This document shows positions 1 through 64,000 of a DNA stretch of 64,000 nt, in pieces. The stretch lies in contig JAGWLB010000002.1 of assembly GCA_028865035.1 (NCBI GenBank), forward strand, positions 49,531 to 113,530, read 5' to 3'. Origin of the DNA: Patescibacteria group bacterium. GTDB taxonomy: Bacteria; Patescibacteriota; Minisyncoccia; Phycocordibacterales; UBA9973. How positions within the stretch are numbered: position 1 is the stretch's first letter; the number at the start of each line of letters is the position of its first letter. A model generated the notes under the pieces. The model was not told the DNA's origin. It saw only the letters and a list, made by a program, of their open reading frames with translations, and searched no databases. A program made the position numbers and the translations under genes.

Positions 1-133
1 AGAATTTGGTAGAGTATAGCATAAATAAATATATTTGTCAATATAGCCAAAATACGAATATTGACTAGTCTCAATATTTATAGTAATATTTTTACGAATT
101 GTTATTTTCTAAAATCTATTAAATCATTTAAAA

Positions 134-1015
134 ATGAAAAGAAATTTATGTTTATTAGGGTTATTCATCTGTATGATGTGTAGCACTACTGCCTTTGCAC
201 AACAAGTAGATCTTACTACAAGTAAAAGTTGCTTGAAATCTGCAACAGATTCCGCAATATTAACACCAACTTTTGCTGGATTTAGTTCTCGTATAAGTTG
301 GGAACTTCAAAAGTTAAATCTTGAATTTGGTAACTGGGATAGCATAGGAAGCCCAAACCTAATGCACTATATTGCTTCAGATTCAGCATCTGAGGCGTAC
401 AGAATTCAAGTTAAAGATTCTGCAACAAATGTAATAGCATTTTCAAACGCTATAATAATTTGCAGGTGTGGTGTTCTTCCCGTAACCCTTTCTTATTTCA
501 CAGGTTCGATAAAAAATAATGCCATAAATATATCCTGGGAAACAGTATCGGAGGAAAATTTCTTTCACTTTGAAGTGCAACGCAGTTTAGATGGAGATCA
601 TTTTTCTACAATTGAAGTTGTACCGGCCTCAGGTACTACTGATAATACTGTAGATTATAATGCCATTGATAAAAATATAAACAATAAGTATATATTTTAT
701 CGACTAAAAATTGTCGATAAAGATGGACACTACAGTTATAGCAATGTCATTGTAATGAGAATTAATGTTCCTCTTAATAAGAACATTATAATCGCTAATC
801 CTGTAGATGATCAAATTGCTATTATTTACAATGGTTTATTAGAACAGAACAAAGCTATTGTTCAACTATATTCTTTAGAAGGAAAAATATTAAAAAATCA
901 ATCCTTTGGAAACGGTATCGTTGATGTAAGCAATCTACCATCAGGGTTTTACATTTGTAGAATCATTGATAGTAAAGGAAATATTTTGTTTCATAAAGAA
1001 ATTATGAAACAATAA
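134..1015 (+). CDS. Secreted protein with Bacteroidota-type T9SS (Por) C-terminal sorting domain
   Basis: Signal peptide; 'VLPVTLSYFTG...ISWETVSEEN...FEVQRSLDG...YRLKIVDKDG.YSYS' Ig-like module; C-terminal 'NPV...LYSLEGK...DVSNLPSGFY...IMK' typical of T9SS type A CTD proteins. Confidence 0.8.
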   Translation: MKRNLCLLGLFICMMCSTTAFAQQVDLTTSKSCLKSATDSAILTPTFAGFSSRISWELQKLNLEFGNWDSIGSPNLMHYIASDSASEAYRIQVKDSATNVIAFSNAIIICRCGVLPVTLSYFTGSIKNNAINISWETVSEENFFHFEVQRSLDGDHFSTIEVVPASGTTDNTVDYNAIDKNINNKYIFYRLKIVDKDGHYSYSNVIVMRINVPLNKNIIIANPVDDQIAIIYNGLLEQNKAIVQLYSLEGKILKNQSFGNGIVDVSNLPSGFYICRIIDSKGNILFHKEIMKQ

Positions 1016-1026
1016 ATAAAATATCC

Positions 1027-1068
1027 TAAAAACAAAAAACCTTTGTCCTAAAAAGCAAAGGTTTTTCT
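1027..1068. terminator. Intrinsic terminator (likely bidirectional)
   Basis: aaaaacctttg...caaaggttttt hairpin between the converging CDS and the tRNA-Tyr unit. Confidence 0.6.
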
Positions 1069-1070
1069 CT

Positions 1071-1188
1071 TGTGCGCCGGGAAGGAATTTCTCGCCCTAC
1101 GGTCGCTGGTACTTTTCTAAGATCACAGCTCTATAGAAAAGTCTTTCGAATCCTCCACGTAAGCAAAGCAGTTTGCTTACTCAGGCGC
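1071..1188 (-). ncRNA. Structured element carrying antisense and sense copies of the tRNA-Tyr 3' end
   Basis: ttttctcttgtgcgccgggaagga occurs at ~1063-1086 and 1209-1232; internal hairpins; same layout as 12579-12704. Confidence 0.6.
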
Positions 1189-1218
1189 AAAAAAAACAGC
1201 CGAAGCTGTTTTCTCTTG

Positions 1219-1301
1219 TGCGCCGGGAAGGATTCGAACCTTCGTAGGCCGAAGCCGACAGATTTACAGTCTGTTGTAATTGACCACTCTACCACCGACG
1301 C
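1219..1301 (-). tRNA. tRNA-Tyr(GTA)
   Basis: Cloverleaf on minus strand, anticodon arm acaga-ctGTAaa-tctgt, long variable arm, GTTCGAAT T-loop; CCA not encoded. Confidence 0.97.
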
Positions 1302-1370
1302 ATATGAAAGTGAGTATACACGCTTTTCCTTAATTTTTCAAGAAAATAAAAATATGCTAAAATGCAACAT

Positions 1371-2390
1371 ATGTCACAACTTTATAGTAACTCAATCTTT
1401 TGGATAGATGTAGAAAAAATTAAACCAAATCCTTTTCAGCCTAGACGAGAATTTGATGAAGCACGTCTTCGTGACTTGGCTGATTCAATACGCCAGTATG
1501 GAGTGCTCCAGCCACTAACAGTCTCACGAATGGAAGTCCAAAGGGAAGACGGTGGCTTAGCCGTTGAGTATGAGTTGATTGCCGGTGAACGACGCTTGCG
1601 AGCTTCGAAAATTGCAGGTTTAGAGCAAGTTCCTGTGATTATTCGTGTTGGCGATGATAATATGGTGAAACTCGAACTTGCTATAATTGAGAATTTACAA
1701 AGAGAAGATTTGAACGCTGTAGAGCGTGCTCGTGCTTTCTTTCGTTTAGTTGAAGAATTTAAATTTACTCATAGTCAGATTGGGGCTAAAGTCGGGAAAA
1801 GCCGTGAACACGTTTCAAACACTTTAAGGTTATTAGCTTTACCTCAAGAGATTCTTGATGGTTTATCTGCCGGTAAAATTACTGAAGGTCATACACGTCC
1901 TATCCTTATGTTAGCTGATAGGCCTGAAGAACAAATGGTACTGTTTAAAGAAATAATGTTTAAGAAAATGACAGTTAGAGATGCAGAAAAGATTGCTCGT
2001 AAAATCGCCTTTGATCGTGTGCGTAAAAAGGAGTATATGCCTGACCCAGAGATAACAGAAATGGAAGATAAATTACAAGAAGCACTTGGTACTCGTGTTC
2101 ATATAGATCGTAAAGAGAATGGTGGACAGATAATGATTGATTTCTTTTCAAATGATGATTTACGTACTATCTTAGAATTATTAAAATCAAATCAAGATAA
2201 AAATCCAAATGAAATGCTAGAGAACTTTATTGCAGCTCAAAAGGATCAGGAGCAAGAAGTCGTTGGAGAAGTAGAAGGAGATACAACCGAAGATGATAAT
2301 ATACATCTTATAGATGATCGTACGCCCGAAGAAGTTGTTCAAGCTGAAGAAGATGTAGATTTGTACAATATTAAAAATTTCTCAATTTAA
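1371..2390 (+). CDS. parB: ParB/Spo0J chromosome partitioning protein
   Basis: PNPFQPRREF, LIAGERRLRA, IENLQREDL motifs; start chosen at the ATG just after a -10 box. Confidence 0.95.
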   Translation: MSQLYSNSIFWIDVEKIKPNPFQPRREFDEARLRDLADSIRQYGVLQPLTVSRMEVQREDGGLAVEYELIAGERRLRASKIAGLEQVPVIIRVGDDNMVKLELAIIENLQREDLNAVERARAFFRLVEEFKFTHSQIGAKVGKSREHVSNTLRLLALPQEILDGLSAGKITEGHTRPILMLADRPEEQMVLFKEIMFKKMTVRDAEKIARKIAFDRVRKKEYMPDPEITEMEDKLQEALGTRVHIDRKENGGQIMIDFFSNDDLRTILELLKSNQDKNPNEMLENFIAAQKDQEQEVVGEVEGDTTEDDNIHLIDDRTPEEVVQAEEDVDLYNIKNFSI

Positions 2391-3856
2391 TTTTTACCAA
2401 ACGATAGGAATTTAGAAAGTAAACTATGAGACTTAAGGTAGGCATTAATATGTTTACGTGCTAATCCTGTCTTTGTGTAAACTAACCATTTAGATGAGGG
2501 GTTAGTGTTCTTGTTGACTTGTATCTCTACAATATCATTTGTTTTTAATTTTGTATGGATAGCTACGTTTTTCCCATTCACTCTAGCCCCTTGAGTATGG
2601 TTTCCGATATCAGTGTGTATTGCATAAGCAAAATCTATCACACACGAATCTTCTGGTAAATCTATAATGTCTCCTTTAGGAGTAAACACAAAAACACGAT
2701 CTTTAAAGAAATCCATTTTAATTGTTTTTAAAAATATCTCAGGTTTTTCTTTGTTAATGTTATTGTCATTTAACTTTCTAAGCTCTTGGACCCATTCAAA
2801 TTGCTGTATGTTTATATTTTTGTTTTCTTTGTATGCGAAGTGAGCTGCAATACCATATTCAGCTTCTCTGTGCATTTCATATGTACGAATCTGAATTTCA
2901 ACTATCCCACCTGTTCCAGTAAATATCGTAGTATGTAAACTTCTGTAGCCATTTAATTTTGGAGTAGCTATGTAATCTTTAAAACGATGAGGGAGAGGAG
3001 TCCATGCTCCATGTATGATACCCAGGACATGATAACAGTCTGCAATGGAGTCAACCATTACCCTTAAGGCTAGTATGTCGTATATCTTGCCGATATCCAT
3101 ATCATACTTTTTTAATTTTTTCCATAACGAATACAAATGCTTTTGTCTGTAGTCAACGTTGGAGTTTTCTATGTGATCTTCTTTTAACTTTTTTATCAAT
3201 TCATTCTTAACTTCAATCAAATACTTTTCATCAACACCTTTCTTATCTAAAAGTAATTTGTATACTTCCTTGTATTCTTTAGGGTAAGCAAATTTAAATG
3301 CAGCATCTTCAAGTCGCCCTTTGAGTTGACCCATAGAAAGACGATTAGCCAAAGGTGCATAAACTTCAAGTGTTTCGAGGGCTATTCTTTTCTGTTTGTC
3401 TAGTCTGACATGTTCAAGTGTCTCTATGTTATGTAATCGGTCAGCAAGCTTAATAACTAGTACTCTTAAATCCTCAGTCATAGATACAAAGAATTTGCGT
3501 AAGTTTTCTACATTACGTTCTATTCCTTTGTATTTTATTGTGCCGAGTTTTGTTACTCCTTTTACAAGTAGTACTATTTCTTCTCCGAATTCGTTTTTTA
3601 ATTCTTCCTCGGTTGTATTAGTATCTTCAAGTACGTCGTGTAAGAAACCAGCAGCTATAACTACTGGACCCATACCTAAGTCAGCTAAATTTTTAGCAGT
3701 TTGAAAAACATGAGTAAAGTATGGTTTACCACTTTTACGAAGTTGGCCATTATGGGCTTTAAGTGCAAAATTATATGCTTTCTCAATAAGTGCTTTTTCA
3801 CTAGCATCAATATTGGGAATAATAGAGAATATTTGGTTTATATCTACATTAGGCAT
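2387..3856 (-). CDS. relA: RelA/SpoT (p)ppGpp synthetase/hydrolase, HD-SYNTH-TGS form
   Basis: LHDVLED, KLADRLHN, KDYIATPK.NGYRSLHT, EIQIRT, VFVFTPKG and TGS domain; no C-terminal ACT domain. Confidence 0.92.
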   Translation of the reverse strand: MPNVDINQIFSIIPNIDASEKALIEKAYNFALKAHNGQLRKSGKPYFTHVFQTAKNLADLGMGPVVIAAGFLHDVLEDTNTTEEELKNEFGEEIVLLVKGVTKLGTIKYKGIERNVENLRKFFVSMTEDLRVLVIKLADRLHNIETLEHVRLDKQKRIALETLEVYAPLANRLSMGQLKGRLEDAAFKFAYPKEYKEVYKLLLDKKGVDEKYLIEVKNELIKKLKEDHIENSNVDYRQKHLYSLWKKLKKYDMDIGKIYDILALRVMVDSIADCYHVLGIIHGAWTPLPHRFKDYIATPKLNGYRSLHTTIFTGTGGIVEIQIRTYEMHREAEYGIAAHFAYKENKNINIQQFEWVQELRKLNDNNINKEKPEIFLKTIKMDFFKDRVFVFTPKGDIIDLPEDSCVIDFAYAIHTDIGNHTQGARVNGKNVAIHTKLKTNDIVEIQVNKNTNPSSKWLVYTKTGLARKHINAYLKSHSLLSKFLSFGKN

Positions 3857-3893
3857 ATATCTAATTATATATTAAAAACTTAAAGTAAGCCCG

Positions 3894-6134
3894 TTATTTC
3901 TTTTTTACCTTTATATTTTCGCCTAGTTTATGAGGATTATGGTTTTTGCACATTTTATTCGAGCACCGCTCAGGTATCGTCTTCGTACCTTCCATCATAA
4001 GAGATTGACAATATGGACAGATGTTACCTGTGGGCTTGGCTTTAATTGCATTCTTACAATCTGGATAGTTACTGCAAGAATAGAATATTCCAAATCTTCC
4101 ACGACGTTCCATCATTTTACCTTTATTGCAAACTGGACAAGTGACATCAGTCATTTTCTTTTTCTTTTCTTCTTCATCTTCTTTTATAAATTTACATTTT
4201 GGGTATCGTGAACAAGAAACAAAAGCTCCGAACTTTCCTTGTCTTATTACTAGTTTTCCACCATGTACCTTTTTCTTTTTTTCTCCTGCCTGCGCAGGCA
4301 GGCCACAGAGTGGACACATTTCACCAGTTTCCTTTGGTCCCTCAAGCTCCAAACCTTCTATAGTACGAGCTCCATCACAGTCGGGGTAACGTGAACATGA
4401 ATAGAATTTACCATTACGAGCAAGTTTTATAATCATAGATGATCCACATTTAGGACAAATCATATCAGCAGGTGCTTCTCCCATATTTGTTGCTTTGGCT
4501 AATTTGTCTTTTTCCTTGATATCTTTCTGGAATGGAATATAAAAATCTTTTAGAGTTTTCACATATTCACGTTTACCATTTGCGATATCATCAAGCTCAT
4601 CTTCCATTTCAGCTGTAAAAGTATCACTTATATATTCAGCGAAATTATTCTCCAGAAAACTCGATACTACATCTCCGGTGTCAGTAGGGAAAAGAGTGCG
4701 ACCTTCTTTTGTAACATAGCCACGGTCTTCTATGGTACGCATTATAGATGCATAAGTACTTGGTCTACCGATACCTCGTGCTTCAAGTTCTTTTACCAAT
4801 CCTGCCTCACTGTATCTGTTTGGTGGTTCAGTGAACTTTTCTGTGTTTTTAAGTTCGAGTAGCTTTAATAGTGCACCGACTTCTACAAGTGGAAGCTCTA
4901 CATCATCACCACGTGCTTCACTATCGCATGCAAGCCATCCAGGAGATATCATTCTTGATCCATTCGCTGTGAAATCTGGTATATCAGCCGATTGAATATT
5001 TGCGATAATTTTTGTTTTCATAAGTTTTGCGTCTATCATTTGTGATGATACTGTGCGTTCCCATATAAGACGATACAATTTTTTCTGTTCATCGTTGGAT
5101 CCTTCATTCATAGACTCAATATGTGTCGGACGAATAGCTTCGTGTGCCTCCTGTGCATTTTTAGATTTAGTTTTATATACACGAAGCTCTACTTGGTCTT
5201 GACCATATTTTTTCTCTATAACTTTTTTAATTTGTTCTTGAGCAACCTTAGCAAGGTTTGTGCTGTCTGTACGCATATAAGTTATAAAACCAGCTTCGTA
5301 TAATTTTTGAGCAACTTGCATTGTTCTTGATGGTGAAAAACCTAAACGAGTACTTGCTGTTTGTTGTAGTGTTGATGTAGTGAATGGTGCGCGTGGGCTA
5401 CGTTTCTGCTCAGACGTTTTTATATCAGTGACAAACCATTTTTCTTTTTCTCCTTTTGTTAATATATTTTCTACAATTTTTTGGTCACGAGGTTCATCAA
5501 CACAAGTTAGTGTTAATTTTTCTTTTTTGGGTGTTTCAAATAATCCTTCAAGTGTCCAATATTGCTCTGGTACAAAAGCACGAATTTCGCGTTCACGTTC
5601 CATAATAATACGTAAAGCAGGGGATTGTACTCTTCCTGCTGATAGTCCATATCTTACTTTTTTCCAAATAATACCCGAGAGATCATATCCTACAAGTCTA
5701 TCAAGTACTCTTCGGGCTTCTTGTGCTTTACGCAGGTTTGTATCTATATCTCGGGGAGATTTCAATGCTTCCTCGACAGCTTCCTTTGTTATTTCATGAA
5801 AAGCCACTCTTTTAATAGGTGCTTTGATCTTACTATTGCTATGTAAGATTTCTTCTATATGCCAGGCGATTGCTTCTCCTTCACGGTCCGGGTCAGTTGC
5901 GAGCATTATCTCATTTGCTTTTAATGCTAAATCTGTCAATTCATTTACAACTTTTTCTTTACCTTTTGAAATTTCATAGTGTGGAACAAATCCACCAGGT
6001 ATATCAATTGCAGTTTTGTTAGATTTTGGTAAATCACGTATATGTCCGACAGATGCACGGACAGTAAAAGCTCCATCGAGATACTTCTCAATAGTTTTTG
6101 CTTTTGAAGGTGATTCAACAATTAATAATTTCAT
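3894..6134 (-). CDS. topA: DNA topoisomerase I
   Basis: IVESPSKAK, ATDPDREGE, SAGRVQS, ITYMRTD; C-terminal Zn ribbons. Confidence 0.98.
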   Translation of the reverse strand: MKLLIVESPSKAKTIEKYLDGAFTVRASVGHIRDLPKSNKTAIDIPGGFVPHYEISKGKEKVVNELTDLALKANEIMLATDPDREGEAIAWHIEEILHSNSKIKAPIKRVAFHEITKEAVEEALKSPRDIDTNLRKAQEARRVLDRLVGYDLSGIIWKKVRYGLSAGRVQSPALRIIMEREREIRAFVPEQYWTLEGLFETPKKEKLTLTCVDEPRDQKIVENILTKGEKEKWFVTDIKTSEQKRSPRAPFTTSTLQQTASTRLGFSPSRTMQVAQKLYEAGFITYMRTDSTNLAKVAQEQIKKVIEKKYGQDQVELRVYKTKSKNAQEAHEAIRPTHIESMNEGSNDEQKKLYRLIWERTVSSQMIDAKLMKTKIIANIQSADIPDFTANGSRMISPGWLACDSEARGDDVELPLVEVGALLKLLELKNTEKFTEPPNRYSEAGLVKELEARGIGRPSTYASIMRTIEDRGYVTKEGRTLFPTDTGDVVSSFLENNFAEYISDTFTAEMEDELDDIANGKREYVKTLKDFYIPFQKDIKEKDKLAKATNMGEAPADMICPKCGSSMIIKLARNGKFYSCSRYPDCDGARTIEGLELEGPKETGEMCPLCGLPAQAGEKKKKVHGGKLVIRQGKFGAFVSCSRYPKCKFIKEDEEEKKKKMTDVTCPVCNKGKMMERRGRFGIFYSCSNYPDCKNAIKAKPTGNICPYCQSLMMEGTKTIPERCSNKMCKNHNPHKLGENIKVKKK
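4285..4302. repeat. 18-bp perfect palindrome CCTGCCTGCGCAGGCAGG, in-frame in topA
   Basis: Identical copy at 13138-13155, variant at 30967-30984; read as LPAQAG in TopA. Confidence 0.85.
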
Positions 6135-6193
6135 ATGACTCTATTAGTAGCATTGATTATATTTTTTTGCAAACAATTTACATAAAATACAAT

Positions 6194-7057
6194 TTATATT
6201 TTATGTATTTCTCCCATCTCTTCTTTTATTAATTCTTTTATCTCCATTATCGAAAGCAAAGCATTTGCTGTAGATGTATCAGTATCTAGGAGTCGAATAA
6301 GTTCATCTCTTTCTATTGGTTCACGAAGTAGCTCAATGATTCTTTTTTCTTCTTTTGAACAATCAGCATACTTTTCTTTTTCATCTAAGAATGGTTTCTC
6401 GATAGTAAAACCAAGTGCTTCAAGAACTTCTTCGCTTGTAGTCACTGGAGTGGCTCCTTGGCGGATGAGAGTATTAGTGCCTCTTGAATTTGAAGAAAAA
6501 GCTGAACCAGGTACAGCTAAGACATCGCGATTATAATCGAGGGCCATACGAGCTGTGATAAGTGTTCCAGATTTTTCCTCAGCTTCTATAATAAGAACTG
6601 CTTTTGCTATTCCTGCCATTAAGCGATTTCTTTGGGGGAATGAATATAATGTAGCTTTCCATTTTGGGTCAAGTTCAGAAATTAAACATCCACCTTTCTC
6701 TACTATATCTTTTGCTAGATTAATATTACTTTGTGGATGCAATACACTATAGTCTAAACCAGATCCTGGGAAAGATATAGTTAAGAGAGATGCCTTAAGG
6801 GCAGCTCTGTGAGCAATACTATCAATACCAAGAGCAAGCCCTGAAACAATCACAATAGGATAACCTTTTAAACCTTCTATTAATTTCTCGCATATATCAC
6901 GACCATATGATGTATATTTTCGAGACCCAACTACTGCTAGGTAAACGTATTGGCTTGGAGGCATTTTACCACGCATATATAGAGTTCTTGGAGGTTGAGG
7001 TATTTCAAGTAATGGTTTAGGAAATTCTTCAGGTTTTAATTTTATAATATCTGACAT
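6194..7057 (-). CDS. dprA: DNA-processing protein DprA
   Basis: AVVGSR, IVSGLALGID, FPQRNR, EAEEKSGTLITA motifs; adjacent to topA. Confidence 0.96.
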   Translation of the reverse strand: MSDIIKLKPEEFPKPLLEIPQPPRTLYMRGKMPPSQYVYLAVVGSRKYTSYGRDICEKLIEGLKGYPIVIVSGLALGIDSIAHRAALKASLLTISFPGSGLDYSVLHPQSNINLAKDIVEKGGCLISELDPKWKATLYSFPQRNRLMAGIAKAVLIIEAEEKSGTLITARMALDYNRDVLAVPGSAFSSNSRGTNTLIRQGATPVTTSEEVLEALGFTIEKPFLDEKEKYADCSKEEKRIIELLREPIERDELIRLLDTDTSTANALLSIMEIKELIKEEMGEIHKI

Positions 7058-7117
7058 ATTAGTGAGCTGTATTATCAATTTGTCTATTGTATCATTTTTT
7101 TATATACTGATACTATT

Positions 7118-8428
7118 ATGCTAGACATTAAATTCATCAGAGAGAATAAAGATATAGTAAAAGCTGGCATTAAAAAAAAGAATGCCAATGTGGATATAGA
7201 TGAACTTCTCAAGCTAGACGAGAAGAGACTTTCAATTATGGCAAGTTCTGAGATTCTTCGCAGTGAACAAAACAGAATGAACAACTCAATTGCTGCAGAG
7301 AAAGATTTTAATACACGACAGCAAATGATAAATGAAATGAAGATTGTTAAGGATGAATTTAAAGAAAAAGAAGAAGAACTTCAAAAAATTATAGCTCAAT
7401 GGCAAGCCTTAATGTTAAAGATACCAAATATTCCATCTGTAGATACACCAGAAGGTCCAGATGAAACAGGTAATCAAGTTATAAGACAATGGGGAGAGAA
7501 GCCTGAATTTTCTTTTACTCCCAAAGAACATTTTGAACTTGGTAAAAATTTAGGAGTAATAGACACAGAAACTGCTGCAGAAGTTGCTTCATCACGCTTT
7601 TCTTACTTAAAAGGTGATTTGGTCCTTTTACAGTTTGCTCTTATACAGATGTGTTTAGAAATTTTAACAAATCAAGAAACTTTATCTAAGATAGCTCAAG
7701 AAGCTGGTCTTTCTGTAAATACAAAAGAATTCATTCCTGTTATACCTCCAGTATTCATTAGACCACTAGTACAAATAAAAATGGCACGTTATCTTACTCC
7801 AGATGATCATTATATTTTCCCTAATGATGATCTTATGCTTATAGGTAGTGCTGAACATACTTTAGGTTCAATGCATATGAATAAGATTTTTGAAGAGAAT
7901 GAATTGCCTATTAGATATGCAGGTTACTCGACTGCGTTTAGACGTGAAGCAGGTACTGCTGGTAAAGATACTAACGGAATCCTAAGACAACACCAATTTG
8001 ATAAATTAGAAATGGAGGTTTTTTCTTTACCCGAGAATTCAACCCAGGAACAGAATTTTCTAGTAGCAATACAAGAGTACATATTAAAGACTCTAAATTT
8101 ACCCTACCAAGTAGTTTCCGTTTGTACAGGTGATATGGGTTTCCCAGATACTAGACAAATAGATATAGAGACTTGGATGCCAGGACAGAACAAATATAGA
8201 GAGACTCATAGCTCAGATAGCACCGGCGGTTTTCAAGCTCGTCGTCTGAATACGAGAGTACGCAGGAAAGATGGAAGAATAGAGCCTGTGCATATGAATG
8301 ATGCTACTGTTGTTGCTGTTGGTCGCACTTTGATTGCTATTATGGAAAACTATCAACAAGAAGATGGAAGTATAAAAATCCCAGAAGTTCTAAGGAAGTA
8401 TTTTAATAAAGATATTATTTCTTCATAA
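7118..8428 (+). CDS. serS: Seryl-tRNA synthetase
   Basis: MLDIKFIREN, FRREAG..G..TNGILRQHQFDKLE, AIMENYQ. Confidence 0.98.
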   Translation: MLDIKFIRENKDIVKAGIKKKNANVDIDELLKLDEKRLSIMASSEILRSEQNRMNNSIAAEKDFNTRQQMINEMKIVKDEFKEKEEELQKIIAQWQALMLKIPNIPSVDTPEGPDETGNQVIRQWGEKPEFSFTPKEHFELGKNLGVIDTETAAEVASSRFSYLKGDLVLLQFALIQMCLEILTNQETLSKIAQEAGLSVNTKEFIPVIPPVFIRPLVQIKMARYLTPDDHYIFPNDDLMLIGSAEHTLGSMHMNKIFEENELPIRYAGYSTAFRREAGTAGKDTNGILRQHQFDKLEMEVFSLPENSTQEQNFLVAIQEYILKTLNLPYQVVSVCTGDMGFPDTRQIDIETWMPGQNKYRETHSSDSTGGFQARRLNTRVRRKDGRIEPVHMNDATVVAVGRTLIAIMENYQQEDGSIKIPEVLRKYFNKDIISS

Positions 8429-8434
8429 TTTAAT

Positions 8435-9298
8435 ATGAAAGATATTCTTACGTCACCACGTATGGAAGATTTGAAACGCAGCCGTCGCAAGCGACGTTTA
8501 CGAATGGTAATTCTTATTTTTATATTACTTATTACAGTTGTATATGCCCTAGCTTTCTTCTCTAGTAATCCAAAAATTACACTAAATAAAATTATCGTCA
8601 CAGGTACTCGTATTATAAGTGATACGAAAGTAGAATCAGATACTAGACAAGTAATTTCTGGTAAATATTTACACCTTTTTGCAAGAGACAACAGTCTTAT
8701 CTATCCAAAAACAAATATATATAGTACGTTAATTAAAGATTTCCCTAGGATAAAAACTCTCACCATAAATCGCAGTGGTTGGAATACTTTGACAATAGAC
8801 ATAACAGAGCGCCTAGGCTCGTATCTATATTGTGGTTCTCAGATACCAACAGTAGAATCAAATATCGGAGAAAATTGTTATTTTGTAAATAATGATGGAT
8901 ATATTTTCGATAAGGCACCATATTTTTCTGGTAATGTATACTTCAAATATTATGCTCCACTTGGAGCGGGTGAAGCAAATCCACTTGGACAGCAATTACT
9001 TACGCCAGATCGTTTCCATAAAATAGCTAGATTCATCGATGGTGTTATTGCTGTTGGATTTAAGCCAACTTACTTAGTGATAGGTAATGATGATGATTAC
9101 CTGTATCTTGACCATAAATCCACAGATACTAGTCCACAGATCATATTCAATAATGAAAATGATTTAGATCAAATATTAAATAATTTATCTTTAGCAATGA
9201 CTAAACCAGAATTTGCCAATGTTATTAATTCTAAGTATACTACTCTTTTATATATAGACTTACGGTTTAAAAATAAGGTTTTATATAAATTTCAATAA
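8435..9298 (+). CDS. FtsQ/DivIB-like cell division protein
   Basis: Basic N-terminus, single TM, POTRA-like segment, C-terminal YIDLRF..KV.YK. Confidence 0.7.
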   Translation: MKDILTSPRMEDLKRSRRKRRLRMVILIFILLITVVYALAFFSSNPKITLNKIIVTGTRIISDTKVESDTRQVISGKYLHLFARDNSLIYPKTNIYSTLIKDFPRIKTLTINRSGWNTLTIDITERLGSYLYCGSQIPTVESNIGENCYFVNNDGYIFDKAPYFSGNVYFKYYAPLGAGEANPLGQQLLTPDRFHKIARFIDGVIAVGFKPTYLVIGNDDDYLYLDHKSTDTSPQIIFNNENDLDQILNNLSLAMTKPEFANVINSKYTTLLYIDLRFKNKVLYKFQ

Positions 9299-9303
9299 TT
9301 ATA

Positions 9304-10269
9304 ATGAATAATTTTTGGACAAAATTACCAAAGCCATTCTTTGTTCTGGCTCCTATGGCTGATGTTACAGACGCAGCTTTTCGTCGCGTTATATGTAAGT
9401 ATGGTAAACCTGATGTTATCTGGACTGAATTTGTTTCTGCTGATGGATTGTCTAGTCCTGGTAGAGAAGTGTTAAAGAATGATTTAATTTATACTGAAGA
9501 CGAAAGACCAATTGTCGCACAGCTATTTTCTTCAAATCCTGAAAAAATGAGAGAAGCGTCTCGGCTTTGTGCTGACTTAGGTTTTGATGGTATTGATATT
9601 AATATGGGTTGTCCTGATAGATCTATAGAAAAGCAAGGGGCTGGTGCTGCTATGATTAAAAATCAAGAATCAGCCAAAAATATTATCCAAGCAGTAAAAG
9701 ATGGCATAAGAGATGCAGGGAAAGAGATTCCAGTTTCAGTGAAGACACGTGTTGGTTATAATAAAGTTCAAATTGAAGAATGGATTCCTTTTTTACTATC
9801 TCAAGATATAGCTGTGCTTACTGTGCATGCTCGTACTCGAAAAGAAATGTCCAATGTACCAGCACGATGGAGTCACATAAAAGATATTGTTGATATTCGT
9901 AACAGAATGAATGTTAAAACAAAAATAATTGGTAATGGCGATGCTCTTAATATCAATCATGCTAGAGAGCTTGTAAAAGAAACTAGTTGCGATGGTGTGA
10001 TGCTAGGGAGAGCAATCTTTGGTAATCCTTGGCTTTTTGCGGAGAAAGAACCAAATATAGAAGAAAAATTAAAAGTTATGGTAGAGCACACGAAACTCTT
10101 CTCAAAACTTCTAGGTCAAATAAAAAATTTTGCAATTATGAAAAAGCATTTTAAAGCTTATGTGAATGGTTTTGATGGTGCAAAAGAATTAAGAGTAAAA
10201 CTTATGGAAACTAATAATGATAAGGAGGTTGAAGATATCGTTAACCAATTCATAGGGCAAGGGGAATAG
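9304..10269 (+). CDS. dus: tRNA-dihydrouridine synthase
   Basis: LAPMADVTD, IDINMGCP, VSVKTRVG, TVHART, GNGD, GRAIFGNPW. Confidence 0.95.
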   Translation: MNNFWTKLPKPFFVLAPMADVTDAAFRRVICKYGKPDVIWTEFVSADGLSSPGREVLKNDLIYTEDERPIVAQLFSSNPEKMREASRLCADLGFDGIDINMGCPDRSIEKQGAGAAMIKNQESAKNIIQAVKDGIRDAGKEIPVSVKTRVGYNKVQIEEWIPFLLSQDIAVLTVHARTRKEMSNVPARWSHIKDIVDIRNRMNVKTKIIGNGDALNINHARELVKETSCDGVMLGRAIFGNPWLFAEKEPNIEEKLKVMVEHTKLFSKLLGQIKNFAIMKKHFKAYVNGFDGAKELRVKLMETNNDKEVEDIVNQFIGQGE

Positions 10270-10329
10270 TCAATTTAAACAAATTAAATTACACTCAACC
10301 TCTTTATATCTCTGTGATATACTAAGTCT

Positions 10330-11367
10330 ATGTCAGAATTAAATATAGCATTATATAGAAAATATCGCCCAGAACGTTTCTCTGATGTGGTAGGGCAGGA
10401 TCATATAGTCAAAGCTATATCTGGCGCCCTTGCTGCTTCTAAGGTTGCCCATGCTTATCTGCTTTCGGGGCCACGTGGTACAGGCAAAACTACTATTGCT
10501 CGCATAGTTGCTCGCGAGTTAGAAACATCAGCCAATGATATCTATGAGATAGATGCAGCCTCAAACAGAGGTATAGATGAAGTTCGTAATATTCGTGAAA
10601 ATGTGAATACTATGCCTTTTGATTCCAAATACAAAGTTTATATTTTGGACGAAGTACATATGTTTACCAAAGATGCTTGGAATGCTCTTCTGAAAACTAT
10701 CGAAGAGCCACCTAAACATGTCATCTTTATCTTAGCAACAACTGAACTAGAAAAAATCCCTGAAACAATTGTTTCTCGATGTCAAACATTTATACTTAAA
10801 AAACCGACAGATATAATACTTTCACAAGTTGTAAAAAATGTTGCTTCTAAAGAAGGTTATGAATTACAAGCTGGAGGAGCAGAGCTTATAGCTGTACTTG
10901 CTGACGGAGCTTTTCGAGATGCTCTAGGTACACTTCAGAAAGTTATCTCCTATAGTAAAAGTAAAAAAATTACAAAGGAAGATATAGAAAAAGTAACAGG
11001 AGCACCAAGTACAACTTTGGTGAATGAATTCTTGGAAGCTTTAGCTTCGAATAATATAGAGAAAGGTTTCTTATCTATCAGACAAGCAAGCGAACAAGAT
11101 ATCGATATGAGTGTATATTTGAAAATGATTCTTACGAAACTTCGCTATGCCCTTATTCTTCGCTACGCACCAGCCGCCAAAGAATCAATAATCAATAGTA
11201 TTTCAGTCGAGGATTTAGAATTTATAGAAAATCTTATATCAACTAAACCTACACATATATCTTCAAATTCACTTTCCATACTGCTTGAAGCATATCAGTC
11301 ACTTAGAACTTCAGTTATAAGTGAAATACCTATAGAACTTGCGTTAGTAAGGATACTTAGCAATTAA
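10330..11367 (+). CDS. dnaX: DNA polymerase III subunit gamma/tau
   Basis: LYRKYRP, GPRGTGKTT, EIDAASN, DEVHM, SRCQ. Confidence 0.97.
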   Translation: MSELNIALYRKYRPERFSDVVGQDHIVKAISGALAASKVAHAYLLSGPRGTGKTTIARIVARELETSANDIYEIDAASNRGIDEVRNIRENVNTMPFDSKYKVYILDEVHMFTKDAWNALLKTIEEPPKHVIFILATTELEKIPETIVSRCQTFILKKPTDIILSQVVKNVASKEGYELQAGGAELIAVLADGAFRDALGTLQKVISYSKSKKITKEDIEKVTGAPSTTLVNEFLEALASNNIEKGFLSIRQASEQDIDMSVYLKMILTKLRYALILRYAPAAKESIINSISVEDLEFIENLISTKPTHISSNSLSILLEAYQSLRTSVISEIPIELALVRILSN

Positions 11368-11372
11368 GATAT

Positions 11373-12398
11373 TTAGCTTAATTTAATTTCTTTTTTATAT
11401 ATAGAGATCAGGCTATATAGCAAACTTAAAACAAGTGGTCCTATAAGGATACCCTCTGGGCCCATAAGCGAAATACCTCCTAGTATAGAGAATAGAATAA
11501 AAAATGGTGGCATCTCAGTTTTCTTAGAAATTATGAAAGGTGAGAGAAGGTCGTCTATGATTGCTACGAATCCGAGTGACCATACAAGAAGACCTATAGC
11601 TTGAACGTGCATTCCAGTGAAGAATAAGAAAAGTATTGCTGGAACGAATACTAAAGAAGTTCCAACTGTAGGCACAAAAGAAGCGATGCCTGCTGTTACT
11701 GCCCATAGTGTGGCATTGGGTACACCGAATATCATAAAGCCAATGCCAGTAAGAAATCCTTGGATAATAGCTATAATAAATGTGCCTTTAATAACTTGGT
11801 TGATAGTAGTATGAAGCTTAGAGAATATTTCATTTGTATTATTTTCTGAAATAGGCCATAACATAGAAAAACTTTTTTTCCATTCTTTTCCATTTCTTAA
11901 GAAATAAAAAATGGCTAAAATCATAAACATAAACATAATAATTGTTTGGATAGTAGCTGTGAAAAAACTTGTAGTGTTTTGAGAGATAAATGATACGATA
12001 TCCGCTGCTTTTGATTCAGTGTTTACAGACATACCTTGAGGTAAGACTTTATTTATAGAATTATCGAGAGTCTTAAAAAATGTATTATTTTGGTTACTTA
12101 CAGATGATATATAATCGTATGCATTATGTGTTTGTTTTAGCACGTTTGAGCCTATGAATAAGACTGGAGCACATAAAACAACAACAAAAAGTAATACTGT
12201 AAGGAAAGAAGCAACAGAAGAAAAACCAAAAGCAAGATGATGTTTAATCCATAAGTATACGGGGTCAAGAACAACTGCAAATGCAGCAGCCATAACAAGT
12301 ATTGTTATGAATGGATATAGAATCGCAAGCATTAGAAAAATAGTAATACCAAGCAGTGCGTAAAAAAAATACTTTTCAACTAAATGCGATGATTTCAT
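11373..12398 (-). CDS. AI-2E family transporter
   Basis: Multi-TM; 'FGVPNA.LW', 'P..G', 'GG...G..GILIGP' pattern. Confidence 0.88.
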   Translation of the reverse strand: MKSSHLVEKYFFYALLGITIFLMLAILYPFITILVMAAAFAVVLDPVYLWIKHHLAFGFSSVASFLTVLLFVVVLCAPVLFIGSNVLKQTHNAYDYISSVSNQNNTFFKTLDNSINKVLPQGMSVNTESKAADIVSFISQNTTSFFTATIQTIIMFMFMILAIFYFLRNGKEWKKSFSMLWPISENNTNEIFSKLHTTINQVIKGTFIIAIIQGFLTGIGFMIFGVPNATLWAVTAGIASFVPTVGTSLVFVPAILFLFFTGMHVQAIGLLVWSLGFVAIIDDLLSPFIISKKTEMPPFFILFSILGGISLMGPEGILIGPLVLSLLYSLISIYKKEIKLS

Positions 12399-12483
12399 AT
12401 GGGAATATTATATCATAGATAATTGCGTTATTTGTCTATTTGGTGTATTTTAAAGAGGTATTAATAGGGGATAATAAAAACAT

Positions 12484-12554
12484 TTGGGGATCGTCTAATG
12501 GTAGGACAGCGGCCTTTGAAGCCGTTAATTGGGGTTCGAATCCCTGTCCCCAAG
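12484..12554 (+). tRNA. tRNA-Gln(TTG)
   Basis: Cloverleaf, anticodon arm gcggc-ctTTGaa-gccgt, GTTCGAAT; CCA not encoded. Confidence 0.96.
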
Positions 12555-12578
12555 CAAAGTGAGCCAAGCGAGATTTGC

Positions 12579-12704
12579 TTGGGGAAGAAAGTGCATTGCA
12601 CTTTCGCCAGGGATGAGAAGACCTTGAGTGTATCGCACGTAGCAAAGCAAGTACGATACGAAAGGCGTACTGAATCTGTAGGATTCGAAACTCCCTGTCC
12701 CAAA
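12579..12704 (+). ncRNA. Structured element carrying antisense and sense copies of the tRNA-Gln 3' end
   Basis: ttgggga..caggga pairs with tccctgtcccaaa; three internal hairpins; same layout as 1071-1188. Confidence 0.6.
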
Positions 12705-12731
12705 GCCAATAATTTGTTTATAGTATTAAAT

Positions 12732-13121
12732 ATGAAAAAAGAAATAAAATTCACAGCTCTATTTGTAAAAGACATAAAAGATTTATTAAAAAGATTCCCT
12801 CCTAAGCATAAGAAAATTTTTGGACATCATTCAACGATTGAATTTCAACCAACTAGTCTAGATGGCATAGAAATAGGAAAAGAATGCAGTATAAAAATAA
12901 TAGGACGAGCTTGGGATGAATTTGGAGATGACCTTCTTGTTGAAAATTTAAAATCTAAAAATAAATACCCCCACATAACCGTGTCCCGAGCAGATAATGC
13001 TCCACCACTGTACTCAAAAATACTATTTGAAAAAACTGATATAGAATACTTTGATAATGAAGAAGTTAGGGTTATTGAAGGATATTCAGATGGGAATAAG
13101 TATATTACACAGAACCTATAG
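12732..13121 (+). CDS. 2H-phosphoesterase-like protein
   Basis: Two HxT motifs (HSTI, HITV); the ORF-track start at 12498 overlaps the tRNA and was trimmed. Confidence 0.6.
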   Translation: MKKEIKFTALFVKDIKDLLKRFPPKHKKIFGHHSTIEFQPTSLDGIEIGKECSIKIIGRAWDEFGDDLLVENLKSKNKYPHITVSRADNAPPLYSKILFEKTDIEYFDNEEVRVIEGYSDGNKYITQNL

Positions 13122-13237
13122 CTGTTCCAACTTCATCCCTGCCTGCGCAGGCAGGCCAGACTGTAAGCCAATAATTTGCTATAATATTAACTTATGGAAA
13201 AGAAAATTATTGTTATAACTTCTGGTATAATATTAAA

Positions 13238-13876
13238 ATGGAAGAACAACTCACTAATTATATTAAGGAAAAGTACAATCCATTAGCCATTGTATTACAT
13301 GGCTCACGTGCAAATGGGTACGCAAAGGAACATTCTGATTGGGACTTTTTAATTTTTACATATAAAGATGTTAACCCCGCAAGAGATATTAAATTTGGTG
13401 CAAATTTTGAAATAAAGCAAGTAATACTTCCTTTGTCTGATAATAAAATTAAGGAAGGTCTTGGTTTTTTATTTAGGACCGAAAATATAAAAATATTATA
13501 TGATAAAGATAGTATTGTTCCTGCTTTGCTTACTAAAAATGAAATAGTAATTGAAAAAGGAGACACGTTCAATGAGGTAGATAAACGTGCTCGATGTGCA
13601 TTTTTAAAATCAAGTTTAGATAGTATTGAAGATTATAAAAATAATGAGTTAATTGTTTTTTCCAAAAAGGCAATATTTTATAATAAGGTTGTGCCTACGT
13701 GGTTTAGATTTCTTCATAACGAATTCAAGCCCTCAGATTATTTAGCTCTACCTCGAATTAAAAGTGATGATCCAGAATTCTATAAATTACTTGAGGAGTT
13801 TATTGATGCAGATGCTGAGCAATCAATTCTTATTGGAAACAAAATGATCAATCATATTTTCTCAGATTTAGATTAA
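13238..13876 (+). CDS. Nucleotidyltransferase domain protein (Pol-beta/MNT-like)
   Basis: HGSRA.G....SDWD motif. Confidence 0.8.
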   Translation: MEEQLTNYIKEKYNPLAIVLHGSRANGYAKEHSDWDFLIFTYKDVNPARDIKFGANFEIKQVILPLSDNKIKEGLGFLFRTENIKILYDKDSIVPALLTKNEIVIEKGDTFNEVDKRARCAFLKSSLDSIEDYKNNELIVFSKKAIFYNKVVPTWFRFLHNEFKPSDYLALPRIKSDDPEFYKLLEEFIDADAEQSILIGNKMINHIFSDLD

Positions 13877-13966
13877 GAATTGTTTCAACTTCGCCTCAGA
13901 CGGTAAGCAAATAAAAACCACCGGAAATAAATTTGGTGGTTTAATAGAAGTTTCATTCAAATAATT

Positions 13967-14452
13967 TTAATCTTGGAATTTTTTGATTGCCTCGATTCTT
14001 ACAGAATCATCAAAAAATTCTTTTGGATTAATTATCCCGAGGTTGTCATCCACTAATTTAATATCAAGAGGTAAGACACCTGCAGTCGGAATAATTCCTC
14101 CGTTACCATCATCTGCACCAAACTTTGAAGAAATAAAATAAATAATTATTGTTTCTTCACCGCCGCATTGTTCAATCATGTAATTTACAATATTTATATC
14201 CTTGTTTGGCCATTTTTTTACCGGACCAATCATAATTATTTCAAAATTTTCAGGCTGATAAAAAAAATTACCAGGATCAGCATTTATAGGAAAATGAAAT
14301 TGTTTACCGGTCAAATCAAAATTTTTTGATTCACCATACCATTGTAACCAAACTTCATTACCATGTTTTTTTTCACGAAATAAGGTTGGTTTTTTTACAA
14401 TTTCTTTGCATGTTTGATGAACGGGCTCGCTCACTGGCTTAACTGTTTCCAT
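13967..14452 (-). CDS. Hypothetical protein
   Basis: 161-aa ORF with upstream TTGACA and downstream terminator, bounded by repeats. Confidence 0.6.
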   Translation of the reverse strand: METVKPVSEPVHQTCKEIVKKPTLFREKKHGNEVWLQWYGESKNFDLTGKQFHFPINADPGNFFYQPENFEIIMIGPVKKWPNKDINIVNYMIEQCGGEETIIIYFISSKFGADDGNGGIIPTAGVLPLDIKLVDDNLGIINPKEFFDDSVRIEAIKKFQD

Positions 14453-14582
14453 AATTTAACATTTTAATGGTTTATTTTATTGTTGGTTTTTCTTTACATT
14501 AACATTTACTACTTATTTGTCAACAATATCGTTTCAACTTCACCCCAGACGGTAAGCCAATAATTTGCTATAATACTAACTT

Positions 14583-15017
14583 ATGGAAAAGAAAATTATT
14601 GTTAGAGCTAGAGCTATTATTTTAAATAATAATAAATTACTAGTAGTAAAGCATTCACATGATTCGAGCTTCGCTGCTTTACCAGGGGGTCACCTTGAAT
14701 GGGGAGAAGATATCAAGGAATGTTTATCTAGAGAAATTGTAGAAGAACTTGGAATAAACCCTGAGATTGGAAGACTACTATATGTTAATAATTTTACAGA
14801 AAAAGATACTGAGCAATCAGTAGAATTTTTCTTTGAAGTTACAAATGGTTATGCGTATAAAGATTTTGAAAATCATACAAGAACACATGCATATGAACTT
14901 GCTGATATACTTTGGATAGAGCCTAACGATCTTGTGAACATTCTACCAAAAGAATTTGAAGAAGATTTTAAATTAGGGAAAATTATTTCTGATCAAGTAA
15001 GATATATACATTCTTAA
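14583..15017 (+). CDS. NUDIX hydrolase
   Basis: Nudix box LPGGHLEWGE...CLSREIVEELG. Confidence 0.93.
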   Translation: MEKKIIVRARAIILNNNKLLVVKHSHDSSFAALPGGHLEWGEDIKECLSREIVEELGINPEIGRLLYVNNFTEKDTEQSVEFFFEVTNGYAYKDFENHTRTHAYELADILWIEPNDLVNILPKEFEEDFKLGKIISDQVRYIHS

Positions 15018-15088
15018 ACAATAAAGATTTAAATGAAATTACTCCAGACTATAAATGAAAAAGATTTTTTCTGTTATAATATATATGT

Positions 15089-15511
15089 ATGAAATTTATT
15101 AGAATATTTCTCTTAATATTAATTATTATTGGTACAGGGCTTTTGTTGACTCAAAAAATTTGGGTTCCTAAGTTTGTAAATATTATTTTAAAAAATAATA
15201 CACAACAAGAGCAACCAATAAACGATGGAACTACTAAGATTGCTTTCCCTGAAGGCGGAGAAACTTTTATTCCTGGACAGACATATACTCTCAAGTGGTC
15301 ATACGGCCCTAATCCGCTCGATATTTTTCTTATAGATACATCTCTTAGAAAATATGGAGCGTCTGTGAGTCTTTCTGATCGAGTATACCGTATCACAAAT
15401 ACTGGTTCATATGAATATACCTTTCCTAAAAATCTTAAAGATGGCATATATCAATTTAGAATTGGAAATGTTATTAGTAATAATTTTAAAGTTACTTCAA
15501 CATTAAAATAA
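15089..15511 (+). CDS. Membrane-anchored protein with small Ig-like domain
   Basis: N-terminal TM; 'PEGGETF..GQTYTLKW...NTGSY' pattern. Confidence 0.65.
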   Translation: MKFIRIFLLILIIIGTGLLLTQKIWVPKFVNIILKNNTQQEQPINDGTTKIAFPEGGETFIPGQTYTLKWSYGPNPLDIFLIDTSLRKYGASVSLSDRVYRITNTGSYEYTFPKNLKDGIYQFRIGNVISNNFKVTSTLK

Positions 15512-15725
15512 CCTACAAAAAGTAGGTTATTGATAATTTAAATTTTAGGATTATGTTTTAACTTTATGTTTCGTATTTTTTAAAATATTTCTTTCTCTCT
15601 GAGAGAGTTTGTATTAAAGATGTTGTTAATATCCAAAATGCAATAATTGCAAGTATATAAATAATAAATACCAGAATATATAAGCCTCTCACACTAGGTC
15701 TATATATTTTGCTATAATAAACATT

Positions 15726-18185
15726 ATGGAAATAAGAAAAGTAAAAAATAAGGAAAAGGATAATCTGAAGTCACTTTCAATGGAAGATTTACAGAAAAAG
15801 ATAGATTCCTCAGTAAACGGATTAAGTCAGAATGAAGCAGAAAAAAGATTAATTACTTACGGGCGTAATGAAATAAAAGAAAAAGAAGCAAATCCTTTCC
15901 TTAAATTTCTTACATATTTTTGGGGACCCATTCCATGGATGATTGAAATAGCTGTAATTTTGTCAGCTATGGTTGCACACTGGGCTGATTTCTTTATAAT
16001 TTTACTCCTTCTTTTATCTAATGCAGTCGTTGGGTTTTGGGAAGAACATCAGGCTGGTAATGCTATAGCTGCGTTGAAAGCAAAGCTAGCTCTCACTGCT
16101 CAAGTGAAACGTGACGGTAAATGGATTACCTTAGATTCACATTTACTTGTGCCAGGAGATGTTATACACATACGTGCTGGTGATATTATTCCTTCGGATG
16201 CTCGTTTGCTTGAAGGTGATGAAATAGAAGTAGATCAATCGACTTTGACGGGGGAGTCACTACCAGTGACACGTAAATCAGGGGATGCTGTTTTTTCTGG
16301 CTCGATTCTACGACATGGTGAAATCGACGCTTTAGTATATGCCACTGGAGCTAATACTTATTTTGGTAAAACGGCTGAGTTAGTAGAAGAAGCACATACT
16401 GTTAGTCATTTCCAAAAAGCTGTGTTGAAAATCGGAAATTATCTTATATTTTTTGCTGTTATCTTGGTGGCAATAGTTGTTTTTGTTGCAATTATGCGCG
16501 GTAATCCTATTCTTACTACTTTAGAATTTTCTCTTGTACTTTTAGTAGCAGCAATTCCCGTAGCTATGCCTACAGTATTATCTGTGACAATGGCCGTTGG
16601 AGCAAAACTTTTAGCTAAAAAAGAAGCAATAGTCACAAGGCTCTCAGCGATCGAAGAGCTAGCAGGGGTAGATATTTTATGTTCAGATAAAACTGGAACT
16701 TTAACTCAAAACAAATTGACGTTAGGTGAACCATTTAGCGTTAGGGACATACCAGTCGAGCAAGTCATACTATATGGTGCCTTAGCTTCTCGCCCAGAAG
16801 ATAAAGATTCTATAGACCAAGCTGTTATCGATGGTGTAAAAGATAAGCAAGCCCTTGGAACATATAAGGTTATACACTTTCAACCATTTGATGCAATACG
16901 TAAACGTACAGAAGCTACTGTAGTTTCTGGAGATGGAAAACAATTCCAAGTAGCAATGGGTGCTTCACAAATAATCTTAGCGATGTCTGTTAATATAAAT
17001 GAAGTAAAGAATTTAGTTGATACGGCTGTTCACGATTTTGCGACGCGAGGATTTAGGTCTTTAGGTATTGCTAAAACAGACAATGATGGTAAGTGGCGTT
17101 TCGTCGGAGTACTTCCATTATTTGATCCACCACGCCCTCAGGCCAAGAAAACCATTGCAAGCGCTGAACAAATGGGTGTAAATGTAAAAATGATTACAGG
17201 AGATCAAATGGCTATAGCACAAGAAACTGCTAAGCAACTTGGATTAGGGTCAAATATCTTTGATGCCAGTGATTTAGATGACGATAAAATATCGAAAGAG
17301 TATGTAGATGCAATTGAAAAAGCAGATGGTTTTGCTCAAGTTTTTCCAGAGCATAAGTTTCATATTGTCGATATGCTACAAAAAAGAGGTCATATCGTAG
17401 GAATGACTGGAGATGGAGTAAATGACGCACCAGCACTCAAGAAAGCTGATTGCGGTATTGCTGTTTCTGGAGCAACCGATGCGGCTCGTGCGGCTGCATC
17501 TATCGTGCTTTTGACACCAGGACTTTCGTTGATAATTGATGCGATAAAGGAAAGCCGAAGAATTTTCCAGAGGATGAATAGCTATGCTATTTATCGTATT
17601 GCTGAAACTATGCGAGTTCTTTTGTTTATGACGCTCGCTATTCTTGTCTTTAATTTTTATCCGGTTACGGCTGTGATGATTGTGATGCTTGCTCTTCTAA
17701 ATGATGGCGCCATTTTATCTATTGCTTTTGATAATGTTATTTATAAAAAGAAGCCGGAGGCTTGGCAGATGCATAAAGTTTTAGGTGTTTCAACTGTTCT
17801 TGGTGTTATTGGTGTAGTATCTACTTTTGGACTTTTTTATCTAGCAGAGAAAGTATTTCACTTAGATAATGATCATATTCAAACTTTAATGTATTTAAAA
17901 CTTTCAATAGCAGGACATCTTACTATTTTTGTAACTAGGACGAGAGGTCCGTTCTGGTCGCATCGTCCAGCAAAAATTCTTTTCTTTGCTGTTTTATGTA
18001 CTCAAATAATTGCAACTTTAATAGCTGTTTATGGAGTGTTTATGACTCCTCTTGGATGGGGATGGGCGTTGTTTATATGGATATACGCAATAGTGTGGTT
18101 ATTCATCAATGACCGTGTAAAACTTTTGGCATATCGTATTTTTGACCCATTACCATCAACACCAACTATAGCCACTCAATCTTAA
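15726..18185 (+). CDS. Plasma-membrane proton-efflux P-type ATPase (P3A)
   Basis: FWGPIPWMIE, TGES, IPVAMP, CSDKTGTLT, GDGVNDAPALK, ALLND. Confidence 0.93.
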   Translation: MEIRKVKNKEKDNLKSLSMEDLQKKIDSSVNGLSQNEAEKRLITYGRNEIKEKEANPFLKFLTYFWGPIPWMIEIAVILSAMVAHWADFFIILLLLLSNAVVGFWEEHQAGNAIAALKAKLALTAQVKRDGKWITLDSHLLVPGDVIHIRAGDIIPSDARLLEGDEIEVDQSTLTGESLPVTRKSGDAVFSGSILRHGEIDALVYATGANTYFGKTAELVEEAHTVSHFQKAVLKIGNYLIFFAVILVAIVVFVAIMRGNPILTTLEFSLVLLVAAIPVAMPTVLSVTMAVGAKLLAKKEAIVTRLSAIEELAGVDILCSDKTGTLTQNKLTLGEPFSVRDIPVEQVILYGALASRPEDKDSIDQAVIDGVKDKQALGTYKVIHFQPFDAIRKRTEATVVSGDGKQFQVAMGASQIILAMSVNINEVKNLVDTAVHDFATRGFRSLGIAKTDNDGKWRFVGVLPLFDPPRPQAKKTIASAEQMGVNVKMITGDQMAIAQETAKQLGLGSNIFDASDLDDDKISKEYVDAIEKADGFAQVFPEHKFHIVDMLQKRGHIVGMTGDGVNDAPALKKADCGIAVSGATDAARAAASIVLLTPGLSLIIDAIKESRRIFQRMNSYAIYRIAETMRVLLFMTLAILVFNFYPVTAVMIVMLALLNDGAILSIAFDNVIYKKKPEAWQMHKVLGVSTVLGVIGVVSTFGLFYLAEKVFHLDNDHIQTLMYLKLSIAGHLTIFVTRTRGPFWSHRPAKILFFAVLCTQIIATLIAVYGVFMTPLGWGWALFIWIYAIVWLFINDRVKLLAYRIFDPLPSTPTIATQS

Positions 18186-18268
18186 TATGTTATTTAATGG
18201 AATAAAAATAAAAGGCTAAACACATTTAATGAATAACCTTTTGTAAAAAAATAACAAAGAACAGTTTT

Positions 18269-18592
18269 TTAATTTTCAAACGCTGTGGAAATAATAGTTA
18301 TAGGTTGTTCAGGATCCAAACTTTCCCATTTAGTAGCATTTTTATTATTTTCCTTTAGCAATTTTACCACTTGCTTTGCTTTAAAAAAATAATACACTCT
18401 GTCGTCTATCGGTTTAGCATTTTTCGTTATTGTATTACCAGTACTTTTATACCAGAATTGGGCCATTGGTGTTACTAGTATTGTTAAGCCGATTAAACTT
18501 TTAAATAATTCTTTGTATTGAATCAAGCCGTCTACGTTAATCATTTTTACATGTTTCTTTTTGCCTATTGGAAACCAGTTTACTCCTGTCAT
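18269..18592 (-). CDS. Hypothetical protein
   Basis: ORF with upstream TTGACA; start uncertain. Confidence 0.5.
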   Translation of the reverse strand: MTGVNWFPIGKKKHVKMINVDGLIQYKELFKSLIGLTILVTPMAQFWYKSTGNTITKNAKPIDDRVYYFFKAKQVVKLLKENNKNATKWESLDPEQPITIISTAFEN

Positions 18593-18710
18593 AATATTAT
18601 TTTTATTTTTAGAAATTTTATATGTATAATAACATCTATTAAACACTTGTCAATAGTATGTTTTATAAATACAACAAGCGTCCAATCATTTTTCGTGTTA
18701 AACTTAAAGC

Positions 18711-19253
18711 ATGAGGAATACTAAAACAATCATCTTGGTTTTGATATCAACTATAATAATAGGTAGCGGAGCGTACATTATTTATCATAAAAATAAAAGT
18801 GTATCGAATGTAGCTGTTACTCCTACAATAAATACTTCGGTAGTATACAAAAATAATGAATACGGATTTACTTTTTCATTACCTGATAGCTGGAGGGGGT
18901 ATACAATTGTACAGAATACTTGGCAAGGGTATCCAGTAAATGATCCTAAATCAAATGAAACTGGACCAAAGATTTTGATACGTAATCCAAATTGGACTTC
19001 AGCTGTTCACTATGAGGATATTCCAATATTAATATTTACCACAGCACAATGGGATTCATACGTAGCTGAAGATTTTGCTGTATCCGCTGCTCCTATTCCT
19101 GCAAGTAAATTAGCTAGCAACAACAAATATGTATTTGCTCTTCCTCCACGTTGGGATTATGACTTTAGTAAAGGATACGAAGAAGCAGAGAATATAATAA
19201 AAAGTAAACCTATAATTGGATTCGACATAGATAAGTTATCAGTTACGAAATAA
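18711..19253 (+). CDS. Membrane-anchored protein (PsbP-like 'Y.N..YGF.F.LP..W' start)
   Basis: N-terminal TM then YKNNEYGFTFSLPDSW. Confidence 0.65.
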   Translation: MRNTKTIILVLISTIIIGSGAYIIYHKNKSVSNVAVTPTINTSVVYKNNEYGFTFSLPDSWRGYTIVQNTWQGYPVNDPKSNETGPKILIRNPNWTSAVHYEDIPILIFTTAQWDSYVAEDFAVSAAPIPASKLASNNKYVFALPPRWDYDFSKGYEEAENIIKSKPIIGFDIDKLSVTK

Positions 19254-19539
19254 GACAAATAGTATTATATCTTATGTCACTGATTATGAAGTAATAACTT
19301 GTTTTACTATAGAATGATTGCAAATAAAAAAAGGGAGCGGGTCCAAACCCAAACTCCCTCTATTGCTAACCCCCAAGAAAATATATTTTTAATTAATCTA
19401 AAATGACAATTGATTTTCCTTCATACTAACATACTATAATTTATTGTCAATAGAAAAATTAAAAGTTATTATGTATCCATAAAATAAAAAAAGCCAGATT
19501 TTAATCTAGCTTTTAATCATTTTTGGGATTAGTTCGCTT

Positions 19540-20172
19540 TTACTGTTGTAAATAATAGTGTAGCTCGGGGCTTACCATTTGAACTTTATTAGCACTTTTC
19601 TTTAACTTTGCTTTGTGATTAAAGTTTCTGTTAGGTGGTATCAAATCATTTGAATGAAATTCTGGCATACCATTCAATGGTGGTAGATCTATTAGAAAAA
19701 TAGGTATTTCCTGATACTGTAGTGTTTCATTCTCTAACTCAGTATTTATTTCATCAAACAAATTACCAACATCATTTGGACACAATTTTTTATTGTGATG
19801 TGGTTCCGGCAATTTTCTTCCTTCGTGAAGATTAATTAATTTTTCGCTTATACATAAAGCATATTCCTCCCAAAGGTTGGCATATTTAATCCTTTGAGAA
19901 AAGTAAGAAATTAAAAAATTAATTTCCCCGATTAGGTGTTTAACCTTGGTGCTATTTTTTCTCTCCTCAAAAATTTGATTTTCCAAATCAAGTTTTTCAT
20001 AAAAAAATCTTTTCTTACATTGCAAATGAAATTTAAAAACTTCAGGTGCATTGATTGTAGATTTTAAACAAATTGATAAGAACTCAGTTCTTACATTAAG
20101 ATGTTTTTGATTATCTAGTTTTTCAATAATACTAGACATTTCTTTTCCGAGTAAACTGAAAGTCATTGGCAT
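19540..20172 (-). CDS. Hypothetical protein
   Basis: 210-aa ORF with promoter-like upstream sequence and downstream terminator. Confidence 0.55.
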   Translation of the reverse strand: MPMTFSLLGKEMSSIIEKLDNQKHLNVRTEFLSICLKSTINAPEVFKFHLQCKKRFFYEKLDLENQIFEERKNSTKVKHLIGEINFLISYFSQRIKYANLWEEYALCISEKLINLHEGRKLPEPHHNKKLCPNDVGNLFDEINTELENETLQYQEIPIFLIDLPPLNGMPEFHSNDLIPPNRNFNHKAKLKKSANKVQMVSPELHYYLQQ

Positions 20173-20320
20173 AATCTTGTAGTTTTAAAATGAAAAAATA
20201 TTTTACTTCATCGTACCACCTCAACAATTTTTGTCAATATATGCTTATAACACAATGATTAAAGGGGGGGGGATAAATAGTATTGACAAAATGATGTAAT
20301 GGCGTTATAATACACCTATT

Positions 20321-20710
20321 ATGAAAAAAGTATATTCTATATTTTTAATACTCGTCGTATTTATTAGTTACGGACTTTTATCAAATCCAACTAAATCAGA
20401 AGCAAGTTGGAGAGTTTCTATTGGTTTAAATTTTGGAAGAGGTTACACTCCTTATTACGGAGGTTATAATAATGTCTATCCAGGATCTGGTTTTAATAAT
20501 GGTAGTCCATATTATTCAGGTAATTACTATATGAACAGTCCTTACTACGGTGGTTACAACCCTGGTTATTATAGTTATTCCAGTAGTTCTTATTATAGTA
20601 GTTATAATAGCTATGGCTATGGTAATAATTACTATAATCCTGGATATGGTGGTTACGGAGGTTACTATGGTAGCTATGGATGTATGTCGAACGTCTATCC
20701 TTCTTGTTAA
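20321..20710 (+). CDS. Secreted Tyr/Gly/Asn-rich low-complexity protein
   Basis: Signal peptide ending SEA; YYGGY repeats; TTGACA/TATAAT promoter. Confidence 0.75.
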   Translation: MKKVYSIFLILVVFISYGLLSNPTKSEASWRVSIGLNFGRGYTPYYGGYNNVYPGSGFNNGSPYYSGNYYMNSPYYGGYNPGYYSYSSSSYYSSYNSYGYGNNYYNPGYGGYGGYYGSYGCMSNVYPSC

Positions 20711-20749
20711 TGAATAATAAAATCCCTTCAGATATCTGAAGGGATTTTA

Positions 20750-21796
20750 TTATTCTTCTGTTTGTGGTTTTTCTAAGGTTAAATTTTCTATTTCTATTGC
20801 TTCTCCAGTTATTCTCATTACATCTTTGTCTATTTTTCTAAATTCGTGATTTGATTTATTGAAATGATTCACTGTAGTAGCTATAGAATTACCAAGCTTC
20901 TGGTGAACTTCTTCGTATACCCTTAGGTGATTACCAAGCTCACCAACACGTTTGATAATATCTTTAGCACTTTCTTCTATTTGTAGAGCTTTAAGGCCTT
21001 GTAAGACAGTTTGTAAGTAAGCAAGAAATGAAGTCGGGGAAACAATTATAACTTTATATTTACCGGCAGCACGCTGTATGAGGTTCTCATTATCGTCTGT
21101 AACCGCTCCAATTTTATTTATTAGTAAATCATAATAGATTGCCTCATGAGGTATAAACATAAAAGCGAAATCCATAGTGCCTTCCTCGGGTTGTATGTAT
21201 TTTGAAGTTTCTATAATACGATTCTTTAAATCATTTACAAATATTTTTTCTAAACGATCTTTTTCTTGTTTATCATTTGTTTCCGAAATACGATTATAAT
21301 TCTCAAGTGAGAATTTTGAATCAATAGGAATAACTTTATCTTTTACAAATACTGCAGCATCAACAATAGTGCCATCTGGGAAAGGGTACTGCATCTGGTA
21401 AGATCCTGGAGGCATAACATTCTTTAAAAGTGTCTCTAAATAATATTCTCCAAGTATGCCACGCTGTTTTGGATTCTTTAGGACATCTTGTAGGTTCTGT
21501 AGTTGATCTGCGAAAGATACGACTTGCTTATTTGTCTCGTCGAGCCTTGTTATCTTCTCGGTGATATCAGCAATGATACGAGAAGTTTCACTCGATTGAT
21601 AACGCATTGTCTGATTGATTTCTTTTTGTGATTCGCCAAGTTTATTGTCTATCGTACGAGAAAGCTCATTTATCTGAGCAAGAAGCATTTGCATAGCTCC
21701 ATCATTCTGTTCAATTGGTTTCTTTTTTAAAGCAGAAAATAATCCAATAATAAGAGCTACTAGTATTAAAAGGAATATAATTATAACTGCGTTCAT
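20750..21796 (-). CDS. rmuC: DNA recombination protein RmuC
   Basis: PKQRG.LGE, PIDSKF, MFIPHE, VSPTS. Confidence 0.93.
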   Translation of the reverse strand: MNAVIIIFLLILVALIIGLFSALKKKPIEQNDGAMQMLLAQINELSRTIDNKLGESQKEINQTMRYQSSETSRIIADITEKITRLDETNKQVVSFADQLQNLQDVLKNPKQRGILGEYYLETLLKNVMPPGSYQMQYPFPDGTIVDAAVFVKDKVIPIDSKFSLENYNRISETNDKQEKDRLEKIFVNDLKNRIIETSKYIQPEEGTMDFAFMFIPHEAIYYDLLINKIGAVTDDNENLIQRAAGKYKVIIVSPTSFLAYLQTVLQGLKALQIEESAKDIIKRVGELGNHLRVYEEVHQKLGNSIATTVNHFNKSNHEFRKIDKDVMRITGEAIEIENLTLEKPQTEE

Positions 21797-21888
21797 ATTT
21801 TCATTTTAGCACAGCTCGTATTTTATTGATATTTCCTTCTATTTACAAATAATATAAATCATGCTATTTTGTAAAAAAAATCCATAAA

Positions 21889-22137
21889 ATGGACAATCTA
21901 AAGAAGTTTAATTTAGTTAATGTTGACACAAAAGAGGTAGAAGGTACAGGCAATGTTGATTTTCTAGGAGAAAATATTAATTCTGTAAAGGAGGTAACCT
22001 TTATTGAAAATGGAGAAGAGACAGAGTTTGGAAGAATTGGAAATGGCTTCAAAAAATTATTTGAAGATCCTATGAGTAACGGAAGATGTTTTTCACAAAA
22101 TGCACCCTCTTATTCTTTTGTAGAAGTAGAAAACTAA
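21889..22137 (+). CDS. Hypothetical protein
   Basis: 82-aa ORF followed by terminator. Confidence 0.5.
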   Translation: MDNLKKFNLVNVDTKEVEGTGNVDFLGENINSVKEVTFIENGEETEFGRIGNGFKKLFEDPMSNGRCFSQNAPSYSFVEVEN

Positions 22138-22184
22138 ATTTGTTTTAATTCAGTAAACATCAGGTATTCAGCACCTGATGTTTT

Positions 22185-22910
22185 TTATTGTAATTTACCA
22201 AGATAGTATTTTAGTGTATATATCCAATCCTCTTCATTGTCTGGGTTTTGTTCTTTTTGGGCTAACATCCATTCAAGGTAGCCTGGGTCAATATCTCTTA
22301 CTTCTTCAATAGTTTTACCGTTGTATTTTCCGAAAGCAAAGCTATTCATAAGTGAAGGTCTGGACGATATATCTATCATTTTATCGATTGCTTTTTCTTC
22401 GTCTATATTGTCTTCCTTCATTATCTTATCTAAAAGTCTTTTATACAGTTGTTCAAGAACAAGGACATCGCCAAGTGCATCGTGAGCATCAGCTTCGATA
22501 TCGATATCAAGATAGTAACGCAAATATTGTAATTTGTATTGAGGTATTACATTCTTCTTGTCTAAGGCACGAGAGACACGCAATGTACAAATAATATTTG
22601 CAGGTATGATGCCTTCCTTTTCTATAATAGCAGTATCGAATTTGGCATTATGTGCGACCATAACAGAAGTCGGATCTTCTAGTAGTAATTTTGTTGGCCC
22701 GTAGTTATCACTTTCCTGAAATACTTTTTTATCGGCGACCATTTTGTTTGTTATATGAGTGACGGCACTTGCTTCTGGGGGAATTGGGATTGGTGGTTTG
22801 AAAAGTTCACAAAAAGTTTCTTCTTCTGTTTTGTATGCTAGCTGACATAAGAAATCTTTCACTGGTTCATTGCCAGTAGTTTCAGTATCTAGAAAAATAA
22901 TTTTTTTCAT
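22185..22910 (-). CDS. DEDDh 3'-5' exonuclease (ExoX-like)
   Basis: LDTETTG, AHNAKFD, AHDALGD; C-terminal FGKY.G...DPGYLEW. Confidence 0.9.
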   Translation of the reverse strand: MKKIIFLDTETTGNEPVKDFLCQLAYKTEEETFCELFKPPIPIPPEASAVTHITNKMVADKKVFQESDNYGPTKLLLEDPTSVMVAHNAKFDTAIIEKEGIIPANIICTLRVSRALDKKNVIPQYKLQYLRYYLDIDIEADAHDALGDVLVLEQLYKRLLDKIMKEDNIDEEKAIDKMIDISSRPSLMNSFAFGKYNGKTIEEVRDIDPGYLEWMLAQKEQNPDNEEDWIYTLKYYLGKLQ

Positions 22911-22982
22911 AATAATTATTGTATCACAGCAAATAAAATTCTGTATGTGGCATTATCCCATTTCTTTTGATAGAATACATTT

Positions 22983-23438
22983 ATGTCATTACACGAACAA
23001 ATCAAAAATCAATTAAAAGAAGCTATGAAAGCTCGTGATACTGTACGACTTGAAGTAATGAGAGGATTGATTACAGCATTTACGAATGAATTAGTAGCCA
23101 CAGGTAAAACACCTCAAGATATGCTCGAAGATACTGATGTCATTAAAGTCATCACCCGTGCATCAAAACAAAGGAAAGATTCCATCGAACAGTTCACTAA
23201 AGGCGGACGTATGGATTTGGTAGATGTCGAAAAATCTCAGCTAGCTGTCTTAGAAGAATTTCTGCCGAAATTAATGTCTAAAGATGAAGTCGAAAAATTC
23301 GTTAAAGAAAAATATCTTCAACTTGAAGTGAAAGATCCCACCAAGAAAGGTATGTTTATGAGCACTCTCATGAAAGATCTGAAAGGTAAAGCTGACGGTG
23401 CAATAGTTAAAGAAGTAGTTGATGTTTTGTACGTATAA
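22983..23438 (+). CDS. GatB/YqeY domain protein
   Basis: LKEAMKARD, KQRKDSIEQF..GGR.DL, LP, GKADG. Confidence 0.93.
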   Translation: MSLHEQIKNQLKEAMKARDTVRLEVMRGLITAFTNELVATGKTPQDMLEDTDVIKVITRASKQRKDSIEQFTKGGRMDLVDVEKSQLAVLEEFLPKLMSKDEVEKFVKEKYLQLEVKDPTKKGMFMSTLMKDLKGKADGAIVKEVVDVLYV

Positions 23439-23446
23439 TTAAATTT

Positions 23447-23791
23447 ATGAAAATTATTTTACATTGGATTATTCTTTCGATTGCAGTTTGGGTCACGACT
23501 CAAATCGTCTCTGGTATAGCAGTGAATCCTATTTGGGTTTCACTTGTAGTGGGGGCTTGTCTGACTTTGTTTAATATGTTCATAAAACCAATTATAAACA
23601 TATTAACTTTACCTATAAATATTGTTACACTAGGTATCTTTTCTTTGGTAATAAATGGTCTACTTTTTTGGTATTTAGGGACAATCATAAAAGGATTTAC
23701 TGTTACAACTTTCGGAGCAGCTTTCGTGGGAGCTATACTTGTATCAGTAATTAATTGGATTATTAAGAAATTTTTCCATTTTAATTTCTAA
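23447..23791 (+). CDS. YvlD-like four-TM (phage holin family) membrane protein
   Basis: KPI..ILTLPINIVTLGIFSLVING. Confidence 0.9.
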   Translation: MKIILHWIILSIAVWVTTQIVSGIAVNPIWVSLVVGACLTLFNMFIKPIINILTLPINIVTLGIFSLVINGLLFWYLGTIIKGFTVTTFGAAFVGAILVSVINWIIKKFFHFNF

Positions 23792-23797
23792 TTAATT

Positions 23798-24412
23798 ATG
23801 TTTACGTTAAATCATTTAAAACATTTTGTTGAACTACATGCTAACATAGCTTATATACTTATTACTCTTGGTGTTATTATTGAAGGAGAAATAGTAGTTG
23901 GTATAGCTGGTATATTTTCGAACTTAGGAGCATTGAATATTTTTATTGCATTCATAGCGACAATTATAGGTGGCGGAGCTAAATCGGTTATAGGTTATAG
24001 TATAGGCTATTACTTGCAACGTAAACACTCTGGTCGTCCTGTTATTAAAATGGTTGAAAGAAATGTTCACTACTTACTACCTAGGTTCGCCACACGGCCT
24101 TTTTGGTCAATTTTCGTATCACGGTTTTTGATTTTTGGTGCTCACTGGTTTTCTTTATTATTTTCTGGGTATAAGAAAGTTAAGGTTCGTACTTTTGCTG
24201 AAGCAGAGCTGTCTTCTTTGCTTATATGGACAGTAGCGGTTTTAGCTGTAGGTTACTTCTTTAGTATGACTGCTCTTGCTATAAGTCGCGATGTCCGTAA
24301 ATTTATAGGAATTATATTTTTGTTCTTTGTTGCTTTCTTTATCCTAGAGAAAATCATTTCTTTCATTATCGAATTAATAAATATTGATGATAAAGACAAT
24401 GCTTCAGATTAA
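23798..24412 (+). CDS. DedA family membrane protein
   Basis: IEGE, GY..G, SRF motifs, multi-TM. Confidence 0.8.
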   Translation: MFTLNHLKHFVELHANIAYILITLGVIIEGEIVVGIAGIFSNLGALNIFIAFIATIIGGGAKSVIGYSIGYYLQRKHSGRPVIKMVERNVHYLLPRFATRPFWSIFVSRFLIFGAHWFSLLFSGYKKVKVRTFAEAELSSLLIWTVAVLAVGYFFSMTALAISRDVRKFIGIIFLFFVAFFILEKIISFIIELINIDDKDNASD

Positions 24413-24414
24413 TT

Positions 24415-25329
24415 ATGAATATATTCAAGAAAAATAAAATATTGGTCACTCACAACGGGTCTTTTCACGCTGACGATCTTTTTGCAACAGCAGCGTTATC
24501 GATCTTAAATAATGGTAACATTAAAATAATTCGTACCCGTGATCCAAAAATAATTGAAACAGGTGATTACGTTTATGATGTTGGTGGTAAGAATATTGAA
24601 GAAAAAAATCTTTTTGATCATCACCAAAAAGGTGGTGGAGGAGTAAGAGAAAATGGAATACCATACGCTGCTTTTGGACTTGTGTGGAAAGCATATGGAG
24701 AAACAATATGTGGAAACAAAGAAGTAGCTGATAGGATAGATCAAAGTATTGTTCAACCAATTGATGCCAAAGATAATGGTGTCGATATCATAATACCTAA
24801 ATTTGAAAATGTATTTCCGTATTCTGTTGAGCAAATATTTCTATCTGTAATTCCGACATGGAAAGAAACTAATAAAAATATTGATAAAATTTTTAAAAGA
24901 CAAGTTATAAATGTTGTTAAACTTTTAAAAAGAGAAATCAAGGTTGCTTCGGTAGATATCGAGGGGACGAATTTAATATTAAATTCATATAGAAATTCAA
25001 AAGATAAAAAAATTATAATAATAGAAAATAACTTTCCTCGATATTTATATCAAAATACTTTATGCAGGTTAGAAGAACCTATATATGCGATAATCCCTGG
25101 AGGCTCCAATAAATATTGGAAAGTAGAAGCGATAAAGAAAAATATTAATACAATGGAAAGTCGCAAACTTTTTCCAGAGGAATGGAGAGGTTTAATGGAA
25201 AGTAGTGGAAAACTAAAAGAAGTAACAGGGGTTCCAGATGCTCAGTTCTGTCATCAGAGCGGATTTTTCTTAACCGTCGGATCTAAAGAAGGAGCTATCG
25301 CACTTGCCGAAAAAGCATTATTAACGTAA
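24415..25329 (+). CDS. MYG1 family protein
   Basis: THNGSFHADD, RTRD, DVGG, FDHHQ, FCH.SGF. Confidence 0.93.
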   Translation: MNIFKKNKILVTHNGSFHADDLFATAALSILNNGNIKIIRTRDPKIIETGDYVYDVGGKNIEEKNLFDHHQKGGGGVRENGIPYAAFGLVWKAYGETICGNKEVADRIDQSIVQPIDAKDNGVDIIIPKFENVFPYSVEQIFLSVIPTWKETNKNIDKIFKRQVINVVKLLKREIKVASVDIEGTNLILNSYRNSKDKKIIIIENNFPRYLYQNTLCRLEEPIYAIIPGGSNKYWKVEAIKKNINTMESRKLFPEEWRGLMESSGKLKEVTGVPDAQFCHQSGFFLTVGSKEGAIALAEKALLT

Positions 25330-25343
25330 GCTAAACACTCAAT

Positions 25344-26318
25344 ATGTTCATAGACGAAATAAAATTTCATGCACAAGCTGGCCGTGGAGGAGACGGGGTT
25401 GTTCGCTGGCGCCGCGAAAAGTTTATCGATAAAGGTGGTCCAAATGGCGGTGATGGCGGTCGTGGTGGTAGTGTCATAGCTGTTGCAGTATCTGATATAA
25501 ACTTACTTTCTAAATATAAACATAAAAAAGAATTTAAAGCTGAACGTGGTGATGATGGTGCTGGAGGTAGTCGTCATGGTAAAGATGGAAAAGATTTGAT
25601 TATTGAACTACCTATAGGATCAATCATTACAAATATAGAAAGTGGAGCTTCTGTATCATTGGATAAAGTTGGGCAGAAAGAACTTTTGCTTAAAGGTGGT
25701 ATGGGTGGATGGGGTAATGAGCAGTTTAAGACTTCTATAAATACTACTCCTACAAAAGCTACTAAAGGTAAGCTTGGTGAGCAAGGTAACTTTAAGATAG
25801 AACTTGAGCTTTTTGCTGATATCGGTTTAATAGGTTTACCTAATGCTGGCAAATCATCACTTTTAAATGCTGTGACACACGCACAAGCAAAAATAGGTAG
25901 TTATCAATTCACAACACTTGACCCAAATCTTGGAGATTTCTACGGTAAGATTATTGCCGATATTCCTGGGCTTATCGAAGGAGCATCAGAGGGTAAAGGC
26001 CTTGGTATTAAATTCTTAAAGCATACAAAACGTACGAATATGCTTGCGCACTTAGTGTCATTTGAGAATGATAAAGATATGATGAAAGTCTACAAGCAGA
26101 TTCGTAAAGAATTAGGAGCATATGATAAGGCAATGCTTGATAAAGAAGAAGTCATAGTTCTGACAAAAACTGACGTTGTTAATGATCAGAAAATAATCGA
26201 TAAAAAAGTTAAAGAATTTGAAAAGCTTGGAAAGCCAGTATTAACACTTTCTCTATATGATGACACTTCAGTAAAAAAGTTTATGAAAGATTTGGCTAAG
26301 ATGTTAAAAGATAAATAA
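25344..26318 (+). CDS. obgE: GTPase ObgE
   Basis: Gly-rich Obg domain, GLPNAGKS, FTTLDPNLG, DIPGLIEGA. Confidence 0.97.
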   Translation: MFIDEIKFHAQAGRGGDGVVRWRREKFIDKGGPNGGDGGRGGSVIAVAVSDINLLSKYKHKKEFKAERGDDGAGGSRHGKDGKDLIIELPIGSIITNIESGASVSLDKVGQKELLLKGGMGGWGNEQFKTSINTTPTKATKGKLGEQGNFKIELELFADIGLIGLPNAGKSSLLNAVTHAQAKIGSYQFTTLDPNLGDFYGKIIADIPGLIEGASEGKGLGIKFLKHTKRTNMLAHLVSFENDKDMMKVYKQIRKELGAYDKAMLDKEEVIVLTKTDVVNDQKIIDKKVKEFEKLGKPVLTLSLYDDTSVKKFMKDLAKMLKDK

Positions 26319-26354
26319 AAAATTCAGTAATAAATTACTGAATTTTTTATAGTG

Positions 26355-26427
26355 TGCCCCGTGAGGGAATCGAACCCCCGACCATCTCCTTAAGAGGGAG
26401 CTGCTCTACCAGCTGAGCTAACAGGGC
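26355..26427 (-). tRNA. tRNA-Lys(CTT)
   Basis: Cloverleaf, anticodon loop ctCTTaa, GTTCGATT; CCA not encoded. Confidence 0.97.
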
Positions 26428-26515
26428 AAATAATATTAAACTCTGTTATTATTACAGATATATTAGTCTTTGTAAATGATTTTAATTTTTAATTACAAAA
26501 GAGTATAATTTAGCT

Positions 26516-26869
26516 ATGTCACAAGAAACACCAAAACCAGATAATAACTTTAATTTTAAAAAGATTGGTAGTCTTAAGTCTATACAAGAAGAAGTTAAAG
26601 CCAAAATGGAGAAAGAAGAACTAGAAAAATTGGCAAAAATAAACTCTATAAATAAATTAATAGAAGAAGCTAAAAAGAATAAGATAGATGTGGTTAATGA
26701 AATAAATAAAAAATACCCTAACGCCAAAATTTTCCCAGAATCTGTGACTGTTAATGAAAAAGGTGAATATATGAAAGGTAATTATACTTTAGAAGAATAT
26801 GCTAATTTGGTAAATAAATCTTACGATGACGATGATGTTAGCGATAATTCAGCTATGTTTAAACACTAA
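26516..26869 (+). CDS. Hypothetical protein
   Basis: 117-aa charged ORF just after a TATAAT box. Confidence 0.6.
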   Translation: MSQETPKPDNNFNFKKIGSLKSIQEEVKAKMEKEELEKLAKINSINKLIEEAKKNKIDVVNEINKKYPNAKIFPESVTVNEKGEYMKGNYTLEEYANLVNKSYDDDDVSDNSAMFKH

Positions 26870-26910
26870 GAATCTATTATTTCTCAAGGCATTTTCATTA
26901 TAATAAACAC

Positions 26911-26938
26911 TTGACTTCTTTTCTTATATGTATATAAT
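26911..26938 (+). promoter_or_regulatory. Sigma70 promoter of 16S rRNA
   Basis: TTGACT-N16-TATAAT. Confidence 0.75.
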
Positions 26939-27105
26939 AGAACCCACAGTCTGGTTAATGCCGGCTGTATTTCTTTGATAATAGAATAGGTATGCAAAAT
27001 CATAAATCAAAAGCAAGTAAGGTCCGCATAGGTATCCAACCTGTGGCGCGACGATAAATAAGTCAGTTAATGGAATAAATGTTTTTTCTTTTGTTCCGTT
27101 CTATT

Positions 27106-28643
<1,538 letters not shown>

Positions 28644-28837
28644 TGAAACCGATCATGTATCTTATTTATAAGTACATTCGATCTTATTGAGTCGATATTA
28701 TGTGCCTCAATTGAGCACATAATGGACATTGATTTTAAGTCCTAAAAGAAATCTGACAAGGAGGGAAAGACCCCTAGAACGGAACAAAAGAAAAGATATT
28801 TTATTCTGACATTTGATTTACATCGCAACCTATTTTA

Positions 28838-28884
28838 TTACAGAACAAAAAACATCTCATTATGAGATGTTTTTTGTTCTGTAA
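28838..28884 (+). terminator. Terminator of the 16S unit
   Basis: 23-bp perfect inverted repeat with T tract. Confidence 0.75.
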
Positions 28885-28922
28885 GTGATATAATGAAAAT
28901 ATATTATAATTAAACTAATTTT

Positions 28923-30560
28923 ATGATTACACCAGAATTGGTACAATTCGTAAGAAGCGAGCTTGCACGCGGTGCAACTAAAGAATTAATTACCGCACAA
29001 TTAAAAACACAAGCATGGACAGACGTAGACATAAATGAAGTTTTTAAATCTGTCTCATCATCTACATCAAGTGCATCTTCCCCATATCCTAAAAAATCAA
29101 AGGTATTTTTAGGATTCGTACTTATTGTATTATTCTTCATAATTATTATTCTGGGAGGCTTTATTGCCTATGCTTCTGGTTATGTTATTCCTTTAACAAA
29201 TGTTTTTTCTGAATCTGTACAATCGTCAAAAAGTAGCACTGGTACAACTTTTGATATCGCTGTTACTGTCGATAGCTCAGGAATGAAATCATTAAAAAAC
29301 AGTGAAGGTTTTATGTCCGGAACATCAAATATTTCAACCCTCGATGCGAAAGGCTCTTACGATATTCTTGATCCTAAAAATATTAAAGGGAATCTTTCTT
29401 TACTATTAGAATCAGGAACATTCGAAACAGGTATAGATGCTAGATCTGTAGATGGTTCCCTGTATTTAGATTTAACCAAAGCTCCTGATTTTGGATTTAT
29501 ATCTTTAAAACCATTTGAGAATAAATGGGTTGTCGTACCATACAAATCCAATCCAAGCGAACTCACAAATAATCCGCTGCTTTCAGCTTCTGGTATATCT
29601 AATATAGATAATAGTCCTTTAAGTAAATTAACAGATGAACAAAAACAGCATATTGCCGATATTACCCAAAAAGCAAACTTTATAAAAATTACTAGCAGAC
29701 ACTTACCAGTAATAATTGATGGTAATCTTTCTTATCATTTTAATTTTGATATAGATTTTAATGGCATTGCTTCGTATATTACAGACATAACAAATTATCT
29801 GAAAAGTATTGATACCAATAATACAAACATTTCATCAATTGATACTACTGAATATAGTAAATGGGCTAATGCAATAAAGAATTTTAAAGGAGAAGCTTGG
29901 ATAGGGGTATTTAACCATTTGCCATATAAAATTATTTCTAATTTTGATATTTTAAACCCAGATAAACCTGAGGATGGTACTATCAATATTAATACATCTA
30001 TTGCTTATAGTAATTGGAATAAACCTGTCGTCGTTGAAGTACCACAAGGTGCCATAACCTTTGATCAATTAATGTCTTCGGTTAACTCAAATCCTTATAA
30101 TATATCTTCATCTACAAATGATAATTCAAATTCATTCATTGATGCGCAAAATAAAAGCAGAGATGCCTCTATGGAATCTATTATTAGCAATATGAGAGCG
30201 CAAGCAGAATTATTTTATAATGCTAATAATACTTACAAAGGATTTTGTACTTCACGTTCTCAGAATGGTGCTTATACCCTTGCCGTAACATTACCACAAA
30301 ATACTGTATATAAATGCAATGATTCCTCAAACGAATGGGCATCTTGGGCAAAGTTATCTACGAATAGTTACTGGTGTGCTGATTCTACTGGATTTTCAGG
30401 TAGTGGTAACATTGAAAAATCAAGTGATACTAAATGTCCTTTCCTCTATCCTACGGGTCTTATATCAGCAACACCAGCAGAGTTAAAAAATATTGAGTCA
30501 GCTAATTCTATCCCTGATAGTAGTCTCCCTTGTATCCCTGGCCCAGGTATATCTTGCTAG
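28923..30560 (+). CDS. Membrane-anchored surface protein with C-terminal pilin-like domain
   Basis: TM at ~60-85; beta-rich middle; 'AQNKSRDA...NMRAQAELFY...C...C...WCADSTG' resembles CPR type IV pilin globular domains. Confidence 0.65.
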   Translation: MITPELVQFVRSELARGATKELITAQLKTQAWTDVDINEVFKSVSSSTSSASSPYPKKSKVFLGFVLIVLFFIIIILGGFIAYASGYVIPLTNVFSESVQSSKSSTGTTFDIAVTVDSSGMKSLKNSEGFMSGTSNISTLDAKGSYDILDPKNIKGNLSLLLESGTFETGIDARSVDGSLYLDLTKAPDFGFISLKPFENKWVVVPYKSNPSELTNNPLLSASGISNIDNSPLSKLTDEQKQHIADITQKANFIKITSRHLPVIIDGNLSYHFNFDIDFNGIASYITDITNYLKSIDTNNTNISSIDTTEYSKWANAIKNFKGEAWIGVFNHLPYKIISNFDILNPDKPEDGTININTSIAYSNWNKPVVVEVPQGAITFDQLMSSVNSNPYNISSSTNDNSNSFIDAQNKSRDASMESIISNMRAQAELFYNANNTYKGFCTSRSQNGAYTLAVTLPQNTVYKCNDSSNEWASWAKLSTNSYWCADSTGFSGSGNIEKSSDTKCPFLYPTGLISATPAELKNIESANSIPDSSLPCIPGPGISC

Positions 30561-30609
30561 CACATAAACAAAAAACATCCCAAACCGGGATGTTTTTTGT
30601 TTATGTGCT
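30559..30609. terminator. Long inverted-repeat terminator
   Basis: 23-bp arms agcacataaacaaaaaacatccc / gggatgttttttgtttatgtgct. Confidence 0.7.
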
Positions 30610-30690
30610 CAAGTCAGCGGGTGCTAAACTCCAACACAATTGCCTATGTGAGTGCAGCCGCTGACTAGAGAACACAAGCGGCTACTTAAG
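30604..30690 (-). ncRNA. Putative small hairpin RNA
   Basis: GC-rich stem agtcagcgg/ccgctgact; TATAAT upstream on the minus strand; terminator downstream; no ORF. Confidence 0.45.
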
Positions 30691-30897
30691 TATTATATAG
30701 TATAGGAAATTTAAACGCTAGAGTTTATATGTATTTAAAATATTTAAATTTGTATAAACACAAAACCCTCCCGATTTCTCGAGAGGGTTTTGCTAGGCAA
30801 TTGTTTTTAATAATTATCGGAATTCTTTACTCACACTATGAGTATATCAGACACAATCTATATTGTCAAGTTCTACATATTCTGGTATAATCATATT

Positions 30898-31316
30898 GGT
30901 TTGTATTGGATAGATGCGTTCACTTTATTGTGAATGAGGAAAGTCCGAACACATATCATTGAGCAACCTGCATGCGCAGGCATGTCAATGAAAGCGTAGT
31001 GGGTAATACCCATCGTGAGTAATCATAGAGGTGCGAGCAGTGACGTCTATAATCGAAAGAGAATAGATAACCTGTACCCTTGTATGTCTGGAATTTTTCA
31101 GACAGAAACTCGGATAAGTTCAGCAGGTTAATACAGAAGATATAAAAGGGTATTTGAAGCTTCTGAGTGAAACGGCTAAATCCTTACGTGTGTGCAAGAC
31201 CGTGCTTTGACTTCTGTCAAAGAGAGTCGCTTGAGCCTTTGTGTAAATAAAGGCCTAGATAAATATCTATCGTCTGCTTTAAAACAGATACAGAATTCGG
31301 CTTATAAATACAAATC
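30898..31316 (+). ncRNA. rnpB: RNase P RNA
   Basis: GAGGAAAGTCCG, GTGAAACGG, TAGATAAAT, ACAGAATTCGGCTTA; P1 ggtttgtatt/aatacaaatc. Confidence 0.95.
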
Positions 31317-31661
31317 AAGATATGAAAAACACCTTGTCCAAAGCAAGGTGTTTTTCATATCTACCAGATCAATTTTAGTAAATTCAAATTTCTATTATTT
31401 GAAAATTATTAAAATTAGTTTTTTATATAAATAACTTTTTATTTTTTTATTTACAAAAATTTTTTAAAAATTTAACAACATTTTTTTTACAAAAAAATAA
31501 AAAGTTATCCACACTTTTTTTGTAAAAAGTATTGCAGTAAGAGTTTATATGTAAGATAATATATGTATGAGTGTGATTAATTTTTTTACAAAATTTTTTT
31601 AAAAATTTTGTAAGGTCGTGAAATCATACATCTTTTAAAAATAATTAATTTTTTAAACAAT

Positions 31662-31763
31662 ATGGCAGCTAAAAAAAAGGCTAAAAAAAAGACTGTTAAA
31701 AAAGTAGCTAAGAAAAAGGCAGTTAAAAAAACAGCTAAGAAAGCAAAAAAAGGTAAGAAATAA
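31662..31763 (+). CDS. 33-aa Lys/Ala-rich histone-H1-like protein
   Basis: MAAKKKAKKKTVKKVAKKKAVKKTAKKAKKGKK; own terminator; below the ORF-track cutoff. Confidence 0.8.
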   Translation: MAAKKKAKKKTVKKVAKKKAVKKTAKKAKKGKK

Positions 31764-31830
31764 TTTTACCAAATTATAAAAAATCCCCTCTCTATCGGGG
31801 ATTTTTTATTTATGTTAGAATGTTAAAACT

Positions 31831-34335
31831 ATGAGTATATTAAAGGGAATATTCGGTACAGAGAATGATCGAATGATCAAGAAATGGCAACCGTTAGTCA
31901 ATAAAATAAATAATCTTGAGCCAGAAATGAAAAAGCTTGAAGATGGTGACTTTGTTAAACAGACAGAGCTTCTTCGTTCTAGGATTGCAAAAGGGGAAAC
32001 ATTAGATGATGTTTTACCAGAAGCTTTCGCTTTAGTGAGAGAAGCATCATTAAGAATTCAAAATCAACGTCATTATGATGTTCAAATTATAGGAGGTATA
32101 GCTCTACATATGGGTAACATCGCTGAGATGCGTACTGGTGAAGGAAAGACATTAGTAGCAACTTCACCAGCTTATTTGAATGCACTTACGGGCAAGGGTG
32201 TCCACATTGTTACAGTTAATGATTACTTGTCACGCCGTGACGGTGTTTGGATGGGTCCTATATATGCAATGTTAGGTATGTCAGTTGGTGTTGTTAATTC
32301 TTTAAATACTTCTTTTGTGTATGATCCATCACATAAATCTCCAGATAAAGAAAGTGATGACGATACAAGTTCATTCAAAGTTCAATACGAATTCCTTAGA
32401 CCTTGTAGTAGAGCTGAAGCTTATGCTTGTGATATTACATATGGTACAAATAACGAATTTGGTTTCGATTTTTTGAGGGATAATCTGGCAAATAATGTAG
32501 GTGAAATTGTTCAACGTGGCCACAACTATAGTATTGTTGATGAGGTTGACTCTATATTAATAGATGAATCTCGTACTCCACTTATTATATCGTCACAAAC
32601 AGAAGATTCTGAGGATTTATATTATACTTTTGCAAAAATTGCTAAACAGTTAAATCTTGAAGAAGATTACACTGTTGACGAGAAGCTTAAGGCAATTTCA
32701 CTTACTGATGCAGGTATAACTAAAGCAGAGTCGTTATTGGGTATCTCTGATATTTATACCCAAAAGGGTATTAAATATGTTCATCATCTAGAGACTGCCG
32801 TCAGAGCGCGTGCTTTATATGAAAATAATAAAGATTATGTCGTGAAAGATGGAGAAGTTGTTATTGTTGATTCTTTCACAGGAAGATTACAGCCAGGTAG
32901 ACGATGGAGTGAAGGTCTTCATCAAGCTATTGAAGCAAAGGAAGGTGTAAAAATTGAGAAGGAAACTCGAGCTGTAGCCTCTATAACATTCCAGAATTAT
33001 TTTAGATTCTACGATAAACTTTCAGGTATGACAGGTACCGCTGAAACCTCAAAAGAAGAATTTTTAAAGGTTTATGGTCTTGACGTGGTTGTGATTCCCA
33101 CACACAGAACTATAAATAGAATTGACCACAATGATTTAATATATCAGACAGAGAAAGGTAAATTAGAAGCAGTTGCCAGTAGAGTGAAAGAGTTGAACAA
33201 GGCTGGTCAACCGGTTTTGATTGGTACGGTTTCCATTGAAAAAAATGAACTTTTATCTGCATATCTTACTAGTGCTGGTGTGCCCCATACAGTGCTAAAT
33301 GCTAAAAATCACGAACGCGAAGGTGAGATCATAGCTAATGCAGGACGCAAAGGTGCTGTTACTGTGGCTACAAATATGGCAGGACGCGGAGTTGATATCA
33401 AACTAGGCGGAGTACCATTTGATACTAAGCATTACGATGAAGTTAAATCACTTGGTGGTTTATTTGTCCTTGGTACCGAACGACACGAAGCCCGTCGTAT
33501 CGATAACCAGTTACGAGGTCGTTCTGGACGTCAGGGTGATCCCGGAGAAACTCAGTTCTATGTTTCTTTAGAAGATGATTTAATGCGTATTTTCGGTTCA
33601 GATCGTATTAAGAAAATGATGGGTCGTTTTGGTATACCAGAAGATCAGCCAATAGAGAATCGATTCATCTCTAATACTTTAGAAAATGCTCAAGCAAAAA
33701 TAGAAGGTTTTCATTTTGATTCTCGTAAGCATACTCTTGAATACGATAATGTAATGAATCACCAACGTAAAATTATCTATGATCGTAGACGCGTAATGCT
33801 AAAGGGTAGTTTTGATGATCTAAATAAATTCTTAGACGAATTGGCAGAAATTTATCCAGATTTAAAGGAAGTAATAATAGAGAAAAAGGCAGCATTTGGA
33901 GATAATGCTTTCTTTGAGACCGTTCGTCGTATTGCACTTTATACTACAGATACTCTATGGGTGGAACATTTAGAGACTATGGAATATACTATGTCTTCTG
34001 TTAATCTTAGAGCCTATGGTCAAAGAGAACCTTTAATTGAATATAAAAAGGAAGGTTTGCGTTTATTTAAGGAAATGGAGGCCTTGTTTAAGGAACAAGT
34101 AGCTTCTTTGATAAGAACTATGAACGTAGAAGGCACTGATAGACCGATAGAAGTGATAGCTGAGCAACCTGCTTTGATTTTGAGCTCTTCTGGGAGTGAA
34201 GGGGATGCATCTAATTCAAATATAAACAAATCAAGCACTCAAACTATATCAAAAAATGAACCCAAAACCGGACGTAATGACCCCTGCTATTGTGGATCTG
34301 GCAAGAAGTATAAGCATTGTCACGGAAAAGAGTAA
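31831..34335 (+). CDS. secA: Preprotein translocase SecA
   Basis: MRTGEGKT, DEVDSILIDE, ATNMAGRG, QLRGRSGRQGDPG, SEC-C motif. Confidence 0.99.
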   Translation: MSILKGIFGTENDRMIKKWQPLVNKINNLEPEMKKLEDGDFVKQTELLRSRIAKGETLDDVLPEAFALVREASLRIQNQRHYDVQIIGGIALHMGNIAEMRTGEGKTLVATSPAYLNALTGKGVHIVTVNDYLSRRDGVWMGPIYAMLGMSVGVVNSLNTSFVYDPSHKSPDKESDDDTSSFKVQYEFLRPCSRAEAYACDITYGTNNEFGFDFLRDNLANNVGEIVQRGHNYSIVDEVDSILIDESRTPLIISSQTEDSEDLYYTFAKIAKQLNLEEDYTVDEKLKAISLTDAGITKAESLLGISDIYTQKGIKYVHHLETAVRARALYENNKDYVVKDGEVVIVDSFTGRLQPGRRWSEGLHQAIEAKEGVKIEKETRAVASITFQNYFRFYDKLSGMTGTAETSKEEFLKVYGLDVVVIPTHRTINRIDHNDLIYQTEKGKLEAVASRVKELNKAGQPVLIGTVSIEKNELLSAYLTSAGVPHTVLNAKNHEREGEIIANAGRKGAVTVATNMAGRGVDIKLGGVPFDTKHYDEVKSLGGLFVLGTERHEARRIDNQLRGRSGRQGDPGETQFYVSLEDDLMRIFGSDRIKKMMGRFGIPEDQPIENRFISNTLENAQAKIEGFHFDSRKHTLEYDNVMNHQRKIIYDRRRVMLKGSFDDLNKFLDELAEIYPDLKEVIIEKKAAFGDNAFFETVRRIALYTTDTLWVEHLETMEYTMSSVNLRAYGQREPLIEYKKEGLRLFKEMEALFKEQVASLIRTMNVEGTDRPIEVIAEQPALILSSSGSEGDASNSNINKSSTQTISKNEPKTGRNDPCYCGSGKKYKHCHGKE

Positions 34336-34677
34336 ATAGTAAATATACTGTAAATATAACGATTTTTATGATATATTTTCAGTAATATGTCAATAAATCC
34401 AAACTATCCTTGTTTTACAAGCTAATTATGAAACAAAAAGACTAGTTTTGTCAAATACCAAAACGTAAAATACCCTTATAAATAAGGGTATTTTACGTTT
34501 GACGACAAGAAAAACAGTGGTATAACTATTGACTTTTCAAACGCTTCGTGATATTATCCTTGTAGGTCCAAGTATGTTGTCAGTGTGATGATGTATATGG
34601 GCTTTTTAATTTAGCTAATCATTTATTAATAAATGATTAATACCACCATGGTGTTTGGCGAAGCATAATCGCCAATT

Positions 34678-35253
34678 ATGAATAAACAAAAATTAACATG
34701 GTTCCTACAGTCATTTGTTGCTATTCCAATGGTTATAGCGACATCACCACTTACGAGTCTAACACCTTCAGTAAGTCCGACAGTAGCTCCAAGTCATATA
34801 ATAGCTCCGAATGAAGCTTCTGTGATAACAACACAAGAAACCAAAATTCGTGAAAAGCATGCTGAAGAAATTGATAAATTTCTAGCAAGCTATCATTCTC
34901 CTCTAACGGGGTTGGGTATGAAATTTGTTACCGAAGCCGAGAAGAATAATATTGATTATCGTCTTCTTGTAGCCATAGCTGGCCGTGAATCTACTTTTGG
35001 TTTGAATTCATGTAAAGGTGCAACAAACAGTTTCCTGGGTTATGGTTCATGTAAAATTAACTTTAAATCACCAGAAGAAGCTATCGAACGTGTATCTGCA
35101 AGTTTGGGTGGTAATAATGAAAATACTAAAATCCACTATGCAGGCAAGAACACTGTACAGATCCTTAGAAATTATAACTCAATCATCCCTAATTATCCTG
35201 AAGAAGTGATTGAAATAATGAAAAGTATTGATAATACAGAAAAGATAGCATAA
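34678..35253 (+). CDS. Secreted lysozyme-like (glucosaminidase/transglycosylase-type) protein
   Basis: N-terminal hydrophobic segment; 'IDYRLLVAIAGRESTFG' catalytic-Glu motif. Confidence 0.65.
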   Translation: MNKQKLTWFLQSFVAIPMVIATSPLTSLTPSVSPTVAPSHIIAPNEASVITTQETKIREKHAEEIDKFLASYHSPLTGLGMKFVTEAEKNNIDYRLLVAIAGRESTFGLNSCKGATNSFLGYGSCKINFKSPEEAIERVSASLGGNNENTKIHYAGKNTVQILRNYNSIIPNYPEEVIEIMKSIDNTEKIA

Positions 35254-35279
35254 AAAATCCCCATCATTAGGGGGTTTTT

Positions 35280-38200
35280 TTATTGCAACTTTTTAAAGTT
35301 TTCGATAATTATGCTCTTCTCTCCATTTCTCTGGGTTACTTTTCCAGAAAGCGCAATAATATCATCTTTTATCAATAAACTCTTGGTTTGTTCGAATAAT
35401 TTATTAAAGACAACACAATCTATTGATCCTGAAGTATCTGATATTTTAATAAAGGCCATTAAATTATTACTTTTGGTATTTATAATTCTTACATCATTTA
35501 TAATAGCTGCAACAGTGACAGGCATTCCAACCTTTACTTCTTCTATTATTTTTTTAATTAGGACTCCAAATTTTTCAATTTTTTCTTTGTAGCTATCTAG
35601 TGGATGTCCTGATATATAAAGACCTAATAAATCTTTCTCCCAAGTTAACTTCTCATTCATAGTGGCTTCCTCTTGCTTCACTAGAGATAATTTTACTTCA
35701 GGTGTGCCAATATCACTAAAAAGTGAATTTTGAGAGGATACAATTTTAGATTCTTTATTAAATGCAAGTAAAGTTTCCAAGTTACCGATAATCATATTAC
35801 GGCTAGCTAAATCATCCATCGCACCTGATTTGGCTAACGCCTCAACTGATTTTTTGTTTAAATTTTTATGATTAATACGTTCAAAAAAATCAGTCAGTGA
35901 TTTGAATCGGCCTCTACCTACGGGTGGATTTTTTCGTTCTTCGATAATTGCATCTGCTATATCTTTACCTAAATTCTTAATAGTATATAACCCAAATCTT
36001 ATTGTCTGTCCCTCTGGTTTATCACTACCAACTACAACGGTAAAACCACCAAAGCTTTCATTGATGTTCGGAGGTAATACTTTAATATTCATTTTTTCAC
36101 ATTCGTGAACTATTTCAGCAACTTTATCAATATCACCAGATTCAGCTGTCATTATAGCTGTCATATATTCTACTGGGAAATTGGCTTTCATATATGCTGT
36201 CTGGTATGCAACACGTCCATAACTTGCAGAATGGGCTTTATTAAAACCATAAGCCGCGAATGGTTCTATTTGGTCCCATAATTGTACAGCTTTCTTATGT
36301 GGCCACTTACTGTGCTTTACACATCCATTAATGAAACGGTCCTTCTGCTCTGCCATTTCTTGAGGTATCTTTTTACCGACGGCTTTACGGAATTTATCTG
36401 CTTCACCCCAACTATAACCTGCAATATTGATGGCAATTAACAGAAGATCATCTTGGTAAACCAGCACACCGTATGTTTGTCTTAATATCGGTTCCAAACT
36501 ATCATCAAGATATTTTATTAATTTTTCATTGTATTTACGCTCTATATATAGTGGAATAAATTGCATAGGACCTGGTCTATACAGAGCCACCATAGCATTA
36601 ATATCATGTATAGTGTTGGGCTTTAATTCTTTTAGATAGTGAGTCATACCAGACCCATTTAATTGAAAAAGACCAATAGTTTCTCCTCTGGCTAACATTT
36701 CAAATGTCTTCTTGTCATCAAGGGGTATTTTATTAAGGTCGATGCTTATATTATGTATTGTTTTTACAAGCCTCACTGCATCTGCCAAAATTGCTAGATT
36801 TCTTATGCCAAGGAAATCAAATTTAGGTAAGCCTGCGTCTTCGATATTGTACATATCGTACTGAGTTATCATATTTCCACCTTTAGGATCGAATTGGATA
36901 GGGGAAAATTCATAAAGCGGTCGTGGTGCAATAACAATACCAGCAGCATGGACTGATATGTGGCGTACACAACCTTCCATTTTTTTAGCTAAATCAATTA
37001 TCTTTTTTGTATCAGCTTCCTTTTCATAAGCTTCTTTTAATTCAGGAACTATCTCCATAGCATAATCAATAGTCATAGCTGAACCCTGTGATCCAAGTGG
37101 AATCATACTAGAGATACGATCTCCTATAGTGTATGGGTATCCTAAAGCTCTAGCAACATCACGGACAGAACCCTTTGCCATCATTGTTCCAAATGTTCCG
37201 ATTTGTGCCACTCTATCTTCTCCGTATTTTTTCTTTGCATATTGAATCATCTCATCGCGTCTGTTATCTGCGAAGTCCATATCTATATCAGGTAATGATG
37301 GGCGTTCTGGGTTTAGGAAACGTTCAAAAGGAAGTTTGTATTCAAGTGGATCAATGTTTGTAATTCCAAGCAGATAAGTAGTGAGTGACCCTGCGACTGA
37401 TCCTCTAACATTAGTAAGAATACCATGATTGCGTGCATAAGTAAGAAGATCACCCACAACTAAAAAGTAAGTGGGATAACCTTTTTGTTTTATGATACCC
37501 ATTTCATATTCCAGACGATCGACATACTCTTTGGATTGCGGTAAATCTCTAAATTTAAATCCTTCATACGCAAGGCCCCGAAGGATTTCATCTGCAGTTG
37601 TACCTTCTGGGATAGGAAAATCAGGGAAGTAAGCCTTACCTAAATCAAGATCGTAAGTTTCGCATAAATTAGCTACTATTAATGTATTTTCAACTGCTTC
37701 TGGAATTTCTTTAAAATATTCTTTTGCTGTTTTTTCGTTAATAAGAGAAAAATCATCCTCGGAGAATTCAAATTTACCGTTAGTTCCATCACTTCCTGTA
37801 TTAACTTGAAGAAGAGTGTGATGAGCTTCATGGTCATCTGCACAAGGGTAATGTGAATCTTGAGCTGCGACAATGGGTATCTGCCATTTCTTGCCAAGTG
37901 CAATAATGCCATCACGGAGTTTCTTATCTCCATCTATATGTGGATGTGAATGTGCTTCAAGAAAATAATTCTCTTTACCAAAAATATCTTGATGCTCTTT
38001 CACAAGTTCATCTGCTCGTTCGAAGTTATCTGCTAATATAGCTTGAGAAAGCTGACTACCCATACATCCAGATAAACAGATAATACCCTCATGAAATTCT
38101 TTTAGAATTTCTTTATCCATACGAGGTTTATAGTAATATCCTTCAAGATTAGCAATAGTAACTAACCTCATTAGATTTTTATATCCTTGAATATTTTTAG

Positions 38201-38480
38201 CAAGTAATGTAAGGTGGTATCTTTTATTATCTATTCCAGGTTCTTTATCTTTTAGCCCACGTTCAGCAATATATGCTTCTACTCCTATGATTGGCTTAAT
38301 TCCAGCTTTGTTACACTTTTTATAGAATTCAATAGCTCCATACATATTACCGTGATCTGTGAGCGCTACAGCAGACATTTTGTGCTCTTTTGCTATGCGG
38401 ACAATGTCTTCTATTTTAGATAATCCATCTAGTAAAGAATAGTGTGAGTGGGTATGTAGATGAATAAATTTGGAGTCCAT
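35280..38480 (-). CDS. dnaE: DNA polymerase III alpha subunit
   Basis: HLHTHSHYSLLDG, FERFLNPER..LPDIDMDF, YGFNKAHS. Confidence 0.99.
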   Translation of the reverse strand: MDSKFIHLHTHSHYSLLDGLSKIEDIVRIAKEHKMSAVALTDHGNMYGAIEFYKKCNKAGIKPIIGVEAYIAERGLKDKEPGIDNKRYHLTLLAKNIQGYKNLMRLVTIANLEGYYYKPRMDKEILKEFHEGIICLSGCMGSQLSQAILADNFERADELVKEHQDIFGKENYFLEAHSHPHIDGDKKLRDGIIALGKKWQIPIVAAQDSHYPCADDHEAHHTLLQVNTGSDGTNGKFEFSEDDFSLINEKTAKEYFKEIPEAVENTLIVANLCETYDLDLGKAYFPDFPIPEGTTADEILRGLAYEGFKFRDLPQSKEYVDRLEYEMGIIKQKGYPTYFLVVGDLLTYARNHGILTNVRGSVAGSLTTYLLGITNIDPLEYKLPFERFLNPERPSLPDIDMDFADNRRDEMIQYAKKKYGEDRVAQIGTFGTMMAKGSVRDVARALGYPYTIGDRISSMIPLGSQGSAMTIDYAMEIVPELKEAYEKEADTKKIIDLAKKMEGCVRHISVHAAGIVIAPRPLYEFSPIQFDPKGGNMITQYDMYNIEDAGLPKFDFLGIRNLAILADAVRLVKTIHNISIDLNKIPLDDKKTFEMLARGETIGLFQLNGSGMTHYLKELKPNTIHDINAMVALYRPGPMQFIPLYIERKYNEKLIKYLDDSLEPILRQTYGVLVYQDDLLLIAINIAGYSWGEADKFRKAVGKKIPQEMAEQKDRFINGCVKHSKWPHKKAVQLWDQIEPFAAYGFNKAHSASYGRVAYQTAYMKANFPVEYMTAIMTAESGDIDKVAEIVHECEKMNIKVLPPNINESFGGFTVVVGSDKPEGQTIRFGLYTIKNLGKDIADAIIEERKNPPVGRGRFKSLTDFFERINHKNLNKKSVEALAKSGAMDDLASRNMIIGNLETLLAFNKESKIVSSQNSLFSDIGTPEVKLSLVKQEEATMNEKLTWEKDLLGLYISGHPLDSYKEKIEKFGVLIKKIIEEVKVGMPVTVAAIINDVRIINTKSNNLMAFIKISDTSGSIDCVVFNKLFEQTKSLLIKDDIIALSGKVTQRNGEKSIIIENFKKLQ

Positions 38481-38516
38481 TTCATCATTATAGCAAATAG
38501 GTTATGATAGCTCTAT

Positions 38517-39128
38517 ATGGACAAAAAGCCGAAATATATTGTTGGTATAGATGAAGTTGGACGTGGTCCAATAGCTGGACCAGTTGCTGTATGCTCTTTT
38601 ATTATAACTTTAAATAATTACGAATCTTTGATTAATAATGGGCAGAATGATTTAAAAATCAAAATAAAAGATTCTAAGAAATTAAGTAAAAAACAAAGAG
38701 AGAAGTGGTATGAATATCTGAAGAACGAAAAAAACAACGAAAGATGTAATTTTTTTGTTTCTTATGTATCAGCTGAAAATATAGATAAGTTTGGTATTGT
38801 TAAAGCAATAAATAAATCTTTAGAAACATCATTATTAAAAATCGTTTCAAACCCCAAAGACACTTTTGTTTATTTGGATGGGGGATTAAGAGCTCCAGAA
38901 CAATTTATTTATCAAGAAACAGTTATAAAAGGTGATGAGCTTCACCCTGTGATTTCATTTGCCTCAATTGTAGCTAAAGTTTCAAGAGATAAAGTTATGT
39001 ATAATTATTCGAAAGAATATCCAAAATATAGCTTTGAAAATCACGTTGGTTACGGTACAAAAGCCCACTACGAAGCAATTAAAAAGTATGGAGTATTAGA
39101 TATCCATAGAAAAAGTTTTCTAAATTAG
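38517..39128 (+). CDS. rnhB: Ribonuclease HII
   Basis: GIDEVGRGPIAGPV, DSKKL, KGD, ASIVAKV.RD, GYGT, HRKSF. Confidence 0.97.
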   Translation: MDKKPKYIVGIDEVGRGPIAGPVAVCSFIITLNNYESLINNGQNDLKIKIKDSKKLSKKQREKWYEYLKNEKNNERCNFFVSYVSAENIDKFGIVKAINKSLETSLLKIVSNPKDTFVYLDGGLRAPEQFIYQETVIKGDELHPVISFASIVAKVSRDKVMYNYSKEYPKYSFENHVGYGTKAHYEAIKKYGVLDIHRKSFLN

Positions 39129-39643
39129 AAGAAAAGGTGATAAATAAAGCCAACGATGGGATCAACATTTGGTCCATAAACTATAGCACCACCAAGGCCA
39201 CCTGTTATGGTTATGGCTATTAGTCCAATCAAAGCTAAGACAATCATAATAGTACTAGTCTTTAAAATATAGTTTGCAATATTAGAAATGCTTTTCCACA
39301 TATCACCAATTAAACTTTTGGAAAGTTGTTGATCTAATTCAGATTTTTTGATCCAAACTATTAAATAAATTAATGCAATAAATCCGAAAATTAGAGTAGA
39401 AGCCGCTGCAAAATTTGCATGCATATTTATAAGAGGTCTTAAATCAGCTTTAAGTAGATGTTCAGCATCGTCACCAGTACTAAGTGCTAAAAATGCAGTA
39501 AGGGTACCAGTAATAACTAGTATGGCTTTAACATGAAACCAATATACGGTATCTGCGAGTTTTTTATGCCTTATCAATTCTGCAATTGCATATAATGTCA
39601 TAAGGGCAATTGGGAAATGAACAAAAATAGGATGTATATTCAT
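39125..39643 (-). CDS. DUF2231-like membrane protein
   Basis: HPIFVHFPIA, TG..A, H, GG..VY. Confidence 0.8.
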   Translation of the reverse strand: MNIHPIFVHFPIALMTLYAIAELIRHKKLADTVYWFHVKAILVITGTLTAFLALSTGDDAEHLLKADLRPLINMHANFAAASTLIFGFIALIYLIVWIKKSELDQQLSKSLIGDMWKSISNIANYILKTSTIMIVLALIGLIAITITGGLGGAIVYGPNVDPIVGFIYHLFF

Positions 39644-39655
39644 ACGGATATTATA

Positions 39656-42229
39656 CTATTTTTTATATTTTCCTTCTAGCCATTTTTTAATATCATTTTT
39701 ATCTGACTTTAACCACGCTTCATTTGAATATACGCGCTCATAAACTTGTTCGAGTGTTCGTTCTGCTCCAGGAGCATTATTTTTCTTAAAGAATTTTTTT
39801 GCATCATTTACATCTTTTGCTTTTATGTGGTTACCAAGAGGTGATAAAAGACGAGAAAGGAAATGTCCACCCTCCCCATACTTTTTAAGAATAATCTCCC
39901 AATTTTTCTGCACATATTTCCAAGTAAGATCTCTTCCGTAAGAATTCTGCCACACAGCCCCTATTATGAATGGTGCATCTTGAGTGCGAACATCTTTTGA
40001 TAAAGCTAAGGTAAGTGTTTTAAGTAGAAGTTTCTCATTCTTGAAAGATGCCAAGGCGATACTATATCTATCTTTCTCTTCATGTAATTCTTCTTTTAAG
40101 AAAAGATTTTTAAATTGTTGGTAATCTTTTTCGTTACCATTTGCTGCGACTATACTATAGACTATAGTACGTAAATCTGAAGAAACATTATTTTTCTTTA
40201 TGTTTTTAAATAGATTTTGAGCTTTTTTAATTATCTTTGTATCACCATATTTTGCTGCTTGTGCTATAGAAAGATTACGTAAAAAAGTATCAGAATGATT
40301 TTCGTTTGATATTTTCTCAAAAGTCATTTTCTCTGCTAAAGGTGAAAAAAGTGATAATACATATGATTTATATAGGTCTTTCCATTTCTCTTCTGAAATT
40401 ATGTTATAAACTCTATTTATTCCATTAGCTAATTCAGACCAAACTATGTAATCCTTTTCATTTCTGTAGCAAAGTGAAAATTCAAGTGCATCAACTGTAG
40501 ATATATAACCACCCTCAGCCAGCGCAAATAAATCACGAATAATACCAAGTCGGTCACGTACATTCAGTGAGTTGGTTTTAATCTCATTTTTTAATTTTTC
40601 TAATGTTTCTTTATCGTATCTTGTACGTATGAATGAATTCTCACTTTTATTGATTTTTCCGATAGATGAACCAACAAGAGGCATTAATCTTTTGTTCGTA
40701 ATTATTTTTAATATTTTGTTGTCTGTTTCATATTGAAGGGGAATAGGCCAGATAGTTTTCTCTTTATCTATTTTTGCTGACAATCTGCTTGAGAAAAAGC
40801 GTTCTTGCTCTATAAAATATTTTCCTTTATTTTTTGTAAGTGTCACTAGTGGATACCCGGTTTGCCTTGTCCAAGATTTCATTATTTTTTTAATAGGTTT
40901 CTTGCTAATTTTTTCAAAAGCTTCCCAAAGATGTATTGTCTCTGTATTTTTATAGCTATGCTTCTTTAAGTAATAGCGCAAACCATCTCTAAATGTATTA
41001 TCACCAAGATATTCAGCGAGCTGGCGTATTACAGCTGAACCTTTTGCGTATGAAACCATATCGAAAATCTCGTTTATCTCATCTGGATGATTAACTGTAA
41101 CTTCTATTGGGTGTGAATTAGCAAGAGCGTCAAGACGTAGTGCTACTGCGTAACGATCTGCTAGATACAAATCCCAGACATGCCACTCTGGGAACATGTG
41201 ATCTGTACAATAATTTTCCATATATGAAGCAAATCCTTCATTGAGCCATAAATCTGTCCACCATTCCATAGTAACTAAGTTCCCAAACCATTGATGAGCA
41301 AGTTCGTGAGCTATTACAATAGCTACCCATTGTTTAGTTGAGAGCGATGAGTTTTCTTTATCTATAAGTATTGCAGTTTCTCTGAAGGTCACTGCTCCCC
41401 AGTTTTCCATTGCGGCACTCTCAAAATCTGGAATGGCAATCAGGTCAAGTACTGGAAGAGGGTACGGTATGTCAAAATAATTATTATAAAATTCTAACGA
41501 TTTGATTGCGACCTCAAGAGCAAACTCGGCTTGATGCTTTTTGCCTTTTGTCGTAAATACACGTACTTGGATTTTATCCTTTGTCATACCTTCGATGAAT
41601 TCGAACTCTCCTATAATAAATGCTAGTAGGTATGTAGACATACGAGGAGTAGAAGCGAACTCAACTATTTTATATCCAGCTTCGTGTTCTTGAATACTCA
41701 CAGGTAAAGTATTTGATATAGCTGTATGGTTACCAGGGATAATAAGCGATACATTAAAAGTAGCTTTATGTACTGGTTCGTCAAAACAAGGGAATGCACG
41801 TCTAGCATCCGTGGCCTCGAATTGAGTAGTCGCTATATGTTTAGTCTCTCCATCTATTACATATCTACTTCTGTAAAATCCTCTAAGTGAATCACTTATA
41901 ATACCTTCGAAAACAATAGAAAGTTTTGCTTTACCTTTTTTAATTAAATTTTTAAATGTGAATGTTACAGTTTCTGCTTTTGTATTATAAGAAATTTTAT
42001 TGGCATATTGTGATTGTTTACCTTGAGTTATTTCTACTGTAATTATCTTAATGTCTTTTGAATGTAGAGTAATAGATGATATAGATTTATCTATGTTAAT
42101 AGTAATAATTTCTTTACCAGTGAAAATAAATGATTCTATGTCAGGTTTTAATGTAAGGTTATAGTTGTCTGGTTTGATGTGAGTTACTAGACGAACTGAT
42201 TCCTTAGTTTTTTTATTCTTTTTATCCAT
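39656..42229 (-). CDS. M1 family aminopeptidase with ERAP1-like C-terminal domain
   Basis: TQFE..DARRAFPCFDEP, AMENWG, HELAHQWFGNLVT...LNEGFA. Confidence 0.96.
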   Translation of the reverse strand: MDKKNKKTKESVRLVTHIKPDNYNLTLKPDIESFIFTGKEIITINIDKSISSITLHSKDIKIITVEITQGKQSQYANKISYNTKAETVTFTFKNLIKKGKAKLSIVFEGIISDSLRGFYRSRYVIDGETKHIATTQFEATDARRAFPCFDEPVHKATFNVSLIIPGNHTAISNTLPVSIQEHEAGYKIVEFASTPRMSTYLLAFIIGEFEFIEGMTKDKIQVRVFTTKGKKHQAEFALEVAIKSLEFYNNYFDIPYPLPVLDLIAIPDFESAAMENWGAVTFRETAILIDKENSSLSTKQWVAIVIAHELAHQWFGNLVTMEWWTDLWLNEGFASYMENYCTDHMFPEWHVWDLYLADRYAVALRLDALANSHPIEVTVNHPDEINEIFDMVSYAKGSAVIRQLAEYLGDNTFRDGLRYYLKKHSYKNTETIHLWEAFEKISKKPIKKIMKSWTRQTGYPLVTLTKNKGKYFIEQERFFSSRLSAKIDKEKTIWPIPLQYETDNKILKIITNKRLMPLVGSSIGKINKSENSFIRTRYDKETLEKLKNEIKTNSLNVRDRLGIIRDLFALAEGGYISTVDALEFSLCYRNEKDYIVWSELANGINRVYNIISEEKWKDLYKSYVLSLFSPLAEKMTFEKISNENHSDTFLRNLSIAQAAKYGDTKIIKKAQNLFKNIKKNNVSSDLRTIVYSIVAANGNEKDYQQFKNLFLKEELHEEKDRYSIALASFKNEKLLLKTLTLALSKDVRTQDAPFIIGAVWQNSYGRDLTWKYVQKNWEIILKKYGEGGHFLSRLLSPLGNHIKAKDVNDAKKFFKKNNAPGAERTLEQVYERVYSNEAWLKSDKNDIKKWLEGKYKK

Positions 42230-42378
42230 ATTTCTAATTTTTTGTTTATATAAATTGCTATTATACTATTTTTGATAGCTGTTCCATAATTTTTATATAA
42301 AATACTTATATAACAAGGCTTATTTTATAATAGGGTATACACTTGACAAATAGCATATATATATGCTATAATACAGCA

Positions 42379-42999
42379 ATGAAAATTAAAGCAATAAAAA
42401 ATTTAATAGCAGTAATGGTTTTTACACTTTTATTCGTGAATGCAGGTTCTGTGCTTGCTTATACTCCAGATTATTCAAACCCACAAACTCAAATACAAAA
42501 CCAAAATAATGTGTATGCTCCTGCTCCATATTTTACAAATAACACAGGTGTATATGTTCCTACGTATCCGAATGATGTGCCAGTAGCTCCATTACAACCT
42601 GTTGCTCCATATATAGTGAATAGTTATTCACCATACAGTAATACAAGTAATACAAATTCAAATAGTAATACTACTGTGACTCATACTACTCCAACACAGA
42701 CTGTACCTAGAAATACAGCAACCACTACTACTATTCAGAAAGTTACAGCACCATCACCAAGTGCATCAGAGTATTCAAATACACCTGGACCTGATGTAAG
42801 AGCATTGCCGCCAGTCGTCACAACTGATGCATCTAACAATGGTTTAGCAGCTCTTTCTTTAGCTGGTACTGGTAGTTTTATGCCAAGCTCACTATGGCAA
42901 TGGTTACTAGTTGTATTATTAATATTCGTTATTATAATACTTGCTCGTTTAATTGGTAGATCTAGAGTACATGAAGTACACACAGTTGCTACACATTAA
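42379..42999 (+). CDS. Secreted Pro/Thr-rich protein with C-terminal TM anchor
   Basis: Signal peptide; low complexity; FMPSSLWQWLL TM. Confidence 0.75.
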   Translation: MKIKAIKNLIAVMVFTLLFVNAGSVLAYTPDYSNPQTQIQNQNNVYAPAPYFTNNTGVYVPTYPNDVPVAPLQPVAPYIVNSYSPYSNTSNTNSNSNTTVTHTTPTQTVPRNTATTTTIQKVTAPSPSASEYSNTPGPDVRALPPVVTTDASNNGLAALSLAGTGSFMPSSLWQWLLVVLLIFVIIILARLIGRSRVHEVHTVATH

Positions 43000-43053
43000 A
43001 ATATATTATTTAAAAATAAAACTTCCCTCATAAAAGAGGGGAGTTTTATTTTT

Positions 43054-43179
43054 TTATTTAGATTTCTTCTTTGATGCTTTTTTCTCTAACATTAATTTTT
43101 TAACCTCTAATCTTTTCTTAGTCTTATGAGAGTGACGTGATCTCTTTTTAGGACCAAGAGTTGTATCTCTTTTTGCCAT
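43054..43179 (-). CDS. 41-aa basic small protein
   Basis: MAKRDTTLGPKKRSRHSHKTKKRLEVKKLMLEKKASKKKSK; terminator downstream. Confidence 0.65.
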   Translation of the reverse strand: MAKRDTTLGPKKRSRHSHKTKKRLEVKKLMLEKKASKKKSK

Positions 43180-43335
43180 ATATAAACAATGTTTGTTATT
43201 AATAAGATAAGCTATATTATACTTTAAGTTTGAAGATAATCCTATTTTTGCTTTTTTATCGATTTTTTGATAGTATTTGACTATTCAGGGGTCGGTTTAA
43301 TATCTATTTATTGACACTGTGTCCTGATAAAACAT

Positions 43336-43407
43336 TCCGGAGTAGCTCAGCGGTAGAGCAAGCGACTGTTAATCGCTTGGTCGCAGGTTCGATCCCTGCC
43401 TCCGGAG
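43336..43407 (+). tRNA. tRNA-Asn(GTT)
   Basis: Cloverleaf, anticodon arm agcga-ctGTTaa-tcgct, GTTCGATC; CCA not encoded. Confidence 0.97.
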
Positions 43408-43435
43408 CATTTAAAAATTTTATAAGAATGTAAAG

Positions 43436-43467
43436 AAAAAATCCTGCCTTTTAAAAGACAGGATTTA
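43436..43467. terminator. Terminator between tRNA-Asn and the converging ncRNA
   Basis: aaatcctgcc-ttttaaaa-gacaggattt; T tract on the minus strand. Confidence 0.7.
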
Positions 43468-43690
43468 AGATTGTGTGAACCCATAAGTAGACGTTTAACC
43501 GCGTCTGCTGGCACGTCAATTAGACACTTACTTTCTCTTAGCAACATTGGCATACGTTCCGTGTTAACTACTGGCTCACTTATAAAAAGTGTTATTCTTT
43601 GGGCGGTGTGTACAAGGACTGTTTTTACGCCCTATTAAAGCTCGCTTTCGCTCAGTCCCCCAAAGCACTTTATCTAAGGTACAATCTCAA
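43465..43690 (-). ncRNA. Putative 16S-rRNA-core-like small RNA
   Basis: Contains gtgccagcagacgcggttaa within a full helix 18, ccttgtacacaccgccc and taatagggcgtaaa; ends pair (ttgagattgt/acaatcttaa); -10-like box upstream and terminator downstream. Confidence 0.75.
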
Positions 43691-43808
43691 GACTATATTA
43701 GCATATTATACTCTTCCGAACATCCTCCCAGGTTTGGAGCCATACTTGACAAATTACTTTATATATTATATTTTAGAGTTAAATTGTTAAACTAAAAATT
43801 GAATAATT

Positions 43809-44312
43809 ATGAAAAAAGTTTTTCTTGTTCTTTTAATAACATACTCAATAGTATGTACAGGTTATATTATTTATCTAAAGTCACCTCTCAATGACCATGG
43901 GCATAGACTCTACGGAGTTAAGAATCCAAAAACTATGTTAGTTTTAGATTCAATATTCCGTGATGTAGCTAACCTTCATAGGGATTTGGTCTTTAAGGTT
44001 GGACCGAGTACTCAGGCAATTTACGACAACGGCAGAGTTGGCTTAAATTATATAAGCGACTCAACAGTGGATCTTCCATTATCTGGGCCCAGCTTCGTTG
44101 TCAGTAATCCAGAAGAATCAGCACAAAAAGCCGCTAGGATTCTAACCCGAAATGGATTTAATGCCAGAATTATTGTTAATTTTGACTCAACTTTATCCAA
44201 TAAATTAGTTTTACTTCAAAGTAACTCTATTAATTGGACACTTGTTTTTAGAAGAGATATTCTAAATATGGGCAAGAAACCAAAAGACATAGGTTTCGGA
44301 TGGGCAAAATGA
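43809..44312 (+). CDS. Hypothetical membrane-anchored protein
   Basis: N-terminal TM; own promoter and terminator. Confidence 0.65.
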   Translation: MKKVFLVLLITYSIVCTGYIIYLKSPLNDHGHRLYGVKNPKTMLVLDSIFRDVANLHRDLVFKVGPSTQAIYDNGRVGLNYISDSTVDLPLSGPSFVVSNPEESAQKAARILTRNGFNARIIVNFDSTLSNKLVLLQSNSINWTLVFRRDILNMGKKPKDIGFGWAK

Positions 44313-44477
44313 TTTTCAAAAAAAGATGATTTTTTTATTGAAGGAATCGTGTAACAACGATTCCTTTTTTATTTATCCATATCAACCAAACTCTTCCGAA
44401 CATCCTCCCAGGTTCGGAGCCTAAATTTTAATTTGATTTGTAAGAGGAAAATTGTATAATTAAAGAAAACTTTAGTA

Positions 44478-45125
44478 ATGGAATTAAATGTATCAAAACA
44501 GTATTATGAATCACTTGATTATACTGCCATTTCTTTAATAGAAACCGTTACCCGTTTTAATACTAATTGTGGAAGTATTAACAATATTATATCGACAGAA
44601 GATAACTTTCCTTTGAAAAGGAATCCGGGAGCTAATATTGAAGATTGGAATGGTTTTTTTGTTTCTCGTAATTTTAGATTTTTATTGAAGCTAAATTGTT
44701 TTGGAAAGATAATGGAAATTCCTTACCACAAAAATATTAGCACCCTAATTAGTTGTGCTAGATATGATGAAAAGTTTAATAATGTGGTAATAAATAATGA
44801 TTATTGTCTTAGAAAAGCCAATTTTCTGAAGTCAGTAACAAACCATCAGCTTTTTGGATATCTGTTTTCTAAATCAAATGAGCTATCAATAATGACACTG
44901 GACGATATCAGTTTCCTGTGGATGATTCTAAGTACACTCCTATTTCATGAAAATTTGCTAAATCATGGAGAATGGTGCCACAACGTATTTATGGGTTGGA
45001 AAAGAAATAGTCCTTTAATAGTTCAGAGAATTGGAAAATTATGGCATCTTTCAAATGATGAATTTTATCCTGAACATTCGTATCATGTAAAAGATGAAAC
45101 ATTATTTTTCCCGGTTATCAAGTGA
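44478..45125 (+). CDS. Hypothetical protein
   Basis: 215-aa ORF between repeat sites. Confidence 0.55.
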   Translation: MELNVSKQYYESLDYTAISLIETVTRFNTNCGSINNIISTEDNFPLKRNPGANIEDWNGFFVSRNFRFLLKLNCFGKIMEIPYHKNISTLISCARYDEKFNNVVINNDYCLRKANFLKSVTNHQLFGYLFSKSNELSIMTLDDISFLWMILSTLLFHENLLNHGEWCHNVFMGWKRNSPLIVQRIGKLWHLSNDEFYPEHSYHVKDETLFFPVIK

Positions 45126-45277
45126 TTATAAAGACACCATTTTATTTAACGGTGTCTTTTTAATAATATCTAGAACATTTTCCAATCTTTTCTTAATTTT
45201 ATTCCAATTAGAATTCTGAACTTGTCCACTAAAGCGAGCCAGATAGATTCTCGTTAAAGTTTTGATATAATAAACTT

Positions 45278-45832
45278 ATGAGAAAAATAATTGTACAAGA
45301 AATGATTAGTGTTGATGGATTTTTTGCTGGAGAAAACGGTGAAATAGATTGGCATAATGTGGATGCCGAATTTAATAAATATGCTATTGAATTTCTTAAT
45401 ACCATAGATTCTTTGTTGTTTGGCCGCATTACTTATGAACTCATGGCAAGTTATTGGCCTACAGAAGCTGCTTTAAATGATGACCAAATCGTTGCTTCTA
45501 AAATGAATAATCTTTCGAAAATTGTTTTTTCTAAAACCAGGAATATATTAGAATGGAATAACTCAAAAGTGTTTTCTGAAATTAATGCAGAAGAAATAAA
45601 AAAATTAAAACAAACTGAAGGTAAGGATATTGCCATATTTGGCAGTGGTACTATTGTATCTGAACTTACCAAACTAAGATTAATTGATGAGTATCGGCTT
45701 ATTGTAAATCCTATAGTTCTTGGTAAGGGTAAGTCATTATTTTCATATATAGAAAAAAGATACAAGTTACAGCTCGTAAAAGTAGAAAAGTTTAAATCAG
45801 GAAATGTTTCCCTTCACTACAGTCTTTTATAG
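45278..45832 (+). CDS. Dihydrofolate reductase family (RibD C-terminal) protein
   Basis: SVDGF, LFGRITYE, KIVFS, GKDI.IFGSG, LIDEY.L.V.PIVLG.GK.LF. Confidence 0.92.
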   Translation: MRKIIVQEMISVDGFFAGENGEIDWHNVDAEFNKYAIEFLNTIDSLLFGRITYELMASYWPTEAALNDDQIVASKMNNLSKIVFSKTRNILEWNNSKVFSEINAEEIKKLKQTEGKDIAIFGSGTIVSELTKLRLIDEYRLIVNPIVLGKGKSLFSYIEKRYKLQLVKVEKFKSGNVSLHYSLL

Positions 45833-45929
45833 AATCAATAAGGGTTAAGAACATTTAATAATACTCTTCCGAACATAATCCAAGGTTTGGATCTTGTTAA
45901 TTTTGTAGTAGAGATGTTATATTTCTATC

Positions 45930-46403
45930 ATGGAAGAAAGAGATACAGAAGGAGCTTTTAGATGGATTGTAAATATAATTAAAAAACATAATATACCTTT
46001 TCAGATAAAAGGTGGTTTTGCTTCACGTCTATATGGAGTAAAAAGGGAACTGGCTGATATTGATATATCTATCCCAGAGAATAGATTTGATGAATTAATT
46101 CCTGAAATAAAAGAGTTTATTGTATATGGACCAGAACAATATTTAGATGATGAATGGGATATAAAACTCATAACTCTAACTTACAAAAATCAGGATATAG
46201 ATATAGCAGGAGCATATAAAAAGAAAAACTTTGATAAGATGAACCAGAAATGGGTAAATATACCGACTAACTTTGATACTAGTGTGTATATGGATGTATA
46301 TGGTTTAAATGTACCAGTGATTTCTAAGACAGACCTAATAAATTACAAGAAACTCATTCAAAGAGATGTAGATATATTTGATATTAATGCTTTAAGTAAG
46401 TAA
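45930..46403 (+). CDS. Nucleotidyltransferase-superfamily protein
   Basis: GGFA...YG..R..ADIDI motif; LINYK....R..D..D. Confidence 0.7.
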   Translation: MEERDTEGAFRWIVNIIKKHNIPFQIKGGFASRLYGVKRELADIDISIPENRFDELIPEIKEFIVYGPEQYLDDEWDIKLITLTYKNQDIDIAGAYKKKNFDKMNQKWVNIPTNFDTSVYMDVYGLNVPVISKTDLINYKKLIQRDVDIFDINALSK

Positions 46404-46516
46404 CTTAATATTCTTCAGAACATAGTCTCAGAATTGTAGTTTAGTGAATTTGTAAACGTTATTAATTTTAAATAAGTACTTACATATATGTAAACTTTTA
46501 TGATATAGTCATTGTT

Positions 46517-47119
46517 ATGATAAAAGTATTAATTTTTGATGCTGACGGTGTTCTCATAAATGGTGAGATGTTCAGTAAAATACTTGCTAAAGAATACGGA
46601 ATCTCAACCGAAATAACAGAACCATTTTTTGACGGACCTTTTAGTGAGTGCTTAGTTGGTAATATTGATTTGAAAGAAGCTATTTCTCCATATTTAGAAG
46701 GTTGGGGATGGAAAACAGGTGTGGATAGTTTCCTAGATTATTGGTTTTCTGCAGAGCACTCTATTGATCAAGATTTGATTGCATATATTCAAGAATGTAG
46801 AAAGAGGGGAATCAAGTGCTATGTTGCAACCAATCAAGAAAAGCATCGAGCTGAGTATATGCTTGATAAATTAGGATTTGTAAATAACTTTGATAAGCTT
46901 TATGCTTCTGCGCATTTAGGGCATAAAAAACCAAGTTTGGATTTCTATGAAAAATTAGTAAACGATCTCGACGGCATAAATAAAGAAGAAATCCTATTTT
47001 GGGATGATTCACCTAAAAATATAACGGCCGCACGACAATTTGGAATTAATGCAGAATTATATACTACTTTTGAAGATTTTAATAAGAGAATGAAGATTTA
47101 TCCTGATTTTGATAAGTAA
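46517..47119 (+). CDS. HAD-IA family hydrolase
   Basis: FDADGVL, ATN, KKP, FWDD...N. Confidence 0.92.
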   Translation: MIKVLIFDADGVLINGEMFSKILAKEYGISTEITEPFFDGPFSECLVGNIDLKEAISPYLEGWGWKTGVDSFLDYWFSAEHSIDQDLIAYIQECRKRGIKCYVATNQEKHRAEYMLDKLGFVNNFDKLYASAHLGHKKPSLDFYEKLVNDLDGINKEEILFWDDSPKNITAARQFGINAELYTTFEDFNKRMKIYPDFDK

Positions 47120-47236
47120 TACTAATTCGAATATCCTATCTATTCTTCTAAGCGAGCAAATAAAAAACCCTGTTATAGGGTTTTACGGCAATTTAAAATC
47201 TTAAGTAATATGTATATATTTATAATTATGACTATA

Positions 47237-47422
47237 TTACCTGCGAATCTTATCAGAAGGCTTAATATTTAGTCTTCTTAAGATTTCACTTTTTAATTGG
47301 CTTTTGTCAAATGGGCTTTTACCATTTCCATTATCTTTAGCGTCTAATTCTATAGAACGCTGAAAATTATCTAACAATTGTTGATTAGATAAAGCTTCTA
47401 GCTCCTTTTTATTCATACTCAT
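47237..47422 (-). CDS. Hypothetical small protein
   Basis: 61-aa ORF with TTGACA/TATAAT upstream. Confidence 0.5.
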   Translation of the reverse strand: MSMNKKELEALSNQQLLDNFQRSIELDAKDNGNGKSPFDKSQLKSEILRRLNIKPSDKIRR

Positions 47423-47510
47423 TTTAAATTATTTAAATGAAAAATATTGATTTAATTTATTGGAATATTATATCTTAATCTAAAAAATGTCAAAATGACT
47501 AAATATTACA

Positions 47511-48656
47511 TTATTGATATTGTATAAAGCTTGGTTGGGGTTCTAATTCTAGTATTTGCTTGGGTGTAAGAAGTGCGTGCGTTGGTGCGACGAGATCTGT
47601 TTTATAGAATAGTTTAATGCCTGTAAACTGTACTGGTTCATTGCTTATTATTCCATTATAAATATGAATTTTCTTTTCTGGTGTACTCCATCCATCCATA
47701 TCCATAACAATCTGAACTTCTGGTAGGGGAGTTATCTTTTTATAGTTAGTAACCATATTTTCAGTAAAACGATGCACAATAAGAACTTTCGGTGGAAGAT
47801 TATATTTTTTAACTAGAGAGGCTAAGTAATTTGCAGTATAATTAATATCCGTTGCGTCCATAGTGCCGATAATTGTACCAGGGCGCCTGTCGTTCTTCAT
47901 TGAGAATTCTGGATCTAAAGCTAGTTCTACTTGTGGAAGTTTAAGATATTCTTCCAGAAGGGGAATTTCTGTTTGCACATTACTTTTACCTACTTGCACA
48001 TCAAGTATAACTATTCCATTAATCTGTTCGGCAAGTGCAATTGCTTTTTGAATCTGGTCTGCTGGCATACGAGCACGATATTTATTATCAGCACCTGGGC
48101 TCGATTGAGCTGTAACTGTAACATAATCAATAGCAGGTATAACAGGAGTACTGGGATCAGCTTTTTTCCATTCGTCGACAGCATTTTGGAGTCTCCGTAA
48201 AACTTCTTGCGGAGGGTATTCCCCAAGTATCCCCATTTTAGTTGAATAGAAGTTACCGTAATATGCAACGATGCGATTGAATGGTAGAAGAGCTCCTCCT
48301 ATCGGATAGATTCCTTTAACAGGCCATAATGGTACAGCAGAGGGTATAGAATTGGTAGTTGTTGAAACCTTTGAGATGGGAGAAACAGGGGTTGGAGGAA
48401 CATTTGCTATCTGAAGTAACTTTGCATCGTATGCCACCTTGTCTAAAACAGCTACTGCCACAGGAGCAATAGAGGTAACACTTTTTGTGTTATTTTGTGT
48501 AGTTGAGTTATATCGAATTGTAAGTAAACTAGAAGAACTTATAAAATATGCAGTAGCATAAATAATAATCACCCCACAAAAAATCCAAGCAGTTGCTTGA
48601 AAATATTTGTTCTTGAAAATATGATTCTTTTTGGTTTGCTTAGTAGCATTCGGCAT
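47511..48656 (-). CDS. Membrane-anchored conserved hypothetical protein (possible hydrolase)
   Basis: TM, then 'RIVAYYG...MGILGE', 'LDVQVG', 'ALDPEF', 'MDGW', 'GIKLFYK.D'; start trimmed to the ATG at 48656. Confidence 0.75.
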   Translation of the reverse strand: MPNATKQTKKNHIFKNKYFQATAWIFCGVIIIYATAYFISSSSLLTIRYNSTTQNNTKSVTSIAPVAVAVLDKVAYDAKLLQIANVPPTPVSPISKVSTTTNSIPSAVPLWPVKGIYPIGGALLPFNRIVAYYGNFYSTKMGILGEYPPQEVLRRLQNAVDEWKKADPSTPVIPAIDYVTVTAQSSPGADNKYRARMPADQIQKAIALAEQINGIVILDVQVGKSNVQTEIPLLEEYLKLPQVELALDPEFSMKNDRRPGTIIGTMDATDINYTANYLASLVKKYNLPPKVLIVHRFTENMVTNYKKITPLPEVQIVMDMDGWSTPEKKIHIYNGIISNEPVQFTGIKLFYKTDLVAPTHALLTPKQILELEPQPSFIQYQ

Positions 48657-48774
48657 AATATACAGAAGTGTAGCATATAATTTTATAAATATGCTAAAAA
48701 TACCCCCTAAATCATCTATTAGAATATTTTTTAAATTAAACGTAAAGAAGTCGAGAAAGTGATATAATATAAAT

Positions 48775-49017
48775 ATGAAACAAGAATATGAAGAAGAGTT
48801 TAAATTATCTGGAGAGGAAGTGCTAAAGAAAGTTAAAGAAATAATTAAAGAAGGTAATGCTCGGAAAATTATCATAAAAAATGAAAATGGTAAAGAAGTT
48901 GTAACTATTCCGCTTACGGTGGGAGCAGTAGGAGCTGTCCTTGCTCCAGCTTTGGCAGCAATAGGTGCTGTCGCGGCTCTTCTTACTAACTGTACAATAG
49001 TTGTTGTTAAGAAATAA
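48775..49017 (+). CDS. DUF4342 domain protein
   Basis: VKEIIKEGNAR.I.IK...IPLTVG. Confidence 0.88.
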   Translation: MKQEYEEEFKLSGEEVLKKVKEIIKEGNARKIIIKNENGKEVVTIPLTVGAVGAVLAPALAAIGAVAALLTNCTIVVVKK

Positions 49018-49262
49018 TCTTTTCGATTATTGTTATACCATTATAGTTAATTTACTCTAATTATCATCTATTTATTTTTCAAAAAGGTGATACAATATAC
49101 ATATTGCTTAATATTTAATTTAGCAATAAATATATTTGACATTGTATAAAAATATATTTGTAATAATTATCTTGTAATAAATAACAAGATCGGTTCGTCA
49201 TATTAAACATAATGCTCAATCGAAAGCATTTTATTATTAATAAATTAATTTTATTAAGTTTT

Positions 49263-50612
49263 ATGAAAAAAATTTTATTAGCAAGTTCTATAGTTTTAAC
49301 AGTGCTCGGCTTAGTAGCTGCGACAGCTTATGCATCGGCACCTACTATTACAGCAGGAGCAGCTCAAAGTATAACATTACCAACTAGTTCGGTTTCACTT
49401 ACAGGCTCTGCGACAGCACAGGCTCCAGCGACTGCTATCGCAAGTTATGCATGGGTTCTTACTTCAGGTCCAGTTGTAAGTCCAGCTGTAGTAATAACTC
49501 AACCAAATCCTACTACTTCTGCAAATGCCACAGCTACAGGTTTAACAGTTCCTGGTACTTATGTATTTACACTTACTGCTACAGACAATGCAACACCGAC
49601 AGCCTTTAGTGCAACAGCTACTACAACAGTAACTGTAAATCCAGCACCAGTCGTAACTGTAAATGCTGGAGCAAATCAGACTATCACATTACCTACAAAT
49701 AATGTGAACCTATCAGGTTCTGCTACAGCTACAAGTCCTGCAACAATTGCAAGTTATACATGGACACAAGTTTCTGGTCCAGTAACAGCAGTTATAGCTG
49801 CTCCATCAAATTCTTCAACTGCCGTTTCTGGCTTAACAGCTGCTGGTACATATGTGTTCAAGCTTACAGCTACTGATAATACTACTCCAACAGCTCTAAC
49901 TGGTTCTGCTGATGTTACAATCGTTGTAAACTCAAGTACAACAAATCTTCCTGCAGGTTGTCAGCCTGGTGCACTATACAGTTCTACAACAGGTCAACCA
50001 TGTACTACTCAAACTCAAACACATGTTATTAAATCTAAGCTTGAAATTAATAGTAATGGTGACGTAAACCTTACTGGTGAATTGATGTCAAATACTGGCA
50101 CTGTTCTTACTGTGAAAGTTTGGGGTATGATATTTACAATTAATACTGCAAATGTAAATACAATTGGCCAAGTTCAAAATCTCTCTTCATTTGCCGTTGG
50201 AGACCAAGTAAGCGTGAACGGTCAAATTGATACAACTTCATCAACTCCTACTGTTAATGCTCGTTCTATAAGAGATGATATAAATAGTAACAATAATCCG
50301 ACAAGTATTGGTAATATTTTCTCTCGAGAGTTATTAATGAGAGGTATGATGGGTGACGATGTAAAGAAAATTCAAAAACTTCTTGGTTTAAGTGAAGATG
50401 GAGTTTTTGGGCTAAATACAGCAAATAAAGTAAAAGAATGGCAATCAAAAAAAGGTTTACACGTAGATGGTATTTTGGGTAAGCAAAGTCTTGGTGAGAT
50501 GGAAAAAGAGATCGAAACTGAGGGTGGCAACGATAATAGTACAAATAGTTCAGAAAATATGAATATGAATAATTCTAGTACTATTAACCGCAACAATTCA
50601 GGCGACAATTAA
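49263..50612 (+). CDS. Secreted PKD-like repeat, OB-like and peptidoglycan-binding domain protein
   Basis: Two 'AG..Q.ITLP...SY.W...SGP...GTYVF.LTATDN' repeats; 'G..GDDVKKIQ...DG.FG..T...WQ...GL.VDG..G'. Confidence 0.85.
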   Translation: MKKILLASSIVLTVLGLVAATAYASAPTITAGAAQSITLPTSSVSLTGSATAQAPATAIASYAWVLTSGPVVSPAVVITQPNPTTSANATATGLTVPGTYVFTLTATDNATPTAFSATATTTVTVNPAPVVTVNAGANQTITLPTNNVNLSGSATATSPATIASYTWTQVSGPVTAVIAAPSNSSTAVSGLTAAGTYVFKLTATDNTTPTALTGSADVTIVVNSSTTNLPAGCQPGALYSSTTGQPCTTQTQTHVIKSKLEINSNGDVNLTGELMSNTGTVLTVKVWGMIFTINTANVNTIGQVQNLSSFAVGDQVSVNGQIDTTSSTPTVNARSIRDDINSNNNPTSIGNIFSRELLMRGMMGDDVKKIQKLLGLSEDGVFGLNTANKVKEWQSKKGLHVDGILGKQSLGEMEKEIETEGGNDNSTNSSENMNMNNSSTINRNNSGDN

Positions 50613-50776
50613 TCCATAAATCCTAATATTAAAACAATCAGCCAAGTGGCTGGTTGTTTTAAAATATGGGTATACTTTTATCATATTGAATATATATTTA
50701 TAGTTGATATACTTATCCCTAAGCGTCGAGTTCGCGAATTATTTTATTATTTAAATGAATTTTAATATAAACATAT

Positions 50777-51091
50777 ATGTCTAAAAAAGTAGTCATTATA
50801 ATAGTTTCAGTTATAGTTTTGATTTTGATTGGTGTGTGGTGGCGTTCAAGCAATAAATCAGTTCCCACAACCCAAACACAATCCTCAGATTCTCAGCCTA
50901 CTAACAATCAAACGCAAACAACTATGGGTGATAATAGTGCAGCTACTAGTAATAGCGGTCTCTCAACTTCTAGTTCGAATACTTCAGATGCAGCTCTTAA
51001 TCAGGATTTAAATAGTCTTGATGCACAAATGAATAATTTGAATAACGATAGTGCAAGTGCAGACAATGGATTAAATAATCCAAATCAATAG
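50777..51091 (+). CDS. Small membrane-anchored protein
   Basis: TM plus S/T/N-rich tail. Confidence 0.7.
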   Translation: MSKKVVIIIVSVIVLILIGVWWRSSNKSVPTTQTQSSDSQPTNNQTQTTMGDNSAATSNSGLSTSSSNTSDAALNQDLNSLDAQMNNLNNDSASADNGLNNPNQ

Positions 51092-51122
51092 TATCTTTAA
51101 TTTAAAATAATTAACAAATCAT

Positions 51123-51920
51123 ATGAAAAGTAAAAATATATTAAATATAGTTTCCTCAATCACAAGTTCACTCTTATTTATTGGTGTGTCTATGCTACCA
51201 GCGTACACATATGCTGCTGTAACTACTACGCCAACTAAAGCAGAAGTTAATGCGGCTACACGTCTAACAAACATCATTGCTAAAAGCGATGAAGCCATAA
51301 ATGCTAGAATTGCTTCACTTAATAAAATTGATGAAAAAGTTCAACAGATGGCCCATGTTTCTTCTGCCGAGAAATTAAATATTTCAAATGAAATACAAAC
51401 AAATATTACTGGATTATCTGAACTAAAATCAAAAATTGATTCAGATACAGATGCAAAGACTGCCCACACAGACAGTAGTTCTATATATGGTAAATTCCGT
51501 ATATATGCTCTCATTATTCCACAAGGGTATATAGAAGCTTCTGCAGATAGAATAGATACAATAGTCGGTATGCTGACAACCATTAGCACGAAATTGCAAT
51601 CACGCATAAATTCAGATCAATCAGAAGGCAAAAATGTTACAGCTTTGCAAAATTCTTTGAATGATATTAATACAAAAATAGCTGATGCAAAAACTCAATC
51701 AGCAGCAGCACTAAATAGAGTTGCAAATTTATCTCCAGATGGTGGTGATAAAACCTTACTTGCTTCAAATACTGCATCGCTTAAAGCTTCTAGAGCGGAT
51801 ATTAAATTAGCAGTTCAAGATTTTAAAGCTATAAGAACAGATGTTAAAACAATAATACAAGGTTTGAAATCTGATGAGTCCAATAAATCAAATAATGATG
51901 CTGTGACAGGAAATCATTAA
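51123..51920 (+). CDS. Secreted coiled-coil protein
   Basis: Signal peptide; helical heptads. Confidence 0.75.
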   Translation: MKSKNILNIVSSITSSLLFIGVSMLPAYTYAAVTTTPTKAEVNAATRLTNIIAKSDEAINARIASLNKIDEKVQQMAHVSSAEKLNISNEIQTNITGLSELKSKIDSDTDAKTAHTDSSSIYGKFRIYALIIPQGYIEASADRIDTIVGMLTTISTKLQSRINSDQSEGKNVTALQNSLNDINTKIADAKTQSAAALNRVANLSPDGGDKTLLASNTASLKASRADIKLAVQDFKAIRTDVKTIIQGLKSDESNKSNNDAVTGNH

Positions 51921-52083
51921 ATTGTGAAATATACAAAAAGCCTATCGTTATATACGATAGGTTTTTTTTGTAAATATTAGAATAAATTCTCAAATTATTA
52001 GGTATTTTTATAAAATTATACTAGTATTTATAAAAAAGCAATTTTGCAAATAGTCATTTAAAATTAAAAATAGGAGGTATATT

Positions 52084-53493
52084 ATGAGAAAAATAATTCA
52101 AGGAGGAATGGGTATTTATATTGCAACCCCTGGTCTCACAAAGGCTTCGTCAATTAATGATGATGCTTTAGGTACATTGTCCTGCACTGCCGCAGAGCGT
52201 ATAGTGCCACATATTCTTCAGATGGGTGACCCTAACGAAGATATACGTAGAGCTTTTAGTTATTTCCCTTTTCAGGAAGTTACTGATGGGATCCTTAAAA
52301 AATATTTTATCAAAGGTGGAAAACCCCCAAATAAAAATTTTAAAAGAGTACCAGCTTTCAGTATGTACCCTCGAGCGGATTTAATAAAGCTCACAGTTGC
52401 TTCTAGTTTCGCTCTTACTTGGCTTGCTAAAGAAGGGCATAGTAACCCGATTAGTGTGAATTATCTAGAGAAGATTCAGATTCCGCACATCTACCATATC
52501 ACTGGAATGATGTTAGCTGGTGCTGACTTCATAACTATGGGGGCAGGGATTACTCGTCAAATACCGTCAGTTCTAGATGCTATTGCATCAGGTGGTACCC
52601 CTAGCTACCGAGTACTAGTAGAAGGGAGTAAAGAGGGAACTAAGACTATTAGTTTTAACCCACGCTCATTTTTTGGTGGAGAATTCCCAAAAGATTTAAA
52701 ACGTCCCGACTTTTTACCCATCATATCATTAGATAGGTTAGCTTCAATTATGGTTGCAAAGTTACCAGCGAATAGTATTCAGGGCTTTGTGATTGAACTA
52801 CCGACTGCCGGTGGGCACAATGCCCCACCACGACAAAAAGGTATTTTCGATAATAAGGGTCAGCCAATTTACGGAAAGGAAGATGAAGTTAACTTTAGTA
52901 ATCTTCAGGATTTAGGTATACCATTTTGGATTGCAGGTTCATATGCTTCACCACAGGGTTTGATTAAGGCTCAATCACTCGGTGCTGTAGGTATCCAAGC
53001 CGGTTCAATTTTTGCACTTTCTGATGATTCTGGTATGGATCCAGTTTACCGAAAAGAAATCAGAAGACTTGGGTATAGGAACGAATTAATCATAAGAACT
53101 GATCCAAATGCTTCGCCTACTGGTTTTCCATTTAAAGTCATACAATTACCTGGTACACAATCTGAAGAGAATGTATACAATAATCGTAAAAGAATTTGCG
53201 ACCGTTCTGCACTTATCGTGCCTTACCAGCAAGAAAATGGCAAAGTTGGTTTCCGCTGTGCTAGTGAACCAGTGGAAGATTATAAGAGTAAAGGAGGTAA
53301 GATAGAAGATACGATAGGCGCAAGATGTCTATGTAATGGACTGTTTAGTGCCTCAGGAATTGGTAATCCAAATGAAAAGCCAATTTTCACTATGGGTGAT
53401 GACGTGAGTTTCCTTCGTTATCTTATGAAAGATGAGAACGATTCCTACAATGCTTCAGATGCGATAAAGTATTTGTTAGGTACAAAAATGTAG
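52084..53493 (+). CDS. Nitronate monooxygenase / 2-nitropropane dioxygenase family flavoprotein
   Basis: IIQGGMG, MGAGI, AGGHNAPPR, GIQAGS.FA, CLCNGL. Confidence 0.88.
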   Translation: MRKIIQGGMGIYIATPGLTKASSINDDALGTLSCTAAERIVPHILQMGDPNEDIRRAFSYFPFQEVTDGILKKYFIKGGKPPNKNFKRVPAFSMYPRADLIKLTVASSFALTWLAKEGHSNPISVNYLEKIQIPHIYHITGMMLAGADFITMGAGITRQIPSVLDAIASGGTPSYRVLVEGSKEGTKTISFNPRSFFGGEFPKDLKRPDFLPIISLDRLASIMVAKLPANSIQGFVIELPTAGGHNAPPRQKGIFDNKGQPIYGKEDEVNFSNLQDLGIPFWIAGSYASPQGLIKAQSLGAVGIQAGSIFALSDDSGMDPVYRKEIRRLGYRNELIIRTDPNASPTGFPFKVIQLPGTQSEENVYNNRKRICDRSALIVPYQQENGKVGFRCASEPVEDYKSKGGKIEDTIGARCLCNGLFSASGIGNPNEKPIFTMGDDVSFLRYLMKDENDSYNASDAIKYLLGTKM

Positions 53494-53556
53494 TTTAATT
53501 AAATTTTTAAAAAGCAAAACACTCCGAATGTTTCGGAGTGTTTTTTAATTATTATT

Positions 53557-54540
53557 TTATTTAGTGTTTGGGTTTAAGATGGCACCGGTCATAGGTATAA
53601 AGTATACGCCTACATCTTTCTTTGAGTGGACACGACCGTCCTTGTCTTTGGTGTAGATGTATAACACCTGACCTCTCTTAAATGGTTGTCCGACTGGTAT
53701 AACCATAGTCCCGTTTGGTTTTAGCTGATCAATAAGAGCTGGTGGTACATATTTTGCTGCCGCTGTAACAATGATAATATCGAAACCACCTTTGACTTCA
53801 GGCCAACCATAGAAGCCATCACCAACACGAGCTTGAATATTGTTATAACCTAGAGGTTTATAAATCTGATCGACTGCTTGACCTAAAGGTTTAATAATTT
53901 CAATAGTATATACTTGTTTTACTATACGTGAAAGAATAGCACTTTGGTAACCACTACCAGTACCTATTTCAAGTACTACATCGTCTGGTTTTGGTTTAGC
54001 TATCTGAGTCATATACATTTGTCCAAGGTAATCAGACAAAGCAGATCCCCAGCCAATTGGCCAAGGCTTTACTTTTGAAGCTGGGTTTTCATAAGTAACA
54101 TCAGCAAATGATCGGTTCTCTTGGTATTGATATTGGAAATATTCACGAGGGACTTCATTGAAAGCTTTTTCAACTGCAGGATCAGCAGTTCCAAACTTTT
54201 GCTTTAAATAAGTATCTACAATGTCATTTGCAATTGATTTCCTTTTTTGTATTTCATCAAATATATTCTGATCAATCCCTGGGTTTCTACCACTTTCAGT
54301 CATAAGACTCTGGTAACGATCAAAGGTCCAGCTTGGTGATGAAGCATCAACGGCTACAGATGAACCTTCCACCTGAGAACCTGGCGTAGAGCTTGTTGTA
54401 TTTGCTGATACGGCACTAGTATTATCGGCAGTATTTTTCTGGTTATTTACTTTGGACTTTGATTTATAAGCTATTAAAACTATTATTAAGAAAACTACTA
54501 TTATTAGTAAAGCAAGAACCTTTGATTTTTTATATTTCAT
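53557..54540 (-). CDS. pcm: Protein-L-isoaspartate O-methyltransferase with N-terminal membrane anchor
   Basis: VPRE.F, VLEIGTGSGYQSA.L, GDG.YGWP, IIVTAA, QLKPNG.MVIPVG. Confidence 0.88.
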   Translation of the reverse strand: MKYKKSKVLALLIIVVFLIIVLIAYKSKSKVNNQKNTADNTSAVSANTTSSTPGSQVEGSSVAVDASSPSWTFDRYQSLMTESGRNPGIDQNIFDEIQKRKSIANDIVDTYLKQKFGTADPAVEKAFNEVPREYFQYQYQENRSFADVTYENPASKVKPWPIGWGSALSDYLGQMYMTQIAKPKPDDVVLEIGTGSGYQSAILSRIVKQVYTIEIIKPLGQAVDQIYKPLGYNNIQARVGDGFYGWPEVKGGFDIIIVTAAAKYVPPALIDQLKPNGTMVIPVGQPFKRGQVLYIYTKDKDGRVHSKKDVGVYFIPMTGAILNPNTK

Positions 54541-54541
54541 A

Positions 54542-57013
54542 TTAATTTTTTGTGATTTCGGGATAAGTTATAAAGACAATTATATAGAAAATAATTGATA
54601 ATGCAAGTATACTCTTATAACCCAAGGAAAGTATTATAATACTAGCGAGGGGAGTTGCAATAACAGAGAATGATCCGTTAATACTCCAAGCCCAAGGTAA
54701 AAGATATTCTCTTTCTCCTCTAAACAGTGAAAGACCTAGGGAAAACGGGAAACCCAGTGCAACTGAAAGTGGTGCAATCATAACAACAAGGAATAAATAC
54801 TTTAAGAAAATTGACACAGACATTAAACTCAATAGTATCGGATCTAAGAAAAAGTACATAGCTATAACCCAGATCAGTATTACAGAACATACTAATAGTA
54901 ATCCACGACGTGGCTTGTCTAAATATTTTTCTGACATAAAACTTCCTATACCTGAGAATATAAGCATTGTTGCAATTACTGCTGCGAATCCATACATACT
55001 ATCGCTTAGTAAGAATGATGCTTTTCCTATAAGATAGATTTCAATAAAAAAGAATCCTAAACCTAAACCAGAGAAATACAAAATAGGTTTTATTATGTCT
55101 TTAGCTTTTGGTAAATACTTGCGCCAACGAATCAATGGAAGAAGTAATATGATTATTGCTATGATTATTGATTGCACCAGAACAGCCAGGTTTACCAATG
55201 ATCCCATATTCTTCTCAGGTACGAGCTCAATATTATTCAATATACTTTTTAGTTTAGATATACGTAATATTGAATAGAAATCAGGTTGATCAAATGTTAA
55301 TGGTTTAATTCTAAAAAAATTATTCTTCAGAAATTCGGTATGTTGATTTGAGAATAATTTTAAAATATCATCTCTTAACGAATCTGATACCCCGTCATTA
55401 TTGGTAACAGTATTATTGCTTGGTTCAAAAGATATTGCTGGTAAGTCATTCCAAACATTAATATTTTTATTTATACCATTAAAATATGATATATCGAATG
55501 AGCGTTTATTTGTGAACTCACTTAACTTCTGTATATCACTTTTTGTAAATACAGACGGAGAAACTAAGATACGATCATTCCAGCTTGAGCGATATACTAA
55601 CACATGATCTTGTGGCGAACTGATACCCATAGATTCGAGCGTTTGATATATAGTTTCAATTATTTTTAATGAATATGCAGTTGAATCACGAATAGAATCT
55701 GGTATAGATAGTACACCATCATTTTTAAGCATATTCATATAACCGTGAATAGCTTCAGATGTAAATGCATATTTATTGGAATCAGATTGATCTAAGAAAT
55801 TAGAAGCGATATCTATAATATCAAATTTGTTTTTATTTCCAGATTCTATAGATAGAGGAGTAGTTTCTAATAGTTTTATTTGGGGGTTAGTTAATATGCT
55901 TGATACAGAATTATTGTTTTTTACTAAAGAATATATTACTGGGTCAGGCTCTAAGGCGGTCAAAGAGTTTACTCCGAGTTGATCTGCTCTTAAAATATTA
56001 AAACCACCTTGAGTTCCTACAAGTAATACAGAAGCTTTTGGTTTAAGATAATAAGGGAATACTCCTAACGTAGCTGGAATATAAGTACCGCTATAATTTT
56101 CATCTTTAGGAATAGATGCGATACGATCACCGTCTTTATATAATCCATATGTAATTGGTGGCTCAGTTGCATTAATTAACTTTGCGTTGTTAGAAAAATC
56201 TACATTAAGACGCTCGGTAAAATTATCTAATATAAGGAAATATCCTCGAGGTGAAAGGATTTCTTTTTTGACTTTATTGCCTTGCACATGCATAGATGCA
56301 AAAATAGCCTTGTACTCATTAAAATCAGCTTGGTTATATTTAACAATAGATACCTCACATACTATTGTTAGCAAAATAAATATCACTAAAAATATGCCAC
56401 GTTTCATCCTAAATGGCGAAGATTGGAAGATAACAGCAATAATAAGTAATGGTAATAATATTGTTAAAAGTAAGAAAGGATGAATCCAGAACATTACGAC
56501 TAATATGAATAATGTTCCTACGCCAGCACCAACAAGATCAGCTGCGTACACACGGGGTATGGATTTAAGTCCAAACATAAAGTACAAACCTATGTACAAT
56601 CCAGTAGTAAAAAAGAAGGGGAAGAGAGCCCCGTAATATTTCCATATGTTAATAAGTTGTGCTAGCCAAGTGTTAGGATCTTGAAATTCTAGAGGATTGA
56701 AAGGAATAATTGTAATGGCCAAGTAGCCTAGAGTAGCAGTAACTAAAAGTATTAAAGGTATTATAGAAAGTAATTGTTTTGTATGCTTTTCAAAAAAATT
56801 TTTAAATATACTTAGTATTACACCACTAACAGCAAATCCGACCATAGTAATAGAAATAACCCAGTAACTATATTGTGACCAGCTTGTAATACTAAAATAA
56901 CGAGTTAAGGTCATCTCAAAACCAACAGCTACGGCTGAAATAATAAAAATTGGAACTAATGATATTCTCTCTAATGCATTGCCGTTAGGCTTTTTAAAAA
57001 TAAATTTAAACAT
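54542..57013 (-). CDS. Multi-TM protein with central spermidine-synthase-like SAM-binding domain
   Basis: TM blocks at both ends; YAADLVGAG; VLLVG..GG...ALEPDP; WAWSING.FSV. Confidence 0.8.
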   Translation of the reverse strand: MFKFIFKKPNGNALERISLVPIFIISAVAVGFEMTLTRYFSITSWSQYSYWVISITMVGFAVSGVILSIFKNFFEKHTKQLLSIIPLILLVTATLGYLAITIIPFNPLEFQDPNTWLAQLINIWKYYGALFPFFFTTGLYIGLYFMFGLKSIPRVYAADLVGAGVGTLFILVVMFWIHPFLLLTILLPLLIIAVIFQSSPFRMKRGIFLVIFILLTIVCEVSIVKYNQADFNEYKAIFASMHVQGNKVKKEILSPRGYFLILDNFTERLNVDFSNNAKLINATEPPITYGLYKDGDRIASIPKDENYSGTYIPATLGVFPYYLKPKASVLLVGTQGGFNILRADQLGVNSLTALEPDPVIYSLVKNNNSVSSILTNPQIKLLETTPLSIESGNKNKFDIIDIASNFLDQSDSNKYAFTSEAIHGYMNMLKNDGVLSIPDSIRDSTAYSLKIIETIYQTLESMGISSPQDHVLVYRSSWNDRILVSPSVFTKSDIQKLSEFTNKRSFDISYFNGINKNINVWNDLPAISFEPSNNTVTNNDGVSDSLRDDILKLFSNQHTEFLKNNFFRIKPLTFDQPDFYSILRISKLKSILNNIELVPEKNMGSLVNLAVLVQSIIIAIIILLLPLIRWRKYLPKAKDIIKPILYFSGLGLGFFFIEIYLIGKASFLLSDSMYGFAAVIATMLIFSGIGSFMSEKYLDKPRRGLLLVCSVILIWVIAMYFFLDPILLSLMSVSIFLKYLFLVVMIAPLSVALGFPFSLGLSLFRGEREYLLPWAWSINGSFSVIATPLASIIILSLGYKSILALSIIFYIIVFITYPEITKN

Positions 57014-57187
57014 AAATAAGCTAGATTATATCATTAAATTGTTTAAATGCTAATGTGTTCATTTTCGGTATTCTTATAATCTTATAGTTTATTGTTTTAC
57101 TATCCTACACTAATTACAATAAATTAACCATAATATGTTTATGGTTAATTTATTGTAAAAATATTCAATTATAATAAGATATAAAAT

Positions 57188-58396
57188 CTAATTAAAAATC
57201 TTATACCGTGTATAATACCCCACAACTCCATCTGGTGAAAGTCCATAGTTTTGTTGAAAGGTAATAACTGCACTCCTTGTTTGGTAATCAAAATAGGCAT
57301 TAAGATTACTACTGCTAAGATAACCCAAGTTGTATAAGTAAGATTGTAAACAATATACATCGTCGCCAGTCATTCCTAAATATAAATTAGTTGAGAACCT
57401 GCATGATGGTTTTTGATTTGTGTTGTTATATGAGTATTGAGTGTTTATATTTTGAGTATATACAGGACTATAACCAGTAACAGTGATATAAATAGTATTA
57501 CAATTATTTGTATTTGTCTGACAAAGTGAAATACTAGTCGATCCAGCTGAATTAGCAGATATCAATGCAGACGTATTGTTGCTTGTATACATTGAACAAG
57601 GTTGTCCTGTTGTTACACTATATAGCGATGTCAAAGTACATCCAGGAACTAAATTTGATATCTGAACTGAAGCTATATTAGGATTTGAATTAGTAGATAC
57701 ATACAATCCTTGGTTGTTAGAAGTAGAAATAGTGGCAGAACTTCCTATGGGAATGATAAGTGTTGAAAGATTAAGATTTTGATTATTATAAGAATAATAA
57801 TAATTACTACCACTAACTGTAACATAAACGGTTCCGCAGTAATTCATTGAACCACTCTGACAAATTGTAATAGATGAACTTCCTGTGCTATTTGCATAAA
57901 AAGTAATAACATTACCATTAATCGATGGTGTAACTACATTCGGATTAGAATTTGTTGATACATAAAGAGAACCGACGGTAGTATTATATACAGTAATAGT
58001 AGAAGTTTGGCCTACATAAAGTGAAAGATTACTTTGGCTAAGCGAAAGATTGTTGTACGAATAATAAGGCCATAATACAGATGCGGACTGTTGACCATTA
58101 ACTATGACATAAACAGAAGTACCAGTTGTTATACCGTAATCACCAGTGTTCAAAGTTCCTGAATAGTAACCATTATAGTTTGTACTTCCTATAAATCTAT
58201 TTTGCATGCCATAACTCAGATTATAGTAAAGAGTTATAGTAGAATTTGGATCACCATTAACTGTAATGTAAATAGTATTAGTGTTACCAGTATTAGAAAG
58301 TGATAGTGTAGGTGTCATTGCGTAAGTATAATGAGCAAACAACAAAACAGTTAGAGCAATAACATTCACTATAAAAATTTTTAAATAATTTTTCAT
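57188..58396 (-). CDS. Secreted protein with Ig-like repeats and peptidoglycan-binding domain
   Basis: Signal peptide; repeated 'LYVSTNSNPN'; C-terminal GDDV..LQ...FQ..YGL.PDG.VG..T. Confidence 0.8.
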   Translation of the reverse strand: MKNYLKIFIVNVIALTVLLFAHYTYAMTPTLSLSNTGNTNTIYITVNGDPNSTITLYYNLSYGMQNRFIGSTNYNGYYSGTLNTGDYGITTGTSVYVIVNGQQSASVLWPYYSYNNLSLSQSNLSLYVGQTSTITVYNTTVGSLYVSTNSNPNVVTPSINGNVITFYANSTGSSSITICQSGSMNYCGTVYVTVSGSNYYYSYNNQNLNLSTLIIPIGSSATISTSNNQGLYVSTNSNPNIASVQISNLVPGCTLTSLYSVTTGQPCSMYTSNNTSALISANSAGSTSISLCQTNTNNCNTIYITVTGYSPVYTQNINTQYSYNNTNQKPSCRFSTNLYLGMTGDDVYCLQSYLYNLGYLSSSNLNAYFDYQTRSAVITFQQNYGLSPDGVVGYYTRYKIFN

Positions 58397-58656
58397 ATAA
58401 TAGTATTTATTAATTTCTCTAATAAAATCGACTTTTATTTATAATATACTGTCACAAAATAGAAATGAGCTTCATGCTGCCTAACACGTATATTATAAAA
58501 CTATAGTCAAATAAAGTCATCTGTTATTGATATATCATAGGATATTTTTTGATTTATTAAAATGTTCATATTTATATTGATATATTTTACACATAATAGG
58601 TAATATAAAATTTTTTATCCATAATATTGACAACATAATTGTTGCCACAGATATAG

Positions 58657-58710
58657 AGGTATGCTAAAAGAAAAATTCCTATTAATAGGAATTTTTCTTT
58701 TAGCATACCT
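58657..58710. repeat. 54-bp perfect palindrome (probable terminator)
   Basis: aggtatgctaaaagaaaaattcctatt|aataggaatttttcttttagcatacct. Confidence 0.85.
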
Positions 58711-58714
58711 TGTA

Positions 58715-59206
58715 TTATTCTTGGATCAGGATTGTTGCTACATTTTGAGATGCATCACAATCAACTAGAAGAGTCTTTGATTTTAAGTAAACATCAGGTA
58801 GAACTATAATCTTAAATCCATATGGTTTAATAGTATAGTTGGTACCAATTTTAACTGTACGAGTTTCCGCTGATCGGTTGTCGATCATAATACCAGTGTT
58901 ATCTTTATAAGTCACTGTATTAGGACTAGCTTGACACATGTTATCTAACTGAATTCTTCTGTCTGCATATTTAGCTAATGCATTAGTATAAGATATGGAA
59001 ACAGCTCCTATACCAGTAGTCTGACTGGTGTCTTGTACTGATTCAACCTTATTTGCAGTTTGAGTATTATCAGTAGTACTAGTAGTGTTAGTATTTTCTG
59101 TTACTGGAGCAACTGCGTTTTTATTTCTAAAAACAAAGAATAGAATACCTGCAGCTACTATTATAATAACGACCCACATTAATATGTTTGAATTATTTTT
59201 ATTCAT
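58715..59206 (-). CDS. Membrane-anchored hypothetical protein
   Basis: TM, Thr-rich linker, small beta domain with 2 Cys. Confidence 0.7.
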   Translation of the reverse strand: MNKNNSNILMWVVIIIVAAGILFFVFRNKNAVAPVTENTNTTSTTDNTQTANKVESVQDTSQTTGIGAVSISYTNALAKYADRRIQLDNMCQASPNTVTYKDNTGIMIDNRSAETRTVKIGTNYTIKPYGFKIIVLPDVYLKSKTLLVDCDASQNVATILIQE

Positions 59207-59394
59207 AAATTTATTTATTGTTGTTAAGAATATCTTATCCGTATAATTGACGGACGAGTTCAATTACAGATAAAACAAACTTTCCGAGTACGACTATACC
59301 TCAGAAAATTCACTATATTAATTATAGCCTTGTTTGACTTTAATAGCTATTACTCTAAAATGTGACAAATGTGTTGATTTCTATAGGTATTTAT

Positions 59395-60006
59395 CTACAC
59401 GTTGTTTTTTAATTTAGCGATAATTTTTTTCCAAAAAAGAGATACCCCTAGTACTATTAATAAGAATATAAGCAAACTGAAATTTCCAATTAGGCTATTG
59501 ATTGCTTGCCAGCTGTCTCCAAATATATACCCAAGCATACCGTAGAACATAACGCTAGCTATAGTTCCTAATATTTCAAATGTTAAATATTTTTTGTAGA
59601 CTGTTTTACCAAAACCACAAATAAAATTAATAGTAAGAGTAGAAACAACTTCAAAGCGGCTCACTAATACTAGAGCCCCTGGGTGTTTTACTATGCCTCT
59701 TTCTATTAAAGCAAAATTTTTTGAAATTAATATTCTATTTATGAAACCAATACGAGAAAGAACTTTTCTACCATAAAATCTAGCTAACCAATATGATGTA
59801 TTATCTCCAAGTATGTTTGCTAAAATTACAACAATTAAAACTTTAGTGATACTAAAATATCCTTGGCTTGAAAAAGCAGCAGAAGCTATAAGCAACGTTC
59901 CAGATGGTATTGGTATTGCTAATGCTGCAATAAAAGTAATAATAAATAGTGCTAAATATTTATATATTAATATGTACGGTAAAATAGCCTGTACTAAAAA
60001 ATTCAT
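59395..60006 (-). CDS. DedA family membrane protein
   Basis: IPIPS, GD..SYWLAR.YG, SRF. Confidence 0.85.
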   Translation of the reverse strand: MNFLVQAILPYILIYKYLALFIITFIAALAIPIPSGTLLIASAAFSSQGYFSITKVLIVVILANILGDNTSYWLARFYGRKVLSRIGFINRILISKNFALIERGIVKHPGALVLVSRFEVVSTLTINFICGFGKTVYKKYLTFEILGTIASVMFYGMLGYIFGDSWQAINSLIGNFSLLIFLLIVLGVSLFWKKIIAKLKNNV

Positions 60007-60007
60007 A

Positions 60008-60418
60008 TTAATTGGAATGCTGATAATTAGTAATAGCTTGTTTTATTTCAAATATAAATACTGACGGACTAATATTTTTTCGTTTTACATACTCGCTGAT
60101 ACGAATATTAGGATATTTTTTATCGTCAATATTTAGAGAAGTTTTCAGGTAATCTGGTGGTAATTTAAATATGAAATTTAAATAATCAAATGTCATCCAA
60201 ATTCTAATACTATTTATAGTAACAGGAGTACGAAAGTGAGATATATATCCATTATTTATATTCAAATCTTCCGCATTGTCCAGATATTTTACAGATTGAA
60301 TAAACCACAAAAATGATAATATGCATAATATTATCAACAAGATAATCCCCAATTTTTTTAATAACAGATTTTTATATTTGTGAAATTTATTCATATGTAT
60401 GTTTATTGTATCATTCAA
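60008..60418 (-). CDS. Hypothetical membrane protein
   Basis: TM; 'WMTFDYLN..F.LP..YL' motif; coupled to dedA. Confidence 0.65.
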   Translation of the reverse strand: MNDTINIHMNKFHKYKNLLLKKLGIILLIILCILSFLWFIQSVKYLDNAEDLNINNGYISHFRTPVTINSIRIWMTFDYLNFIFKLPPDYLKTSLNIDDKKYPNIRISEYVKRKNISPSVFIFEIKQAITNYQHSN

Positions 60419-60556
60419 ACAAAAACTAAAATAGTACGTAAATCATAGTACAATCTAGAAGAGGTGATTTGTTGACATATCTAGTAATATTATGTAATAT
60501 TTACACATAAATACTAATTTATGTGTTTATTTATTATTTAATAAGAGATAATATAT

Positions 60557-61264
60557 ATGTCTAATAAAACTAATAATTTCAGCATAAATGTTTTACTCAC
60601 AATACTTTTTCTTGCAACTTTTATAGCAAGTGGTTTCATAATTAATAGCAAAATTGTATTTGCAGATACGACATCTTTAACTGCTACTGCTTCTCATATA
60701 GCATCTACAAAAACAATTATTTATGGGTTTAACGAACCTGTTCAACTCATTAGCCAATCTGATGGTCTTGCGTATCCTTTTACTAAAGACAAGTTTGCTA
60801 TTTACAAAGTAGATGCAAATGATAATTATAATTTATCGTCAAAAGCAAATGTAGATATTACTTCAGTTAGTTTGTCTTCAAATACGCTAACTATCACATA
60901 CTCTGGATCTCTCACACAAAGTACAAATACTAATTACATAGCAGATGCAATGGGTTATAATATTTCTGATTTAAATGGTAATAAGATTGAAAAATCAAAA
61001 CAAGTGTTTACTGTTGCTGGCAATCCTCAAAAAGTTCTCGGAGCAGAAACATTTCATTTCACACAATTCCTTAAGATAAACTCAAGAGGGAATGATGTTA
61101 TTGAACTTCAGAAATTTTTAAATTTAAATGGATATAATTGTGGTTTAGCAGATGGAATATATGGACCCAATACCAAGAATGCAGTTATGAAATTCCAAAA
61201 TGCTAATGGTTTGACAAGTGACGGTATGGTTGGTATTCAGACTCGTGGTGTATTAAATAAATAA
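60557..61264 (+). CDS. Secreted peptidoglycan-binding domain protein
   Basis: G.DV.ELQ..L...GY.....DG.YG..T..AV..FQ...GL..DG.VG..TR. Confidence 0.85.
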   Translation: MSNKTNNFSINVLLTILFLATFIASGFIINSKIVFADTTSLTATASHIASTKTIIYGFNEPVQLISQSDGLAYPFTKDKFAIYKVDANDNYNLSSKANVDITSVSLSSNTLTITYSGSLTQSTNTNYIADAMGYNISDLNGNKIEKSKQVFTVAGNPQKVLGAETFHFTQFLKINSRGNDVIELQKFLNLNGYNCGLADGIYGPNTKNAVMKFQNANGLTSDGMVGIQTRGVLNK

Positions 61265-61369
61265 TTTGTAAAGTCTACCTAGAAAACCCTGCATTTTAAT
61301 GCAGGGTTTTCTAATGTATAATAAATATGTATTTTTATACTCGAGATATGCTTAACAGATTCTTTATAT

Positions 61370-62038
61370 ATGAATGATAAGATAAAACAAATTGAAAATA
61401 TTGAAGATGTAGTTAACTATGTTTCTTCAGTTATAAATGAAAAACTACAACTTGGTAGAAATGTTCTTTGGTTTGTCTCAGGGGGTTCGGCTATTTCTCT
61501 CGAAGTTGCTATAGCTAAAAGAATTAATGTATTCGAGGCTAATAAATTAGCCGTAACTCTTGCAGACGAAAGATTTGTTAAAATAAATGACCCAGAATCA
61601 AATTGGTTTAAGTTAATTAAGGCAGGTTTTAGTATTAAAGATGCTAAATTCATACCTTTTTTGAAAGGAAAGAGTTTTACAGAAACAACGAATAGTATAA
61701 AAGAAGTATTAGAAGTAGAATTAAATAATGCTCAATATAAAATAGGAATATTTGGTATAGGAGCGGACGGTCATACGGCTGGTATTTTGCCTCACAGTAA
61801 AGCAATAAATAGTAAAGATATAATTTGTAATTATGAAACTGATTTGTATAATCGCATTACAATTACACCTAAAACTATTTCTATGCTAGACGAAGCAATT
61901 ATATCTGCAGTTGGTGAGTCAAAATGGAAAGTAATAAAAGATTTAGAACATTCTATACCCGTAAATGATATGCCTGCTCAAATTTTGAAACAAATACCAT
62001 TATTAACAATATTTACTGATTTTAAAAATAATATATGA
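61370..62038 (+). CDS. pgl: 6-phosphogluconolactonase
   Basis: SGGS, DER, SN, GIGADGHTAG, RIT; in operon with gnd and zwf. Confidence 0.85.
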   Translation: MNDKIKQIENIEDVVNYVSSVINEKLQLGRNVLWFVSGGSAISLEVAIAKRINVFEANKLAVTLADERFVKINDPESNWFKLIKAGFSIKDAKFIPFLKGKSFTETTNSIKEVLEVELNNAQYKIGIFGIGADGHTAGILPHSKAINSKDIICNYETDLYNRITITPKTISMLDEAIISAVGESKWKVIKDLEHSIPVNDMPAQILKQIPLLTIFTDFKNNI

Positions 62039-62937
62039 AAATTGCAATAATTGGTCTAGGTAAAATGGGTTCTCAAATTGCTTCCAAATTACATAATGCT
62101 GGTCAAACAGTGATAGTTTACGACAGAAATGCAGATACTATAGATGAAATGAAGAAGTTGGGAATGATAGGTTCTAGTACAAAAGAAGAAGTTATTTCTG
62201 CTTTTTTAGATGATCAAGTTATTGTTTGGTTTATGATACCGTCTGAAATTATTGATAATGAATTAAGTATCTGGTTGAAGCTAATTCCAAACGGAAGTAT
62301 TTTGATTGACGGAGGGAATTCTAAATGGACTGACACAAAAAGAAGGGCTGAAGTTGTATCGAATAATGGATCAGCGCTTATTGACGTTGGCACAAGTGGT
62401 GGTATCTGGGGTTATCAAAATGGTTTTTCTATGATGGTTGGTGGTGATAAAAACTCTTTTAATATTATCAAACCCATACTTGATATATTAGAAAAACCAA
62501 GCGGAAAATATGAATATTTCGGTGAGAGTGGCTCAGGTCATTATGTTAAAATGATACATAACGCAATTGAATATGGAATGATGGAAAGTTTTGCCGAAGG
62601 TTATCGATTACTTAAGGAAGGTCCCTATAGAAATCTAGATTTAGTTAAGGCTGGTAATGTGTGGCAGCATCATAGTGTTATTACTTCTTGGCTTAATGAA
62701 TTGACTATGAATATTATTAGCAATAATCCCAATCAAGATGGAGTATCTGGTGTGGTTAAGGAATCAGGAGAAACACGTTGGGCTTTAGAAGTTGCCAAAG
62801 AGTATAATATAGAAACAAGTGTCATCTCAGCTGCTTTTGATGTTAGATTAGATTCACAAAAAGGTAAAGTTAATTTTGCTACCAAAATATTATCATCTAT
62901 GCGTAATGCTTTTGGAGGCCATAAAATAAATGAATAA
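62035..62937 (+). CDS. gnd: 6-phosphogluconate dehydrogenase (decarboxylating, short type)
   Basis: GLGKMG, IDGGNS, GTSGG, GHYVKMIHNAIEYG, RNAFGGH. Confidence 0.96.
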   Translation: MKIAIIGLGKMGSQIASKLHNAGQTVIVYDRNADTIDEMKKLGMIGSSTKEEVISAFLDDQVIVWFMIPSEIIDNELSIWLKLIPNGSILIDGGNSKWTDTKRRAEVVSNNGSALIDVGTSGGIWGYQNGFSMMVGGDKNSFNIIKPILDILEKPSGKYEYFGESGSGHYVKMIHNAIEYGMMESFAEGYRLLKEGPYRNLDLVKAGNVWQHHSVITSWLNELTMNIISNNPNQDGVSGVVKESGETRWALEVAKEYNIETSVISAAFDVRLDSQKGKVNFATKILSSMRNAFGGHKINE

Positions 62938-64000
62938 TAAACCTACCATTCTTATAATTATTGGTATTTCAGGAGATTTATCAAAAAGAAAACTTTTGCC
63001 GGCTATTGGGCAAATTGGGGCAAATGGTAAGTTACCAGATTATTTTAAAATAGTTGGGGTAACTAGACAATCTGATATAAATTTAGAAAGTCTATTACAA
63101 AATACTATTAATAAAGATTGCTTACGTAAAAATACTGAAATCTTCCAAATGGACATAGAAGAAAGTATGGAATATAGAAGATTACAAGATCGTTTAAATG
63201 ATATAGAAAAAGAATTCGGGTCAACCTCTCAATATTTATTTTATTTTTCTGTCCCACCTAAGGTTACAGAATCCATTATTAAATTAATAGGTGAATCTGA
63301 TTTATTGAAACATGATATTAAACTTCTGCTAGAGAAACCATTTGGCACAGATTTAAAAAGTGCTAAAGATTTAATAATCTATATTGATAAATATTTTAAA
63401 AAAGAGCAAGTATACAGAATCGATCATTATTTAGCTAAAGAAGCAGCGCAGAATATTATAATTTTCCGTGATAGTAATTCTCTGTTTAAAAAAACTTGGA
63501 ATAAAAATTTTATAAAGAAGATTGAAATAAGTGTAAGCGAAGAAATAGGTATAGAAGGACGAGTTAAGTTTTATGAGCAGACTGGAGCATTGCGTGATCT
63601 TATCCAAAGTCATCTTTTGCAATTATTAGCTCTTGTTATTATGGATATACCCGAAAATTTTAATTTTAAAGAAATACCTCATTTAAGATATAAAGCTCTC
63701 AGTAATCTTCATTTGAAATCTGTAAAGTCGACACAGGATAGTGCTATTCGTGGTCAATACATAGGTTATCGTGAAGAGGTAAATAACTTAAACAGTATGA
63801 CAGAAACTTTTGCATCTATTAACCTAGAATCAGATGATCCAAATTGGAAAGATGTTGATATTAAATTAACTACAGGTAAAGCCTTAGATAAAAAATTTGC
63901 AGAAATTAAGATTTTATACAAAAAAATTAAAACTTATGAATCGAATGAACTATTGATAAATCTACAACCAAATGAAAAAATATCTTTAGGTATTTCAATA
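62930..64000 (+). CDS. zwf: Glucose-6-phosphate dehydrogenase (partial, runs off the window)
   Basis: Translated by hand: GISGDLSKRKLLP, EKPFG.DL, RIDHYLAK, GALRD..QSHL. Confidence 0.93.
   Translation, partial: MNNKPTILIIIGISGDLSKRKLLPAIGQIGANGKLPDYFKIVGVTRQSDINLESLLQNTINKDCLRKNTEIFQMDIEESMEYRRLQDRLNDIEKEFGSTSQYLFYFSVPPKVTESIIKLIGESDLLKHDIKLLLEKPFGTDLKSAKDLIIYIDKYFKKEQVYRIDHYLAKEAAQNIIIFRDSNSLFKKTWNKNFIKKIEISVSEEIGIEGRVKFYEQTGALRDLIQSHLLQLLALVIMDIPENFNFKEIPHLRYKALSNLHLKSVKSTQDSAIRGQYIGYREEVNNLNSMTETFASINLESDDPNWKDVDIKLTTGKALDKKFAEIKILYKKIKTYESNELLINLQPNEKISLGISI

Follow-up and report, generated by a model that had tools for sequence, protein, structure and literature searches.

The window, a stretch of 64,000 nucleotides from a member of the Patescibacteria, contains a gene-less, hairpin-rich element of 133 bases that lies 3' of a tRNA-Gln gene (positions 12574-12706). 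This element is probably an inserted copy of a small, non-autonomous mobile element without genes, wherein a conserved hairpin core has an inverted copy of the tRNA-Gln end on one side and a direct copy on the other. The layout of the element, the way its arms track the tRNA, the covariation within its core, the filled and empty orthologous sites and the arm-less copies of the same core are all direct observations. The same core is found by itself at sites unrelated to tRNA-Gln or to each other, and therefore is likely a tiny mobile element. No description of this element family was found in the literature searched or in Rfam, which also has no family matching the window element.

Layout of the tRNA-Gln element

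The tRNA-Gln(TTG) gene is intact and occupies positions 12484-12555 of the forward strand (T54 is 12535, C56 is 12537 and G57 is 12538 in the standard tRNA numbering scheme, which is applied throughout). All parts of the element lie on this same strand. The trailer of the gene (12556-12573) forms the stem extension and the loop of a snap-back hairpin, whose other side is an anti-acceptor arm (12574-12585) that pairs with 12547-12558, which is the genomic end of the gene and not CCA. The snap-back of 12 base pairs claimed in the first-pass annotation is perfect, and it extends into the T-stem. Within the antisense arm there is a side hairpin (12586-12606) that faces the T-stem/acceptor junction and has a base motif resembling the first hairpin of the free copies described below. 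An anti-T arm (12608-12619) then complements tRNA positions 54-65 except for a tandem G.A mismatch facing 57-58.

The core follows, and consists of a long hairpin with tandem GA internal loops (P2, 12621-12665) and a GTAC linker with a terminal hairpin that together form its right end (12667-12686; the hairpin P3 is located at 12672-12686 and its GTA triloop at 12678-12680). The element closes with a direct copy of tRNA positions 57-74 (12687-12706) that carries one substitution and a two-base insertion after position 59 (12690-12691). This copy is likely the displaced original end of the gene.

Each module that the earlier reading had assigned to this element is found at the position given. 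The same holds for the claim that it shares its architecture with an element located 3' of the tRNA-Tyr gene (1071-1217 on the reverse strand, with the tRNA at 1218-1301); the module order is identical. However, the two differ in core subtype. Two short motifs had been proposed as common to both elements. GTAG corresponds to the GTA triloop plus its closing base. GAAA is no scaffold motif, and instead represents tRNA positions 57-59 plus one inserted base.

Folding calculations indicate more structure than expected from composition. None of 200 shuffles matched the fold of the tRNA plus the element as RNA (z -3.8), the tRNA 3' half plus the element as DNA (z -5.9), or the element alone as RNA (z -3.3), which adopts a closed multibranch shape. 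A contig from sequencing run X2, which may be the source sample, spans 12496-12904 with zero differences; the contigs of this run showed no informative joint.

Structure of the core

P3 is a five-pair stem in 70 copies that were found by their left end only, and its loop is GTA in 67 of them and GTG in three. There are 29 distinct P3 stems, which pair at 0.90 compared with 0.49 after shuffling (0/10,000 shuffles reach this value), and the base of P2 gives 0.69 versus 0.40 (9/10,000). Thus the stems of P3 covary around the triloop, which was one of the checks called for at the outset.

Some observations bear on whether the structure might act as DNA or as RNA. The stability of GNA loops in DNA depends on the closing pair, according to the available part of PMC3201870, and the closing pair of P3 is usually T-A (52/70). 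Since mini-hairpins of the GNA type are less stable as RNA than as DNA, at least as outlined in the accessible text of PMC13037366, these loops may be taken by analogy as a hint of DNA. As to the replication-strand bias that action as single-stranded DNA would entail, the core lies on the G-rich strand in 40 of 72 free-core loci, a figure that is confounded by gene direction, and the mini-hairpin motif falls on the top strand 20 times and on the bottom strand 17 times.

The opposite conclusion would follow if the element were a functional RNA released from the tRNA precursor by cleavage, serving as a mimic of the tRNA end or as an attenuator like RtT of Escherichia coli, with its arms under selection for RNA pairing. 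The tRNA-sense strand gives the better fold for 101 of 115 P2 hairpins, largely through the tandem GA loops, and the multibranch fold formed by the element alone is closed. Furthermore, some tRNA-linked repeats of E. coli are transcribed and processed, as described in the accessible portion of PMC8144298. Nevertheless, we consider this reading quite unlikely. The orientation of free cores is opposite to that of the adjacent genes in 22 of 72 loci, and such cores also occur inside tRNA genes of the reverse strand. The element is often missing from orthologous tRNAs, and many trailers are terminator-like hairpins located upstream of the arms, although no such hairpin scores at the tRNA-Gln locus.

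The arms follow the adjacent tRNA

A total of 56 elements could be used to score the arms, after 10 were left out of the initial 73 because of distance, one because its T-loop was unrecognised and six because they lacked an anchor. The arm matches its own tRNA at positions 59-65 with a mean of 5.84/7, compared with 3.50 for other tRNAs, and 0/10,000 permutations reach this difference, although the permutation figures are overstated because the genomes are related and kin are not independent. After re-anchoring, 45/56 arms score at least 6/7. The arms therefore do follow tRNA identity, and tRNA-Gln genes with differing T-stems are matched accordingly. An antisense T-arm was found downstream of 86 of the 128 tRNAs in the fetched loci, a set enriched for the element, and upstream of four. 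Together with the covariation of the core, the arm tracking backs the idea of a conserved scaffold that is refitted to each tRNA.

The downstream direct copy is also characteristic. The three bases after P3 are tRNA positions 57-59 in 52/56 elements, compared with 20% in the control. Of the 56 elements, 23 are free of any insertion after position 59, whereas 11 contain two additional bases there and another 11 a 14-base hairpin; the remaining 11 have other or unparsed arrangements. Identity of this copy to the tRNA falls from 50/55 at position 60 to 35-40/55 at positions 69-72. Where copy and tRNA differ (n=30), the upstream tRNA is the better match to the acceptor arm in 20 cases and the copy in two, with eight ties.

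An arm of this kind could in principle be a primer-binding site for mature tRNA within a retro-element layout, wherein the 18-20-base complement of the tRNA end would lie, as it does here, just inside a terminal direct repeat. Such an origin is scarcely credible. The arm contains no anti-CCA, and the bases that face positions 74-76 match the genomic trailer in 19/27 cases and are TGG in 2/27. Reverse transcriptase is also absent from this genome and from the two genomes richest in the element.

Distribution of the family

The genome of the window is 735 kb in 21 contigs, and 12 of its 40 tRNAs bear such a trailer when read by eye. These are Cys, Tyr, both Gln, Leu(taa), Lys(ttt), Arg(gcg), Ser(tga), His, one Met, Ser(cga) and Ala, the last being a less clear case. 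Several core subtypes share the layout in this genome.

A pattern for the right end of the core is present at no fewer than 122 loci, with about 710 stretches estimated, and among the 80 matches listed, every one with a lineage name belongs to the Patescibacteria. It is found in 2/7 genomes of the same Patescibacteria order and in 0/393 outside it. A looser core pattern is found in 78/200 genomes of the order, and a reversed control pattern gives no matches. Among 126 pattern matches, 73 have a tRNA on the same strand within 500 bases upstream, and these cover 30 tRNA labels. Such elements also sit 3' of tmRNA and of the end of rplL, the latter being a related type that holds the core of the window element. 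No match to three core patterns was found in viral contigs, and plasmid and phage collections held no match to the core.

Presence and absence at orthologous tRNAs had also been proposed as a check, and both filled and empty sites are seen. The orthologous tRNA-Gln loci beside the AI-2E gene contain differing cores or no element.

Some representatives depart from the common arrangement. The tailored elements at loci L122, L130 and L111 have no recognisable tRNA in the 300 bases upstream, and are preceded by similar structured sequence that no Rfam family matches. A group I intron was considered upstream of some of the copies that lack a tRNA, and was dropped for want of Rfam support (20 loci). 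Likenesses to hammerhead, k-turn, H/ACA and IS91 were dropped as well, since their motifs, as generally known, are absent. There is a second scaffold type that ends in GTGACC (positions 43430-43540 of contig C19 in this genome; also loci L028, L055, L092 and L101), which shares the antisense arm as well as the junction ahead of position 57, and which often hosts the first core type. Separately, ARAGORN reports a tRNA-Ser with the anticodon ACT in this genome (contig C16, 10939-11026), which is unusual in bacteria.

Arm-less copies and mobility

There are 68 distinct arm-less copies, which are some 70-110 bases long and in which an ordinary hairpin replaces the first helix that is otherwise built from the tRNA. 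Their left flank is GGG, AGG or GAG in 60/68, where the search itself required two purines at this flank. An empty site can be inferred for 27 of the 68 (three bases were replaced in 16, four are ambiguous and seven are other), and an independent metagenome set found by left ends gave a three-base replacement in 7/10; for 41/68 and 34/44 free copies, respectively, there is no inferable empty site. Given that the last base of the element often equals that of the target, the real target loss may be two to three bases.

The targets of these free copies include tRNA-Phe fragments, palindromic repeats, other elements and redundant tRNA copies. At loci L198 and L265, redundant tRNA copies contain a free core between G53 and G57, which is the junction used by the tailored copies. 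In two further cases (L084:1387-1460 and L318:959-1032) the core interrupts a tRNA-Ile(GAT) on the reverse strand, and an intact copy of tRNA-Ile is located in the P2 loop, which is a second route to restoration of the target. The earlier suggestion of a non-autonomous tRNA-targeting element is thereby upheld and can be made sharper: the core moves without arms into many targets.

Relationships among cores are consistent with movement. Across genomes, cores are as similar behind different tRNAs as behind the same tRNA (0.55 in both cases), and near-identical cores make up 13% of 45 pairs within a genome versus 2% of 2874 pairs, in a comparison where one of 78 rows was mis-parsed. Within a single genome, near-identical cores follow different tRNAs or tmRNA, and a tRNA-Leu core of genome G037 is 78-92% identical to seven free copies of that genome. 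The nearest relatives of the free cores in genomes G565 and G604 are not the tailored cores of the same genome. Core exchange among old elements could also be a source of the similarity within genomes. None of 111 matches to the left end is a gene-bearing long version (the right end was placed by script in 49 and by eye in 62). GC-rich palindromes interrupt P3 at locus L007 and tRNA 5' remnants at loci L184 and L188.

The arm-less copies also bear on the possibility that the antisense arm is a programmable guide, wherein the whole tailored unit would be mobile and integration would be directed by base pairing of the arm with the target tRNA gene on both sides of the cut. The arm covers positions 54-73, which include the junction, and fits the intact tRNA better than it fits the downstream copy of its own element. 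Pairing within the element would be weakened by the 2- or 14-base bulge. Moreover, extended DNA pairing can retarget single-strand transposition by engineered IS608, as reported in the available portion of PMC5934647. Weighing against this, arm-less cores enter many sites, including the very same T-loop junction, which indicates that the arm is unnecessary for insertion. The guide reading also leaves the origin of a new arm unexplained, and the Y1 transposase is absent from this genome. On balance, a guide function is unlikely.

Search for an associated enzyme

This genome has no Y1, reverse transcriptase, IS110, TnpB or Rep_trans domains. It does encode one tyrosine recombinase and two serine recombinases, and yields six GIY-YIG hits, four of which are on the short contigs C6, C7 and C15 that may be phage-like or mis-binned. 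No recombinase domain is present among 150 ORFs that flank elements, and none adjoins the window copy.

When 23 element-rich genomes were compared with 24 that lack the pattern, Y1 was found in 16/23 versus 17/24, reverse transcriptase in 13/23 versus 9/24, large serine recombinase in 14/23 versus 21/24 (and in neither of the two richest genomes), and GIY-YIG in all 47 (23/23 and 24/24). None of these four candidates tracked the element, in a comparison weakened by the fact that pattern-free genomes may carry other core types. Thus the association with a recombinase or reverse transcriptase gene that the first-pass annotation had proposed to look for was found neither among flanking ORFs nor in the element-rich genomes as a group.

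These results, together with the free copies, bear on a more conventional explanation, which is that the element is an ordinary scar left by an integrase island in the T-loop of the tRNA, with a palindrome later perfected by replication errors. A restored gene and a displaced 3' fragment are the standard signature of an island (PMC4383910, in its available text), and the recombinases listed above are at hand in the genome. It is difficult to reconcile such a scar with a covarying core that is found behind about 30 tRNA types and as free insertions, or with flanking ORFs devoid of recombinase domains. The free form largely refutes this explanation, and we regard it as very improbable.

Three small GIY-YIG genes are located just upstream of element-bearing tRNAs. 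Small GIY-YIG genes are also found with an intact tRNA on one side and a broken copy of its 5' end on the other (L097:2361-2603, L188:1598-1830 and L184:2650-2890), and apparently belong to a separate mini-element that targets tRNA 5' ends. The flanks of 22 small GIY-YIG genes from 30 loci contained no such core when inspected by eye. A large serine recombinase gene (contig C12, 201569-203347, in this genome; locus L160) points at tRNA-Ser(gga), behind which there is a different structured stretch.

The downstream cassette array

The element was also described as heading a gene-cassette array, and it does so here. Three punctuation repeats that end in the last bases of the tRNA are located within 13123-14563 on the forward strand (at about 13123-13175, 13879-13914 and 14528-14563), and the accessory genes that they separate include one for a nucleotidyltransferase (13238-13876), with one for a NUDIX protein following (14583-15017). 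A GC-rich palindrome similar to those at loci L007, L184 and L188 is inserted within the first of these repeats (13140-13158). However, the array is independent of the element, because a tRNA-Asn cassette array in the same window (43700-47150) has punctuation ending in the last bases of tRNA-Asn and no tailored element, and because a gene separates the tRNA from the element at loci L086 and L097. The array and the element are separate systems that share a site and not a mechanism.

A possible route of insertion

Under the favoured reading, in which the window element is an inserted copy of a mobile element, the simplest account is that the core, as part of a three-hairpin unit, would enter the T-loop after G53 and replace positions 54-56. 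The upstream tRNA end would then be restored, and the downstream copy would be the original end, pushed away and subsequently decaying. In tailored copies, the tRNA end pairs with its inverted copy to make up the first helix, which would leave the gene restored. Fold-back DNA synthesis in the course of insertion or repair is the likely source of the inverted copy and would yield a miniature inverted triplication. The inverted copy is likely kept since it closes the first helix of the element, the role that an ordinary hairpin plays in the free copies. A putative enzyme acting in trans would move the folded single strand. No excised circle was seen.

Two features are left unaccounted for by fold-back synthesis, namely the side hairpin at 65/66 and the recurring 2- or 14-base insertion after position 59 (22/56). 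The latter points to some role for the downstream copy as well.

Relation to known systems

The tRNA-linked repeats (TLRs, RtT) of E. coli have been known since 1978, are located behind tRNAs, end by repeating 18-19 bases from the 3' end of the gene upstream, and are without a known function according to the accessible text of PMC8144298, wherein the words 'inverted' and 'mobile' do not appear. The window element likewise lies behind a tRNA and ends in a copy of its 3' end, and the E. coli repeats likewise occur in tandem. In one E. coli chromosome there are nine RtT matches, which combine a stretch antisense to the T-arm with the tRNA-end copy and with a terminal hairpin whose loop is G-N-A. 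The antisense arm of the E. coli Tyr repeat matches at 13/15 positions and ends in GGATGAGAA, an ending common to the tyr, pro and ser repeats and to the anti-T arm of the window element. A terminal hairpin motif, CCGTAGGGCGAG, is common to the E. coli TLRs and the Tyr element of the window. The own tRNA scores at least as high as others in 7/8 of the E. coli repeats scored, with four ties among T-stems that are alike, and tailoring is clear only for Tyr. The copy starts at position 58 in E. coli, in contrast to position 57 in the family described here. The RtT model RF00391 gave no matches at E<=1 in five carrier genomes and none in the window. Judged from sequence, the window element may thus be called TLR-like in layout, and homology or membership is unsupported by RF00391.

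Other systems share part of the arrangement. Islander-type islands in tRNA and tmRNA genes also leave a restored target upstream, a displaced 3' fragment downstream and a T-loop junction, but the element has neither integrase nor cargo, and differs in its inverted target copy, in the entry of its core into unrelated sites and in its small target loss. Members of IS200/IS605 such as IS608 (PMC5934647, as far as its available portion describes them) resemble it in their hairpin ends, in the presumed use of one folded strand, in a free form without target duplication and in possible targeting by base pairing. The element differs from these in having only a loose purine-purine-G flank and no fixed target tetra- or pentanucleotide, in the loss of about three target bases and in showing no TnpA association in the genomes compared. 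Inverted triplications attributed to ODIRA (PMC4689423, in the part available) have the same direct-inverted-direct layout of one segment, whereas the element repeats about 20 bases and not a gene-sized segment, at a fixed junction and around a conserved foreign core, so that the analogy concerns origin only.

The arm-less form, the target-loss rule, the shared junction and the tested link in layout to the E. coli TLRs are new here. A more ambitious proposal is that these elements and the TLRs are one broad class of protein-less mobile units, in which an antisense arm copied from the target would then serve as a guide, carried by the unit itself, for naturally reprogrammable integration at sites of about 20 bases, with the gene end restored. 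We put this forward as a doubtful, though conceivable, unification.

A repeat with the layout of the TLRs is here accompanied by a mobile form that lacks arms, by a junction that is fixed and by the signature of a small target loss, which makes the long-standing puzzle of the TLRs open to tests in laboratory E. coli. If the arm is a guide, the enzyme involved would be a new programmable integration tool. These elements also show how DNA without genes can enter essential genes in reduced genomes and leave those genes intact.

Follow-up and report, generated by a model that had tools for sequence, protein, structure and literature searches.

The window, a 64-kb stretch on contig C4 of a 735-kb genome assembled in 21 contigs, carries a tRNA-Gln(TTG) gene on the forward strand (12484–12555), behind which short genes alternate with three similar sites. 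The region is flanked on one side by a gene for an AI-2E transporter and on the other by what we take to be an RmuC-like gene. The 3' end of the tRNA, which would serve as the entry site (the attB-side arm), is followed by a trailer without genes (12556–12706, +) that holds part of the tRNA 3' end in inverted form, hairpins and, at 12681–12706, a direct near-copy of the same end. This trailer folds back onto the tRNA-Gln 3' end, and antisense trailers stand at 7 of the 40 tRNAs of the genome (cross-control 1%). The segment made up of tRNA-Gln and array is inverted in some species relative to others, with the same two genes on its flanks (loci L034–L058 compared with the window).

The first cargo gene (12732–13121, +) encodes a predicted 2H-phosphoesterase-like protein of 129 aa with two HxT motifs; it had zero Pfam or NCBIfam matches, and its Atlas features scored 0.97 to clusters in which 14–29% of the members have PF08302. 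Site 1 (13123–13168, +), comprising a putative element-side arm (P arm) and a core, is split by an 18-nt palindrome at 13138–13155, a REP-like sequence with seven exact copies in the genome. Because the palindrome drives its two halves apart, site 1 is likely inactive. An assembly artefact is unlikely, as contigs from public runs span site 1, with the insert unchanged, and most of the array with zero differences. The second cargo gene (13238–13876, +) encodes a Pol-beta-type nucleotidyltransferase of 212 aa (PF18765 and PF01909 above cut-off) and is preceded by a leader (13156–13237, +) that it has in common with the NUDIX unit, at 88% over 82 nt with the first NUDIX codons included. Judged by its sequence, unit 2 has the appearance of a NUDIX unit with exchanged cargo, and since it retains that leader and those codons, new cassettes may arise by cargo replacement inside old ones. 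Site 2 (13881–13908, +; core at 13905–13906) is followed by the reversed third cargo gene (13967–14452, −), which encodes a hypothetical protein of 161 aa and has a terminator-like hairpin at ~13915–13942, beyond its stop codon. Pfam/NCBIfam-type searches of this protein gave no family match and no usable fold emerged; it has homologues in other genomes. Site 3 (14530–14557, +; core at 14554–14555) precedes the gene for a NUDIX hydrolase of 144 aa (14583–15017, +), which opens with the leader known from relatives' NUDIX cassettes and for which the profile described below detected no closing site.

These observations bear out much of the original prediction, in which three sites at these positions were said to part unrelated single genes (2H-like, nucleotidyltransferase, reversed hypothetical and NUDIX), two of them within 5 nt of a stop codon; the distance from the preceding stop is 1 nt for site 1 and 4 nt for site 2. 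The sites end in AAGC, as does the tRNA-Gln gene, and align without gaps with the sites of a tRNA-Asn array, so that the proposed kinship holds as well. A profile trained on 129 sites of other genomes, with this genome's three sites excluded, scored above 10 bits at only 4 of 1,469,136 genome positions, namely sites 1–3 and one position behind a tRNA-Ser on contig C16, which is more than chance would give. The prediction noted no integrase in the window, and no recombinase was found there; the family searches of the whole genome matched contigs C12 and C8 only. On the other hand, a degenerate site suspected at ~15030–15056 found no support, as the best score there was −27 bits and about 0.9 such scores are expected by chance in that gap. 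Nor did the 11-6-11 parse of the site survive as an inverted-repeat core, since the arms agree at just 4/11 positions in sites 2 and 3 and at a mean of 3.5/11 over 132 sites.

Comparison among relatives revealed that the gene content behind tRNA-Gln(TTG) varies while the flanks are constant. The consensus site, with up to three mismatches, occurs in 14 of the 93 genomes of the genus, whereas a reversed control pattern gave 0 matches. In the tRNA-anchored set, 26 downstream sites lie on the tRNA strand and 0 on the opposite strand. Pooling all loci yielded 132 sites and 105 site-bounded units, all of them distinct; kin among them are not independent, and loci were partly collected via the site. 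The units have a median length of 697 nt; 84 contain one ORF, 5 none and 16 more than one. The gene of a single-ORF unit is forward relative to the site strand in 61 cases and reversed in 23, and 29 of the 61 forward genes stop less than 10 nt from the site. Homology between units was rare, with only two pairs among the 105. One pair shares 97% identity between two species, compared with 77–80% for the neighboring core genes; the identity stops at the last bases of the site, that is, at the core, and the left edge is ragged. In the other pair, NUDIX units are homologous over the whole stretch between cores, and their neighbors differ. A homologue of the 2H gene of the window forms the first unit behind tRNA-Asn in another genome (G411), where an Asn-type site closes it; for most of the other homologues of the window's four cargo genes, no adjacent site was apparent by eye.

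Where in such a site would the strands be exchanged? The 22-nt site core (GTTCCAACTTCGTCCCAGACGG) is unchanged even where the host tRNA differs, and only the tail tracks the host. Over 63 tRNA–site pairs (one of which, mis-registered by the site 1 insert, was kept), the site agreed with its own tRNA at nt 71 in a fraction of 0.94 compared with 0.41 for shuffled pairs, at nt 72 in 0.89 compared with 0.75 and at nt 73 in 0.83 compared with 0.69; at nt 70, the agreement was just 0.06 compared with 0.24. Since matching to the own tRNA is found at nt 71–73 and is absent at nt 70, the crossover appears to lie at the tip of the site rather than in a central 6-nt spacer. The idea that a 6-nt spacer is copied from each host tRNA was tried and rejected, because the core is constant where the acceptor stem differs. 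The crossover dinucleotide would accordingly be nt 71–72 of tRNA-Gln (12552–12553, +); its 2-bp length is assumed from serine chemistry, and the matching itself begins at nt 71.

The geometry on either side of this point was also informative. Counted from nt 71 as position 1, conservation over the 132 sites stops at position 24. The outer 9-mer of the site matched the tRNA T-loop best at a shift of 5 nt (0.61), followed by 4 nt (0.52), with all other shifts at 0.28 or below (58 pairs). According to Rutherford et al. (PMC3783163), serine integrases have their zinc-ribbon-domain (ZD) motif at positions 16–24 in attP and 11–19 in attB. By the sequence, the shift test and that geometry, the T-loop 9-mer of tRNA-Gln (nt 53–61; 12534–12542, +) would be the predicted motif at half-site positions 11–19. 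To the right of the core there is weak consensus only, and the junctions of islands that carry a large serine recombinase (LSR) have, by eye, no inverted motif.

Could the sites belong to an LSR? In locus L055 of a relative, tRNA-Gln is followed by an LSR gene with a tail that extends into the tRNA in the antisense direction, by four cargo ORFs and by a site 4.5 kb off. L096 has the same layout at tRNA-Tyr, and its far-end site ends like tRNA-Tyr. The ORF adjoining the LSR gene there (1609–2392) may encode a replication-initiator-like protein, which could supply replication of a circular form. The L055 enzyme has catalytic, recombinase and zinc-ribbon domains (PF00239, PF07508 and PF13408) and the motifs Y-x-R-x-S and C-x-x-C, the same set as in the large serine integrases (Listeria LI/A118 Int, phiC31, Bxb1). 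Translated in the LSR frame, the site reads L-x-V-W-D-E-V-G-T. The 120 top-scoring homologues of the L055 LSR include 8 with a site-encoded tail in the predicted register; most of the others have tRNA-antisense or cut tails. Such site-type tails can also result when a cassette inserts ahead of any LSR island. In a second LSR subfamily, 2 tails were of this type, but most members had a tail peculiar to that subfamily.

In a forward test, we took all 11 loci retrieved from 401 genomes with the C-terminal part of the LSR, the site not being used in the search. In eight of them, a site lies 2.5–6.5 kb beyond the LSR on the tRNA strand, one of these sites falling within a called ORF, and the last four bases of the site equal tRNA nt 71–74 in all six LSR loci with a called tRNA end (CAGC, GCAC, CCGC). 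Among 54 control tRNAs (40 from this genome and 14 other loci, none chosen by the LSR), three had a site within 7 kb (Fisher p 5e-6 against 8/11, with kin not independent); the Gln(TTG) group was excluded from the control because it is enriched for the site (11/25). The three LSR loci without a clear site comprise a remnant (L232), a contig that stops at 5.3 kb (L234) and a weak case (L235). The contigs of three genus loci (L212, L183 and L213) stop too early for a far-end site to show. L228 is an LSR island at the head of a run of 16 listed sites. In L228 (G256:C1) and L107, the arrays and the LSR island stand on a bare tRNA 3'-end fragment with no whole tRNA gene.

These results make it very probable that each 28-nt site represents one half, the P arm on the element side, of an attachment site used by a tRNA-targeting LSR. 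In the mechanism that we propose, the LSR would cut at tRNA nt 71–72, its zinc-ribbon domain reading the tRNA T-loop on one side and the outer 9-mer of the site on the element side. A circle would thereby be inserted with its P arm joined to the tRNA tip, the tRNA would be restored, and each insertion would shift the older units downstream, giving a head-first stack of the form tRNA|unit-P|unit-P. The array behind tRNA-Gln was probably built in this way, as one-gene cassettes without a recombinase entered one after another at the tRNA 3' tip via LSR half-sites, and the units themselves are likely to be true cassettes that are mobile in trans. Their movement would be due to a visiting LSR island or possibly to a resident LSR at tRNA-Ser. 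The NUDIX unit would then have entered first, followed by the reversed gene, the nucleotidyltransferase gene and the 2H gene. In autonomous islands, attP would lie within the LSR gene itself, and integration would alter the tail of the enzyme, which would switch from the site-encoded L-x-V-W-D-E-V-G-T to a peptide read antisense through the tRNA. Furthermore, because the conserved motif is found only in the left arms (the tRNA arm and the P arm), insertion and excision may be chemically near-equivalent. Several findings count against this explanation. The contigs of four public runs (low depth, contigs only) held no recombination joint, no close LSR was found in this genome, some LSR loci lack a clear site, homologous unit pairs are few, and the right-hand arms have no matching motif, which is atypical of serine integrases.

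The main rival accepts the sites as LSR half-sites and takes the units for leftovers of whole islands that have lost the recombinase and most of the cargo; such units would not be self-mobile, and any movement would occur by transformation and homologous recombination. LSR tail remnants at tRNAs in L062, L097 and L225 fit this account, as do the insertion-broken site 1, the NUDIX unit without a closing site and the lack of a close LSR in most array genomes (a close-LSR match was obtained in 7 genomes, and only 2 of these belong to the 14 that bear arrays). We nevertheless consider it rather unlikely: 84 of the 105 units are compact and single-ORF, with stops on the same strand so often abutting the site. 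Moreover, the A that begins 12 of the 14 listed LSR-island junctions starts only about a third of the units, and the 97%-identical unit stops at the core in two species.

The cassettes could also be of a tyrosine-recombinase type, Xer/pdif- or integron-like, with 11-6-11 sites run by the single XerC/D-like enzyme of the genome. The 28-nt length of the sites, the arm symmetry of 7–8/11 in the Asn-type sites and the presence of that one Xer-like gene, which lies on contig C12 and scores 134 with TIGR02249 against a cut-off of 265, speak for it. However, the Gln-type arms are not inverted repeats, the exchange point is the 3' tip of the site and thus outside the 6-nt spacer, and no second tyrosine recombinase was found near any array, in 111 loci or after the metagenome loci were added. 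This possibility is largely refuted and in our view very improbable. Consequently, the original prediction stands as far as it saw a tRNA-anchored cassette array with recombination-type sites, given the varying content, the uniform strand and the recurrence in the genus, but its implied tyrosine or integron type gives way to evidence that points to an LSR acting at tRNA nt 71–72. That the site is instead a transcription-factor operator, a terminator or an RNA-processing signal between accessory genes is scarcely credible, because even though the sites are intergenic and TATAAT promoter-like boxes follow within about 15 nt, their strand is set by the tRNA and not by the gene (23 of 84 single genes are reversed), their final bases track the host tRNA, they occur elsewhere in the genome only at tRNA-Ser and they close LSR islands.

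Which enzyme might act on the cassettes of this genome? The close LSR subfamily, of the L055 type, was not found in it. The two LSRs that it does encode are distant, with 29–30% identity to the L055 enzyme. One of them (contig C12, 201532–203227) lies at a tRNA-Ser(GGA) and is flanked by a 120-nt inverted repeat with 2 mismatches. The inverted copy of the 3' end of this LSR gene shares the tRNA-Ser sequence from exactly nt 71 and joins it to an arm that matches the Gln consensus at 15/23 positions and codes for an analogous tail; a 15/23 match is not rare, as 5 unrelated places in the genome score 16–17. Inversion at this repeat would exchange the C-terminal tail of the LSR. The locus thus shows, within this genome, an architecture like that at L055, and its enzyme is a candidate for action in trans. 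The L055 subfamily, unlike this LSR, had no inverted spare attP in 13 loci. The other LSR is shorter (438 aa), has no tRNA-derived tail and lies in an island with several cargo genes behind tRNA-Glu (contig C8, 19883–26971).

The fourth position found by the profile belongs to a two-gene unit behind tRNA-Ser (contig C16, 10939–13140), which is closed by a related site 2 kb on. The trailer complementary to this tRNA-Ser lies past the closing site, as expected if insertion of the unit had displaced it. The tRNA itself (10939–11026) is called Ser with the anticodon ACT, which is unusual in bacteria, and relatives have the same.

Integrons, including integrase-less CALIN, are single-gene arrays with direct repeats in which the stop codon lies against the site, there is one head site and the enzyme is often missing; their attC sites have inverted R''/R' cores and fold into a hairpin. 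The arrays described here resemble them in their single-gene units, direct repeats, stops abutting the site, proposed growth from a single head site and frequent lack of an enzyme. However, they have no IntI and no attC hairpin, their 28-nt site is without arm symmetry, the chemistry is apparently that of a serine enzyme, roughly one gene in four is reversed and many genes have promoter-like boxes of their own. In a Xer/pdif module, an 11-6-11 site with inverted arms undergoes crossover in the spacer, whereas here the arms are not inverted and the crossover lies outside the spacer. The likeness to the att sites of large serine integrases consists in a 24-bp half-site, close to the roughly 25 bp of those systems, and a 5-bp ZD shift (with the peak at 5 and 4 a close second). 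In contrast to those systems, the target here is the 3' tip of many tRNA types, the attP would lie inside the LSR gene and swap its tail, the motif is in one arm only rather than in a pseudo-palindromic attP, one-gene units are stacked without a recombinase, and viral contigs gave no match.

According to PMC13739063, the Ccr LSRs of SCC insert at the 3' end of rlmH and stack units, some of them without a recombinase. The arrays share with SCC (CcrAB/CcrC) the use of a host gene's 3' end as the LSR insertion point, with the gene kept intact, and the tandem composite units with internal att sites, recombinase-less ones included. CcrA/B are also the best NCBIfam matches of the L055 LSR, yet its scores are far below the cut-offs (101, 89 and 77 bits against 700, 900 and 900). 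In place of the rlmH 3' end with its TATCATAA core, as reported in the same paper, the target here is tRNA-Gln, and in place of multi-kb islands there are one-gene units of about 0.7 kb and a site within the recombinase gene. The tRNA islands treated by Islander (PMC4383910) are described as involving tyrosine integrases, and a displaced tRNA fragment marks the island end; in both cases, the element inserts at a tRNA gene and makes it whole again, whereas only about 4 nt are repeated here. The system is like SCC composite islands in function and like an integron in layout, and it falls outside both. At the abstract level, the literature searched held no description of it, and supplementary att-site tables may hold members; the terms 'tRNA', 'CPR', 'Patescibacteria' and 'tandem' are absent from the main text of PMC10083194.

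If the reading as LSR-inserted cassettes is true, CPR bacteria, small as their genomes are, would have a concrete way of acquiring accessory genes, lining them up and exchanging them that needs no integron, and serine recombinases would join the enzymes that build integron-like arrays one gene at a time. Recognition of the near-universal tRNA T-loop by an LSR family that spares the tRNA and alters its own tail on insertion would be of interest with regard to directionality and as a genome-insertion tool. The short site is a marker that can be scanned for across the phylum. A bolder proposal, which we regard as possible but rather doubtful, is that of a phylum-wide 'serine integron' in Patescibacteria, in which visiting LSR islands read only one arm (tRNA T-loop or P arm) and so could integrate, remove and rearrange single-gene cassettes at the tip of any tRNA with no need for a directionality factor, the tail swap being the direction switch.

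The exact site pattern had 0 matches in 60 relatives, being too strict, and a metagenome pattern with the AAGC tail likewise had 0. A shorter core pattern matched 51 stretches in metagenomes, and a scan for the exact core in one genome per species returned 38. Except for a few unclassified entries labeled 'bacterium' and one bin labeled Gammaproteobacteria, these 38 stretches come from Patescibacteria groups; going by their titles, the site system is a Patescibacteria (CPR) feature in the collections searched. Neither site type was found in viral contigs, nor was any LSR relative with a single-protein query.

A second array lies in the window at 43710–46441, behind tRNA-Asn, with four related sites. 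The Asn-type site recurs in 6 other genomes (300 searched) and reads L-R-T-W-E-D-V-R in the LSR frame. An LSR beside tRNA-Asn in one genome (G004) is at best a doubtful candidate for the cognate enzyme of this type, as it has a recurring tail of its own and a WEDVR-type tail was found in 1 of 120 homologues. In genome G008, Asn- and Gln-type arms are mixed behind a single tRNA-Asn, every one of them ending in GAGC.

Follow-up and report, generated by a model that had tools for sequence, protein, structure and literature searches.

A modular family of small RNAs resembling mosaics of 16S and 23S rRNA pieces, with a possible role as protein sponges in Patescibacteria

Bacterial rRNA mimicry is known from the cis-acting leaders of ribosomal protein (r-protein) operons. 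These r-leaders, which include the L20, eL15, S15, and S4 motifs, imitate the binding site of an r-protein outside the ribosome, and in the available part of their description (PMC7247131) they act in cis before r-protein genes, have one ligand, and mimic few nucleotides. The RNA element reported here likewise imitates rRNA sites, as indicated by sequence and by independent covariance models, but it has its own terminator and no r-protein gene downstream, does not occupy a 5′ UTR, carries near-verbatim helices, and draws these from both ribosomal subunits. With the rRNAs themselves (RF00177 and RF02541) it shares the sequence and fold of each module; it differs from them in being 226 nt long, non-collinear, of mixed subunits, and without the A-site, anti-SD, and PTC.

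A second comparison is with protein-titrating mimic small RNAs (sRNAs), such as CsrB/RsmZ, 6S RNA, GlmY, and the phage Racr RNAs; EBV EBER1 binds eL22. The mode that we propose is alike, in that a trans-acting RNA would copy the ligand of a protein and so titrate it, whereas there is no sequence or structural relation between these sRNAs and the element, nor is any of the sRNAs pieced together from rRNA helices. In the family described below, which is a candidate for independent transcription, a promoter-like box was present in five of six members and a terminator-like hairpin in all six. The mitochondrial sRNAs of Toxoplasma, in the available part of PMC10948144, are also small rRNA-like pieces in permuted order; such organellar fragments replace intact rRNA, whereas the element coexists with intact rRNA and its pieces are redundant and optional. 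Neither a toxin family among the neighboring proteins scanned nor tandem RNA repeats, which would point to a type III TA RNA antitoxin, accompany the element. We found no description of such RNAs in Rfam or in the literature searched, which consisted mostly of open full texts without supplements, and the novelty of the class could be affected by motif catalogues that accompany ncRNA surveys as supplements.

The stretch of DNA analyzed here (the window, 64 kb) corresponds to C4:49531-113530, part of a contig in a genome of 735 kb with a completeness rating of 100%. This size, together with the separate location of the 16S and 23S genes and the missing match to L30, suggests a member of the Patescibacteria. 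The element is single-copy, occupies positions 43465-43690 of the minus strand, and sits between a tRNA-Asn gene and the first of four 32-nt repeats (Table 1). A first-pass annotation of this locus had described a mini-16S RNA of decoding-centre elements, and every feature that it named was found in its place, including the h3-like stem and the 10-bp pairing of the ends. It had also assigned the RNA to a slot in the cassette array behind tRNA-Asn; the slot exists in the window, but the position is not conserved in relatives. The repeat copies start at 43710, 44390, 45863, and 46410 (region 43710-47119) and are absent elsewhere in the genome. They divide same-strand cassette genes behind tRNA-Asn, namely two orphans, a RibD_C gene, an aminoglycoside adenylyltransferase-like gene (a weak match, below the cut-off), and a HAD gene. 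By eye the repeat resembles a tRNA T-arm, and the copies are possibly recombination sites.

Table 1. Parts of the RNA and adjoining features in window coordinates
Feature	Position	Strand	Partner, basis, or remark
Extended -10-like element, TGn + TAATAT	43695..43703	-	4 nt upstream of RNA 5′ strand; no -35 match; putative function
Terminal helix P1, 5′ strand	43681..43690	-	Pairs with 43465-43474, 10 bp; predicted fold
Scaffold helices P2 + P3, 5′ strands	43659..43671	-	P2 with 43586-43591, P3 with 43597-43603; predicted fold
h28-like stem P4, 5′ strand	43653..43658	-	Pairs with 43616-43621; bears swappable loop
23S H29-H31 copy (E. coli 627-651)	43628..43652	-	23/25 against two genuine 23S genes, E 1.7e-5
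16S 1388-1404 copy (h28 3′ strand + h28-h44 linker)	43601..43617	-	About 12 nt predicted unpaired
h3-like stem, 5′ strand	43573..43579	-	Pairs with 43475-43481; encloses hairpin X + h18
Hairpin X, h4/h17 position	43539..43570	-	Conserved loop; resembles h43
Purine-rich linker like 16S 493-499	43531..43538	-	h18-model alignment
16S helix 18 copy (500-545) with 505-507/524-526 pseudoknot	43484..43530	-	Covariance model, E ~1e-5
3′ strands of h3-like stem and P1	43465..43481	-	Predicted fold, covariation
Terminator-like hairpin + U tract, intrinsic	43433..43466	-	Sequence scan; hairpin + T run in 6/6 family members (by eye)
tRNA-Asn(GUU)	43336..43408	+	Convergent neighbour, anchor of variable island; context, not RNA part
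32-nt hairpin repeat, copy 1/4	43710..43741	+	Separates island cassette genes; context

Two of the 16S motifs overlap what we take to be the 515F and 1392R primer sites, and an assembly or primer artefact therefore had to be weighed. Read coverage was compared in four runs of the 20 listed, and no listed contig spans the whole 1.5 kb compared, as an artefact would predict. Against this, run X2, from a microbial mat and a different study (P2), contains a 151-nt contig that aligns without gaps to 43471-43616 and differs at 5 positions (97% identity), thereby bridging h18 and the 1388-1404 motif as the annotation's coverage check had called for; the element differs from the 515F primer at 2 of 19 positions, and five divergent homologues lie in other assemblies. 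The artefact reading is already refuted by these independent copies, and we give it virtually no weight. In run X1, positions 43710-44500 are nearly identical while the element is uncovered, which at a depth of 2-5 is not evidence; the same holds for X15, the only RNA run compared, in which the element has no cover and the organism is not shown in the sample.

We next consider the origin of the pieces. Placed on E. coli rrnB, the segments run from 23S 627-651 to 16S 1388-1404 to 16S ~495-550, which is the order of neither rRNA and the content of neither subunit, in agreement with the permutation first noted. The exact universal 16S motif, which had been recognized together with its h28-like stem (P4), matches E. 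coli at 17 of 17 positions and the resident 16S at 15 of 16, and positions 514-537 of E. coli 16S are matched at 21 of 24. In contrast, taatagggcgtaaa, which had been read as 16S ~560-575, turned out to be the 3′ half of the 25-nt copy of 23S 627-651 (helices that we take to be H29-H31). Because this piece is of 23S origin, the RNA is, as judged by its matches, a 16S/23S mosaic in non-native order, and the label of a mini-16S of decoding-centre elements was overstated, since modules of both rRNAs are mixed and the A-site, SRL, and anti-SD are uncopied. The two-motif pattern occurred once in the 64-kb window and in 0 of 100 shuffles.

To place helix 18, we used a covariance model built only from the corresponding regions of six ordinary bacterial 16S genes. 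The element ranked second in 77 kb, after the true 16S, with 26.8 bits (E ~1e-5, rough like all E-values from covariance models built here) against 68.7 bits for the resident 16S. The alignment to this model also puts the 3′ strand of the h3-like stem where h3 follows h18 in 16S. The copy had been called essentially complete; its coordinates and model match support this, but it has an extra base before 511, a 511-540 mismatch, and UUAAA at 531-535. The proposed greater closeness of the motifs to the universal consensus, relative to the resident 16S, is true at single motif positions only and fails for h18 as a whole. No Rfam 15 family reached its gathering score on the element or the homologue loci, in keeping with the view that this is no described family; at E values up to 10 the element gave a single 13-bit chance overlap, and the rRNA models were silent. 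We considered hairpin X as a copy of h43 and rejected this, as its likeness to 16S 1345-1367 was not significant (151/300 and 145/300 shuffles as good).

The predicted fold of the element alone gives a modest signal (z-score -2.23; 6 of 200 shuffles as good). Across the five full-length sequences, aligned at a mean column identity of 59%, 49 pairs were set by hand from the window sequence with relatives in view, and of their 243 cells 94.7% were paired, against 86.8% in shuffles that ignore relatedness (0 of 500 as high). Changes on both sides of a pair occurred in 15 of the 49, compared with 6.6 in shuffles, and slid controls were 34-42% paired. These two-sided changes fall in 5 of 9 counted pairs of P1, 2 of 5 of the h3-like stem (96% paired), 3 of 9 of hairpin X (100% paired), 1 of 4 of P4 (90% paired), and both h18 stems and the pseudoknot; P3 shows none (88% paired), and P2 is uncounted, as the alignment splits this helix. 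In the 505-507/524-526 pseudoknot, for which compensatory change was first proposed, 14 of 15 cells are paired, one pair changes from U-A to C-G in two of five sequences, and there is a single A-G mismatch, in homologue L005.

The ends of the RNA are also conserved. Inspection by eye located a TGn-TAnnnT box immediately before the terminal helix in five of six family members; among those other than the window element, three also have a TTGA(C/T)-type -35 at 17 nt. The flanking terminator that had been annotated was recovered in the window, while the -10-like box was not distinguished there (the promoter scan found 2, with 1.7 expected in shuffles), so that support for a promoter comes from the homologues. 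The RNAs thus form a family with a conserved, co-varying fold, flanked by promoter-like and terminator-like signals.

A search for homologues, which the annotation had named as a check, yielded four full-length members and one partial member. When 241 million metagenome records were scanned for the exact two-motif pattern, the single match was L005, a true homologue with an argS-like gene (59% to that of this genome) on one side and a T-box leader on the other. A ~45-bp direct repeat (argS 3′ end + TTGACA box) at L005 positions 641-680 and 946-990 flanks the homologue, like an integration scar; the T-box-like leader, which scores below the gathering threshold, is found farther along, ahead of a probable ileS. 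In genomes of the same bacterial family, a pattern search found 2 of 300 (L007 and L008), and blastn with L007 matched 11 of 400 besides the window's own genome. Four of these 11 carry an element-type RNA (G523, G440, G501, and, partial, G464), in six more the H29-H31 module stands apart from any rRNA gene, twice within the mini-23S RNAs described below, and one match is a real 23S gene; the prevalence of H29-H31 is partly an ascertainment effect, as the queries hold this module. L145, on a short contig of G645, a genome of the same family, is a 23S gene whose H29-H31 is canonical, and it may be foreign to its bin.

Our other searches returned no homologue. Blastn against 40 relatives gave one terminator-only match, and blastn against 400 genomes of the order gave three weak matches (two true 23S genes and one by chance). 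There was no homologue in 400 genomes of the phylum by strict pattern, in 200 by blastn with L008, or in phage records and plasmids. Of seven pattern scans of IMG/VR, none gave anything real: four were empty, one had a single chance match, one had more than 120 matches, the first 80 of which proved not to be real on nhmmer screening, and one had five matches judged by eye to be chance. A GTDB-wide scan with the exact pattern gave one match, rejected as chance inside a penicillin-binding-protein-like ORF; this pattern is too strict, missing all four GTDB homologues found later, and does not prove absence elsewhere.

We then examined the genomic neighborhoods. G440, G464, and G501 each have the RNA within a variable stretch that adjoins a VirD4-like gene, located between uvrC and tRNA-Ala in the first two and beside a serine recombinase in the third. 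No protein gene is common to the element neighborhoods, no r-protein gene lies downstream either in the window (terminator and convergent tRNA) or at the homologue loci, and no toxin family was detected among 37 neighboring proteins scanned, several of which had no Pfam match at all.

This distribution bears on whether the element is a non-functional relic, that is, a decaying, rearranged rRNA duplicate in mobile islands. The RNAs are rare, their modules are degenerate in L136, L138, and L008, they lie at integration hot spots, and the duplication around L005 would suit such an origin. However, the segments are a non-collinear mixture of 16S and 23S, which excludes a collinear decaying fragment and agrees with the first assessment that the RNA did not arise by recent duplication of the resident 16S; the scaffold helices, P1 above all, co-vary and have no rRNA counterpart, and divergent members retain promoter-like and terminator-like signals at their ends. 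We consider a relic very improbable. The RNAs are a real, selected, modular family of rRNA-mosaic RNAs.

The modularity is evident at the loop borne by P4. L005 holds 23S H13 (241-256, 15/16) in the slot that holds H29-H31 in most members. L008 and L138 have an extra domain of ~150 nt that a model of h34-h40, again from six ordinary 16S genes, matched end to end with 25.3 bits (E ~1e-5) and 28.7 bits (E ~1e-6), respectively, against a best background of 13.1 bits in 67 kb; plain local alignment left both inserts unplaced on 16S (158/200 and 95/200 shuffles as good). The h34-h40 module occurs in 2 of 210 genomes of the bacterial family. L138 is without h18, L136 and L138 have lost 1388-1404, and the h18 loop of L008 is degenerate (h18 model E 0.11). 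On the evidence of these alignments and models, modules from 16S and 23S have been gained, lost, and swapped independently.

Related RNAs extend this pattern. L140 (1340-1680) and L141 (1428-1670) are stand-alone mini-23S RNAs, each closing with a terminator-like hairpin, that join H11/H13, H16, and H22 with an inserted H29-H31 (fold z-scores -2.55 and -1.67); we regard them as a second family. L139, L142, L143, and L144 are intergenic and carry the H29-H31 module on unrelated-looking stems, L144 being cut by a contig end. L139, L140, L142, and L143 start with the motif GTTCTTTGAC, which we take to be like rRNA boxA. When five carriers were searched with E. coli rrnB for further mimics, only L140 reappeared, and no second mimic RNA was evident in the window's genome among the matches listed.

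Domain-sized copies with native topology, such as h34-h40, could suggest a structural piece that is built into ribosomes, as in fragmented or scrambled organellar rRNAs. This is extremely unlikely, given that the resident 16S covers the Rfam model from 1 to 1533 and is thus full length, that H13 and H29-H31 are both present in the resident 23S, that one molecule joins pieces of both subunits, and that most genomes of the bacterial family that were searched are without the RNA. The two resident genes, 16S at window positions 27106-28643 and 23S from genome position C12:187.7k onward, are unlinked.

What, then, might the RNA do? The copied pieces are protein-covered regions of rRNA rather than exposed catalytic or nuclease-target sites. 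In the ribosome, uS12 and uS4 bind h3 and h18, uS5 binds h28 and h36, and uS2 and uS3 bind h35-h40; H13 contacts uL15 and bL35, which bind the mature 50S through several helices. The reading we favor, tentatively and as one that may well be right, is a free-standing, presumably independently transcribed RNA made of domesticated rRNA fragments that acts in trans as a putative multi-site sponge for r-proteins or ribosome-assembly factors; it is favored because protein-covered regions are copied, and the exchange of H13 and H29-H31 in one slot fits a shared partner. The scaffold helices would display each module as it appears in unassembled rRNA. The h3-like stem with h18 would be a putative site for uS12 and partly uS4, 1388-1404 and h36 one for uS5, h35-h40 a putative uS2/uS3 region, and H29-H31 or H13 a putative site for uL15/bL35. 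Capture would leave fewer of these proteins free, which would dampen or buffer ribosome assembly at its late stage or alternatively relieve autogenous repression, and the proteins caught might be the carrier's own or foreign ones of host type. Genes for S3, S4, S5, S12, and L15 were found in the window's genome by tblastn; L30, L29, and L35 gave no tblastn match, and L35 was later found with Pfam. The r-protein assignment of H29/H31 rests on a report that H29, H31, and H88 change position when uL15, bL33, and bL35 are missing, and that H22 forms a kissing contact with H88 (10.1101/2022.03.10.483802).

Several observations weigh against a sponge. The element lacks h16. This helix is a main uS4 contact. 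Because uL15 and bL35 contact several helices in the mature 50S, binding by an isolated 25-nt module is uncertain. Some members have degenerate modules, as in the h18 loop of L008 and the 1388-1404 segments of L136 and L138. With 4 carriers among 400 genomes of the bacterial family besides the window's, the RNA is too rare to be a housekeeping buffer. Furthermore, the modules are unlike the carriers' own rRNA at diagnostic sites, which is odd for a sponge of own proteins. To functions that we have not foreseen we assign a slim chance.

The diagnostic sites are as follows. Position 1396 is A in the mimics and U in five of five residents; the h36 loop is GUGA in the mimics and UUGA in four of four residents; the mimics have G505-Y526 where three of three residents have A526; and the H31 stem of the mimics faces a flipped pair in three of three residents. 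Six ordinary bacteria have the mimic's state at the 16S diagnostic sites. The window element's own H31 copy has U-G at the diagnostic pair and not the canonical C-G. In the resident 16S, positions 526 and 1396 and the h36 loop are altered in a way specific to the family, and h40 has a long insertion.

This pattern, with the common bacterial form retained in the modules at sites where the residents deviate, would fit a defensive decoy for foreign agents that recognize rRNA motifs, be they toxins, RNA-modifying enzymes, or antibiotics such as streptomycin; the carrier's own rRNA would have drifted off target while the decoy keeps the optimal form. The RNAs are patchy, modular, and island-borne, like arms-race cargo, and the cassette neighbors include a GNAT gene besides the weak adenylyltransferase-like gene. 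On the other side stand the pieces that are missing. The A-site, SRL, H69, and anti-SD are known ribotoxin or aminoglycoside sites, and best ungapped matches at background level indicate no copy in the 12 RNAs of any of them (A-site 1489-1503), nor of h27, the 790 loop, the P-loop, the A-loop, or H43; G1405 is replaced. H13 and H29-H31 are not known as drug or toxin targets. The ribotoxin and aminoglycoside decoy options are weakened accordingly, and the r-protein sponge suggested in the first-pass annotation gains as a putative role. Nor is h18 a decoy for the carrier's own m7G527 enzyme, since RsmG (GidB) had no match in three of three carrier genomes tested (G000, G440, and G523), all of which have RsmH. 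Overall, we judge a decoy rather unlikely, and the sponge remains our preferred reading.

The same pattern could also reflect a host-directed RNA tuned to host-type proteins, either delivered into the host, where it would stall ribosome assembly, or trapping foreign r-proteins from the host cytoplasm and so keeping them out of carrier ribosomes. The module of L138 is identical to Priestia 23S and that of L139 to Caballeronia 23S (26/26 each). Patescibacteria are described as epibionts in which T4SS are widespread, mostly without a relaxase (10.1101/2025.01.22.634366); this carrier probably lives on other microbes, and a VirD4-like gene lies within ~4 kb of the RNA in three relatives. That gene, however, accompanies the tRNA-Ala hot spot as a fixed neighbor, and neither the window nor L005 has it next to the element. 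Moreover, two genomes from other families of the same order have canonical H29-H31 in their own 23S, so that the canonical-versus-resident pattern is explicable without a host and is possibly a retained ancestral state. A host-directed role is decidedly unlikely in our view. Somewhat doubtful, and framed for the modular rRNA-mimic class as a whole, is the broader idea that it shows non-self, host-type motifs from both subunits that capture host r-proteins or rRNA-recognizing effectors; with equal reserve, such RNAs could serve as a weapon or a shield where epibiont and host meet, their diversity coming from shuffled modules.

Free-standing genes that mount helices from both rRNAs on a co-varying scaffold of their own and exchange them as cassettes would amount to a new type of RNA, with a role in regulation or conflict. 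They would also supply natural minimal binding modules for uS12/uS5/uS2 and uL15/bL35, and a handle on ribosome-biogenesis control or host interaction in reduced, host-dependent bacteria. As a simple search rule, applying rRNA domain models outside rRNA genes would reveal a class missed by whole-rRNA models. Practically, such genes hold near-matches to universal 16S primer sites. Finally, beyond tRNA-Asn, at 43057-43179 of the minus strand, lies a lysine/arginine-rich ORF of 41 aa, which is without a Pfam match and has a terminator-like hairpin of its own.

Follow-up and report, generated by a model that had tools for sequence, protein, structure and literature searches.

Integrons consist of rows of small, mostly single-gene units that lie in the same orientation behind a fixed entry point and are served by the integrase IntI. 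The dif and pdif sites of XerCD have two inverted arms in an 11-6-11 arrangement, and exchange takes place within the 6-bp spacer. For serine integrases the accepted view is that they work in one direction and require two matched arms.

At the sites of serine integrases the host arm has its distal motif 5 bp nearer to the crossover than the element arm does; for the Listeria A118/LI phage enzymes the two arms of every site are described as constrained and attL as not being reused (excerpts of PMC3783163). The ssrA islands of Dehalococcoides carry DsiB, a serine recombinase of ∼540 amino acids that is encoded on the reverse strand and adjoins attL; the 3′ end of its gene overlaps attL, so that the stop codon falls either within the RNA gene or within the adjacent island. 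The islands stand in tandem behind one RNA gene and 15 of 31 lack an integration module. Their target is tmRNA, where the crossover falls in the T-loop and the gene end is directly repeated over 20 bp, and they carry a module of six genes with DsiA, ParBc and Mom. The authors have already proposed that production of the full enzyme is possibly confined to the circle or to a position behind another island (excerpts of PMC3146451). Staphylococcal SCC elements (CcrAB/CcrC) form tandems of 17–68 kb cassettes, bounded by sites of large serine recombinases (LSRs), at the 3′ end of a single gene, rlmH. Their att half-sites are degenerate inverted repeats around GA, cassettes without a recombinase of their own have been shown to be excised singly or together in trans, and the outermost cassette is assumed to be the oldest (excerpts of PMC11470126 and PMC13739063). 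Tycheposons integrate at tRNA genes, carry modules for replication and cargo and act as seeds of islands. Of 937 such elements, 910 rely on a tyrosine recombinase and leave behind partial copies of the tRNA, for which reason they were rejected as the closest kin of the present locus (excerpts of 10.1101/2020.12.28.424599).

The window analysed here, a stretch of 64 000 nucleotides from a Patescibacteria group bacterium, contains six small units in a row behind tRNA-Asn, each closed by a motif of 26 bases (32 bases and decayed in unit 6; Table 1). As the initial annotation had proposed, this is a tRNA-anchored row of single-gene units, the content of which differs between genomes at the site boundaries, and no recombinase gene is found among its units. 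The best explanation, to which we assign a probability of about three in four, is that the repeats are element-side att arms that code for the C-terminal tail of an LSR, and that the units are recombinase-less cassettes stacked at tRNA-Asn by an LSR from another element. The repeats match the code for this tail in relatives and are likely to be att arms, which makes serial insertion by an LSR acting in trans likely; both this mobility and the order of insertion are inferred from sequence.

Table 1. Features of the tRNA-Asn row (positions in the window; antisense translations in one-letter code).
Feature	Positions	Strand	Remarks
tRNA-Asn(GTT), anchor of the row	43336..43408	+	genomic end GGAGC
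Host-side (B) arm, TTCGA box to GGAGC end	43388..43408	+	21 nt
Unit 1	43409..43740	+	332 bp; no credible protein gene
Element-side (P) arm 1, family 1	43715..43740	+	26 nt; antisense LQTWEDVRK
Unit 2	43741..44420		680 bp
Unit 2 cargo, orphan	43809..44312	+	167 aa; hydrophobic N-terminus; no family assigned
P arm 2, family 1	44395..44420	+	antisense LRTWEDVRK
Unit 3	44421..45239		819 bp
Unit 3 cargo, orphan	44478..45125	+	215 aa
P arm 3, second family	45214..45239	+	26 nt; no dyad; antisense LALVDKFRI (relatives LPLVDKFRTLNW)
Unit 4	45240..45893		654 bp
Unit 4 cargo, RibD_C / dihydrofolate-reductase-like	45278..45832	+	184 aa; PF01872, E 2e-22
P arm 4, family 1	45868..45893	+	decayed in part; antisense IQTLDYVRK
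Unit 5	45894..46440		547 bp
Unit 5 cargo, nucleotidyltransferase-like	45930..46403	+	157 aa; PF10706, E 8e-4, 20 bits (below the cut-off of 21)
P arm 5, family 1	46415..46440	+	strong decay; 2.9 bits, weak alone
Unit 6	46441..47157		717 bp
Unit 6 cargo, HAD-family hydrolase	46517..47119	+	200 aa
P arm 6	47126..47157	+	decayed; 32 nt, 6 nt longer than the other arms
Terminator-like hairpin	47164..47184		downstream of P arm 6

The four 28-mers quoted in the initial annotation are found at 43713-43740, 44393-44420, 45866-45893 and 46413-46440, all on the forward strand and each between two genes. With a scoring matrix trained on 61 sites, all from other genomes, the first three reach 49.8, 50.2 and 27.6 bits, and the next best among the 1.47 million positions of the genome reaches 8.1 bits. 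The fourth copy scores 2.9 bits on the 26-column matrix, and 15 positions in the genome score at least as much. Two further copies had been called degenerate. Both are real, but the one at 45214-45239 belongs to a second motif family, of which it is the sole match in the genome; that at 47126-47157 has a strong left part (19.2 bits, rank 4 in the genome) in an overlong site. The sites thus occur as stated, one per gene boundary in a single orientation (three strong, one of the second family and two decayed), and their right arm does end like tRNA-Asn. That they are best conserved nearest the tRNA holds for the window, but elsewhere it is only a weak trend: the first arm beats the last in 13 of 21 arrays (Wilcoxon p = 0.037; Spearman −0.21, p = 0.076), among which kin are not independent. 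The promoters attributed to the cargo genes correspond to four forward-strand matches that begin 1–23 nt past a site, but these are consensus matches only (20 in the region against 21.1 expected). The non-coding RNA attributed to unit 1 finds no support, with no Rfam match and a folding no better than that of shuffled sequences (z = −0.77).

Read antisense, the motif encodes LRTWDDVR. Over 64 sites, the variation of which is limited by their having been picked by pattern or matrix, third-position variability in this antisense frame is 0.21 against 0.055 and 0.068, and 109 of the 171 changes are synonymous or D/E exchanges, compared with 15–46% in the other five frames. The reading frame of an LSR continues through five of 166 exact sites and ends LRTWDDVR. 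At GGAGC, LSR genes are found to continue in frame into the tRNA in some cases and into the motif in others. Among 120 LSR homologues a regular expression picks up a W..VR tail in seven and a D.FRT-like tail in 13; the third arm of the window reads as a tail of the latter type.

In the genus, a full LSR gene ends antisense within the tRNA at 14 of 59 tRNA-Asn loci. The 59 loci, which include that of the window, comprise 56 that were read by ARAGORN (12 with a full gene) and three with an intron-bearing tRNA (two with a full gene). At five further loci the LSR gene is partial, three being cut by contig ends and two being remnants. The LSR gene of the full elements lies on the opposite strand and runs through the tRNA junction, and eight of the 14 elements terminate in this same motif, 9.5–19 kb from the tRNA. 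The element in G017 has no arm within 47 kb, the best arm of that in G021 scores only 10.5 bits and the contigs of four others stop after 2–11 kb. Pfam recognizes a Resolvase domain in all eight tested LSRs at tRNA-Asn, a Recombinase domain in seven and a Zn ribbon in three. A catalytic motif of the Y-x-R-x-S type is seen in 17 of 18 LSR proteins. Tyr14, Arg16 and Ser18 are invariant, and a search of solved structures gave a single weak match, 3g13. The LSRs at tRNA-Asn are mutually only 20–70% identical and form two deep clades, yet the arms are common to both, which, like the non-canonical right-hand arms described below, weighs against the LSR reading.

The motif and the tRNA have GGAGC alone in common, and the core common to both element ends ranges from GGAGC to CGGAGCA in five of the six elements compared and is 12 nt long in one. 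The host-side arm is likely to be the integration target, with a likely crossover within AGC. From the TTCGA box to the end of the core the distance is 26 nt in the arms and 21 nt in the tRNA, which places the box 5 bp further out in the former. This left-arm shift is also seen at two non-tRNA anchors, the 21-nt form heading arrays behind a non-tRNA gene in G061 and G085. The shift recurs in the Gln array, which had been grouped with this row and is indeed the same kind of system (21 versus 26 nt, antisense LTVWGEVET). The right-hand arms are non-canonical: positions +16 to +24 lack a conserved motif, and a TTCGAAC box is found at +56–60 in cassettes, at +69 or +78–79 inside LSR genes, or is absent. 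Pseudo-palindromic sites with matching right arms, a trait of LSR att sites, were not encountered. For the idea that hairpin extrusion moves the distal box into position, the distance minus the folded span ranges over 10–51 nt in 35 leaders. Spacings of +58, +69 and +79 are compatible with helical turns.

In the mechanism that we propose, a circle bearing an arm, GGAGC and a leader would recombine with the end of the tRNA, the crossover falling within AGC. The tRNA would be kept whole and the arm would remain at the far end, while the new tRNA junction could be used again such that older units are displaced outward. Cassettes may derive from the internal deletion of larger elements or from excision between adjacent arms. 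The integrase would gain its W-D-D-V-R tail in the circle or behind another unit, and next to the tRNA it would mostly end two or three residues on, so that the enzyme would exist in two forms. More tentatively, the system might be the serine-recombinase counterpart of the integron. Patescibacteria would then share a pool of ∼1-kb cassettes, divergent serine integrases would insert these repeatedly at the 3′ ends of tRNAs, since they read no more than the left arm and the core, and the form of the integrase would be switched by a swap of its C-terminal tail across the att site, with no separate directionality factor; we consider the odds to be against this wider proposal.

Compared with the Listeria A118/LI enzymes, those of the relatives have the same order of resolvase, recombinase and zinc ribbon, and left arms of 26 and 21 nt reproduce the 5-bp shift between attP and attB. 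In contrast, the fit here is confined to the left arms, the right arms being variable, and the tRNA junction seems to be used more than once. The layout known from Dehalococcoides is also met, with an antisense serine integrase overlapping attL and tandem units, some without an integrase. Here, however, insertion targets the last bases of tRNA-Asn, the core is mostly 5–7 bp long, the integrase's own tail forms the scar and the units are ∼1 kb with mostly one gene. Tandem cassettes at the 3′ end of one gene are shared with SCC, but the anchor is tRNA-Asn, and in the SCC texts available we found no report of an att arm that codes for a recombinase tail. Unlike tycheposons, the elements use LSRs and their far end lacks a long tRNA copy. 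Integrons resemble the row in their small units of the same orientation, a fixed entry and content that differs between genomes, but boundaries here are 26-nt arms tied to a serine recombinase, the entry is a tRNA end and there is no IntI: the only tyrosine recombinase of the genome scores 133.9 bits against a TIGR02249 cut-off of 265, with XerD/XerC as best matches. Since Dehalococcoides and SCC provide precedents at the scale of islands, the advance lies in the single-gene scale and the anatomy of the arm. The literature titles and abstract openings searched yielded no description of such arrays in Patescibacteria, and the excerpts of PMC13323075 have nothing on them.

The arms could also be LSR attachment scars between units that are not mobile on their own, the eroded remains of larger stacked elements that are now shuffled only by homologous recombination or carried with a neighbour. 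We consider this improbable, although it is the most serious alternative. Such erosion is visible in the LSR remnants of 117 and 161 residues at the tRNA, one of which precedes cargo and an arm in G108. Three of the six window arms are decayed, the TTCGAAC distal box was scored in none of the window's leaders, and a close Asn-type LSR is missing from the window genome, whose two LSRs are at most 38% identical to those at tRNA-Asn, with one of them adjoining tRNA-Ser. Integrase-less 'cis-mobilizable' islands have also been described (excerpts of PMC3146451). Against immobility, non-coding cassettes share a conserved leader with the box at +56–60 (15 sites, eight tRNA junctions), a whole unit is duplicated at ranks 2 and 10 of one array (G097, 92.6%) and NYN-type cargo occurs at differing ranks in five loci. 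Tandem cassettes of staphylococci that lack a recombinase are excised by Ccr acting in trans (excerpts of PMC11470126).

The initial annotation had regarded the sites as dif-like targets of XerC/D or another tyrosine recombinase, which is very unlikely in spite of a conserved 7-bp partial dyad in family 1 (TTCGAAC/GTTCGGA) and one XerC/D-like gene in the genome. Its inverted 11-6-11 arms are symmetric only in part, with 8, 7, 7, 3 and 1 of 11 pairs in five window sites (the last in the second-family arm) and a mean of 6.5 over 64 sites. None of 66 changed pairs is restored; alone this is weak, since a protein that binds a dyad does not depend on compensatory changes. A dyad of this kind is missing from the tRNA end, the common core GGAGC lies at the end of the site and outside the 6-bp spacer, and it is LSR genes that occupy the tRNA junction and are fused in frame to the motif. 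A co-distributed tyrosine recombinase had been expected; phmmer found none in 1806 reading frames from 914 kb around the arrays, using as its one query the genome's Xer-like protein, which distant enzymes can escape. As the initial annotation had proposed, the row is probably neither attC- nor pdif-based; the sites are 26 nt long and show no compensatory pairing. A regulator operator or REP-like repeat ahead of accessory genes would suit the promoter-like matches downstream of four sites but is hardly credible given the codon-like variation, the in-frame LSR fusions, the strict placement around tRNA-Asn (47 sites forward, none reverse and none upstream in 56 loci) and the fact that no copy stands ahead of any other gene in the genome, core genes, which the initial annotation had named as the contrary case, included.

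If the reading as LSR-tail-coding arms is correct, it would explain how single accessory genes are gained and lost in genomes of ∼0.7 Mb without an integron integrase, and a 26-nt arm readable as an integrase tail would provide a sequence rule for cutting variable regions into units. Enzymes able to act again on the site that they produce would put the one-way, two-arm model to the test and could be used to stack genes step by step at a single locus. With two natural tail forms, the overlap between integrase tail and att site known from Dehalococcoides would become testable.

The motif is present in 52 of 93 congeners and its reversed control in none. The 121 units in relatives have a median length of 943 bp and 67 contain one ORF; in units of up to 3 kb, 123 of 142 ORFs lie on the tRNA strand. 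One unit can be aligned along its full 1090 bp with the distal portion of a unit from a different genome. In run X6 one contig has a family-1 arm at the boundary marked by P arm 3. The contigs of four runs gave a single joint, from 44420 to 45242, in one X6 contig; with a side of 24 nt at 85% likeness it marks a boundary and does not show excision of unit 3. The unit 2 orphan has no relative in the metagenome contigs searched. Against the LSR reading, no recombination was observed: no circle junction was seen in the contigs examined and the viral contigs searched contain no exact motif. It also counts against this reading that two cargo genes of the window have homologues outside the family, in five of 300 other genomes of the order, and that none of these five loci has an Asn-type arm close by; two of them lie near tRNA-Trp and tRNA-Pro.

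Six small gene units stand in a row behind tRNA-Asn(GTT), each closed by a motif of 26 nt (32 nt in the last unit), here called an arm; the shared core GGAGC lies at the end of the site. The four repeats quoted in the initial annotation are found on the plus strand as described, one at each gene boundary. Using a matrix built from 61 sites, all of other genomes, three of the window repeats score 50.2, 49.8 and 27.6 bits; the next-best position in the 735 kb genome scores 8.1. The units measure 332, 680, 819, 654, 547 and 717 bp from first to sixth. Unit 1 has no Rfam match, its folding energy is ordinary and its GC content is 38.6%, compared with 28–33% in the remaining units. Conservation that declines away from the tRNA, as proposed, is plainly visible in the window and weak as an overall trend (13 of 21 arrays).

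Within the genus, 52 of 93 genomes contain the motif (up to three mismatches; reversed control in none). It is also present in seven of 301 genomes sampled across the class (up to two mismatches). The exact motif occurs in at least 157 stretches of the genome collection, and the titles of those listed name mainly Patescibacteria lineages or unclassified bacteria, with a few other names. BLAST placed tRNA-Asn in 62 of the 93 genomes and most of these places were fetched; ARAGORN recognised it in 56 loci, the window among them, and missed it in four fetched stretches. Three further loci with an intron-bearing tRNA-Asn bring the total to 59. In these three congeners the intron is several hundred bases long, one apparently contains an ORF and the default tRNA search overlooked all of them. 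At least one site lies downstream of the tRNA in 31 of the 59 loci, several contigs stopping soon past the tRNA. Orientation is strict, with 47 sites forward, none reverse and none upstream.

The 121 units between boundaries have a median length of 943 bp, 91 being no longer than 1.6 kb and 67 containing one ORF, where overlooked weak sites would fuse neighbouring units. In one array an entire unit is duplicated, its copies standing at two ranks; in other genomes related cargo is found at differing ranks with differing neighbours. In one assembled contig of sequencing run X6, an arm of the main family immediately precedes unit 4 of the window (24 nt side).

The layout resembles that of an integron, and the repeats had been read as sites of a tyrosine recombinase acting in trans. 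The sole tyrosine recombinase of the genome is a XerC/D-like gene located among core genes on another contig; it scores below the integron-integrase cut-off, and a search with its product found no tyrosine recombinase near the arrays in 914 kb. Instead, large serine recombinase (LSR) genes end within tRNA-Asn: a full gene is present at 14 of the 59 loci, on the opposite strand and with its reading frame terminating within the tRNA, and a partial gene at five more. The array is a real feature, and its sites are very probably those of a serine and not a tyrosine recombinase.

In eight of the 14 full LSR elements the far end is an arm 9.5–19.3 kb away, mostly followed by further small units. One element (G017) has no arm within 47 kb, the arm of another (G021) is weak, and four contigs run out before any arm is reached. 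Judging from N-terminal sequences, we take the element genes to include primase-polymerase-like, restriction-modification-like and terminase-like functions. The LSRs at tRNA-Asn are 20–70% identical to each other and form two deep clades (midpoint-rooted tree of all 18 proteins), and the two LSRs of the source genome reach at most 38% identity to them. No recombination product was seen. Of the source genome's own two, that on contig C12 has its contig stop just past the gene start; that on C8, with no tRNA in the fetched stretch, is upstream of a four-gene block that includes an ATPase-like protein of 564 residues and resembles a defence island.

On the antisense strand, the arm consensus translates in the integrase frame to LRTWDDVR. 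Among 64 matrix-selected sites, variability in this frame is 0.21 at third codon positions versus 0.055 and 0.068 at the others; synonymous changes and D/E exchanges together account for 109 of 171. Of the 166 exact sites, five are crossed by the reading frame of an LSR, which ends in LRTWDDVR. All five have a cargo gene immediately upstream, as expected if a later unit entered ahead of the element; insertion at an inner arm would look identical. Among 120 LSR homologues, 81 have their stop about two residues or less from the junction, 11 continue as tRNA antisense, seven have a W..VR tail, 13 a D.FRT-like tail and eight are unclassified, the classes being assigned by regular expressions on the protein sequences alone. 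The third arm of the window reads LALVDKFRI antisense and keeps the 26 nt spacing of the others without a dyad. The second arm family, to which it belongs, has 14 additional members in the fetched loci.

The ends of one element share GGAGC to CGGAGCA in five of six compared cases and 12 nt in G016, which places the crossover at the last bases of the tRNA; cores that end in CAGC, AAGC and CGAGC in related arrays would narrow it to AGC. From the start of the TTCGA box to the end of the core, arms span 26 nt and the tRNA 21 nt. This offset matches the 5 bp shift between attP and attB described for serine integrases in PMC3783163. Two arrays (G061 and G085) start behind a protein gene in place of a tRNA and open with a 21 nt box-to-core sequence, an independent fit to the rule. 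The gene just before these secondary entry sites, which have cassettes behind them, is presumably aldolase-like.

On the right-hand side, a TTCGAAC box is found at +56–60 in many cassette leaders (the sequence right after the core) and at +69 or +78–79 within LSR genes. Leaders of a second type have two hairpins and are a mirror of the host tRNA end. Most leaders, the scored ones of the window included, show neither. The right-hand arms are thus not those of a canonical serine integrase, and a test of terminator-hairpin extrusion did not show symmetry to be restored. Behind many tRNAs of the source genome stands a terminator hairpin, then the tRNA's own 3' end in mirrored copy, into which a second hairpin is inserted. 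The copy follows the host's tRNA allele and may be a host-type right arm. In many leaders (L010, L020, L036/L074 and L093) TTGAC lies right behind the core and GTTCTTTGA about 40–50 nt further, the latter resembling, we assume, an antitermination box.

Taken together, the repeats are very probably LSR attachment arms, and we give roughly three chances in four to the full model of recombinase-less cassettes stacked by LSRs behind tRNA-Asn. The arrangement, with an antisense LSR at the junction, tandem units and integrase-less units, is that of the Dehalococcoides ssrA islands described in PMC3146451 (antisense serine integrase overlapping attL, tandem and integrase-less islands). In SCC, tandem cassettes without a recombinase have been shown to be excised in trans (PMC11470126). 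The Asn array would work like these two systems. From ssrA islands, SCC and integrons alike it differs in target, enzyme or site. No account of such arrays in Patescibacteria was found in the literature searched (partial coverage).

Positions of the features, in the window unless a contig of the source genome G000 (C) or a fetched locus (L) is named
Feature	Position	Remark
tRNA-Asn(GTT)	43336-43408	array behind it
Unit 1	43409-43740	no clear gene
Two units		orphan proteins
One unit		RibD_C/DHFR-like protein
One unit		nucleotidyltransferase-like protein, match under Pfam cut-off
One unit		HAD hydrolase
Repeat copy	45214-45239	different motif family
Repeat copy	ending 46440	weak when scored alone
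Repeat copy	47126-47157	left part good, six extra bases
tRNA-Gln(TTG) array	12484-14560	21 nt tRNA arm; 26 nt arms ending ~13908 and ~14557; antisense LTVWGEVET; core AAGC
tRNA gene with 3'-end mirror (example)	1218-1301	also L026, L029, L047
Intron-split tRNA-Asn	L093:14446-14815; L097; L112:9453-10088	
LSR gene	C12 201481-203247 (L071:5482-7248)	terminates antisense within tRNA-Ser(GGA)
LSR gene	C8 20026-26972 (L072), with the four-gene block	438 residues
Secondary entry sites	L101:7203 (G061); L105:5776 (G085)	tRNA-like 21 nt spacing
Arm-like 26 nt sequence	C16 near 10939-13010	about 2.0 kb behind tRNA called Ser(ACT)
Arm-like 26 nt sequence	C16 near 43237-48300	5.0 kb behind tRNA-Gln(CTG)

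The 21/26 rule of the Asn array holds for the tRNA-Gln(TTG) array too, and the two arm-like sequences on contig C16 are likely to mark further arrays.
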